Assembly: GCA_964521665.1 (NCBI GenBank)
Contig: CAZFSG010000002.1
Location: 15,825 to 57,083 of the forward strand
Direction of reading: 5' to 3'
From: an uncultured Elusimicrobia bacterium
Lineage (GTDB): Bacteria > Elusimicrobiota > Endomicrobiia > DTEH01
Length of the DNA: 41,259 nt
Positions 1 through 41,259 of this stretch are shown here, in pieces. Position 1 is the first letter of the stretch; each line of letters begins with the position of its first letter. The position numbers were made by a program, and so were the translations under genes. The notes under the pieces are model-generated. The model had not been told where the DNA came from. It did no database searches and worked only from the letters and a program-made list of their open reading frames with translations.

Positions 1-1
1 T

Positions 2-418
2 ATAATAGCGTTTTATATCTTTGTATATTTAGACATTTTTTTTCGTGCACGTTCTGCATATTTTGAAGCAGAAAAATATCTAGATTGGTATTATAATCCA
101 TCAAAGAAAATAGAATATATACAAAAACAAACAGAAAAAGAAAGACAAAATTTAGATAAACTTTTATCAAAAGGAAAAATATCAAAAGAAGAATACCAGA
201 TTAAGTTAGAACTTATAGAGTTTAATAAACAAAGACAATTAGAAGAAAGTTCATTAAAATATGCATATATCTGGTATAAAACAGTGATAGATTTATTTTA
301 TCCACCGCAAACTAAATGGGTAAAACTTGCCAAACAAAAAATTGAACAAGTTAAACAGTTGTGGAAAAAAGAACTTGAGCAAAAAGGATATAAAATAGAA
401 GATTATATGATAGAATAA
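2..418 (+). CDS. Hypothetical protein, 5'-truncated by window edge (hydrophobic N-terminal stretch, then helical/charged domain)
   Basis: Frame 2 is open from the window start to TAA at 416-418 (IIAFYIFVYLDIFFRARSAYFEAEKYLDW...GYKIEDYMIE*). It ends 4 nt before the panD ATG and is absent from the ORF track because it has no start in the window. Confidence 0.75.
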   Translation: MIAFYIFVYLDIFFRARSAYFEAEKYLDWYYNPSKKIEYIQKQTEKERQNLDKLLSKGKISKEEYQIKLELIEFNKQRQLEESSLKYAYIWYKTVIDLFYPPQTKWVKLAKQKIEQVKQLWKKELEQKGYKIEDYMIE

Positions 419-422
419 AATT

Positions 423-782
423 ATGTACATAAAATTTTTAAAATCAAAACTACAAGGATTAACTGTAACTGCAAAAAATCTTTATTATACTGGAAGCATA
501 AAACTTGACAGAAATTTCTTAGAGTTAGCAAATATACAACCTTATGAAATTGTCTTAGTTATAAACATTAGTAATGGAGAACGATTTGAAACATATGTTA
601 TCCCTGCAAAAAAAGGGTCAAAAACTGTTGCTTTACAAGGCGGTGCTGCAAGATTAGGTGAAGTAGGAGACCAACTTATAATTATGTCGTTTTGGTATAA
701 AGAAGTAAAAGATGATAAGAGTAAAAAACCTGTTAAAATTATATTTAATAAAAACAACACAATTAAAAAAATTATAAAATAA
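423..782 (+). CDS. panD: Aspartate 1-decarboxylase (pyruvoyl-dependent proenzyme)
   Basis: K9, Y22-x-G24/S25 self-cleavage site (YTGS), NGERFETY (R54/T57/Y58), GGAAR and GDQLII; 119 aa. Confidence 0.92.
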   Translation: MYIKFLKSKLQGLTVTAKNLYYTGSIKLDRNFLELANIQPYEIVLVINISNGERFETYVIPAKKGSKTVALQGGAARLGEVGDQLIIMSFWYKEVKDDKSKKPVKIIFNKNNTIKKIIK

Positions 783-803
783 CACAATTATCTTTCCAAA
801 GTT

Positions 804-2393
804 ATGTTTGACTTACCAAAATATTTAAGCACTGTAGCATTGGAAACATATCTACAATGTCCATATAAGTTCAAAATATTATATATTGACCGTATAGGTA
901 CCAGGTATAAAAAACCTCAACCATACTATTCATTTGGAAATACTATACACAAAGTTCTTGCTGAATTTTTTAAAATCACAAATCTTCAAGAACGTACAAT
1001 TGATAAGTTACTTTTGTTGTTGGACACATACTGGATTTCTGAAGGATATTCTACAAAAGAACAAGAAGCTGAGTATAAACATAATGCTGTTTATTTATTA
1101 AAAAATTTTTTTGAAAATAATGATGTTACAATCACACCACTATTTAGTGAAAAGTTTTTTAGAATAAGTATTGAAGATTTTTTTCTTACAGGAAAAATAA
1201 ATCGTATAGATGAAGTTCCTGGTGGTGTTGAAATAATTGACTATAAGACAGGTGGATATATTCCAAAAAGTGAAGAACTTGAAAAAGACCTGCAGATGAA
1301 TATTTATGCATTATGTTGTTGGGAGAAATATAAATTGTTTCCAAAAATTGTCTCACAAATTTTTTTACAACATAACCAAAAAATTTCTGTTTCTAAAACA
1401 CCTCAGTGTATACAAGAAACAAAACAAAATATAATAGATATCGTCAGACGAATATATTCTGACAGCGAATTCCTACCTCAACAGAATAATTTATGTCCAT
1501 ATTGTGATATTCTACCGATATGTCCTTTGATGGGTATGGGTGTTAAAATTGTAAAAGAAAAAGAATTAGAACAAGATTTTAAAATTATTAATAAACAACT
1601 ACAACGTGCTATTAACGATTTACATCTTTTGAACAAAATTAGTTTAGATATAGCAGAAATAATAGATACACAAAAAATTATATCATCAATACCCGATTTT
1701 ATTTCAGGATCTGGGATAGTTAAAAAAGTTGCAATATATTTATATAACGAAGAAAATAAATGTTTTACATTAGCTGAAAACTTACAAAATATTTCTATTA
1801 CTCCAAAGATAGATTTTGAAACGATACACCATATAGTAAAATTTAATAACGAGTCTTTACCACAAGCAGAAATTTTATCACCAAACAATATCTATATCTT
1901 TAAAGAATTTTCTTCTACTGAAATCTTATTTTTACCTATGGTCTCAAGAGGTAATTTTTTAGGATTTATTTTATGTAGTGAAAAGAAGGATTACTCCAAC
2001 TTTACAAATTATGATATTTCTTTATTACAAAGTTTAGTTAACCACATTGCTGTTGCGTTACATAATGCACAACTTTATGAGTTAGCTATTACTGACGGTC
2101 TTACAAAATTGTTTATTCATAGGTTTTTTATTTCAAGATTAGAATACGAGATTTTGCGTGTACAAAGGTATAACACAACATTTTCTTTACTTTTGATAGA
2201 TATAGATCATTTCAAACAAATAAACGATACTTATGGACATCTTGTTGGTGACGAAGTATTAAGACAACTTGCAAAAATTTTGTTATCATCAGTAAGAATA
2301 ACAGATGTTGTATGTAGATATGGAGGGGAAGAATTTGCTATATTATTGATAGAATGTGGTCATGAATGGGCACAAAAATTGTTTACAGAATAA
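804..2393 (+). CDS. Fusion of RecB/Cas4/AddB-like PD-(D/E)xK Fe-S nuclease domain, coiled coil, GAF and GGDEF diguanylate cyclase; C-terminus frameshifted as assembled (reconstructed end 2588, 594 aa)
   Basis: Nuclease domain: LSTVALETYLQCPYKF, FGNTIHKVL, GKINRID, IIDYKTG, LQMNIY, CPYCDILPIC. GAF end: FTNYDISLLQSLVNHIAVALHNAQLY. GGDEF: TDGLTKL, DIDHFKQINDTYGHLVGD, RITD I-site, RYGGEEF. Confidence 0.88.
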   Translation: MFDLPKYLSTVALETYLQCPYKFKILYIDRIGTRYKKPQPYYSFGNTIHKVLAEFFKITNLQERTIDKLLLLLDTYWISEGYSTKEQEAEYKHNAVYLLKNFFENNDVTITPLFSEKFFRISIEDFFLTGKINRIDEVPGGVEIIDYKTGGYIPKSEELEKDLQMNIYALCCWEKYKLFPKIVSQIFLQHNQKISVSKTPQCIQETKQNIIDIVRRIYSDSEFLPQQNNLCPYCDILPICPLMGMGVKIVKEKELEQDFKIINKQLQRAINDLHLLNKISLDIAEIIDTQKIISSIPDFISGSGIVKKVAIYLYNEENKCFTLAENLQNISITPKIDFETIHHIVKFNNESLPQAEILSPNNIYIFKEFSSTEILFLPMVSRGNFLGFILCSEKKDYSNFTNYDISLLQSLVNHIAVALHNAQLYELAITDGLTKLFIHRFFISRLEYEILRVQRYNTTFSLLLIDIDHFKQINDTYGHLVGDEVLRQLAKILLSSVRITDVVCRYGGEEFAILLIECGHEWAQKLFTE

Positions 2394-2588
2394 AAGAAAA
2401 TGTTGAAAAAGCAGTGTTTAAGATTGATAAATTAGAATTACATCTTACAGTAAGTATCGGAGTGGAAACATATTATGATGGAGCCACAGTTAATGAAATT
2501 ATTGAACATACAGATAAAGCGTTGTATCAAGCAAAAAAAATTAGGACGAAATAGGGTTGTTATTTATGATAAAATTTTTGATGAATAA
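2374..2588 (+). pseudogene. Out-of-frame C-terminal part of the GGDEF domain of the 804 gene
   Basis: Adding one A to the A5 run (2374-2378) gives WAQKIVYRIKENVEK...LTVSIGV...DKALYQAK. Removing one A from the A8 run (2533-2540) gives the canonical KLGRNRVVIYDKIFDE*, stop 2586-2588. Confidence 0.8.
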
Positions 2589-3297
2589 CAAAATATTGAA
2601 ATTTTTTTATGCGGTGATGCTGTTACCTTTTTGCTACTCAATCTTTGTTACTTTGATTTATGTTATAAAAAATACTCAATTAAGTAATAAACTTGTCCAA
2701 TTTTTTCTTTTAGGAGCGGGTGTATATTTTGTTATTCATGTGTTATTATATAAACCAATAAAATTATATGTTATAGGTCACGAACTTATGCATATGATAA
2801 GCACCTACATTTGTGGAGGGAAAGTTAAAAAAGTAAAAATAGGTTCTTCATATGGTAGCGTGAATGTTAACAAAATTAATACTTTTATTGCCTTATCACC
2901 ATATTTTGTTCCTTTATATACTATTATCATAATATTTTTATGGTTTGTTTTAAAATACATTGGTAAAGTTAATTTATCAACTGAAATTCTATCATTCTTT
3001 GTAGGATTTACTATAATGTTCCATATTATGCTTACAATATATGCGATATATATTGGTCAGCAAGATTTTAAAATTTCTGGGTGGTTGTTTTCAATAGTTG
3101 TAATTTTTATAATTAACTGTCTGATATTAATCCTTTTATTTATGTTAATGTTTTCACCTAAGATAACTATTTCTCAAATAAAAGACTTTTTTATATTAAA
3201 TACAAAAAATACATATATTTTATGCTATAAAAAGCTAACAAATTTGTCCATTTATATTAAAACATTTTTTACTAAAAATGTATCCAAAAGTTTTTAA
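2581..3297 (+). CDS. Integral membrane HExxH zinc metalloprotease, M50/M50B-like
   Basis: Multiple hydrophobic helices, GHELMHMISTYICGGKV and IALSPYF. Start 2581 preferred because ATGAATAA overlaps the reconstructed upstream stop (ORF track start 2557). Confidence 0.65.
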   Translation: MNNKILKFFYAVMLLPFCYSIFVTLIYVIKNTQLSNKLVQFFLLGAGVYFVIHVLLYKPIKLYVIGHELMHMISTYICGGKVKKVKIGSSYGSVNVNKINTFIALSPYFVPLYTIIIIFLWFVLKYIGKVNLSTEILSFFVGFTIMFHIMLTIYAIYIGQQDFKISGWLFSIVVIFIINCLILILLFMLMFSPKITISQIKDFFILNTKNTYILCYKKLTNLSIYIKTFFTKNVSKSF

Positions 3298-3871
3298 TAT
3301 TGAAGTTCGCCAAGAAATAAAAAGAAAAAGTTTTCATTTGCTAACAATATTTTATCCTTTATTATATAACATCATTCCTTATAATACAGCAGTAATTATT
3401 TCTGCGTCTTTAATGATAATAGATTTAATATTGGAAACAATCCGGTTGTTATACCCATCTGTTAACAGATTAATATTAAAGATTTTCGAAGGCACATATA
3501 GAGAAAAAGAAAAAGAAAATGTTTCAACTTTGATATGGACATTATCAGGTGCGTTTCTTACGATATTTTTATTTCCAGATAATAAAAATATTGTAACATT
3601 AAGTTTATTATACCTTGCATTAGGAGATAGTGTAGCAGCATTAGTTGGAGTAAAGTTTGGCAAAATAAAGTTAGGTTCTAAAGGAAAAAGTTTAGAAGGA
3701 TCATTAGCATTTTTTGTGGTTGCGTTTCTTTGTAGTTTATTTTTTGTAAATATAGAATATGCATTTATATCGGCATTTTTAGGTGCAGCAATAGAATTTT
3801 TACCATTACCTGTAGATGATAATTTTATTTTACCAATTTTCATAGCAGGATTGTTAACTATTTTGTTATAA
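3278..3871 (+). CDS. CTP-dependent polyprenol/dolichol/phytol/diacylglycerol kinase family membrane protein
   Basis: RKSFHLL, GDSVAALVGVKFG, KSLEGS and DDNFILP motifs of the SEC59/DGK1/VTE5 family. Confidence 0.85.
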   Translation: MYPKVFNIEVRQEIKRKSFHLLTIFYPLLYNIIPYNTAVIISASLMIIDLILETIRLLYPSVNRLILKIFEGTYREKEKENVSTLIWTLSGAFLTIFLFPDNKNIVTLSLLYLALGDSVAALVGVKFGKIKLGSKGKSLEGSLAFFVVAFLCSLFFVNIEYAFISAFLGAAIEFLPLPVDDNFILPIFIAGLLTILL

Positions 3872-3873
3872 AT

Positions 3874-4599
3874 ATGAAATGTGTAGAAGTAAAAAATCTC
3901 TATAAAAGTTTTGATGGTAAAGATGTGTTAAAAAACATAAGTTTTGATGTTTTAAAAGGCGAAATTTTTATTTTATTAGGTCCTAATGGCGCAGGAAAAA
4001 CAACTACTGTTAAAATTTTATCAGGTGTAATAGAAGCTGATAAAGGCGAAGTTTATATTTTTAACAAGAAGATGTCTGTAGCTGCTATAGAACTAAAACA
4101 AATAATAGGTTATCTTCCTGACGAACCTTATATTTATAATAAACTCACTGGCAAAGAGTTTATTGAGTTTATAATGGGGATTTACAAAAAAAGAGTTGAC
4201 ATAAAAAAATACGAATTTTTTCTTGAACAGTTTGATTTAAAAGATGTTATAACCAAACCAATAGAAGTGTATTCAAAAGGAATGAAACAAAAATTGTTGT
4301 TATTAACAATTTTTCTTCGTGAACCAGAAGTATATATTTTAGATGAACCAATGATAGGACTTGATCCACAAAGTATAAGTTTTTTTAAACAGTTTATAAA
4401 AGAATTATCATATGAAGGGAAAACAATAATTTTGTGTACCCATATTTTAGAAGTTGCCCAACAATTAGCAAATAAAATTGCTATAATATACAACGGCGAA
4501 ATTTTACTCTGTGATACACAAACAGAACTTAAAAATAAATTTAAAACAAATAATTTAGAAGAAATTTATCTTTCTGTAATAAACAAAATATCAAAATGA
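3874..4599 (+). CDS. ABC transporter ATP-binding protein (ABC-2/multidrug type)
   Basis: Walker A GPNGAGKTT, signature YSKGMKQK, Walker B YILDEP, H-loop CTH. Confidence 0.92.
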   Translation: MKCVEVKNLYKSFDGKDVLKNISFDVLKGEIFILLGPNGAGKTTTVKILSGVIEADKGEVYIFNKKMSVAAIELKQIIGYLPDEPYIYNKLTGKEFIEFIMGIYKKRVDIKKYEFFLEQFDLKDVITKPIEVYSKGMKQKLLLLTIFLREPEVYILDEPMIGLDPQSISFFKQFIKELSYEGKTIILCTHILEVAQQLANKIAIIYNGEILLCDTQTELKNKFKTNNLEEIYLSVINKISK

Positions 4600-5147
4600 T
4601 TGAAAAATCAAACATACTTTTACATATATGTTGTGGTATATGCGCATTAGAATCTATAAAAAGATTAAAACAACAAAATTATGAAGTTGTTGGACATTTT
4701 TTTAACCCTAATATTTACCCTGAATCTGAATATTTAAAAAGAAAACAAGTTGTGGAAAAAGTTGCTGAAATTTATAAAATTAGAGTTATATATGATGAAT
4801 ATGAACCCCAAGTATGGGAAAATATATGTGGTTCATATAAAGATGAACCCGAAGGTGGGAAAAGATGCCTTCTTTGTTATCAACTGAGACTTAAAAAAAC
4901 ATTTGAAGTTGCTTTGAAAGAAAACTTTGAATTTTTTACCACCACCCTTACTATAAGTCCACATAAAAAATCTAATGTTATTTTTGAAATTGGAGAACAA
5001 ATTGGAGGAAAGAAGTTTCTAAAGATTGATTTTAAGAAACAAGACGGGTTCAAAAATACTATAAACCTTGCAAAACAACTTGGTTTATATCGACAGAACT
5101 ATTGCGGATGTAAGTTTTCGTTAAAAAATAGTATTTCTAAGAAATAG
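4596..5147 (+). CDS. queH: Epoxyqueuosine reductase QueH (DUF208)
   Basis: LLHICCGIC, FFNPNIYP..EY.KR, RCLLCYQLRL, TTTL.ISPHK, YRQNYCGC. Confidence 0.92.
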   Translation: MIEKSNILLHICCGICALESIKRLKQQNYEVVGHFFNPNIYPESEYLKRKQVVEKVAEIYKIRVIYDEYEPQVWENICGSYKDEPEGGKRCLLCYQLRLKKTFEVALKENFEFFTTTLTISPHKKSNVIFEIGEQIGGKKFLKIDFKKQDGFKNTINLAKQLGLYRQNYCGCKFSLKNSISKK

Positions 5148-5174
5148 TATATTTCTGAAACATTAAAAAAACAA

Positions 5175-5912
5175 ATGAATAACACAAATATTGTAGGAGT
5201 ATTAACAAGCAAAAATATCGTTCATCAATTTAATCTGCTTAGGAAATACAAAAATTTTGTTTCATTCGTAGAAGTTAGAATTGATACTTTTTATAAAGAT
5301 AAAACATCACAAAAAATGTTATTAGATGTATTTAAAAAAATAAGGGATTTTTTGCCTAATGTTAAGATTATAGTAACATTTAGGAAGTTTGACGAAGGAG
5401 GAGTAATAAAAGTTTCTGAAAATACAAGATTTTATGTTTTATCAAAAATTTTAGAAAAATACTCTCAATATGTAGACCTTATAGATATTGAATTTTTTTC
5501 AAAAATAAAACATAAAGTTATAGAATTGGTTAAAAAATATAAAAAAACTATAATTTTGTCTTATCATGAATTAAGTTCAAATGTTGATGGTAAAAAAATT
5601 ATAAAAGTTAGTAAGCAAATAGAAAATTTAGCAAAAATTAAAAAATGTAAATATTTTGTCAAAATAGTTTTTCGGTGTGAACGGTTCTCTGATTATTTAG
5701 AAGTACTAAAAAGTTATTATAGCAGGTATAAAAACATTAATATTTTCAAAAAAATAGCAATCTTCACTGTAGGTAAGACTTCTTTGCTTACAAGATTTTT
5801 ATGTTTACTTTTAAACATGCCGCTAGTTTATGGCGCAATATCATCCGCAGTAATACCAACACAGCCATCTATAATTAAACTTATCAATTTTAAAAAAATT
5901 TTTAATAAGTAA
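5175..5912 (+). CDS. aroD: Type I 3-dehydroquinate dehydratase (divergent)
   Basis: EVRID, IVTFR..DEGG, IDIE, ILSYH, Schiff-base Lys in VKIV. Confidence 0.75.
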   Translation: MNNTNIVGVLTSKNIVHQFNLLRKYKNFVSFVEVRIDTFYKDKTSQKMLLDVFKKIRDFLPNVKIIVTFRKFDEGGVIKVSENTRFYVLSKILEKYSQYVDLIDIEFFSKIKHKVIELVKKYKKTIILSYHELSSNVDGKKIIKVSKQIENLAKIKKCKYFVKIVFRCERFSDYLEVLKSYYSRYKNINIFKKIAIFTVGKTSLLTRFLCLLLNMPLVYGAISSAVIPTQPSIIKLINFKKIFNK

Positions 5913-6108
5913 TATCTGCATTATTACAACTTTTAAATTTTTGCCGATATTTAAGTTCCTATAAGATATATTATGTTAATTTAAATTGATAAACCAATGG
6001 ATTAAAAAAATTTTTAAAATATTCGATAAATCGAAAATTTTTAATAATTTTTAATGTAAAATATAAAAATTTGGGAATAAAACAAAACATGAAAATTAAA
6101 GTATTACT

Positions 6109-6891
6109 TTAAGATTTAAGAGGCAAAAAATAGCTTATAATTGAAAGCATCCTATGTTCAGTAGCATCTCTTCTGTAAGAAAAGAATTTTTTATTATGAA
6201 AAGTACAAATGTGTGAATTAAAAATTTGAGAGGGTCTTATATTAAAAAAAGTAAGTTGATTATAAAGCAAATTAAATAAAGAGAAGTTTTTCCCATCTAC
6301 AATATAACATTTTTCACAGATATGGGGACCTGCTACAAAAACAGTATCCTTTAAGGAAAAATGAGGCAGTAATGATAATTTTTTTAATAAGTTTTCAATA
6401 ATACCAAGCTGTAGACCTTTTCTTCCGATATGAAGAAGACCAAATATTTTATTTTTGTTATCTATAATAAACAAAGGAATGCAATCAGCAGTAAAAATAA
6501 CAATAATATCATCTAGAGAGTCAGTTATAATACCGTCTGTTTTTAAAAATAACTTATAAGAAAATACAAATTCACCAACTTGTAGTTTACTTGAAAAACA
6601 TTCTGTGTCTTGTTGTTTAACATAGATAACTCTATTACTGTGAATTTGTTCAGACATTAATATAGTTTTGTTTTTAAACTTCTCAGCATAAAGAGTAAGA
6701 AAAGACAACAAAGCAAAAGATTTTTCTTTGGAAATAAATGGTATAATAGATTTATTATTTTCTTCTGGAAAGGCTTTTTGATTTATTAGTTCCTTAGTAG
6801 TTGTAAGAAGTAAAAAATTGTTAATAGAAAAAGAAGTAAAAAATTTATTTATTTTCCACTGAGATGTTTTATTAAAAGTAAATTCATCCAC
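6109..6891 (-). CDS. pgeF: YfiH/PgeF family (peptidoglycan editing factor / purine nucleoside phosphorylase, laccase-domain protein)
   Basis: QIHS, DGIIT, TADCIPL, HIGRKG, GPHICEKCY, CT, FFSYRRD; GTG start. Confidence 0.85.
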   Translation of the reverse strand: MDEFTFNKTSQWKINKFFTSFSINNFLLLTTTKELINQKAFPEENNKSIIPFISKEKSFALLSFLTLYAEKFKNKTILMSEQIHSNRVIYVKQQDTECFSSKLQVGEFVFSYKLFLKTDGIITDSLDDIIVIFTADCIPLFIIDNKNKIFGLLHIGRKGLQLGIIENLLKKLSLLPHFSLKDTVFVAGPHICEKCYIVDGKNFSLFNLLYNQLTFFNIRPSQIFNSHICTFHNKKFFSYRRDATEHRMLSIISYFLPLKS

Positions 6892-6922
6892 TTAAATTAT
6901 TACAAAAAATATTTTTAGAAAC

Positions 6923-8053
6923 TTAAAAACGTTCAATAAGTCTTGAAGAAAGTTCGCTTGTAGACTCAATACCTTTTATTGCAAGCATAAGATCTTCAGG
7001 ACTTGACGCTGCTTGTAGAGCATCTTCTAATGCTACAACTCCATTCTTGAACAAATCTAACAAAGCCTGATTAAATGTTTGCATACCATAATGTTTTCCT
7101 TGTTTCATTAAATTTATAATATCTCCTAAATTTTTTTCTTCTATACATTTTTTAACTGCTGGTGTTACTACTAAAACTTCAACAGCAGGAACTAACCCTT
7201 TCTTATCCTTTCTTGGTAACAATCTTTGCGAAATTATACCCTTTAAAGTATCAGCAAGTTGCAGACGAACTTGATTTTGCTGATGTGGTGGAAACATATC
7301 GATTATTCTGTTTATTGTTTGTACAGCATCCACAGTATGAATAGTTGAAAGAACAAAATGTCCTAGCTGAGCTGCAGTAAGTGCAGCTTGCATTGTCTCA
7401 AGATCTCTCATTTCACCTATTAAAATTACATCTGGATTCTGTCTTACTACATGTTTTAATGCAGAAATAAATGAAGATGTGTCATATGGTACTTCTCTCT
7501 GAGTAATAATAGATTTTTTATCTTTATGTATAAATTCTATAGGATCTTCAATTGTCACAATATGTGCGGTTCGTGTTGAATTAATGTAGTCAATCATACA
7601 AGCTAATGTAGTAGATTTTCCAGAACCAGCCGGTCCTGTCACAAGTACTAACCCACGAACATTTTCTGCAAGTTTATATACTATTTCTGGCAAACCTAGT
7701 TGTTCCCTATTAGGTATTTGTAATGGGATACTCCTTATTGCAATATTTATAACGCCACGCTGGTAAAAAACATTCATTCTTAGACGCGCTATATTTTCAA
7801 AATTATATCCAATATCACATTCTTTTTCTATTTCAAACCTTTCTTTTTGCTGTGATGACATTATATGGAAAACGAACTCTTTGATATCTTCTTCTGTAAG
7901 CACTTCTTGTTGTGATTCATCAAACATTGGTTGTAATACACCATTTATTCTAATATAAGGCACACAATTACTTCTTAGATGTAAATCACTACCTTTTGCT
8001 ATCAAAAACTTTCTTATTATATTAAATATTTTTTCAATCCTTTCTTCATTCAT
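6923..8053 (-). CDS. pilT: Type IV pilus retraction ATPase, PilT/PilU family
   Basis: SDLHL, Walker A GPAGSGKSTT, TIEDPIE, Walker B ILIGEMRD, His box GHFVLSTIH, GMQTFNQAL. Confidence 0.88.
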   Translation of the reverse strand: MNEERIEKIFNIIRKFLIAKGSDLHLRSNCVPYIRINGVLQPMFDESQQEVLTEEDIKEFVFHIMSSQQKERFEIEKECDIGYNFENIARLRMNVFYQRGVINIAIRSIPLQIPNREQLGLPEIVYKLAENVRGLVLVTGPAGSGKSTTLACMIDYINSTRTAHIVTIEDPIEFIHKDKKSIITQREVPYDTSSFISALKHVVRQNPDVILIGEMRDLETMQAALTAAQLGHFVLSTIHTVDAVQTINRIIDMFPPHQQNQVRLQLADTLKGIISQRLLPRKDKKGLVPAVEVLVVTPAVKKCIEEKNLGDIINLMKQGKHYGMQTFNQALLDLFKNGVVALEDALQAASSPEDLMLAIKGIESTSELSSRLIERF

Positions 8054-8057
8054 ATAA

Positions 8058-9149
8058 TTATTTTAACACTCGCAATTTGCCAGTTCTATAAAACTCAAAT
8101 TTAGGTGTAGCTTCTGTAGTAATTTCAGTGTTTTCATCATTATTTTTATATTTAATAGAACCTATTGCTTTTTTTATTTTTTTATGTTCAATTTTTTGGA
8201 ATCCACTTGCTATGATAGTTACATCCACTTTATCCTCAAACTCATCAGAATTTACAAATCCCATGTATGTAATTACATCTTTATCAGTATATTGATGGAG
8301 GTACTCCCAAGCTTGACGTACATCATGTCCTGTTATATTCTTTCCACAAATGTTTACTAACAAATTTTTAGCATTACGAATATCAAATTCCATAAACTGA
8401 CTATTCATAGCATTTTTTATAGCTTTTTTTAGACAGTTTTCTGTATTTGCACTTTCTACTCCATAAGACATTAATATTTCTCCAGCATTTTTTAAAACAT
8501 TTCTTGCATCAGCAAAATCAACATTTACAAACCCAGGTTGTGTGATAACCTTCCACATACTTAAAACTGCTTTGTGTAAAACATCGTCTGCTAATTTATA
8601 CAGAACTTCATCAAAAATCAAGTCAGGATATAATTCTAAAAATCTGTCGTTTGGGATGACAAGTATCGCATCAGCATATTTTTTAAGTTCTGTGATACCT
8701 GCTAACGCATTCTCCATTCTTTTGATGCCTTCATGTTTAAAAGGTTTTGTAACAACTGCCACTGTGAGTACACCAAGTTCTTTAGCAATTCTTGCTATAA
8801 CAGGTGTAGCACCAGTACCTGTCCCTTTTCCCATGCCACAAGTTAAAAATACCATATCTGTATTTGTCAATAAATCTCGGAGTATATCAGCTGATTCTTC
8901 AGCTGCTTGTTTTCCAACAGCAGGATCACCACCTGACCCTTGTCCTTTTGTAGTCTTTACTCCAATTTGTATAACAATAGGTGCATGAGAACCTTTCAAA
9001 GCCTGAAGGTCAGTATTTATAGCAATAATATCTACTGAAGGATCAATAAGTCCAGCCGTTACCATTCTATTTATTGCATTTCCCCCAGCGCCACCTATTC
9101 CCATTATTTTAATTCTTACAGGATATTTTTTTATAATCTCTTCATTCAT
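8058..9149 (-). CDS. ftsZ: Cell division GTPase FtsZ
   Basis: GIGGAGGNAINRM, INTDLQAL, GMGKGTGTGA, PF.HEG..R, IPND, T7 loop NVDFAD. Confidence 0.96.
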   Translation of the reverse strand: MNEEIIKKYPVRIKIMGIGGAGGNAINRMVTAGLIDPSVDIIAINTDLQALKGSHAPIVIQIGVKTTKGQGSGGDPAVGKQAAEESADILRDLLTNTDMVFLTCGMGKGTGTGATPVIARIAKELGVLTVAVVTKPFKHEGIKRMENALAGITELKKYADAILVIPNDRFLELYPDLIFDEVLYKLADDVLHKAVLSMWKVITQPGFVNVDFADARNVLKNAGEILMSYGVESANTENCLKKAIKNAMNSQFMEFDIRNAKNLLVNICGKNITGHDVRQAWEYLHQYTDKDVITYMGFVNSDEFEDKVDVTIIASGFQKIEHKKIKKAIGSIKYKNNDENTEITTEATPKFEFYRTGKLRVLK

Positions 9150-9153
9150 ATTT

Positions 9154-10449
9154 TTATTCTCCGAAGAGATTCCAAATTTTTTGTATAAATTTTTTTATCC
9201 CTTTTGGTTGATTTCTTTTTTTAAAAGATTTTTTTTGATCTTCAACTTCGTATTTTATCAAACTTATAGCAGTAGTATATGAGAAGTCAGATATAATTTC
9301 TTCATCACCAACTATTGCACTTTCAACACCTATATTTCCAGCACGAACATCTATACTTTCTTCAAGTTCAGTATATTCACTTTTTAATAATTCGCGTAAT
9401 GCTTCTGTAATACCACATAAATTTCCACCACCTCCTGTAAGAATAACATCACCATATTGTAATGCGAGATCTATATAGTGAATTTTCTTAAATTCAGGAA
9501 GTATAATATCTAAAAAAATGTGTTCAATAACTCCTGCTATAATTTTAGCTAATTCTTTTCTTGTTGTAATTCTGATATTTTTACCATCTCGCGATGGTAT
9601 CTCAATTTGTTCATCTTTTTTTACTGATGACGGTTGAGCTGTACCATATCTACGTTTTAAATTTTCTGCAATGTTCCACGATGTTTTATAATAAGCAGCA
9701 ATTTCACGAGTTATAAGATCGGCACCTAAATCTATTTCTTTACTGTGAAATTCTTTGCTGTACCTTATACATCCACCTGAATAAACAACAATACCTATGG
9801 ACTGTCCACTAAAATCTATTACCAAACAACCTAAATTTCGTTCTTCTGGTTCTGTTACTAACTCCCCTAAAGAAATTAATCCATAGTGTATATTATCAAT
9901 TACATAACCAGCTTCTGAAAATGTCCGTTCAATATTTCTTATAAAACTGGAATATCCTACCACAGCATGTGCTTTTACTTCAAGAATACTACCTTCCATA
10001 TTTACAGGATTTGAAATACCTGGTTGACCATCAATAATGTATTCCTGTGGCATAATATTCATAATAAGACGATCATTTGATATTCTTAGATTTTTTATTG
10101 CATGTTCAATAACTTTTTCTCTATCTTCTAAAGTAATTGTTTTATCTGTTGAGGTAATAGGTATTTGTGCAGAAGTGTCATATGTACTGATAAATACACC
10201 CCTAACCCCCACAACAATCTTCGGTTTTTCAACCTTTGCGGTATCTTCTAATGTAGTTATAAGTTCACTGATAAGTGCTGCACTTCTATCAATATCTTTT
10301 ATTACACCAGCAGAAATTGCTTCTCTATCTACCAATTGTTTACCAGTAATAATTTCAATCACTTCTTGTTCTGGGTTATATTTCCCTAAAACACCTGTTA
10401 CACGACCCGAACCTATATCTATCCCGCAATAAATTTCTTCTTTTGTCAT
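9154..10449 (-). CDS. ftsA: Cell division protein FtsA
   Basis: GIDIGS, PQEYIIDGQ.GI.NP..MEG..LE, AENLKRRYG, ILTGGG..L.G; lies between ftsQ-like and ftsZ. Start 10449 preferred (ORF track 10467). Confidence 0.93.
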   Translation of the reverse strand: MTKEEIYCGIDIGSGRVTGVLGKYNPEQEVIEIITGKQLVDREAISAGVIKDIDRSAALISELITTLEDTAKVEKPKIVVGVRGVFISTYDTSAQIPITSTDKTITLEDREKVIEHAIKNLRISNDRLIMNIMPQEYIIDGQPGISNPVNMEGSILEVKAHAVVGYSSFIRNIERTFSEAGYVIDNIHYGLISLGELVTEPEERNLGCLVIDFSGQSIGIVVYSGGCIRYSKEFHSKEIDLGADLITREIAAYYKTSWNIAENLKRRYGTAQPSSVKKDEQIEIPSRDGKNIRITTRKELAKIIAGVIEHIFLDIILPEFKKIHYIDLALQYGDVILTGGGGNLCGITEALRELLKSEYTELEESIDVRAGNIGVESAIVGDEEIISDFSYTTAISLIKYEVEDQKKSFKKRNQPKGIKKFIQKIWNLFGE

Positions 10450-10479
10450 ATTAATTTTTATATACAAATTTTTTATTTA

Positions 10480-11226
10480 TTATTCAACATATACTCTACC
10501 ATAGGACAACAATTGTGCATAAACTTTTTTATAGTTACCAAAATTATATTTCACTAATTTTGCTAGTTGTTCTTTTTTAACATCTTTTATTTTTCTATCT
10601 AAAAAAAATAAAACTATCTTATCGTCAATACTGTTTATATAAAAAATGCATTTGTTGTTTTGCATACCAATTTTTCTGATTTTTTCCCACGCAGAGATTT
10701 CATTAAATTTTTGATATACTAATTCCAAAAACGAACCATCAATATTACCTTCTATTTTACATAGTCTGCCTATATCAATCTTTGTAGGATCATAAACTTT
10801 ATACCATCCTTTTTCACATGAAAAAAAACTGAGTTCGCCATTAGGTTCTTCTTTATATCCTATAGGAGAAAAAGCGTAGATTTTAATTTTAAGTGCATTA
10901 ATTGGTAAAATATATACAATTTTTACTTCTTTTATTTCAGGAAAAAGGTTTTTAAGATGAAAAAAAAGTTTTTTATAATTAAATATATTAAATTTTTTGT
11001 CTTCTATATACTTATATATCACATTGTCAGGTATAGTTGTACTATTCTGCAACAAATATACATGCTGAATACTTAGAATTTTAAATAGTGAGTTAACCTT
11101 TTCTGTTTTGTGATAAAGCAGAAATATAACTATAAAAATAATTATTATTGAGAGAAATTTATAGACAAATTTTATTTTTTGTTTTCTTTTATTTCTTTTT
11201 TTTGGAAAAAAATAATATTTACTCAT
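10480..11226 (-). CDS. ftsQ: Divergent FtsQ/DivIB-like bitopic cell division protein
   Basis: Basic N-tail, single TM helix, POTRA-like segment (FPEIKEVKIVYILPINALKIKI) and the canonical ddl-X-ftsA position. Confidence 0.6.
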   Translation of the reverse strand: MSKYYFFPKKRNKRKQKIKFVYKFLSIIIIFIVIFLLYHKTEKVNSLFKILSIQHVYLLQNSTTIPDNVIYKYIEDKKFNIFNYKKLFFHLKNLFPEIKEVKIVYILPINALKIKIYAFSPIGYKEEPNGELSFFSCEKGWYKVYDPTKIDIGRLCKIEGNIDGSFLELVYQKFNEISAWEKIRKIGMQNNKCIFYINSIDDKIVLFFLDRKIKDVKKEQLAKLVKYNFGNYKKVYAQLLSYGRVYVE

Positions 11227-12178
11227 ATTTTTTAAGTGAAGCGAAGACTATTTTTCTTACAAGTTCTGGAAAAGATATTCCTTGATATTTTGCTGCTTCT
11301 GGCAATAAAGATGTTTCGGTCATTCCTGGAATAGTATTTACTTCTAAAACATAAGGTATATTATTTTTTTCATCGAGTATGGTATCAATTCTACATAATA
11401 TTTCACACCCAATAATTTTAGCAGTTTTGATAGCAATATTTTTTATTCTATCATATGTTATTTTATCAATTCTTGGAGGTATTAAATGTTTTGACCCGCC
11501 AATTTGGTATTTTGATTTATAATCGTAAAATTTATTAAGTTTAGGAACAATTTCGATTAAAGGTAACACTTCACCGTTTAAAATTGGCACAGTTATTTCT
11601 TTTCCTTTTATATATTTTTCAATAATTATAGTATTGTCATATTTCCTTGCAAGTTTTATTGCAGAAAGTAAGCTTCTATAGTTATTAACAATAGAAGTAC
11701 CAATTGTAGAACCTTCTGATGTAGGTTTTATAACTAAAGGGAAACTAAAATTTTTTTCTTTGAGAAAGTTCAAATCGACTTTATTAACTTCTGTGTTATT
11801 TTCAAGATTTAATACTTTGAATTCAGGCGTTGGTATTTGATTATATTTAAGCAAAAGTTTTGTAAGATATTTATTCATCCCGATCATTGAAGGGATAATT
11901 CCACAACCTGTATATTTTAAACCTATACTTTCAAGTATTGTTTGTAACCTACCGTCTTCACCAAATTTACCATGAAGTGCAATAAAAACAATATCAACTT
12001 TTTGTTTTTTAAGTTTTAATAATTGATTAATACAATTTTCTTTTTTTATATCTACAAGAGAAACTTTAAAATCTTTCCATTTGGATAAATTTTTATACAC
12101 AGCATATCCTGTCTTTAAACTTATTTCTCGTTCTGATGAGAAGCCACCATATAAAATTGCTATTTTAATTTTCTTCAT
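11219..12178 (-). CDS. ddl: D-alanine--D-alanine ligase
   Basis: GGFSSEREISL, ALHGKFGEDG, KPTSEGSTIG, FYDYKSKY, LEVNTIPGMT. Confidence 0.96.
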   Translation of the reverse strand: MKKIKIAILYGGFSSEREISLKTGYAVYKNLSKWKDFKVSLVDIKKENCINQLLKLKKQKVDIVFIALHGKFGEDGRLQTILESIGLKYTGCGIIPSMIGMNKYLTKLLLKYNQIPTPEFKVLNLENNTEVNKVDLNFLKEKNFSFPLVIKPTSEGSTIGTSIVNNYRSLLSAIKLARKYDNTIIIEKYIKGKEITVPILNGEVLPLIEIVPKLNKFYDYKSKYQIGGSKHLIPPRIDKITYDRIKNIAIKTAKIIGCEILCRIDTILDEKNNIPYVLEVNTIPGMTETSLLPEAAKYQGISFPELVRKIVFASLKKYE

Positions 12179-12181
12179 AAA

Positions 12182-13108
12182 CTATAGTTCAAATCCGACA
12201 AGTGTCAATTCTGGTTGAAGTTCTATATTATATTTTTCTTTAACAACTTTTATTATATACCTTATAAGATTCGCAAAATCTTCACAAGTAGCATTGTTTT
12301 TGTTGATAATAAAATTAGCATGTTTTTCTGAAACACAAGCTCCACCAATAGAAAACCCTTTTAATCCTGCCTCTTCAATTAGTTTCGCAGCAGTTATTTC
12401 ATTTTTTTCTCCGTATGGGTTCTTAAATATACATCCAGCATTAAAAGTTCCTAAAGGTTGAGTTTTAATTCTATGAAGTAAAACTTCGTTAATACGTTTT
12501 CGTAAAAACTCGTTATCACTTTTTTTAAGTTTAAAACATCCGCTTACAATTACATACTTATTTTCCAACCCACTACTTCTATATTTAAAATTTATTTGTT
12601 CTTTATCTAATTTAATAACTCCTTCTTCGGGGCTATTTATCTTTACAACTTCTACATATTCTAAACAGTCAGAAATTGTAGATATTTTAGTTCCAGCATT
12701 CATTATTATTCCTCCTCCTACACTACCAGGAATGCCAAACAATTCTTCTAATCCTCCTAAAGAATAATCTATTGTTGTTTTTATTAACATGGATAACATT
12801 ACCGCAGAACCTGCAATAACTTTTTCACCTTCAACATTAATATAACAAAAATCTTTTTTCAATTTTATCACGATACCATCAAATCCTTGATCTGAGATTA
12901 ACATGTTTGAGCCAGCTCCTATAATTAAAACTTTCTCATTATAAAACTTTGCAATAGACAAAACATCAATGAGTTGTTCTAAGTTTTCTGTATAAATAAA
13001 ATACTTTGCTGGCCCACCTATATTTAAAGTTGTATGCTTACTTAATTTTTCATTAAATATTACGTATATATTATGTTTTTTGAATGTTTCTATAATATTA
13101 TTTCCCAT
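12182..13108 (-). CDS. murB: UDP-N-acetylmuramate dehydrogenase
   Basis: HTT..IGGPA, GAGSNML, GIPGSVGG..MNAG, YRSS, AGCIFKNP, SEKHANF. Confidence 0.96.
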   Translation of the reverse strand: MGNNIIETFKKHNIYVIFNEKLSKHTTLNIGGPAKYFIYTENLEQLIDVLSIAKFYNEKVLIIGAGSNMLISDQGFDGIVIKLKKDFCYINVEGEKVIAGSAVMLSMLIKTTIDYSLGGLEELFGIPGSVGGGIIMNAGTKISTISDCLEYVEVVKINSPEEGVIKLDKEQINFKYRSSGLENKYVIVSGCFKLKKSDNEFLRKRINEVLLHRIKTQPLGTFNAGCIFKNPYGEKNEITAAKLIEEAGLKGFSIGGACVSEKHANFIINKNNATCEDFANLIRYIIKVVKEKYNIELQPELTLVGFEL

Positions 13109-14492
13109 AATGTTTTAATAATTTTTCTGCAATTTTATAAACATCGCCAGCGCCTAAGGTTAAAACAACACATTGTTTTTCGTCTAAGTTTTTAATATAA
13201 TTAATTAATTTCTTATAACTATACATATCTACATCATACTCTCTTTTCTTAAACTCGTTATATATAATTTTTGAACTTACTCCTTTAATAGGTGGTTCAT
13301 TAGCATGATAAATTTCTGTTAAAAAAACTTTGTCTTTATATGAAAACGCTTTTGGAAATTCTTTATAAAGAATTTGTGTACGTGTATATCTATGTGGTTG
13401 AAATATAACGATAATTTTTTTATGCCCAGTTTTTAATCTTAATGTTTCTAAAGTGTAATATATTTCAGTTGGATGATGACCATAATCGTCATAAACATCT
13501 ATTAATTTATCATCAATAATTATTTGTCCTTTAAATTCGATTCTGCGGTTAATACCATTAAAACTTTCTAAAGCATCTTTTATATCAGAAAAATTAAATC
13601 CACAAACAATACCTAAAGAAGCTGTAGCTAATGCATTTAACACATTGTGAATCCCTGTTACATTCAATTTTATTTTTCCAACAACCTTGTTGTTTTTGTA
13701 TATAGAAAATTTTGATGAATCAGAATTTAATTCGATATCTTTAGCAACAAAATCGTTATCTTCTTTTTTTATTCCATAAGTGTAATATTTTCTTTTTATT
13801 TTAGATAATAAAGAACGTATATTTTGATCATCTCCATAAAGAATATTAAATCCATAAAAAGGAACTGAATTAAAATGTTGTAAAAACGCCTGCTTTAAAT
13901 TATGCATAGACTTATTATAATTATCTAAATGATCATTATCAATATTTGTACAGACAACAATATATGGAGAAAGATGTAAGAAAGAACCATCACTTTCGTC
14001 AGATTCTACAACTATGAACTTCCCTTTTCCAATTTTTGCAGAAGAACCTATGTTTTTTAATATACCACCAATAACTATTGTTGGATCGTAACCACAGTAC
14101 TGAAGTAGAAGACCTACCATAGAAGTTGTTGTTGTTTTTCCATGTGTACCACATATACTTATAGTATATTTCATTCTTGCAATTTCTGCTAACATTTCGA
14201 TCCGTGGTATTACAGGGATACCTTTTTTCTTAGCAAAAAGTATTTCAGGATTGTTTTCTTTTATTGCTGAAGAATAGACTACTACATCTACACCTTTGAT
14301 ATTAGTTGCTTTGTGGCCATTAAAAACTTTAGCTCCTAAACTTACTAACCTATCTATTATAGGAGTATTTTTTATATCTGAACCAGAAACTTGATATCCT
14401 AAATTCAACAAAACTTCAGCAATACTACTCATCCCACTACCTCCAATACCTACAAGATGTATTTTTTTTACTTTATTAAAAATTGCTTCCAT
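13098..14492 (-). CDS. murC: UDP-N-acetylmuramate--L-alanine ligase
   Basis: GIGGSGMS, GTHGKTTTT, ESDESDGSF, TNIDNDHLD, DDYGHHPTEI, FQPHRYTRT. Confidence 0.97.
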   Translation of the reverse strand: MEAIFNKVKKIHLVGIGGSGMSSIAEVLLNLGYQVSGSDIKNTPIIDRLVSLGAKVFNGHKATNIKGVDVVVYSSAIKENNPEILFAKKKGIPVIPRIEMLAEIARMKYTISICGTHGKTTTTSMVGLLLQYCGYDPTIVIGGILKNIGSSAKIGKGKFIVVESDESDGSFLHLSPYIVVCTNIDNDHLDNYNKSMHNLKQAFLQHFNSVPFYGFNILYGDDQNIRSLLSKIKRKYYTYGIKKEDNDFVAKDIELNSDSSKFSIYKNNKVVGKIKLNVTGIHNVLNALATASLGIVCGFNFSDIKDALESFNGINRRIEFKGQIIIDDKLIDVYDDYGHHPTEIYYTLETLRLKTGHKKIIVIFQPHRYTRTQILYKEFPKAFSYKDKVFLTEIYHANEPPIKGVSSKIIYNEFKKREYDVDMYSYKKLINYIKNLDEKQCVVLTLGAGDVYKIAEKLLKHYGK

Positions 14493-14494
14493 GA

Positions 14495-14887
14495 TTATTT
14501 TGATTCCCTTTTTACAACAGTTTTTATTCCCCCACGAATATTAAACTCAAGTTCTACATACAACCATTTTGGTTTCAGTAATTTATACAAATCATCAAAA
14601 ATTTTATTCACAGCAGATTCGTGTACAATATGAACATTGCGATAACTTTGAATATAATACTTTAATGATTTTAGTTCAACACAGGTTTCTTTTGGAATAT
14701 ATTTTATTTTAAGTAAAGCAAAATCAGGAAGGTTATTCCAAGGACATAAACAAGTAAATTCTTGTGTTTCAATTTCTATTATTATATCTTTTCCTTTATA
14801 TTCATACTCCATTGGTATCAATAACTCAGGAGAAACTTTATCAAATTTAACAGGTAAATTTTTTATTTTATTATACAATTTTTTCAT
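14495..14887 (-). CDS. queF: NADPH-dependent 7-cyano-7-deazaguanine (preQ0) reductase, type I
   Basis: EFTCLCP..LPDFA, QueF motif [17 protein letters not shown]. Confidence 0.93.
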
Positions 14888-16081
14888 TTATTTAAAAACT
14901 TCAACTGCAATAAATTTTAAATATTCAGTTTCGAACTTCATAGGAAGATATATAGGATGATCTTTAGCTTGAGTTCCATAATATATTATAAAACCTTTTT
15001 GTTTATTTTTCAACATGGAAGAAAGAATTATTTTGTATGAATCTTCTAATGATATATGTCTACTACAAACAGAAAAAGATAAAATTCCGTTGTTGTTTAA
15101 CATATTCAAAATTTTAGACAAAATAAACTCATACTTCTTTTTTGCAGGATTAACATCTTTTTCAGATTTAGCATATGACGGTGGATCAAAAATTACTAAA
15201 TCAAAAATTTTTTTATTATATTTTATAAAATCTTCAATTTTTGTATTAACAAATTCAACTTCAACTTTGTTTAATTTAGCATTTTCTTTTGCAAGTTCTA
15301 TTGCATAAGATGATGAATCCACACCTACAACATTTTTAGCTCCTGATAAACTACAAAGTATTCCAAATGAACCGGTATAACAACACAAATCTAACACGGT
15401 TTTGTCTTTAGCAATAGTGGAAATATATTTTCTGTTTTCCAGTTGGTCATAATAGAAACCTGTTTTTTGTCCGTTTAAAACATCAACAATAAATTTTGCA
15501 TTTAGGTGTTGTATCGTAGTAATAAGTTTTTCACTTATTTTATTTTTTGCATAAACTATTTCTTTATTTCTTGGAGCAAATTCAAGATCTCGTTGGTAGA
15601 CATCATTATTTATAACTATAAATCGTGGATTAAACGTATCTATTAAACATTCAATAATTTCTTTTTTAAACAATTCCATTGCATATGAAAAGAACTGTAT
15701 TACAAAAATATCGTTATATCTGTCTATTACTATACCAGGTAAAAAATCACTTTCGCCATATACAATTCTACAAAATTTTATATTTATACCATATTTTTTT
15801 CTTCTTTCTACCGCATCTTTTATTCTTTTACAAAAAAATTCTTTATTAACTTTTTCTTCTTTTTTCTGTGAAAGAACTCGAACAGAAATCAATGAATGTG
15901 GGTTATAGACACCTTTACATAAAAAGTTGTTATGACGATCATAGACTTCAACATAAGAAATTTGTTTTGATAACCCAGTATGTTCTATTTCATTAGAAAA
16001 AATCCATAGAAATCCGTTTTTAATCCTATTTTTAAACTGTTTTGAAACTTTAATTTTTACAGGTTCAAGAATGTTATTCAT
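14888..16081 (-). CDS. rlmI: RlmI-family (23S m5C1962-type) PUA-domain SAM-dependent rRNA methyltransferase
   Basis: WIFSNEI, GESDFLPG..IDRY, GQKTGFYYDQ, LDLCCYTGSF, DPPSYAK, SVCS, DHP, YLK. Confidence 0.8.
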   Translation of the reverse strand: MNNILEPVKIKVSKQFKNRIKNGFLWIFSNEIEHTGLSKQISYVEVYDRHNNFLCKGVYNPHSLISVRVLSQKKEEKVNKEFFCKRIKDAVERRKKYGINIKFCRIVYGESDFLPGIVIDRYNDIFVIQFFSYAMELFKKEIIECLIDTFNPRFIVINNDVYQRDLEFAPRNKEIVYAKNKISEKLITTIQHLNAKFIVDVLNGQKTGFYYDQLENRKYISTIAKDKTVLDLCCYTGSFGILCSLSGAKNVVGVDSSSYAIELAKENAKLNKVEVEFVNTKIEDFIKYNKKIFDLVIFDPPSYAKSEKDVNPAKKKYEFILSKILNMLNNNGILSFSVCSRHISLEDSYKIILSSMLKNKQKGFIIYYGTQAKDHPIYLPMKFETEYLKFIAVEVFK

Positions 16082-16895
16082 ACCACAGCAAAAATTTTGT
16101 TTTTAATAAATTAATTTTCTTATTTAAAAATTTTTCTGCATTACCTTCATTGATTGCTATTTCAATATAACCAAACGAATTAACATATGCAACTAACTTA
16201 TGTTTTTGGACATCTGCATAACATTTTTTTAACTTAATCTCAAACATTGATTTATTTTTATACCAAATTGTAATCTTGTATTTGCCAAGTTGAGTTTTAT
16301 TTAATAATTCTTCGTTTAAAGAAGTTACAATATTTCCAAAACTATCACTGAAAAGATATTTTCCAACCACAACTTTTTTGTTGCCTACTTTTTTTATTTC
16401 ATTAATAATATTATGTAATTTCACAATTTTAGTTTTATCAAATTTTTCACAAATTTTATTAATAGATACACCTTTAGACAAATATGCACTTACTGGCGAA
16501 AAAATATCTCTTCCGTGAAAAGTATTACTTACTTTTGACAAAAACAATTTTTTGTTTGTTACTTTATACACAGAATAATTTCTCTCCTTGTTTATCACTT
16601 CTGTTATCAAACCATTATTAGGAACAATAAATATATAAGAACTTGTTTTAACTAAAATTATCTCTCTTTTACTTCCTACTGTAGGGTCAACTACACAGAC
16701 AAAAATACTTTTTTTAGGGAAATATTTATAAGATTTTGCAAGAACAATAGAGGCTTGTAAAACATTCTGTGGCCTAATATTATGACAAAGATCTATTATT
16801 TCTACGTCGGGATTTATAGTTTTTATAACACCTTTCATTTGTCCAACATAAAAATCATTATTAAAATCTGTCAATAAAACAATAAATTTTTTCAT
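16074..16895 (-). CDS. DUF62 SAM hydroxide adenosyltransferase (SAM hydrolase; fluorinase/chlorinase superfamily)
   Basis: LLTDF, IIDLCHNI, VVDPTVGSKR, PNNGL, SNTFHGRDIFSP, DSFGN, IEIAINEGNA. Confidence 0.9.
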   Translation of the reverse strand: MKKFIVLLTDFNNDFYVGQMKGVIKTINPDVEIIDLCHNIRPQNVLQASIVLAKSYKYFPKKSIFVCVVDPTVGSKREIILVKTSSYIFIVPNNGLITEVINKERNYSVYKVTNKKLFLSKVSNTFHGRDIFSPVSAYLSKGVSINKICEKFDKTKIVKLHNIINEIKKVGNKKVVVGKYLFSDSFGNIVTSLNEELLNKTQLGKYKITIWYKNKSMFEIKLKKCYADVQKHKLVAYVNSFGYIEIAINEGNAEKFLNKKINLLKTKFLLWYE

Positions 16896-17599
16896 CGTAT
16901 TTTATATATTATTCTATGTAATTGTGGAATTATATATATGATTGGTACATATTTTTTTGTTAACTTAAAAATTTTTGTTATATTAAAAAACAGAGTTTTA
17001 CTCTTTTTTTTTAATGAAGAAGTTTCTGGTTGTAAGACTAAACTTTTAGGCTTTGTTTTGACCAAAAACTTTTGTAATCTTTTTAACGTATAATCATTAT
17101 ATAGTTTTCTTCCACATATTGTTATTTTTATAAAAAATTCTTTATTGTTTTTTTTACATAAATTTACAATTTTTTGTGTGTTTGTTATTACGTTTTTTCT
17201 GTTAATATCATCTTCTGGAATTTTTAAATTTATTGCACACACATCTATAAAGTTTATAACATCATGAAACTGTCTAACTAAAGAAGCATTTGTTTCAAGA
17301 TAAATTTTAAAATTTTTATATTTAACAATTTCTTTTAAAAAATCTGGAAGTTGTTTTTGAAGAAGAGGTTCACCACCTGTTAAACTTATAAATTCAGGCT
17401 TATATTTTTTTAAATATTTTAAAATTTTATTAGCGAGATGTTGTGGTTCTATATTATTTTGTTTAGTAACACTTTTTGCATATTTTGTATCACAATAATA
17501 GCAATTAAGATTACATCCTGCAAACCTAATAAACAATGTTGGTGAGCCGATATAAGGACCTTCTCCTTGATAAGAAAAAAAAATTTCTTTGACGTTCAT
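16892..17599 (-). CDS. queE: 7-carboxy-7-deazaguanine synthase (radical SAM)
   Basis: EIFFSYQGEG, FIRFAGCNLNCYYCDT, TGGEPLLQ, LETN, PQLH. Confidence 0.93.
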   Translation of the reverse strand: MNVKEIFFSYQGEGPYIGSPTLFIRFAGCNLNCYYCDTKYAKSVTKQNNIEPQHLANKILKYLKKYKPEFISLTGGEPLLQKQLPDFLKEIVKYKNFKIYLETNASLVRQFHDVINFIDVCAINLKIPEDDINRKNVITNTQKIVNLCKKNNKEFFIKITICGRKLYNDYTLKRLQKFLVKTKPKSLVLQPETSSLKKKSKTLFFNITKIFKLTKKYVPIIYIIPQLHRIIYKIR

Positions 17600-18264
17600 C
17601 TTTTAGCTAAAGGATCTACAATACCAGCTTTTTTAAAACCTAATTCACGAAATTCACAAGAATCACAAATCCCACAAGGTTTCTTCCCACCTTTATAACA
17701 ACTCCATGTGTTTTCTAAAGGAACTTTTAATTTCACTGCTAACTTAACAATTTCTTCTTTTGATAAATTTATTAGCGGTGCAACAATTTTAATTTTTTTT
17801 CCACTAACACCTTTTTTTGTACCAACATTTATCATTTTTTGGAAAGCATCAACAAAAACTTTTCTGCAGTCAGGATATCCAGAAAAATCAATTTGGTTTG
17901 CTCCATAAAAAATAAAATCTGCATTTATTACTTCAGCAAGCGATGTTGCAAAAGATAAAAATATGATATTTCTTGCAGGAACATAAGTTGATGGTATTAT
18001 ATTTTTTTGTTTTTTTATAGGCAGTTTTAATTTTTTGTCAAGTAAAGAACTTCCTTTCCATGGCAAAGAAAATTTTACAATAAAATATTTTAACCCCAAA
18101 CTTTTAGCAATTTTTTTTGCGCAATTGATTTCTTTTTTATGTCTTTGTCCATAATCAAATATAAGACATACTGGATTATAACCTTTGTTTAGTACGTAAT
18201 AAAGAGTAGTTGTTGAATCTAACCCTCCTGAAAGTAAAACAATACATTTTTTATTCTTCTTCAT
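17596..18264 (-). CDS. queC: 7-cyano-7-deazaguanine synthase
   Basis: SGGLDST, YGQRH, TYVPARN, SGYPDCR, TWSCY...CGICDSC. Start 18264 preferred (ORF track 18297). Confidence 0.96.
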   Translation of the reverse strand: MKKNKKCIVLLSGGLDSTTTLYYVLNKGYNPVCLIFDYGQRHKKEINCAKKIAKSLGLKYFIVKFSLPWKGSSLLDKKLKLPIKKQKNIIPSTYVPARNIIFLSFATSLAEVINADFIFYGANQIDFSGYPDCRKVFVDAFQKMINVGTKKGVSGKKIKIVAPLINLSKEEIVKLAVKLKVPLENTWSCYKGGKKPCGICDSCEFRELGFKKAGIVDPLAKR

Positions 18265-18628
18265 AACTTGCATATTGTATTGGTGTTTCCCACACAATAA
18301 CTTTTATTTTTTCTATATTTTTATTCAAAATTTTTTCTTTTAATTTTTTGTATATATATTTTGCAATATTTTCAGCAGTAGGTTGCTCAGTTTTAAAATA
18401 AGGTAAATCGTTCAAAAATTTATGATCTAAAGAATTTAAAATTTTGTTCAAAATTTTTTTCAGTTTAACAAAATCTATTACCATTTGTTGTTTGTTCAAT
18501 CTTGTAGTTGAAACAATAACTCCTACTTTCCAATTATGCCCATGAAATTTTTCACATTTGCCTTTATACAACTTTAGTTGATGTGCAGCAGAAAAATAAC
18601 TTTCTACATATACTTCAAATTTTTCCAT
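18251..18628 (-). CDS. queD: 6-carboxy-5,6,7,8-tetrahydropterin synthase
   Basis: FSAAH, CEKFHGHNW, LDHKFLN, PTAENIA, WET. Confidence 0.94.
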   Translation of the reverse strand: MEKFEVYVESYFSAAHQLKLYKGKCEKFHGHNWKVGVIVSTTRLNKQQMVIDFVKLKKILNKILNSLDHKFLNDLPYFKTEQPTAENIAKYIYKKLKEKILNKNIEKIKVIVWETPIQYASYEEE

Positions 18629-18634
18629 AACTTT

Positions 18635-19483
18635 TTATTCAATCTTAACTTTTTTAACATATTTTATTTCTCGTTCTAACAACAAAGATCCAATTTTTCT
18701 AAAACTTTCGGGATCGTCACTGACAAAAAATTTATATTTAGGTTTATTATTAATTGTTTTCCTTATCTTTTTCTGTTCAATAATTTTTTTAACTTCTTTT
18801 GCAGTCTCTAAAGATGAATCTACAATTGAAACATCTTTACCGACAACATCTTGAATTATAGTTTTTATTGCAGGATAATGTGTACAACCTAAAACTAAAA
18901 CATCTATACCAAACTTTTTTAATGGTGTAAGGTATTCAGCTGTAAGTTGCCTCAATATATTTTCATGGTTTATTGTTTGATAGAAATCACTATTTGTAGA
19001 ACGTATTCTATCAACCCATCCTTCTTCTATCAAAGGAACAAACAGTGGTGTTGGTTGACAAAAAATTTCTGCTTTTTTACATATTTTTTTTATTGCTTTT
19101 ACATACGAGTTACTTCTTATGGTAGCTTTTGTGCCAATAACCCCAATTTTATAATTTTTTGTAGCGTTTACTGCAGCCTTAGCACCTGGTGTTACAACAT
19201 CAACTATTTCAAGATTTTTATATAACCTTTTTAATGTTGGAATAGCATAGGACGAAGATGTATTACAAGCTACTACTAAAAGTTTTATTTTATGTTGTAA
19301 TAAGAACTTAGTATTTTGTATTGAATATCTTATAATAGTCTCTTTTGATTTATTTCCGTAAGGTACTCTTGCAGTATCGCCAAAATATACTATATCTTCA
19401 TTGGGTAACAAATCAATAATTGTTTTAACAACGGTTAATCCACCAACACCTGAATCAAATATACCAATGGGTCTGTTATTCAT
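18635..19483 (-). CDS. murI: Glutamate racemase
   Basis: FDSGVGGLTV, GDTARVPYG, VACNTSS, LGCTHYP. Start 19483 (ATGAATAA overlap with amidase stop) preferred over 19528. Confidence 0.96.
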   Translation of the reverse strand: MNNRPIGIFDSGVGGLTVVKTIIDLLPNEDIVYFGDTARVPYGNKSKETIIRYSIQNTKFLLQHKIKLLVVACNTSSSYAIPTLKRLYKNLEIVDVVTPGAKAAVNATKNYKIGVIGTKATIRSNSYVKAIKKICKKAEIFCQPTPLFVPLIEEGWVDRIRSTNSDFYQTINHENILRQLTAEYLTPLKKFGIDVLVLGCTHYPAIKTIIQDVVGKDVSIVDSSLETAKEVKKIIEQKKIRKTINNKPKYKFFVSDDPESFRKIGSLLLEREIKYVKKVKIE

Positions 19484-21044
19484 TGTTTTCATAATATCTT
19501 TTAATTCCTGCAACAATACCGTTTGCAATCATGTTTTGAAATTCATATCGGTTTAATTTCAATTCTTCATTTGGGTTTGATATAAACCCACATTCTACTA
19601 AAACAGCAGGCATTTGTGCTCCACGTAATACATAAAATCCTGCTTGTTTAACTCCACGATAATTTTGTTGTGTTCTATTAGTTACTTCTTTACCTATTAA
19701 ACTACATAATTTTGACGATTCGTTTATAAATTCGTTAACTATCATTGACCATAAAAGTTTTTGTAATTTTGTAAGTTCTTCAGTTTGTTTCTCAAACCTT
19801 ACAACTTCGTTTTCAAGTTTTTCTGTAGCTACTGCATCAGGATCAGTTGCTTTCTCCGAAAGAAAATAAATTTCAAACCCGTGATCTGTACCTGTTGGTT
19901 TTTCTGCAGCATTACAGTGTATTGAGATAAAAAGATCAGCATTGTTTTTATTTGCAAACTCTGTCCTTTTAACTAAAGGAATAAAAACATCTTCTTCTCG
20001 TGTAAGTAAGACATTAAATCCTTCTTCTAAAAGTTTTTGTTTTACTAACAATGCTATTTTTAGGTTTATATCTTTTTCTTTTGTTCCGTATTTACCTACA
20101 GCACCTGGATCTTCTCCACCATGACCCGGATCTATAACTATTAACTTATTTGTTTTTTTGGTCAAGTTTTTATTTTCAACTCCTTCAGTTTTTTCTTTAT
20201 TTTCAGACTTAGACACATCTAGTGTTTGAGTAGAAATAAAAATTTGTTGTTGAGGAACAAAAGTTTCTTGTTCAGGTTGCTGTATTTTTTTTAAATATAA
20301 CAAAACTTTATTTTTGTTTTCTTCTTTTATTATATTAACTTTTTGTAGCTCTTCTGATAAAAAAATTTCTGATACAACATTTCCGTTTTGTTGATAAAGA
20401 ATAATTTTAGAAATCAACCCTCCTTCAACTTTAAATTCTTTTGCTTGAACTTTATTTGAAAAAAAAGTTAGAACTATTTTTTGATTATCAACATCGTAGT
20501 TATACTGAGTTCCATAGGGATATTTAAACTCAATTTTTGCTTCGTTTTTTGTCACATAATAATTTATATTTATTGTATCTTTCCAGTTTACTAACAACAA
20601 TCCTTCTTGTTGTCTATACTCTACATCAGCATTGACTATATTTACAAATTCAGGATTGTTTAGTATTGAGATAGGTACGAAAGTTCTGTTTCTTATATTA
20701 AAGACATTACTATTCAATAATATCCTTTTGTTAGACCATATAAAATAATTTTTGTCAAAGAAAAAGTATATTTTTTCACCTCTACAATTAAATCCTACAT
20801 ATTTACCTACAGGATAATACACTAATGTTGCATAAAATATCTTTGATAAATCTTTAAGTAATATATATTTTTCTTGTTCTCCTTTTATATAGTAAACAGG
20901 TAATTCTAAAACTTTTTCTGTATTTATAACAGTTTGAATAGTTGTATAAAGTGTTATTTCTTTTGTTGTAGAATGTAAAAAATTTAAAAATAGAATACTT
21001 AAAAACCAAAATATAACTTTTTTTAATTTTTTATTGGTAACCAT
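19476..21044 (-). CDS. Exported N-acetylmuramoyl-L-alanine amidase (Amidase_3, AmiB/AmiC-like) with large N-terminal targeting region
   Basis: Signal peptide; IDPGHGGEDPGA, EKDINL, FISIHCNA, PAVLVECGFISN; AmiC-like regulatory helix region (AVATEKLEN). Confidence 0.92.
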   Translation of the reverse strand: MVTNKKLKKVIFWFLSILFLNFLHSTTKEITLYTTIQTVINTEKVLELPVYYIKGEQEKYILLKDLSKIFYATLVYYPVGKYVGFNCRGEKIYFFFDKNYFIWSNKRILLNSNVFNIRNRTFVPISILNNPEFVNIVNADVEYRQQEGLLLVNWKDTININYYVTKNEAKIEFKYPYGTQYNYDVDNQKIVLTFFSNKVQAKEFKVEGGLISKIILYQQNGNVVSEIFLSEELQKVNIIKEENKNKVLLYLKKIQQPEQETFVPQQQIFISTQTLDVSKSENKEKTEGVENKNLTKKTNKLIVIDPGHGGEDPGAVGKYGTKEKDINLKIALLVKQKLLEEGFNVLLTREEDVFIPLVKRTEFANKNNADLFISIHCNAAEKPTGTDHGFEIYFLSEKATDPDAVATEKLENEVVRFEKQTEELTKLQKLLWSMIVNEFINESSKLCSLIGKEVTNRTQQNYRGVKQAGFYVLRGAQMPAVLVECGFISNPNEELKLNRYEFQNMIANGIVAGIKRYYENNE

Positions 21045-22450
21045 ATAGTAAACCTTGCACCTTTGTTTTCGCCTTCAGAATATACTGTTATTTTACCTTT
21101 ATGATGCAAAATTATATCTTTTGTAATTGCTAACCCGACGCCTGCAAACTTAGTTTTATCTTTAGTTGTAAAAAATGGGTCAAAAAGAAAATCTAAGTTT
21201 TCTTTTTTAATTCCACAACCTGTATCTTGTACCTCAATACATACATATTCATTTTCATCTTTTGACAAATAAGTTTTTATTTGCAAAATTTTAGTATCAA
21301 CATTTTCCATTGCCTGTATAGCATTATTTATTATATTAAGCAGTGCTTGTTGAACATGTGGTACAGAAACTTTTATTTTAGGTAAATTATCTGAAAAAAG
21401 GGTTATTACTCTTACATTTTGTGCTTTAAGTTCACTATCCGCTATAAACAATACATTATTAACAATCTCTGCAACATCAATTTCAGTATATTCGTATTCT
21501 TTCTGTCTAGAAAATTGTAATAACCGTGCTACACTTTCACGACATCTTAATGCTGCTTGCTCAATTTTTTTTACATAGTTTCTTAATGGTGAATCTGCAG
21601 GCAGTTTTTCATATAATATCTGTGCCATACCTAAAACACCTACCAATGGATTGTTAAGTTCGTGAGCAATACCTCCTGCAAGTTGACCTATGTTGGAAAG
21701 ACGGTCCATTTGGATAATTTGTGACTGTAAATTTTTTAAATCTTTCACCATACGATTAAACACAGAAAAAACATTATCAAACTCATCTCCTGTATTATAT
21801 TTTATCTCTTTGTATTCACCTTTTGCTAATAGTGATGTATGTTCTGCAATTGTTTTTAATGGTTGTATAAGGGAACGATAAATTTTTATGCCAAAATTTG
21901 CAGAAATAATTAATGCAAAAATTATAATTATTATAGATATCATTATGCTAATAAGGTTTATAAATAACATATATCTTTGTAATTTTTTCTCTTCTTTGTT
22001 CCATACCGATATATAATCTATCAATTGATTTGTTAAATTTTCATATACTGGAAAAAATTCTTGTATTGCCAAAGAAAATCTTTGTTCTTTATCAATTTGG
22101 TTAAAAACTTTTTCTACAACAGATAACAATTTTATATATTTTTGTTGTATAACATTTCTTTCTTCGATGTCAGATATCTTATCAATTAATTGTTTTATTT
22201 TTGTTGCTGCTAAAACAAAATTTTCTTTTTCTTTTTCGTCTGTTGTTAAAACATAAAAGTCAAAATGTAATCTTTGCGAAATTATTTGTTGAAGAATATT
22301 ATTTAATAAACTAATTTTATCTCGAGATTCAACATATTTAACAAAATATTCTCGTTGAAGCAACATACTTGTTATTAAAACTACAGATAGTAGTATTAAT
22401 AAAAATATAAAAAAAGAAAAGATAGCAATAATTTTGTCTCTTATTCTCAT
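21023..22450 (-). CDS. Membrane sensor histidine kinase (2 TM, periplasmic helical sensor, HAMP, HisKA, HATPase; NtrB-like core)
   Basis: H box IAHELNNPL, N box LLNIINNAIQAM, DTGCGI, FDPFFTTK, GVGLAI; HAMP PLKTI...DEF...FNRM. Confidence 0.93.
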   Translation of the reverse strand: MRIRDKIIAIFSFFIFLLILLSVVLITSMLLQREYFVKYVESRDKISLLNNILQQIISQRLHFDFYVLTTDEKEKENFVLAATKIKQLIDKISDIEERNVIQQKYIKLLSVVEKVFNQIDKEQRFSLAIQEFFPVYENLTNQLIDYISVWNKEEKKLQRYMLFINLISIMISIIIIIFALIISANFGIKIYRSLIQPLKTIAEHTSLLAKGEYKEIKYNTGDEFDNVFSVFNRMVKDLKNLQSQIIQMDRLSNIGQLAGGIAHELNNPLVGVLGMAQILYEKLPADSPLRNYVKKIEQAALRCRESVARLLQFSRQKEYEYTEIDVAEIVNNVLFIADSELKAQNVRVITLFSDNLPKIKVSVPHVQQALLNIINNAIQAMENVDTKILQIKTYLSKDENEYVCIEVQDTGCGIKKENLDFLFDPFFTTKDKTKFAGVGLAITKDIILHHKGKITVYSEGENKGARFTIWLPIKN

Positions 22451-22478
22451 TTTTATATTAGGCGAGGAAAAAATATTT

Positions 22479-23174
22479 TTATGTTCTTGAAATAATTATT
22501 TCAATTCTACGATTTTTAGCTCTATTCTCTTCGGTATCATTGTTCACAATAGGTCTATATTCGCCATATCCAACAACAGCAAAACGTTCTGCTGGCAAGT
22601 TCTTTTCTTTTATGAAATAATTTAATACAGATATAGCACGAGCAATTGAAAGTTCCATATTATTAGCATATTCTTTTGTTTTTATTGGAACATTATCTGT
22701 ATGTCCTTCAATAATAATCTTACATTCTTGTGGTAATGTAGATATTAGTTCTGCTAAATCATTAAGAATACTTTTTGCTTGTTGATCAAGTTCTGCACTA
22801 CCTGAAGCAAACAATACCGCTCGTTCTGAAAACACAACTCTAATTTTTTTTGCTGTAATAGAAACCTGTGCTGCATCGGTTAACCCCTTTTTTTGCATAT
22901 ATTCTCGCAATTTGTTTGCAAACTCAGTTTCTTTTTCCTTTTTTTTCAACTCTATACTTGATTTAAAATCTAAGTTTGCAAGTTGTGCTTGAACACGGTT
23001 CATTAATCGTTCATAATCAATATCGTTTAAATAATAAGTATATGCATATAATAAAAAGAAAAATATCATAAGGAATGTCATTAAATTACCATATGGTGTC
23101 ACCCAACTGTTTATGTCTATTTTATAATTATCTTCTTGTTGTTGAAGTTGTTTGTTAACTTTATTTTTTGCCAT
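22479..23174 (-). CDS. motB: MotB/PomB-like stator subunit with OmpA-like PG-binding domain; conserved TM Asp replaced by Asn
   Basis: WVTPYGNLMTFLMIFF TM helix; LFASGSAEL, IEGHTDN, ELSIARA, GYGEYRP, NRAKNRRIEI. Confidence 0.85.
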   Translation of the reverse strand: MAKNKVNKQLQQQEDNYKIDINSWVTPYGNLMTFLMIFFFLLYAYTYYLNDIDYERLMNRVQAQLANLDFKSSIELKKKEKETEFANKLREYMQKKGLTDAAQVSITAKKIRVVFSERAVLFASGSAELDQQAKSILNDLAELISTLPQECKIIIEGHTDNVPIKTKEYANNMELSIARAISVLNYFIKEKNLPAERFAVVGYGEYRPIVNNDTEENRAKNRRIEIIISRT

Positions 23175-23194
23175 AAAAAATTTTTAAAAAATTT

Positions 23195-23878
23195 TTATTT
23201 AATAATTTTTATTTCGATCCTACGATTTTTAGCTCGATTTTCTTCAGTATCATTTGGTGCAACAGGCCTATATTCACCATATCCTACACAAGAGATACGT
23301 TTTTCATCTATTCCTTCGTAAGTTATAAAATAATCTCTTACTGCGAACGCTCTTGCAGCTGATAGTTCCCAGTTTGATTTATATTTTCCCCTATGAATTG
23401 GTAGATTGTCAGTGTGTCCTTCTATTACAATATCGTTATTTATTGATTTTAAACTTTGTGCTACTTCATGTAGTACGCTTTTCGCTGTTTCTTTAAGTTC
23501 TGCTTTACCTAAATCAAACAATACTGGTGATGGTAAGTTTATAACAATCTCTTCTTCTTTAACTTCTACAGTAGCAATTTTTTCTAACTTTTTTTTAAGT
23601 TCGTCTGTTTCTTGTTCAACAATTTGCTGTTGTGTCACTTCTACTTTCTTACCAAGATCAGATAATGCACGCATAAGTTGTTCTCTTTTTGATGCTGAAA
23701 GACGAGTAAATGCAAATAATATTAAAAAAAATAAAGAAAGGTTTGTTGTCATATCAGAATAAACAGTCCGCCAGACATTTAAACCTTGTTTAATTTCTTC
23801 ACTTTCAATAATTTCTTCAGTTTCTTCGTATTCTTCTTCAACTTCTTCAATTTCTTCTTGTTGGTTTTTATTATTCAT
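23195..23878 (-). CDS. motB: MotB/PomB-like stator subunit with OmpA-like PG-binding domain; TM Asp retained
   Basis: WRTVYSDMTTNLSLFF TM helix; LFDLGKAEL, IEGHTDN, SNWELSAARA, GYGEYRP, NRAKNRRIEI. Confidence 0.88.
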   Translation of the reverse strand: MNNKNQQEEIEEVEEEYEETEEIIESEEIKQGLNVWRTVYSDMTTNLSLFFLILFAFTRLSASKREQLMRALSDLGKKVEVTQQQIVEQETDELKKKLEKIATVEVKEEEIVINLPSPVLFDLGKAELKETAKSVLHEVAQSLKSINNDIVIEGHTDNLPIHRGKYKSNWELSAARAFAVRDYFITYEGIDEKRISCVGYGEYRPVAPNDTEENRAKNRRIEIKIIK

Positions 23879-23885
23879 AACTTTT

Positions 23886-24650
23886 TTATTTCTTTTTTTG
23901 TCTCATTTTATGTGCTAAAAATGCCTGTAATCTTCTTGAAACAACGGATGGTATTTCGCCCGCTTGTATTGCTAAAATACCTTCAATAGCAACTTCTTTC
24001 AACAAAAGTTCTTCTTCAGTATAAGCGGCGAGTTTATTTGCTATTGGTAAAAAAATAAAGTTTGTGCCAAATATACCATAAAATGTTGTAATAACAGCAA
24101 CTGCCATCGAAGAACCAATTGCCTCAGGATTGGTAAGATTTTTAAGTACACCTACTACTCCTATTAACGTACCTAATAAACCGAACACTGGCGCATAAGC
24201 ACCCATACTACGAAATACTGCGTGAACTTGTTGATGTCTTCTTCGGATAAAAGTTATTTCTTTAATAAGATTTTCTCGCACTATTTCTGGTGGCAACCCA
24301 TCAAGAACCATTTGTAATCCGTCAACTAAAAAATGATCCTTTATTTTAGAAAGTTCATCTTGTAAAGAATCAATACCACTACGTTTTGCTTGCTCAGCAA
24401 GTTCTACTATTAATTTTATATATTTTTCTGCTGTCCATCTTCTTTGAGGGAACAATGCTAACATCATTGCTGCTGGTACACGCTTCAAAATTCTAAAAGG
24501 ATAAGTCAAAAATGTAGATGCTAGCGTTCCTCCTAATACAAGCACTAAAGATGGAAAATTGTATATCATATTAAGCAATCCACCTGCTTGTAAAGTATAG
24601 TATACTGCTCCTATACCTAAGGCTAAACCTACAATTGTCATTAGATCCAT
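23886..24650 (-). CDS. motA: MotA/PomA-like stator subunit
   Basis: MDL.TIVG, PSLVLVLGGT, FLVDGLQMVLDG, APVFGLLGTLIG, MAVAVITTFYG, FLPIANKL, EGILAIQAGE.P; 254 aa. Confidence 0.93.
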   Translation of the reverse strand: MDLMTIVGLALGIGAVYYTLQAGGLLNMIYNFPSLVLVLGGTLASTFLTYPFRILKRVPAAMMLALFPQRRWTAEKYIKLIVELAEQAKRSGIDSLQDELSKIKDHFLVDGLQMVLDGLPPEIVRENLIKEITFIRRRHQQVHAVFRSMGAYAPVFGLLGTLIGVVGVLKNLTNPEAIGSSMAVAVITTFYGIFGTNFIFLPIANKLAAYTEEELLLKEVAIEGILAIQAGEIPSVVSRRLQAFLAHKMRQKKK

Positions 24651-24653
24651 ATT

Positions 24654-24665
24654 TCTTACTCCTTT
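24654..24665 (-). promoter_or_regulatory. Shine-Dalgarno sequence for motA
   Basis: The minus strand reads AAAGGAGTAAGAAAT-ATG. Confidence 0.7.
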
Positions 24666-24712
24666 CTACTTGATCCTTCTAAATTTTTAATCTTGATCTA
24701 TAAACTATTAAT

Positions 24713-26275
24713 TCATACTTTTTTACCTGATTTTTTTTCTTCAACAACTTCAGGTTCAATAGTCATACTTTTTTGTTTTTCAACTTGTTCTTTAACAAAT
24801 TTACTTCTATCAATACTTATCTCTCCAGAATTAAGTAAATCGCGGACAACAGAGACCAACTTTTTTTGTTCATCTTTAATCACTTTTTCGCCTATCTCAC
24901 CTAAAAGATCCATTTGTTCTGCTAGCATTGCACGACCACCTTCTGTTAAACAATCCATAACTTTATTTTTAATCTCTTCAGAAGCACCTTTCAACATTAT
25001 TGCTAGCGAGATACCGCGACGTTGTGCTTCGCGCAAAATTTTTTGTAACGTTGTTTTATCAAGGAATAGTATATCTTCGAACAAGAAAATTTTTTGCCTT
25101 AATTTTTCAGCTAACACTGGATCTTGTAGGGACAATGTATGTAAAATGTCCTGTTGCACTTCTTTATCGGCTCTGTCTAACAATGACAAAAAATAATCTT
25201 CTCCACCAATACAGTAATCAATCTTTGATTTTATCTTTTCTTCAATCTCTTTGACTTCTTGTGGATCTGGCATCTTAACAGAGGCAAATTCTAATGCAAC
25301 TTTTGCTTGTGTTCTGTTATCTAACATAGACATAAATTCTCCAACTAAATCTAAAGGAAGATAACTTAGTACTAACGCAATAACAGATGGATCTTCGTCT
25401 TTTATTAGATAAAATAGACTTTTTAAATTATTTTTATTAATAAAATCAAAATGTTTTTTTGATGTATCTTCTTTCTTTTCCTCTCTTTTCCCACCTATTA
25501 CAAGTTCCATTGTGCCACCAGGTCCTGTAGCGGCTGGTAAACTTAAAGGTTCGGCACCTGGTAATAAGCTTGTTTGAGTCTGAGTTTGACTAGAAATTTC
25601 AGATTTTTCAGTAGCACGTAATCTTGTATCTGATTCAATTCTTAATTGGACTGCTTTTACTATAGTTTTAAAAAGAAATGTTACTGGTCCAAACAAAAAA
25701 ATAGCTAAAATTAATACTATCAAAGGAATATGCAAATGTGGCAAAATCTGTTCTAATATCATTTGCCATGTTGGTGTAGTTTGAAATTTTATTTTTGAAA
25801 TATTTATAACATCTCCCCGCGCTAAATTTAATCCTACCAGTGAATTTATAGCTGTTTTAATTCTATCAATTTTTTCTTCAGTAGTTGTTGCATCTACTCC
25901 TATATTTATTATGATTTTATCAATCACAAGTTGCATTGGAAGATTAGTTGCGGGATTAGTAATAGGGAGGTATGAATACGTAAGCCCAGGCAAATATTCT
26001 TCTTCTCTAATATAAATTCCAGGATATATTTGTTGTTGAGATAAGTCAATACTGTTAGCAGGGGTTTGTTCTGGTGTTTTTATTTCTATGTTTACAAGGA
26101 CAATAAAATTTTTATTTCCTAGAATTTTTTGTATTATTTCTTCACAACGGCTTTGTAAAGATTTTTCAAGATTAATTTTTTCTTCTGTTAAAGTCAACGA
26201 ATATACTTCTGAAGAATAAAAAATCACAAATAGTATCAAAGAAGTGATTATACTTATATATAGGACTTTTTTCAT
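24713..26275 (-). CDS. fliG: FliF(RBM3)-FliG(middle + C-terminal) fusion protein
   Basis: Signal peptide (aa 1-26); FliF-RBM3-like LEKSLQSRCEEIIQKILG...VLVNIE, IDKIIINIGVD, LVGLNLARGDVINISKIKF; TM helix ~aa 181-202; FliG-like FDFI, EDPSVIALVLSYL, GG hinge, DPVLAEKLRQKIFLFEDI, LAIMLKG, EQKKLVSVVRDL..SGEI. Confidence 0.82.
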   Translation of the reverse strand: MKKVLYISIITSLILFVIFYSSEVYSLTLTEEKINLEKSLQSRCEEIIQKILGNKNFIVLVNIEIKTPEQTPANSIDLSQQQIYPGIYIREEEYLPGLTYSYLPITNPATNLPMQLVIDKIIINIGVDATTTEEKIDRIKTAINSLVGLNLARGDVINISKIKFQTTPTWQMILEQILPHLHIPLIVLILAIFLFGPVTFLFKTIVKAVQLRIESDTRLRATEKSEISSQTQTQTSLLPGAEPLSLPAATGPGGTMELVIGGKREEKKEDTSKKHFDFINKNNLKSLFYLIKDEDPSVIALVLSYLPLDLVGEFMSMLDNRTQAKVALEFASVKMPDPQEVKEIEEKIKSKIDYCIGGEDYFLSLLDRADKEVQQDILHTLSLQDPVLAEKLRQKIFLFEDILFLDKTTLQKILREAQRRGISLAIMLKGASEEIKNKVMDCLTEGGRAMLAEQMDLLGEIGEKVIKDEQKKLVSVVRDLLNSGEISIDRSKFVKEQVEKQKSMTIEPEVVEEKKSGKKV

Positions 26276-26414
26276 TATTTTAATTCTAATAAAAATTATA
26301 AACGGCGAAAAAACTCACACTCCTAAAACCCACTAAAAAATCATAAAAAATTTTTTACTTAACTGCATCTAACAATTTATGTAATACATCTTTTAAACCC
26401 TAATTTCAATAGTT

Positions 26415-27518
26415 TTATATAAACTCCAAAATAATAGAATTTGACAGAAATAAATATGGGAACGAAATTTTTATCCTTCCGTTTTGTTTTACTAATTTTT
26501 TTTCATTAATTAATTTTTCAATTTGTTTTCCATATCTGTTTAGTATATTAGAATTCACCTCTAATCCTTTTTCAGTCCTCAATGCTAACATTATCCGTTC
26601 TTTTAACGCAGTTGCTTCATCTATAAATTCTATTGAATATAGAAACTTTTTATTTATATATTCTTCTATCGAGGAAACATTTTTAACTCTTTGATTGTTA
26701 AAAAACGATACTGAAGAAGGTCCAAAACCTATATATTCTTTGTATTGCCAATAACTTAAATTGTGTACACATTCATATCCATCTTTTGCAAAATTTGATA
26801 TTTCATATCTATTATACATATTTTTTTGTAATAATTCAACTATTAAATTATACATCTCTGCTTGAAAATCTGAGTCAATCTGTATACCCCACTGATGAAA
26901 CTTTGTCCCTTCTTCAATTGTAAGAGCATAACAAGAGATATGTTTTGGTAAACAAGATATTGCCTGTGTGATATCGTATTCAACATCCTTTAATTGTTGT
27001 GTTGGACAACCAAAAATAAAATCAAAATTATAATTTTTTATTTTTAATTTATTAAAAACTTCTACTGCATTATAAACATCAGATGATGTATGACACCGAC
27101 CAAGAATTTTAAGAATATTGTCATTAAAACTTTGAACACCTAAACTTAATCTCAAATTTGAATTATTAAAAAATTCTTTAATTACACTTATTTTTTCTTC
27201 ATTAACACTTTCAGGATTGAGTTCTACAGTAACTTCTTTTAGATATGTTAAATTAAAATGTTTTATTAAAACATGAAAAATGTGATTTATTTGTTCACAA
27301 GTAAAAACAGAAGGTGTTCCCCCACCAATATATAGTGTTGAAATTATTATATCAAAAAATTTATATTTTTTCTTAAACTGAACAATTTCTTCTTCTAATG
27401 AATTTAAAAATTGTGCAGCAAGATCTTCATCATATTGGACTGAATAAAAATCGCAATAATAACATTTTTTTCTACAAAATGGTATATGGATGTATAATCC
27501 GTAAGATTTCGTTGTCAT
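26415..27518 (-). CDS. hemW: Radical SAM heme chaperone HemW (HemN-like)
   Basis: LYIHIPFCRKKCYYCDF, YIGGGTPS, RLSLGVQSF, YEISNFA, HNLSYW. Confidence 0.9.
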   Translation of the reverse strand: MTTKSYGLYIHIPFCRKKCYYCDFYSVQYDEDLAAQFLNSLEEEIVQFKKKYKFFDIIISTLYIGGGTPSVFTCEQINHIFHVLIKHFNLTYLKEVTVELNPESVNEEKISVIKEFFNNSNLRLSLGVQSFNDNILKILGRCHTSSDVYNAVEVFNKLKIKNYNFDFIFGCPTQQLKDVEYDITQAISCLPKHISCYALTIEEGTKFHQWGIQIDSDFQAEMYNLIVELLQKNMYNRYEISNFAKDGYECVHNLSYWQYKEYIGFGPSSVSFFNNQRVKNVSSIEEYINKKFLYSIEFIDEATALKERIMLALRTEKGLEVNSNILNRYGKQIEKLINEKKLVKQNGRIKISFPYLFLSNSIILEFI

Positions 27519-27521
27519 AAA

Positions 27522-28040
27522 TTATTTCCCTGCTATACATTGTAGGAAACTTTCAATTTCTTTTATTTCAACATCAGTATTTATACAAGGTTTATTAACA
27601 ATTATGTTTGGTACAGCGATAACTTTATAGTCATCTACGTTACTAATTCCTATTACAAGTTCAGGTTTACATGCGACAGCTATAACAAGATCTGGACTAA
27701 TTTGCTCAACATACATTTTTGCAAGTTTTCCACCAGTAGCAACTTTGATAATTAAATTATATTTTTTACTAAGTTGTAATATATTTTTTATCTTGCAACG
27801 GCCACATTGTTGACAATTGTCTATAGACTCTATTATGTTCTTATTACAACTAAAATATTGTAAACATTTTGGTAGAAGTAGTAAAATTTTTGTGGGTTTG
27901 TTTTTTAAATTTTTCAAAATGACACTATTGTTTTTCTTTATAATAATATTAAGTAGTTTTAATGCTAATTTTTCAGGAAGAATTTGTGTTAACAAACTAC
28001 CAACTTTAAATAATTTTCTATAAATTGTGAAACTAATCAT
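27522..28040 (-). CDS. DUF116 family Cys-rich protein
   Basis: LLLLPKCLQ...C, CQQCGRCKI, VATGG.LA, IAVAC..EL..GI, PCINT; adjacent to fmt. Confidence 0.82.
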   Translation of the reverse strand: MISFTIYRKLFKVGSLLTQILPEKLALKLLNIIIKKNNSVILKNLKNKPTKILLLLPKCLQYFSCNKNIIESIDNCQQCGRCKIKNILQLSKKYNLIIKVATGGKLAKMYVEQISPDLVIAVACKPELVIGISNVDDYKVIAVPNIIVNKPCINTDVEIKEIESFLQCIAGK

Positions 28041-28990
28041 AAAAATCTATCAAAAAGTTTTACTCTGTAACCACAAACAAACTGTCTTATATCAAGAACA
28101 TTTCTATTTTCGGGTTGTATCTTCAAAATCGCTATCAATGTATTACTCCCACAGTTAACGATAATACTATCATTTTTTATTGCGAGAATACTTCCAAAAG
28201 GTTTATCATTTTGTGTTAATACATTACCTTCTTGAAATCTAATTATTTTAGTTTGCAAAATTTTAACATTTATCATTTTACCTGATGCTAAAATTAATTT
28301 TGAAGTAGCTTTTGGCCAATGGACAAATGCACGAACTAAATTATGTATTTCTTCTGCAGTTTTATCCCATGAAATCTGCGCTTGAGATTTTTTGATAGCA
28401 GGTGCATATGATGGTTCTCCTTTTTGTTTGATTTTTACTATGTCTCCTTTCATTATTCTATCTATAACAGTTTCTAACAAACCACAACCTAATTTTACAA
28501 GTTTTTCTGATAATGAATAATAATCATCTTCTTCATAAACTTCTAATCTTTCCTGAACAAATATATCTCCTGTATCCATTCCTTCATCAATCCAAAAAAT
28601 TGTCACACCACTTTCTTTTTCACCGTTTAATAATGTGTAATGTATCGGTGCAGCACCACGATATTTTGGTAACAACGAAAAATGTACATTCAACATACCA
28701 ATTTTATGTAAATCTATTATATTTTTTGGTATAATTTTACCAAAACTTACTACAATACTTAATTCAGGAGAAAATTTTTGTATTGTTTCATAAGACATTT
28801 CATTTTCTGTTATAACATTTATATTATATTTTTCTGCAAGAAGTTTAACTGGAGTGGGTAAGATTTTGAGACCTCTTCCTTGAGGTTTATCTGAAGAGGT
28901 TATTACAGCAGAAATTTTTAGTTTTTTATTGATTAAAAATTCTAAAAACGGGACTGACAAATTTGAACTACCCCAAAAAAGTACGTTCAT
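28037..28990 (-). CDS. fmt: Methionyl-tRNA formyltransferase
   Basis: DKPQGRG, NVHFSLLPKYRGAAPI, DEGMDTGD, HNLVRA..WP. Confidence 0.96.
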   Translation of the reverse strand: MNVLFWGSSNLSVPFLEFLINKKLKISAVITSSDKPQGRGLKILPTPVKLLAEKYNINVITENEMSYETIQKFSPELSIVVSFGKIIPKNIIDLHKIGMLNVHFSLLPKYRGAAPIHYTLLNGEKESGVTIFWIDEGMDTGDIFVQERLEVYEEDDYYSLSEKLVKLGCGLLETVIDRIMKGDIVKIKQKGEPSYAPAIKKSQAQISWDKTAEEIHNLVRAFVHWPKATSKLILASGKMINVKILQTKIIRFQEGNVLTQNDKPFGSILAIKNDSIIVNCGSNTLIAILKIQPENRNVLDIRQFVCGYRVKLFDRFL

Positions 28991-28991
28991 C

Positions 28992-29504
28992 TCAAAACTT
29001 ATATTTTCCTAACCAAAACATTAAATAAAATTTAATTTGTTTGTTGATCTTCATTCTTTCAATAAAAGTTATTCCGTTAATATGATCTATTTCGTGTTGT
29101 AAGACACGTGCAAGCAACCCTTCTGCAAGAATTTTTTGTTTTTTACCATTTATATCATAGTACTCAACTTCTATAGAAACAGATCGTGATATTTTGTCAA
29201 AAAATCCTGGGAAAGATAAACATCCTTCTTCAGCAATTTGTTTTTTTTTACTTTGGTAAGTAATTATAGGATTAATTAAAGCTATTGGTAAAACTTTTTT
29301 TTCTCCTTTTAATGAAATATCTACTACAACAATCCTTTTATTGATTCCGACTTGGTTAGCAGCGAGTCCAATCCCATTATGTGCATACATTGTTTCAAAC
29401 ATATCTCTTACAATATATTTGAGGTCAGAATTAAAATTTTCAACTGGTAAAAGTTTTTGTTTTAATATATCTGAAGGATACTTAACTATTTTTAATACAC
29501 TCAT
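28992..29504 (-). CDS. def: Peptide deformylase
   Basis: GIGLAANQVG, EGCLSFP, QHEIDHING. Start 29504 (ATGA overlap with cutA stop). Confidence 0.96.
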   Translation of the reverse strand: MSVLKIVKYPSDILKQKLLPVENFNSDLKYIVRDMFETMYAHNGIGLAANQVGINKRIVVVDISLKGEKKVLPIALINPIITYQSKKKQIAEEGCLSFPGFFDKISRSVSIEVEYYDINGKKQKILAEGLLARVLQHEIDHINGITFIERMKINKQIKFYLMFWLGKYKF

Positions 29505-29812
29505 AGAGTTACCGAATTTATCCAATTAAGATATTCTTTATTTGCATCGTTTATTTCTATAGATATAATTTCTGGCACTTTATACGGATGAACTTTTTTT
29601 ATTTCTTTAATAAGTTGTTTAAATAAACAATGTTTTGTTTTTATAACTAATAATGATTCTTTATCATTACAGATTTTTTTCTCCCACCAATAGTATGAAT
29701 TTATATTTTTTATTTCATTAACACAAGCAACAAGTTTCTTTGTTAACAAAAATTTTATAATTTTTTTACTTTTGTTTTGTGGAACAGTTATAAATACAAC
29801 AACGTATTTCAT
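29501..29812 (-). CDS. cutA: Divalent-cation tolerance protein CutA
   Basis: LVACVN, SYYWWE, E..LVIKT, HPYKVPEII, YLNWI. Start 29812 (ATGA overlap). Confidence 0.93.
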   Translation of the reverse strand: MKYVVVFITVPQNKSKKIIKFLLTKKLVACVNEIKNINSYYWWEKKICNDKESLLVIKTKHCLFKQLIKEIKKVHPYKVPEIISIEINDANKEYLNWINSVTL

Positions 29813-32328
29813 TCTTTGATCCATAAATTAAGTTTAGTAGAATATTCGTCTAGTAACTTCAAAGTATCTTTTTCTCTATGTGCTTCAACATAAAGATGGA
29901 TAAAAGCTTCATCTGGGTCTGGTAACACTAAGACCCAATCTGATTCATTAAACCAAATTTTTACACCATCTATAAGTTCTAATTTGTATTTTGCATGTTC
30001 TTCAATTAACTTCCTTATTACAAAACCTTTCTTTTCCCACCTACAAGGAATACGTTTATGTTCTACATTGAAATCAGGTATTTCACGTTTTATACGAGAA
30101 ATTTTTGTTTCTTGTTGTGATAAAAACTCTATTATTTTACCTATAGCGAACATTCCATCAAATGCAGGTTGAAATTCAGGAAATATATATCCACCTAAGG
30201 CATCAGTAACAAATTTCACATCGGATTTTTGTGCTTCTTCTCTTAGATACCTTGGTAATGTTTTACTCCATATTATTTCGACATCTTTATGTGATCTTGC
30301 TAAAACTTCTTTAACAACATTTGATGTATATACTGGTACAACAATTTTATATTTTTCTTCTTTACTCGAATTTAATTTTAAAAGTAAAACAATCATAGAT
30401 GAAAGTTGTGGTTCAAGTATTTTTCCTTTATCATCTACGATAAACACGCGTTCGGCAGAATTGTCTAACATAAATCCAACATCTGCATTTAAAGTAGTTA
30501 CTATATTTGAAAGTTGTTCTAATGCATATTGAAGTTGTGATTCAGAACGAACAATTTTTGTACTGTCAACAAAAGCGTTTAATGAAACAACTTCTATACC
30601 AAGTTCACCTAATATAGCAGGAAAGATATTAACTGCAGTAGAATATGAATAATCTATCACAACTTTAAGTTTAGCTTTTCTTATTGAGGTAATATCAAGC
30701 GATTTTAAATATCCGTCACGATAATACTCATAAGCTCTTGGTGGTAAAACAATTTCACCGACTTCTTCTAACGAAGCACGAGGAAAATCTTCCCGTAAAA
30801 ATAGTTGTTCAATACTTTTTTCTTGTGCCACAGATATATCATTACCATTTTTATCAAAAAATTTTATCTCAATAATATTAGGATTTGTAGGAGATAATCT
30901 TACATGCAATCCACCATCAACATTTTCTTTTGCAATTTCGTATCTTACAACTGGTATTGGTGCGGCACGTAAGTCTCCCACTTTTACACCACTTGAAAGC
31001 AAGCCTGATATCATACTACGTTTTATCATACGTGATGCTTTATGTGCATCACGAGATGTAATCACAGTTTTCCCTTTTGTTAACAAACTGCCGAACGCTG
31101 CACCTAATTTACAAGCAAACTCAGGTGATATTTCTGAGTTTAATAATCCTGATACCCCAGTTGAACCAAACAACATCCTTGACCATTTTTCTTGCCAAAT
31201 TAAACTTGTTGAAACAGTTGAACCTTCTTCAACAATTTTTTTAGGCCAGATTTTAACATTTGCTTTTATATGAGCATTATCTTGTATTTCACACTCTTCT
31301 CCTATAACAGAGTTTACTTCTACTACTACATTACTACCTAATTTATTTTTCGCTGAAATAATACTTTCTTTTATAGAAGAGTTTTTGCCAATATGGACAT
31401 TATTCATAACAACACTGCCCAAAATTACTACTCCATCTTCTATCACACAATTATCTCCAATCACAGAACGGTTTATATTAACATTATTACCAATCTTTGT
31501 GTTTTTACCAATGATTACAAAATTATCACATTTAAAATTTTCACCGATTGTAGTATTTTCGCCAACAATAATTTTATTACCATTGTATTCTACACATTTA
31601 CCTTCTATATATAACTCCACTTTTTTATCTATTACGTCATAATGACACAACCTATATTCTTGCAATGTTCCCACATCTTTCCAATACCCTTCCAATACAA
31701 ACCCATATATTGGCAATCCTTCAGCAAGAAATCTTGGGAATAGATCTTTAGAAAAATCATAAAAAGTTTTTTGTGGAATATAATCAAACACTTTTTTGTT
31801 TAACATATAAATCCCAGTATTTACTTTATCTGAGAAAACTTCACTCCAGGTGGGTTTTTCTAAAAATTTTTTTATCCTAAATTCCTCATCATATATTACG
31901 ATGCCGTACCCTAACGGATTTTCAACACTTGTTAACCCAATAGTTGCTAACGAATTTTTCTCTATATGAAACTTTATCATTTTTTGTAAATCAAAATCTG
32001 TAATTATATCTGCGGAAATTACAATAAAGTTATCCTCTTTAATATAATCTCTTGCAAACCCTACTGAACCACATGTACCATAGTCACCATCAGGTAAAAG
32101 ATATTGTATTTTAACACCAAATTTTTCACCATTACCAAAATATTTTGTTATATACTCGTGTTGGTAAAACAGCAAAACTATAAGTTCTTCGATTCCATAT
32201 TTTTTTAATAATCTCACAACATGTTCCATCATAGGTTTGTTTGCAACAGGAACCATAGGTTTTGGAATAATACTTGTCAAAGGACGTAGTCTTGTACCAA
32301 AACCGCCTGCCATTATTACACCTTGCAT
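29809..32328 (-). CDS. Mannose-1-phosphate guanylyltransferase-like nucleotidyltransferase + left-handed beta-helix + phosphomannomutase-like domain
   Basis: MAGGFGTRLRPLT...PKPM, FLEKP, NTGIY, YWKDVG; hexapeptide repeats; LFG..GVSG..N.EI.PE, DG..I...WVLVLPD..E. Confidence 0.88.
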   Translation of the reverse strand: MQGVIMAGGFGTRLRPLTSIIPKPMVPVANKPMMEHVVRLLKKYGIEELIVLLFYQHEYITKYFGNGEKFGVKIQYLLPDGDYGTCGSVGFARDYIKEDNFIVISADIITDFDLQKMIKFHIEKNSLATIGLTSVENPLGYGIVIYDEEFRIKKFLEKPTWSEVFSDKVNTGIYMLNKKVFDYIPQKTFYDFSKDLFPRFLAEGLPIYGFVLEGYWKDVGTLQEYRLCHYDVIDKKVELYIEGKCVEYNGNKIIVGENTTIGENFKCDNFVIIGKNTKIGNNVNINRSVIGDNCVIEDGVVILGSVVMNNVHIGKNSSIKESIISAKNKLGSNVVVEVNSVIGEECEIQDNAHIKANVKIWPKKIVEEGSTVSTSLIWQEKWSRMLFGSTGVSGLLNSEISPEFACKLGAAFGSLLTKGKTVITSRDAHKASRMIKRSMISGLLSSGVKVGDLRAAPIPVVRYEIAKENVDGGLHVRLSPTNPNIIEIKFFDKNGNDISVAQEKSIEQLFLREDFPRASLEEVGEIVLPPRAYEYYRDGYLKSLDITSIRKAKLKVVIDYSYSTAVNIFPAILGELGIEVVSLNAFVDSTKIVRSESQLQYALEQLSNIVTTLNADVGFMLDNSAERVFIVDDKGKILEPQLSSMIVLLLKLNSSKEEKYKIVVPVYTSNVVKEVLARSHKDVEIIWSKTLPRYLREEAQKSDVKFVTDALGGYIFPEFQPAFDGMFAIGKIIEFLSQQETKISRIKREIPDFNVEHKRIPCRWEKKGFVIRKLIEEHAKYKLELIDGVKIWFNESDWVLVLPDPDEAFIHLYVEAHREKDTLKLLDEYSTKLNLWIKE

Positions 32329-32342
32329 AATTATTTCCCCTT

Positions 32343-32398
32343 TTTATTGAAATTTTTTGTTGTTTTATATATAAAATAAAATTTGTTAAATCAATAAA
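32343..32398. promoter_or_regulatory. Putative overlapping divergent sigma70-type promoters
   Basis: + strand TTGAAA(32347)-N17-TATAAA(32370); - strand TTGATT(32394)-N17-TATATA(32371). Lies in the 77-bp gap between divergent genes; the AT-rich background weakens the call. Confidence 0.45.
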
Positions 32399-32405
32399 TA
32401 AACTG

Positions 32406-34517
32406 ATGAAAAAAAAATCTAAAATTTTAGTTTTTATACTCTGTTTTTCTTTCCTTGTAGGATTATACTTTTATATTATTAAACTTATTGCAGAACTACC
32501 TTCTGAAGAAGAGCTGAAAAATTTTTCTCCAGTATTATCGACAAAAATTTTTGACCGCAATAATGAACTTATTACAGAACTATTCACAGAAAAACGTACT
32601 TGGATAGAGTTTAAAGATATACCTGATAATATTAAGTTAGCAGTGTTATCAATTGAAGACCATACTTTTTATCATCATTGGGGCATAAATCCAAAAAGAA
32701 TATTAAAAGCTGCAATAGAAAATATTCTTAGACGAAAATTTGTTGCAGGTGGGTCTACCATAACACAACAACTTGCAAAAATTTCTTTTCTTACACAGAA
32801 ACGTAGTATCAAACGTAAACTTAAAGAATTTTTTTTAGCAATAAAGTTAGAACATAATTTGTCAAAAAACGAAATTTTAGAAATGTATTTAAACCAAGTA
32901 TATTTTGGCAGAGGAGCATATGGTATTCAACAAGCAGCAAAAATTTATTTTTCAAAAAATGTTTCAGAACTGACATTAGCAGAATCTGCGATGCTTGCAG
33001 GACTTATTAGATCGCCTGCGTATTATTCACCAATAAAAAATTACGACCGTGCAATAAAAAGAAGAAATCTTGTATTAAAACGGATGTTGCAGTTAGGTTA
33101 TATTTCTAAAGATGAATATGAACAAGCGATTTCTGAACCTTTAATAGTTGGATATTATAAGATACCTTCAGCAACTGCACCATATTTTATAGAATATATT
33201 CGCGAACAATTAGAATCTGAATTCCCAGCTGAATTACTTTATACAGGCGGGTTAACTATAAAAACAACACTTGATTTAAATCTTCAAAAACATGCTGAGA
33301 CAATTCTTGAAAAACATCTTGTTAACATTGATAAGTTAACAAAATCTACTGAACCTGTGCAAGCTGCATTACTTTCAATGGAGGTAAAAACAGGACAAAT
33401 TTTAACAATGGTAGGAGGTAGAGACTATAGAAAAACACAATTTAATCGTGTGACACAAGCATTCCGACAGCCAGGTTCTGCATTTAAACCTATAATTTTT
33501 CTTGCTGCTTTAGAACACGGATTTACACCAACTTCTATTTTAGAAGATACACCATTAGTATTTTATAACAATGGTATAGATTGGGAACTTTTATCCACAA
33601 CAACTGATTTTACTCAACTTGATTATTCAAAACTTGCAAAATTAGATGTTTCTGACTACACAGAATTTATATCAAAGTTAGACAAATTAAAAGAAAAAAA
33701 TAAAATTTGGATACCAGAAAATTATAAGAATCAGTACCATGGTAGAGTAACTTTACGTCGTGCATTAGAACATTCATTAAATTCTTGTGCAATAAGGTTA
33801 ACAATGGAGTTAGGTCCTAACCTTATAATAGAATACGCCCGAAAGTTAGGTATCACAACACCACTTACAAACACTTATTCTTTATCTCTTGGTGCATCTG
33901 AAGTTATCCCGATAGAACTTATCAAAGCATACAATGTTTTTGCAAACAACGGTATTAAAGTTGAACCCTATGGAATTTTAGAAATAAGAGACAGATTTGG
34001 TAATTTATTAAAATCTTATACTCCTAAAGAAACAATAGTTATTTCTCCTGAAAGTGCATATTTGGTAACAAACTTACTTAAAGGTGTAGTAAAAAATGGT
34101 ACTGGGAGATACGCATTAAACTTAGGTAAAATTTGTGCGGGTAAAACAGGTACTACTAACAATTGTACTGATGCATGGTTTATTGGTTATACACCAGATA
34201 TAATCTGTGGTGTATGGGTAGGGTTTGACATAAAGAAATCTTTAGGAAGGGATGCAACTGGTGGTAAAATTGCTTGTCCTATATGGACAGATTACATGAA
34301 AGTTGCAGTATCACCATATCCTAATAAAGATTTCGATAAACCTGATAATATAACAGAAATATTGATAGATATGCACACAGGATTACTTGCTGGTCCGCAA
34401 TCAAAAAAAGTTTATAAAGAAGCGTTTTTAAAAGGTACTGAACCACAAATGTGCACACCTACAGCTGGCTTTGAAGAAATACCAACACAAATTTTTGAAG
34501 AAGATACTGGATTTTAA
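32406..34517 (+). CDS. mrcA: Class A penicillin-binding protein (PBP1A family)
   Basis: TM anchor; transglycosylase ED..FY.H.G, GGSTITQQL, RKLKE, KNEILEMYLN; transpeptidase SAFK, SLN, KTGT. Confidence 0.93.
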   Translation: MKKKSKILVFILCFSFLVGLYFYIIKLIAELPSEEELKNFSPVLSTKIFDRNNELITELFTEKRTWIEFKDIPDNIKLAVLSIEDHTFYHHWGINPKRILKAAIENILRRKFVAGGSTITQQLAKISFLTQKRSIKRKLKEFFLAIKLEHNLSKNEILEMYLNQVYFGRGAYGIQQAAKIYFSKNVSELTLAESAMLAGLIRSPAYYSPIKNYDRAIKRRNLVLKRMLQLGYISKDEYEQAISEPLIVGYYKIPSATAPYFIEYIREQLESEFPAELLYTGGLTIKTTLDLNLQKHAETILEKHLVNIDKLTKSTEPVQAALLSMEVKTGQILTMVGGRDYRKTQFNRVTQAFRQPGSAFKPIIFLAALEHGFTPTSILEDTPLVFYNNGIDWELLSTTTDFTQLDYSKLAKLDVSDYTEFISKLDKLKEKNKIWIPENYKNQYHGRVTLRRALEHSLNSCAIRLTMELGPNLIIEYARKLGITTPLTNTYSLSLGASEVIPIELIKAYNVFANNGIKVEPYGILEIRDRFGNLLKSYTPKETIVISPESAYLVTNLLKGVVKNGTGRYALNLGKICAGKTGTTNNCTDAWFIGYTPDIICGVWVGFDIKKSLGRDATGGKIACPIWTDYMKVAVSPYPNKDFDKPDNITEILIDMHTGLLAGPQSKKVYKEAFLKGTEPQMCTPTAGFEEIPTQIFEEDTGF

Positions 34518-34529
34518 TACTCTAAAAAA

Positions 34530-35048
34530 TTATATTTTGGGTATTTTTTTATCTAACTTAAATGCTTTATGTAACGCTTTTACTGCAGTCTCTAAATGTT
34601 CTTTTTTTATGATACATGAAATTTTGATCTCAGAAGTGGAAATCATTTCTATATTAATATTATGTTTTGCTAAAGTTTCAAACATTTTTGCAGCAACACC
34701 AGGATGACTCCTCATACCAACACCTACTATTGACACTTTTGCCATATTATCTTCATAAACAACACCGCCAGCATTCATTTCTTTATTAACTTGTTGTAAA
34801 ACTTCAATTGTTTTTTTCAAATCATTGTATGCAATTGTAAATGAAATATCATTTTTGCCGCCACGTGCTGCCGATTGTATTATCATATCTATATTTATAT
34901 TCTTTTCTGCAAGAGGTGCAAAAATTTTTGCCGCAATACCAGGCCTGTCAGGAACATCAAGTATTGCTACTTTAACTTGGTTTTTATCAAAAGTTACTGC
35001 TTTTACTACTGGTTCTTCAATTTTATATTTTATTTTTTTCCGTTTCAT
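34530..35048 (-). CDS. Stand-alone aspartokinase beta-subunit-like protein (two ACT domains)
   Basis: [65 protein letters not shown]; own SD (AAAGGAGTGAT) and an in-frame TAA six codons upstream. Confidence 0.88.
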
Positions 35049-35156
35049 ATGTTTATCACTCCTTTAATTAAACGTTTTTTTGGTAACTATTTTATGATAT
35101 TTATAAAAAATCTTGTAATTTGCAGATGGAATATATTTCCCTTAATTTTTTCTAAA

Positions 35157-35206
35157 GTAGCCGCAACCTTCAGGTTACGTTAACGTAGGCTGAAGCCCGC
35201 GGCTAC
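35157..35206. repeat. Inverted doublet of 23-nt GTAG-type REP-like hairpins (REPIN-like)
   Basis: GTAGCCGCAACCTTCAGGTTACG (35157-35179, +), TTAA spacer, GTAGCCGCGGGCTTCAGCCTACG (35184-35206, -); GC-rich island in an AT-rich intergenic region. Confidence 0.75.
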
Positions 35207-35277
35207 AAAAATTTAACTTATATTTTGGAATGTAACAACCATGTTGTTGCACTTCTTTTGACAGAACCTAATTAAAA

Positions 35278-36213
35278 TTATGAAACAATTTCATACTTTC
35301 CTAACCCAAATGTTGTGTTTCTACCAATATGTATATATTCACCAATTTTAAGTAAAGGATAGAATTTTGTTAACTCACCCTGGTAGATAATTTCACCTGT
35401 AACACCACTAAGTTTAACAATATTTTTTTGTTGTGTTAATCGCTCAATTTCTACCCGTTTAAGATTTGAAGATTTTATACTAATTTTTTCTGATTCGTTT
35501 ATAATTTCGTCAAAGTTACATTCTAACTTTTTGTCAGTATAAAAAAGTAGTAATCCTGTTAACCTTCTTATTAACGATTTGATTAATGTTTGAAATGTTA
35601 TATTCATTGTTTTTCCAACAGTTTTTATTCTTGTAGGTGTCAAAAATTTTATTTTTATTTCATTAATTTCTTTAATATCATCAAAAGATATTTTTATTGT
35701 TGAATCATAATTATAAAATGTCTGTGTATGAATATCATAAATTGGTTTATTATCTATTGTTGTCACTGTAAGCAATTCGTATTTTGCTTTTGTTTCTCCA
35801 ATACCGTTTTTGCCAAGTTCGTTAAATGTTAATACTAAATACGGAAGAAATTGTATTGAATTACCAAAAATTAAAATATAAATTTCAAAGGTTTCCCCAG
35901 ATTTATACACTTTTTTTTCATCAACAGGCGGTTCTACCACAAAAGGTCTTGGCGGTTCTGAAAAACCTAACATTCTGTATTCTTTATTATTTATTTTTTC
36001 TTCAAATAATAAATTATACACACATTTCGACTTATGAAAACAAATTTTACAAGATCCTTTTTTCACAACACAACAGATTTTTTTTAGTGCATATCCAAAC
36101 CCTTTACGAAAAACTGCCCCTTTGAAATTAGAAAACACAATTTCTTGTTTTAATTGCAAAACTAATTTATATTTTGCAATAGGAAGATACCCTACTGTAT
36201 TTTTAAGATACAT
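35278..36213 (-). CDS. cas6: Cas6-family RAMP endoribonuclease, orphan
   Basis: G.VFR.GFG.ALKKICC...CKIC....CVY..LFE, PPRPFVVEPP, FLTPTRIK, C-terminal Gly-rich loop IHIGRNTTFGLGKY. Start uncertain (ATG 36213 or TTG 36258). Confidence 0.85.
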   Translation of the reverse strand: MYLKNTVGYLPIAKYKLVLQLKQEIVFSNFKGAVFRKGFGYALKKICCVVKKGSCKICFHKSKCVYNLLFEEKINNKEYRMLGFSEPPRPFVVEPPVDEKKVYKSGETFEIYILIFGNSIQFLPYLVLTFNELGKNGIGETKAKYELLTVTTIDNKPIYDIHTQTFYNYDSTIKISFDDIKEINEIKIKFLTPTRIKTVGKTMNITFQTLIKSLIRRLTGLLLFYTDKKLECNFDEIINESEKISIKSSNLKRVEIERLTQQKNIVKLSGVTGEIIYQGELTKFYPLLKIGEYIHIGRNTTFGLGKYEIVS

Positions 36214-36285
36214 AATACAGCTTTTATTTTTTTTATACAATTTGTTATTGTTAAGCAATATCCAACAGAATATACCTGATAAATG

Positions 36286-38475
36286 TCATACATTCCAAAA
36301 TTCTTTTATATATGAAGTATCCGGATGGATAATTTCTACTATACCCTCTCCAGGTATACGTTCAAGTTCAAAAGTTTTATTATCTACAATTTTTTCTACT
36401 AAGACAAAAAATTTTATTTGTTCACCAGGAGATGTCTGAAGAATAGAAAACGGTATTTTAAGTTCAACAACTTTATCTATTTTTATATACTCAAATTCTT
36501 GTTGTTTATTCTCAGAAAATACCATCAAATATTTATTATTTCCTTTCTTAAGTTCAAATTTTATACGATATACACATTGTTCTTTTGGCGTACATAAAAA
36601 TATGGAAACAACTATATTTTGTTTATCTATTTCTGTCTTGTTATAATCCATTCTTAAATATATATCTTCGGTTGAAAAACCAAAGTATAAACAGGACAAT
36701 ATTTTAGTTGTTTGATGCATTGAAGAGGTTAATGGCACAATTTTTCCTGCTAATGCCCATTCAAAATAACTTGATACTTGACCATCAATTTTTGCTGAGA
36801 TAAATCCCGAAGGCATCTGTATTTCAGTTAATGACACAATTTTTTTAATGGGTAAATTGAGAAATTCAGGCGGTTTCTCACCAAGAAAAATATATATATT
36901 TTTAAGATTTTGTCTGAATAAAAAATCAAACACATCACTATATGAAGTGTAGTGTTCATCACCAAACCACCAATACCAATCAGACCCTTCTGCAATATAT
37001 ATTTCTTGCCAACATAAATGTTTTATTTCTTTTGTAACATTGGGATTTTGGTTTAAATATTCTTCTAAAAACTTTCTTGTATTATACAAATACTCCCATG
37101 CAGTATTATCTTCTGGATGTCCAATCCATATATTATAATTAGCATTAATCCAAGAACCTGGCCATAAAGTTGTAAGTTTATCAGTTTTTGTATGTGATGA
37201 AATAAAATCTGAGATGAGTACTGTTTCAAACAATTTATGTTCTGTCAACATTTTGTATAATTCGGAAAGGAAATCTTCTCCATCATTAGGATAGAATTCC
37301 CAACAATTTTCACCATCAAGAATTATACTTACTAACGCATCTTCAGCATTATTGTTATGATATACTTTGTTGTATATTTTAATAAGTTTTTTTTCAATAT
37401 CTTTTACTGCATCAATATGATTCCATCGCTGATAAACAAAACTTATGCTATCAGAAATTTCTCTATCTCTAAAAATTACATATATAGGTTGGTGATTACC
37501 TATTTCTACTTGATAATGTTTGTATATAACCTCTCTTTGTGGATAATTTTTTGTCATCATATATATAGATTTTCTTAGAATTTCTTCGTCAGTAGCAAAC
37601 CATCTTATACCATATTTGTCTAACAAAGGAATAATATCGTTTGAAACAGAGCCTTCTGATGGCCAAAAACCTTTTGGAGAAATATCAAAAAGTTTTTCGT
37701 ATAACTCTTTTGCTAACTTAATTTGTTCTTCAGCATCTTCTACTAACTTGACATAATTTCTTGGTAATACAACATTAGGGTTAGAAATTTTTGCTTTTGC
37801 AGGATCACAAAGTAGCGGTAGTATAGGATGATAAAATGCTGATACTGAAACTTCAATTTTACCTTGTTGTTGTAACTCTTTAAGTTTTTTAGGTATTTCT
37901 TTACAGATCATTCTTTGTTTTTTCACTATAATATGTTTATCTTCTTCAGTATAATTTTTTTCTTTATCAAACAAAGATTTTATTTCGTTATCAACTTTTC
38001 GCCAATAAGGATCAAACCAAACTAAATTTGACCATACTTGTAGATCAAGCCAATCTTGGTTATTAAAATATTTTATTTTTCTTTGAAGGTCGTTATCAGT
38101 AATTTTTATTCCTCGTTGTAATAAAAGTTCGTTATATCTTTTATATGGTTCAATCATTGTTGACCAGTTACAGTTAAAAAAGTTTTTTAAAATATAAACT
38201 TTATCTTCTTCTGTAAGTTGAGAGACATTTTTCAAAGTTAATTCAAGGTGTTTATCAATAGCATCTTTAGCATAATCTTCAAGTTGAACTAATAACGAAG
38301 GGACAAAATTAAAATTAAGTTTTAATTTCTCATATTTTTGTGTCCATATCAACATATCATAATAATCTTTGATTGCATGCAATCTTACCCATGGTAAATA
38401 ATAATAATTTTTTGACAATTCTTTATACAAAGGTTGATGTTGGTGATAAAGTATAGCAATATAAAGTTTTTTCAT
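36286..38475 (-). CDS. Glycoside hydrolase family 57 (amylopullulanase-like) with C-terminal beta-sandwich domain
   Basis: HQHQP, PWVRLH, HPILPLL, GFWPSEG (nucleophile Glu), LDGENCWE (acid/base Asp), AEGSDWYWW. Confidence 0.93.
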   Translation of the reverse strand: MKKLYIAILYHQHQPLYKELSKNYYYLPWVRLHAIKDYYDMLIWTQKYEKLKLNFNFVPSLLVQLEDYAKDAIDKHLELTLKNVSQLTEEDKVYILKNFFNCNWSTMIEPYKRYNELLLQRGIKITDNDLQRKIKYFNNQDWLDLQVWSNLVWFDPYWRKVDNEIKSLFDKEKNYTEEDKHIIVKKQRMICKEIPKKLKELQQQGKIEVSVSAFYHPILPLLCDPAKAKISNPNVVLPRNYVKLVEDAEEQIKLAKELYEKLFDISPKGFWPSEGSVSNDIIPLLDKYGIRWFATDEEILRKSIYMMTKNYPQREVIYKHYQVEIGNHQPIYVIFRDREISDSISFVYQRWNHIDAVKDIEKKLIKIYNKVYHNNNAEDALVSIILDGENCWEFYPNDGEDFLSELYKMLTEHKLFETVLISDFISSHTKTDKLTTLWPGSWINANYNIWIGHPEDNTAWEYLYNTRKFLEEYLNQNPNVTKEIKHLCWQEIYIAEGSDWYWWFGDEHYTSYSDVFDFLFRQNLKNIYIFLGEKPPEFLNLPIKKIVSLTEIQMPSGFISAKIDGQVSSYFEWALAGKIVPLTSSMHQTTKILSCLYFGFSTEDIYLRMDYNKTEIDKQNIVVSIFLCTPKEQCVYRIKFELKKGNNKYLMVFSENKQQEFEYIKIDKVVELKIPFSILQTSPGEQIKFFVLVEKIVDNKTFELERIPGEGIVEIIHPDTSYIKEFWNV

Positions 38476-38497
38476 ATAAAGTAAAAATATATATTTT

Positions 38498-39817
38498 TTA
38501 AAATTTTGTTTCTACAGAAAACAAAATTTTTGTTGCAGGATCACCTTTAGGTTTATCAAAATATGCATTTCTTACCGGATTAAAAATAGAATATGAAAAC
38601 TTTGTTATTAACAACTCTGAGATCTTATATTTTGCTGAGACTCCGTATTCAAGACCGATAGCTTTTTTAGCACCTAATGTTTTTTCAGTAGATGACGGGT
38701 CAGGTTTATTATCAGGCGCTTCTGGAGAAGAAAATAAATAATACTCTAATCCACAATAAAGTTTTCTTAATGGGTTAACATTAAGCTCTAACCCTAAAAC
38801 AAAAACGCCTGAATATCCATCAGGTAAATCAAAAAATATTGTCCTTGAGTTAGCTTTTGCAAACTCGCCAAACCCATAAAGCTCTGTATAGTTATATACT
38901 TTAGTAAATGTTGGAGAAAAAACTGAGGTTTCTGTCCCTCCTGAAGACAATAGCCACACCATCCCTGCAACAGATTCGCCTAAGAATTTATTTTTACCTT
39001 TTACCTTGCCACGGAAATACCATAAACTGCCAGTATAATTTTCATTAGTAGACAACTTTTTTCCTTGCTGTATTACATATTCAAAAATATAGTCAAAATT
39101 TTTTTGTTCTTGTTTAACAAAAAATTCATAATAGACTTTTTTGTTGTTTTTTATTTCATCATTTTCAATAACATAATTTATCCCAAAATCATAACCAGAA
39201 TAAAACTTACTTCCTAGTAAAAAACTGTATAAATCAAACTTACTTCCATCTTGAGAACCAAAAACAGAATTTATTCTTGCAACTAAACTATTTATATAAA
39301 AATATTTACTAAAAACAAAATCTATTGAAACACCATCATAACCTATTTTGTTATCACCAACAACTAACCCTTCAACAAACTCTTTTCTTTGTCTACCAAA
39401 TACAACTTCTAACAAAATACCTTCTACTGAAAATTTTATATATGGTATAGGAAAAATATCAACTACATATTTATATTTTGCATAACATTCTGTTATCCAG
39501 GGCAAAAATTCAATATTTGGATAAGGTATATTTTTTTCCCAACTATACAGTTTTGTTGATGACGATACTATTTTTCCAAACTCACCTAAAGAACACACCC
39601 CCGTTTTAAATTCAAGATTATCAATTTGTGTTTTTAGTTCTATATTAAGATTTGAATAAATCTTTGTCACATTATCAGTAGATGTAGAGAAGTCAAAATC
39701 AAGATTTGAATAGTTATTATATGACATTTTATAATATGTATCAAGATATAATTTTGTGCCTGAAAAAGATATCTGATTAAAAAGTATAAAAAAAGAAATT
39801 ATTATTATTATTTTCAT
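38498..39817 (-). CDS. Putative outer-membrane beta-barrel protein (possibly alginate-export-like)
   Basis: Signal peptide, alternating aromatic/hydrophobic strands, FGRQ....GLVVG...YDG segment, C-terminal ...LFSVETKF. Confidence 0.65.
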   Translation of the reverse strand: MKIIIIISFFILFNQISFSGTKLYLDTYYKMSYNNYSNLDFDFSTSTDNVTKIYSNLNIELKTQIDNLEFKTGVCSLGEFGKIVSSSTKLYSWEKNIPYPNIEFLPWITECYAKYKYVVDIFPIPYIKFSVEGILLEVVFGRQRKEFVEGLVVGDNKIGYDGVSIDFVFSKYFYINSLVARINSVFGSQDGSKFDLYSFLLGSKFYSGYDFGINYVIENDEIKNNKKVYYEFFVKQEQKNFDYIFEYVIQQGKKLSTNENYTGSLWYFRGKVKGKNKFLGESVAGMVWLLSSGGTETSVFSPTFTKVYNYTELYGFGEFAKANSRTIFFDLPDGYSGVFVLGLELNVNPLRKLYCGLEYYLFSSPEAPDNKPDPSSTEKTLGAKKAIGLEYGVSAKYKISELLITKFSYSIFNPVRNAYFDKPKGDPATKILFSVETKF

Positions 39818-39828
39818 TTGTTCTAAAA

Positions 39829-41259
39829 TCAGAATTTATATACTACACTAATTTGTGAAAACAAGGTTTCAGGAACACCGCTTATAATATATGTCCCAGT
39901 AAACAACACATTTTGTCTTATTACAAAATCTAATATCACTTTGTCTTTTATTTTTGTTCTTGCACCAAATGAAACATTTGTAGTATATCCTGCAACATTA
40001 TCATTTCTTGTTTCTTTCTCAGTTATGTTTGACAAAGGAAATTGTGTCCCATTCCAACCGCCATAGTCAGGATCTACAACTTTGATATTTTCCATTGCTG
40101 AGACAACTTTGTTTATTCCACTTGATAAAGACAAAAAATTTGTTATTTTATATTCGCAAGCAAGATAAAATGGAATATTTATTCTGTTAGATTCGTATTT
40201 ATATTCTTGATCCACTCCTTTGCGATCTATTAACATTTGTCTCCTTTTCTCATTTATATTAACAGAATCAACAAAAATGTTTGTCCCTATAATAAAAAGT
40301 ATCTTAGGCGTAAGGTAAAGATTTGTAGCAGCACCTATAGTTAAAAAACTTCTTACATAATTCTGTTCCCTTTTATAATATACATCTCTGTCAGTAGAGA
40401 CAAATTGGTTATCAAGGTTTGTATCAGTTTTTCTTAAAAACTCATTTGATAAATCTGTATAGTAGTAATCAAAAATTGTTACAATAGAAACATTTTTATT
40501 TTTTTCATATATACCACGTAGTGTAACCTCAGGTGTTAAACTTCCCTTTGTTGTAAACGAATAATCATCATTTATAACAAATTTTTCACCATTGTAAACT
40601 TCGTCAATATATCTATTGTTAACATTATGTATCCCTAAATTTATGATAATATCAAAAGTGTTAAAAAAATAAAAATTTGACAGTCTTGTACTTAACATCA
40701 ACCATATTTCTGAAGAACGTAGTTCTTCAGTATATTTTACATCATTCACTGCTGTAGCAGGTTGAGTAACACTACTTTCAGTTTTATATGACGAATTTGA
40801 TGCATAAAAAACAGATAATCCCAATGGTATTGACAAAATTTTATCACTACCAAAGAAAATGTCAAACTTGTTATAAAGTTTTAAAGGGAGCATAGAAGTA
40901 CCCGCAGGTGAATTTTCTACAGCAGAAACATCAGAACTTACTGCTTGTTGCCCAGCAGAAGACACCAACCCCCAATAAGGCCTACCAAAAAACAATCCTA
41001 TAGTTCCTGGTAATACAAAATCTATTTTTTGGGAGATACCACCCCATTGGTTGTCTATTGAAAGGTTTCCATTAACATTGGGTTGAGAAGTTGACCCATT
41101 AGCAGTGCCAACTTCTGCCCAAATTTGATTCGGATAATTAACAATTTCGTAAGGATTTAACCATATCAATGTATCGTCTTCTTTTAACATCCAAAACGGT
41201 ACACCTAATGACGAAACTCTACTCCATGTCGCAAAAGATTGTAGATAAAATACTGTTAG
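39829..41259 (-). CDS. Putative outer-membrane beta-barrel protein, 5' end beyond window
   Basis: Frame is open from the window end (LTVFYLQSFA/TWSRVSSLG..., signal-peptide end) through ORF-track start 41190; amphipathic strands; C-terminal SQISVVYKF. Confidence 0.65.
   Translation of the reverse strand, partial: LTVFYLQSFATWSRVSSLGVPFWMLKEDDTLIWLNPYEIVNYPNQIWAEVGTANGSTSQPNVNGNLSIDNQWGGISQKIDFVLPGTIGLFFGRPYWGLVSSAGQQAVSSDVSAVENSPAGTSMLPLKLYNKFDIFFGSDKILSIPLGLSVFYASNSSYKTESSVTQPATAVNDVKYTEELRSSEIWLMLSTRLSNFYFFNTFDIIINLGIHNVNNRYIDEVYNGEKFVINDDYSFTTKGSLTPEVTLRGIYEKNKNVSIVTIFDYYYTDLSNEFLRKTDTNLDNQFVSTDRDVYYKREQNYVRSFLTIGAATNLYLTPKILFIIGTNIFVDSVNINEKRRQMLIDRKGVDQEYKYESNRINIPFYLACEYKITNFLSLSSGINKVVSAMENIKVVDPDYGGWNGTQFPLSNITEKETRNDNVAGYTTNVSFGARTKIKDKVILDFVIRQNVLFTGTYIISGVPETLFSQISVVYKF

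Follow-up and report, generated by a model that had tools for sequence, protein, structure and literature searches.

A probable pseudogene from a conserved nuclease-GAF-GGDEF family in an uncultured Elusimicrobia bacterium

The window (the whole stretch of DNA analysed, 41,259 nt from an uncultured Elusimicrobia bacterium) contains, at 804-2588, coding sequence for an iron-sulphur nuclease-like domain followed by a diguanylate cyclase domain, with Asn at a position where nucleases of this kind carry a catalytic Asp. The locus raises the question of whether such a protein is a sensor whose nuclease has been disabled by design or a gene that has been damaged. An earlier note, made from the sequence alone, had read the region as a diguanylate cyclase with a probably nuclease-dead domain as its sensor. 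Our analysis makes it likely that the region is instead a pseudogene caught during its loss, derived from a conserved family with the order predicted [4Fe-4S] nuclease, helix, GAF and GGDEF; for the intact members of this family we infer a mechanism. The features of the locus are listed in Table 1.

Table 1. Features of the cyclase locus and its immediate neighbours in the window
Feature	Position	Strand	Basis or content
panD (aspartate 1-decarboxylase), upstream neighbour	423..782	+	
Open frame up to the premature stop, 529 aa	804..2393	+	Nuclease domain, linker helix, GAF, first ~60% of GGDEF
AdnA/ACE1/Cas4-type PD-(D/E)XK nuclease domain, residues 8-241	825..1526	+	Pfam PF12705, PDB profile, fold
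Four Cys codons of the nuclease domain	858-860, 1494-1496, 1503-1505, 1521-1523	+	
Codon AAT, Asn133, motif II position (GKI-N-RID); Asp in relatives	1200..1202	+	
Motif III, D146-Y-K148	1239-1247	+	
Q164-x-x-x-Y168	1293-1307	+	
Linker, predicted long helix, residues 252-285 (34 residues)	1557..1658	+	Model of intact homologue P0002
Probable GAF domain, residues ~289-429	1668..2090	+	Extent from homologue model
In-frame GGDEF part, profile positions 1-98 of 161	2085..2378	+	
RxxD I-site, R498-x-x-D501	2295-2306	+	
GGEEF active-site motif, G507-G-E-E-F511	2322-2336	+	
Frameshift 1, 1-nt deletion, A5 run; same-genus relative G006 has A6 (GAA AAA ATT)	2374..2378	+	
Remaining GGDEF (IVYRIKENVEK...ALYQAKK), readable in the frame of 2366 alone	2379..2540	+	
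Premature stop TAA of the first frame	2391..2393	+	
Frameshift 2, 1-nt insertion, A8 run inside conserved Y-x-A-K-x-x-G-R-N motif	2533..2540	+	
Last 15 codons plus stop, original frame again, LGRNRVVIYDKIFDE	2541..2588	+	
Two overlapping membrane-protein genes (2557-3297, 3278-3871)	2557..3871	+	

The 529-aa ORF encodes, in this order, PDDEXK_1, a predicted long helix, a probable GAF domain and a cyclase domain with GGEEF and RxxD motifs. The PF12705 (PDDEXK_1) match spanned residues 8-241 with an E value of 3.5e-29 and covered profile positions 2-247 of 247, i.e., the whole domain. The RecB-family layout described earlier, with C19, C231, C234 and C240, DYK and QxxxY, was thus borne out, these residues being near-invariant among relatives, and the motif II codon does read Asn133. 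The coiled coil said to follow corresponds to the 34-residue helix predicted in the model of the intact homologue, where residues 241-251 ahead of it form a low-confidence stretch; the coiled-coil assignment itself gained no further support. The GAF profile gave a borderline match at residues 361-419, where profile positions 77-133 alone were aligned and the score was 22.9 bits (cut-off 22.4). In relatives the match was clearer, with GAF_2 E values of 1.2e-19 in P0046 and 9.5e-17 in P0047, and the P0002 model showed a helix-and-strand domain at 289-429. Residues 428-525 matched the Pfam GGDEF profile with an E value of 1.1e-32, TIGR00254 matched the cyclase domain with an E value of 9.7e-36, and the RxxD motif lies five residues upstream of GGEEF. 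The cyclase motifs named in the earlier note were found, but the GGDEF domain is split across frames.

The region 804-2588 is not one open frame: the first frame stops at 2391-2393, and there are two frameshifts, both located in A-runs (A5 and A8). The frame ends after 98 of the 161 GGDEF profile positions, with 7 final residues unlike those of relatives (L-F-T-E before the stop). A segment in another frame, 2366-2554, matched GGDEF profile positions 103-157 with an E value of 1.2e-07, and the A8 run then brings the reading back to the first frame, its insertion splitting the YxAKxxGRN motif that is present near the C terminus of the cyclase in intact relatives. The window copy has no continuous complete GGDEF catalytic domain. 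By the homologue model, about 70 C-terminal cyclase residues are lost, comprising part of helix 520-536, then four strands and helix 563-579.

The same fusion occurs in relatives. In a sample of 401 genomes of the phylum, 14 encode a PDDEXK_1-(GAF)-GGDEF protein; such proteins were also found among scanned metagenomic cluster representatives (12 of 38), and they made up 16 of 18 homology matches, with identities of 41-98% to the 16 fused proteins. These counts contradict an occurrence of homologues solely as separate genes, which the earlier note had named as a refutation of its reading, and the fusion is, by sequence comparison, conserved and not a matter of chance. The window copy belongs to this family by domain order, orthology and synteny to intact members; among the 14 fused genes of the phylum it is the sole one with stops, the other 13 being uninterrupted. 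Two proteins, P0044 and P0046, have the N-domain and GAF without a recognisable GGDEF. At 78 loci of stand-alone N-domain relatives (830 kb, about ±6 kb each), a purpose-built HMM with a threshold of E <= 1e-5 detected no neighbouring GGDEF ORF; the two domains are thus not generally linked in operons.

A quick tree built from N-domains (27 fused, 29 stand-alone) left 27 of its 53 inner branches open. On this tree the fused label needs 5 changes, compared with a mean of 18.9 after shuffling (none of 500 shuffles reached so low a number), and the supported branches force at least 3 changes. Two short rows counted as stand-alone, P0022 and P0038, are placed beside fused sequences and could be incomplete. 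On this sequence tree, the fusion may have arisen once or more than once.

Conservation of the nuclease site was examined in the same family. In the 27 fused sequences, K148, Q164 and the four Cys were present in all, Y168 in 26 and D146 in 25; in a smaller alignment of 17 homologues, the four Cys, D146-Y147-K148 and Q164 were invariant and Y168 nearly so. A further set, made up of 8 fused domains and 29 stand-alone ones, showed conservation of the same nuclease-site residues, with the four Cys in 37 of 37. Two divergent members, P0047 and P0100, lack D146 and keep the Cys. Intact relatives retain the full D...DxK, QxxxY and four-Cys set, whereas the window copy has lost the motif II Asp, a metal ligand, and keeps D-x-K, QxxxY and the 1+3 Cys. 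Position 133 is Asp in 26 of 27 fused-family sequences and in 15 of 17 of the smaller alignment. Asn133 was seen solely in the frameshifted gene of this species, where it is polymorphic with Asp. Checking the conservation of the Asn, as the earlier note had proposed, hence showed that it is not a family feature, and the idea of a nuclease-dead sensor as a design fell with it. On these alignments, the "nuclease-dead" state is an allele confined to this probable pseudogene and not the family design; the active site of the family has been kept.

With the nuclease site and the Fe-S ligands constrained as in stand-alone nucleases, the N-domain of intact members would most likely bind DNA, taking up ssDNA or DNA ends through a channel, and would probably cut it. 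Contact with DNA would then be coupled to c-di-GMP synthesis by a GAF-GGDEF dimer. In the full form of this proposal, intact members would be c-di-GMP synthases gated by DNA ends or ssDNA, the counterpart of DisA or cGAS, whose active Fe-S nuclease domain would detect broken, incoming or foreign DNA and adjust the level of the messenger. The natural D133N allele would bind DNA without cutting it, and the single-base A5 lesion of the Asp133 haplotype may be partly decoded by -1 slippage. This full form is tentative and we would not favour it over its negation. The neighbourhood is of housekeeping type and shows no sign of DNA repair or defence, which speaks against a DNA-sensing mechanism. In addition, P0013 and P0015 have a low-complexity insertion of about 45 residues at the linker in the alignment, and a long flexible linker in some members is a poor fit to signalling through a rigid helix.

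A different account of the intact family is less likely than not. In it, the N-domain does not sense DNA: the cyclase would respond to oxygen, redox state or iron through the [4Fe-4S] cluster, or else the output would be the nuclease itself, under the control of GAF and of c-di-GMP bound at the I-site. It agrees with the four Cys being the most strictly conserved residues in both sets, with their retention in P0047 and P0100 despite the missing D146, with the GGDEF-less P0044 and P0046, and with a genomic context of housekeeping and not DNA repair. A pure redox sensor would, however, not need the nuclease-site Asp, Lys, Gln and Tyr, which are kept in 25-27 of 27 sequences, and in multidomain GGDEF proteins the N-terminal domain is usually the input.

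The neighbourhood was compared among relatives. Among relatives of the class, every one of the 7 with the cyclase gene has the two membrane-protein genes downstream of it; the first of these genes has an HExxH motif and is M50B-like. A scan of 24 neighbouring ORFs gave no match to a Cas family, and the neighbouring ORFs of the window and the loci of relatives showed no defence, CRISPR or repair context, the neighbourhood being of housekeeping type. In one family (f19), recA is three genes away, which was taken as coincidence.

Within the genus, the cyclase gene is present in only 2 of 8 genomes. In four same-genus genomes, panD and the first membrane gene are separated by 69-189 nt with no cyclase between them, i.e., a clean deletion. 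The membrane genes remain where the cyclase has been deleted, and thus do not depend on it. The genome studied here is 1.36 Mb, compared with roughly 1.5-1.9 Mb for genus genomes estimated to be at least 88% complete, and a second Cas4-like gene in it is interrupted as well. These observations describe a dispensable gene on its way out of one hot-spring lineage, where a single genus genome has it intact, the present one has a decaying copy and four have deleted it.

Other versions of the gene from the same species were then compared. At 90% clustering, 4 of 4 near-identical database versions, from NCBI, JGI, ENA and Logan, were 529 aa long, and three of the four differed in sequence from the window. 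Two further contigs, X1 (covering 700-2700) and X2 (covering 821-2700), each showed exactly one gap relative to the window, at 2533, where they have A7 instead of A8. In both contigs position 1200 is G, giving GAT and Asp133, and A>G at 2562 gives Val as in relatives P0002-P0010. The downstream frame of this haplotype has no stops, and the haplotype is one base away from an intact gene. The A5 run was common to X1, X2 and every examined version, although these run lengths come from contigs and not raw reads, and some of the assemblies may share reads or a sample. The best-matching contig set may be the source sample itself. A further run, X3, covered 9 of 30 bins of the stretch in short parts that do not include the diagnostic sites.

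From these versions, a two-step decay can be proposed. One A would first have been lost from the A6 run, leaving A5 at 2374-2378 and a frame ending at 2393; D133N, the A8 insertion at 2533-2540 and a V-to-I change would have followed in the window haplotype alone. Asn133 would then represent drift in a dead gene and not an engineered dead-nuclease sensor. However, P0001 has Asn133 despite 7 other residue differences from the window, whereas one version otherwise identical to the window has Asp133, a distribution that a simple one-step history does not fit.

It is improbable that the gene still works through its first lesion, either because that shift is decoded by a -1 slip of tRNA-Lys to give a truncated sensor-only protein and, at least in the Asp133/A7 haplotype, some full-length cyclase, or because the 529-aa nuclease-GAF product is kept for a new role. 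A -1 slip on CAA-AAA-T would read A-Q-K-I-V-Y, exactly the conserved sequence of relatives, the first frameshift is common to all versions seen, and the Asp133/A7 haplotype of X1 and X2 has no further lesion. The heptamer, however, does not conform to the canonical X-XXY-YYZ pattern, the sequence after the A5 run forms no RNA structure (z +1.13, with 177 of 200 shuffles folding at least as well), and the shift is absent from the 13 other fused genes. The window haplotype has moreover acquired D133N and another frameshift, this one within a catalytic motif, as expected without selection, and the sister genomes live without the gene. Some full-length product could arise by slippage from the X1/X2 allele, and the 529-aa product, in which GAF is kept and, in X1 and X2, the N-domain is intact, could have a residual function.

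That the gene is functional in the cell, with both frameshifts being homopolymer sequencing or assembly errors and Asn133 marking a purpose-built nuclease-dead DNA or redox sensor, is very improbable: the A-run shifts of -1 and +1 do compensate each other, which a pair of homopolymer errors could also do, and all motifs other than motif II are intact, but four sequence versions of separate origin share the A5 run and the 529-aa product, which were seen again in the other haplotype in two Logan contigs, the 24 ORFs scanned nearby are all unbroken, Asn133 is polymorphic with the Asp of nearly all family members, and sister genomes have deleted the gene. No split-gene pattern was found among those 24 ORFs, the ones with Pfam matches were covered essentially end to end, and the window is tiled by ORFs; assembly quality is therefore not the cause of the frameshifts. 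We thus retain the reading of a pseudogene in the course of loss.

The N-domain was compared with known nucleases. As a single sequence it gave 0 matches against PDB, but a profile query matched AdnA best (6ppu_A, E 6.6e-13, profile positions 4-243) and also ACE1 (E 3.6e-10), Cas4, Exo5 and AddB. The AF2 model of the domain had a pLDDT of 94, and Foldseek placed it with AdnA (7sjr_A, TMq 0.72) and ACE1 (TMq 0.61-0.63) at a probability of 1.00. The AdnA nuclease domain of mycobacterial AdnAB (PDB 6PPU, 6PPR, 7SJR), the best match by both profile and fold, shares the 1+3 Cys, D...DxK and QxxxY along the whole domain. It is C-terminal in a helicase-nuclease subunit of about 1045 aa, whereas the domain described here stands at the N terminus, without a helicase and joined to GAF-GGDEF, and motif II of the window copy is Asn.

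ACE1 is itself stand-alone, resembles the N-domain in size and D-DxK, and has an Fe4S4 cluster of the kind predicted for the N-domain. Passages of PMC12094033 describe it as an Fe4S4 ssDNA endonuclease that threads ssDNA via a narrow channel, and its inactive mutant as having both Asp changed (PMC12094033). It is a pAgo partner in defence and has no signalling domains, whereas no Argonaute or defence gene lies near the window gene. CRISPR Cas4 (TIGR00372; PDB 4IC1, 8D3L) and AddB (3U44) belong to the same superfamily and have the iron-staple Cys pattern and motifs of the N-domain. Membership in either family was rejected (cas4 TIGR00372, 22.4 bits against a cut-off of 65; addB, 19.5 against 486.5).

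For the C-terminal half, GAF-GGDEF cyclases with a PleD/WspR-type catalytic domain have GGEEF and the RxxD I-site in common with the gene, but differ from the window copy in that their catalytic domain is continuous. Diguanylate cyclases occur with many kinds of input domain. In the literature searched, we found no published description of a nuclease-GAF-GGDEF family and no characterised cyclase whose N-terminal module is a nuclease domain, nor any reported to carry a DNA-nuclease domain that is catalytically intact, in agreement with the earlier statement that no characterised protein of this architecture was known.

The nearest functional analogue, with no homology claimed, is DisA, which is regulated by branched DNA and joins a DNA-binding module and a cyclic-dinucleotide synthase in one polypeptide, an arrangement that allows DNA state to determine how much second messenger is made. 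It has been termed a DNA-damage checkpoint sensor (e.g., PMC8645862). DisA differs in having a DAC cyclase fold and not GGDEF, c-di-AMP as the messenger, and a non-catalytic HhH DNA-binding domain in place of a nuclease. Should intact members indeed couple DNA ends or ssDNA to c-di-GMP, c-di-GMP signalling would gain a new kind of input, as c-di-AMP signalling has in DisA.

The earlier note had taken window positions 804-2588 to be a single gene for a diguanylate cyclase, with a probably nuclease-dead Fe-S domain as its sensor. The reading frame of this gene was found to be broken, with frame 1 stopping at TAA 2391-2393. The motifs named in the note were all present in the ORF, including C19, C231, C234 and C240, D146-Y-K148 and Q164...Y168 of the nuclease domain, R498-x-x-D501 and G507-G-E-E-F511 of the cyclase, and Asn133 (codon AAT, 1200-1202). 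Among NCBIfam models, TIGR00254 (GGDEF) matched with an E value of 9.7e-36, in agreement with Pfam; cas4 (22.4 bits, cut-off 65) and addB (19.5 bits, cut-off 486.5) were far under threshold.

Features of the cyclase gene, its downstream neighbours and a second Cas4-like gene
Feature	Position	Remarks
ORF	804-2393	529 aa encoded
PDDEXK_1	residues 8-241	Pfam E 3.5e-29, whole profile
GAF	residues 361-419	Pfam, marginal: 22.9 bits vs cut-off 22.4
GGDEF	residues 428-525	Pfam E 1.1e-32, profile positions 1-98 of 161 only
Remaining GGDEF (IVYRIKENVEK...ALYQAKK)	frame of 2366-2554	profile 103-157, E 1.2e-07
Final 15 codons, LGRNRVVIYDKIFDE, then stop	2541-2588	frame 1 again
Membrane-protein gene 1	2557-3297	HExxH motif; overlaps gene 2 and cyclase gene 3' end
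Membrane-protein gene 2	3278-3871	overlaps gene 1
Second Cas4-like gene	G000:C1 about 38.7-40.5 kb (L004 1237-2983)	minus strand; G000, the window's own genome

A-runs are the site of both frame switches. The window reads CAA AAA TTG (A5) at 2374-2378, whereas G006, a relative of the same genus, reads GAA AAA ATT (A6), indicating that one base was lost from the window. At 2533-2540, the window has A8; A7 would read Y-Q-A-K-K-L-G-R-N, which indicates a one-base insertion. Modelling of P0002, an intact homologue (pLDDT 88), places the window's stop within helix 520-536, with loss of four strands and helix 563-579, and the second frameshift splits the YxAKxxGRN motif, the Lys and Arg of which we take, from work on PleD, to serve catalysis. 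The window's copy is therefore not expected to yield a working cyclase.

The frameshifts are unlikely to be due to general assembly error, because no break was observed in any of 24 neighbouring ORFs scanned (including panD, ABC ATPase, queH, aroD, ftsZ, ftsA, ddl, murB, murC and queF/E/C/D) and the ORFs follow one another across the window with no gaps; those with Pfam matches were covered essentially end to end. The 90%-identity cluster to which the window's protein belongs had four members, one each from NCBI, JGI, ENA and Logan, all of 529 aa, and three of them differ slightly from the window's protein. The locus was also present as Logan contigs in two public sequencing runs, X1 (labelled hot springs metagenome; covering 700-2700 of the window) and X2 (821-2700). 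Apart from five substitutions, four of which the two contigs share (1200 A>G, 2431 A>G, 2562 A>G and 2623 T>C), each contig differed from the window by a single gap, where the A at 2533 is absent. As this was the sole gap, the A5 frameshift is common to this second haplotype and the second frameshift is not, as judged from contigs rather than raw reads and with some assemblies possibly coming from one sample.

The window's copy is most likely a progressively decaying pseudogene. The first shift would be decoded, and the conserved reading given back, by a programmed -1 slip on CAA-AAA-T, but the site is not canonical, no RNA structure follows it (z +1.13), the first shift occurs in no other family member, and further lesions have been gathered by the window's haplotype.

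Alignment showed the motif II Asp in 15 of 17 fused homologues, Asn being confined to the window and P0001, its 98% relative. Among 27 fused-family sequences, D133 was present in 26, the window being the exception, D146 in 25, Y168 in 26, and K148, Q164 and the four Cys in all 27. The Logan version, P0170, differs from the window protein solely by N133D, and base 1200 is G in the X1 and X2 contigs alike; by these comparisons, Asn133 is a polymorphism within one species, in an already frameshifted gene. The nuclease-dead reading was therefore not borne out: Asn133, the conservation of which the note had proposed to check, is not conserved, and the family keeps Asp. On this evidence, the A6-to-A5 deletion, common to all versions, was the earliest event, and the window haplotype then acquired D133N, the +A insertion and a V-to-I change (site 2562 is Ile in the window haplotype, and Val in X1, X2 and relatives P0002-P0010). 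A simple tree of events is at odds with one detail: P0001 has Asn133 yet shows seven other residue differences from the window, and the Asp133 version is otherwise identical to it. This mismatch could stem from strain recombination, from a G/A change that recurred, or from a chimeric contig.

The fusion is a conserved one, and homologues of the window's protein are not merely separate genes, as PF12705 and PF00990 occurred together in 16 of 18 homology-search matches. These 16 fused proteins have 529-654 aa and 41-98% identity, two of them carrying the name Endomicrobia bacterium. When the N-domain alone was searched against 1.84 billion cluster representatives, 4617 matches had E <= 1e-3, of which 81 reached E <= 1e-30. 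Of 150 listed representatives, 38, chosen as long or multi-domain, were scanned; among these, PDDEXK_1 was joined to GGDEF in 12 (one, of 435 aa, with no room for GAF), to GAF with a C-terminus lacking a family match in 2, to DUF7376 in 4, to UvrD_C in 1, and arranged in tandem arrays of 2-5 domains in 8. P0044 (716 aa) and P0046 (704 aa) have nuclease and GAF domains followed by about 300 residues with no Pfam match at E <= 1, and this module may be coupled to another or a degenerate output. The DUF7376 type is seen in P0048, P0137, P0154 and P0157 (about 380-410 aa); an odd architecture of 3-5 tandem Fe-S nuclease domains, with nothing else recognisable, is seen in P0019, P0020, P0021, P0026 and P0029 (769-1297 aa).

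The full-length fused gene was found in 14 of 401 genomes sampled from the phylum and was uninterrupted in 13, stops occurring only in the window's copy. Its spread is patchy: 3/9 in family f1 (the window's genome apart), 3/3 in f3, 1/1 in f6, 5/11 in f19, 1/1 in f23, 0/89 in f4 and 0/118 in f20. One contig, L008 (JBGFRZ010000019.1), is titled 'Ignavibacteria bacterium'; its blast statistics are the same as those of L093 (genome G014), placed in the class of the window's genome, and the title conflicts with this placement. Within the genus, the gene was present in 2 of 8 genomes. In four gene-less genomes (G001, G002, G004 and G005), panD is followed by a spacer of 69-189 nt and then by both membrane genes and the ABC ATPase, indicating a clean deletion of the gene in these genomes. 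The genome of the window measures 1.36 Mb, versus roughly 1.5-1.9 Mb in genus genomes estimated to be at least 88% complete. Its second Cas4-like gene is likewise interrupted. The frame changes close to the N-terminus, and an in-frame stop separates the two domains; the G006 counterpart (L189 1382-3301) encodes a tandem double PD-(D/E)XK protein in one open frame of about 600-640 aa. Two metallo-beta-lactamase-fold (ComEC-like) ORFs, so labelled by sequence reading, flank the second gene.

Both membrane genes lie downstream of the cyclase gene in all seven class relatives having it, and a homologue of gene 1 does so also in f19 and f23; the homologue at locus L195 matched Peptidase_M50B (E 2.8e-08). 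An HExxH (M50B-like) gene overlaps the cyclase 3' end in several families of the phylum (L089-L095 and L190-L195). Both genes are kept where the cyclase has been deleted, indicating that they are independent of it. The remaining neighbours are housekeeping genes, e.g. panC/panD, L21 and Obg; no defence or CRISPR genes were found among the neighbours examined, and none of 78 loci of stand-alone nuclease-domain relatives had an adjacent GGDEF gene. A queuosine cluster (window 14495-18628; queF, queE-like radical SAM, queC and queD/PTPS) and a separate queH (4596-5147) appear intact.

When 8 fused and 29 stand-alone domains were combined into a profile and searched against PDB, the AdnA nuclease domain was matched over its whole length (6ppu_A, E 6.6e-13). 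Further matches were to ACE1 (9iab, 3.6e-10) and Cas4 (4ic1, 3.6e-06), and also to AdnB, Exo5 and AddB. Foldseek with an AlphaFold model of residues 1-260 (pLDDT 94) placed AdnA (TMq 0.72) and ACE1 (0.61-0.63) closest, followed by AddAB, Dna2, Cas4 and Exo5. ACE1 is described as an Fe4S4 ssDNA endonuclease whose D-DxK site lies in a narrow channel threaded by ssDNA, its inactive mutant having both Asp changed (PMC12094033). The conserved residues are the same in fused and stand-alone domains, so the fused version is under the kind of constraint that a working nuclease shows. In the P0002 model, low-confidence residues 241-251 precede a 34-residue helix (252-285), a GAF-like domain with a long terminal helix (289-429) and GGDEF (439-594); the pTM of 0.44 means that the arrangement of domains is not fixed. 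P0013 and P0015 carry some 45 extra low-complexity residues between nuclease domain and helix, which argues for a tethered N-domain over a rigidly coupled one.

For the intact family, we tentatively infer that the N-domain may bind, and probably cut, ssDNA or DNA ends and thereby modulate a dimeric GAF-GGDEF cyclase. Rival readings are that the family senses the state of its Fe-S cluster, or that the nuclease is the output, with GAF and the I-site governing it. Fusion of GGDEF to a PD-(D/E)XK or Cas4-type nuclease was not described in any paper found in the full-text literature searched, which leaves most subscription journals outside; one apparent match was unrelated. The window itself contributes a natural history of gene loss and a correction of the nuclease-dead reading. 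Under the DNA-sensing reading, the intact family would be, functionally, a c-di-GMP analogue of DisA.
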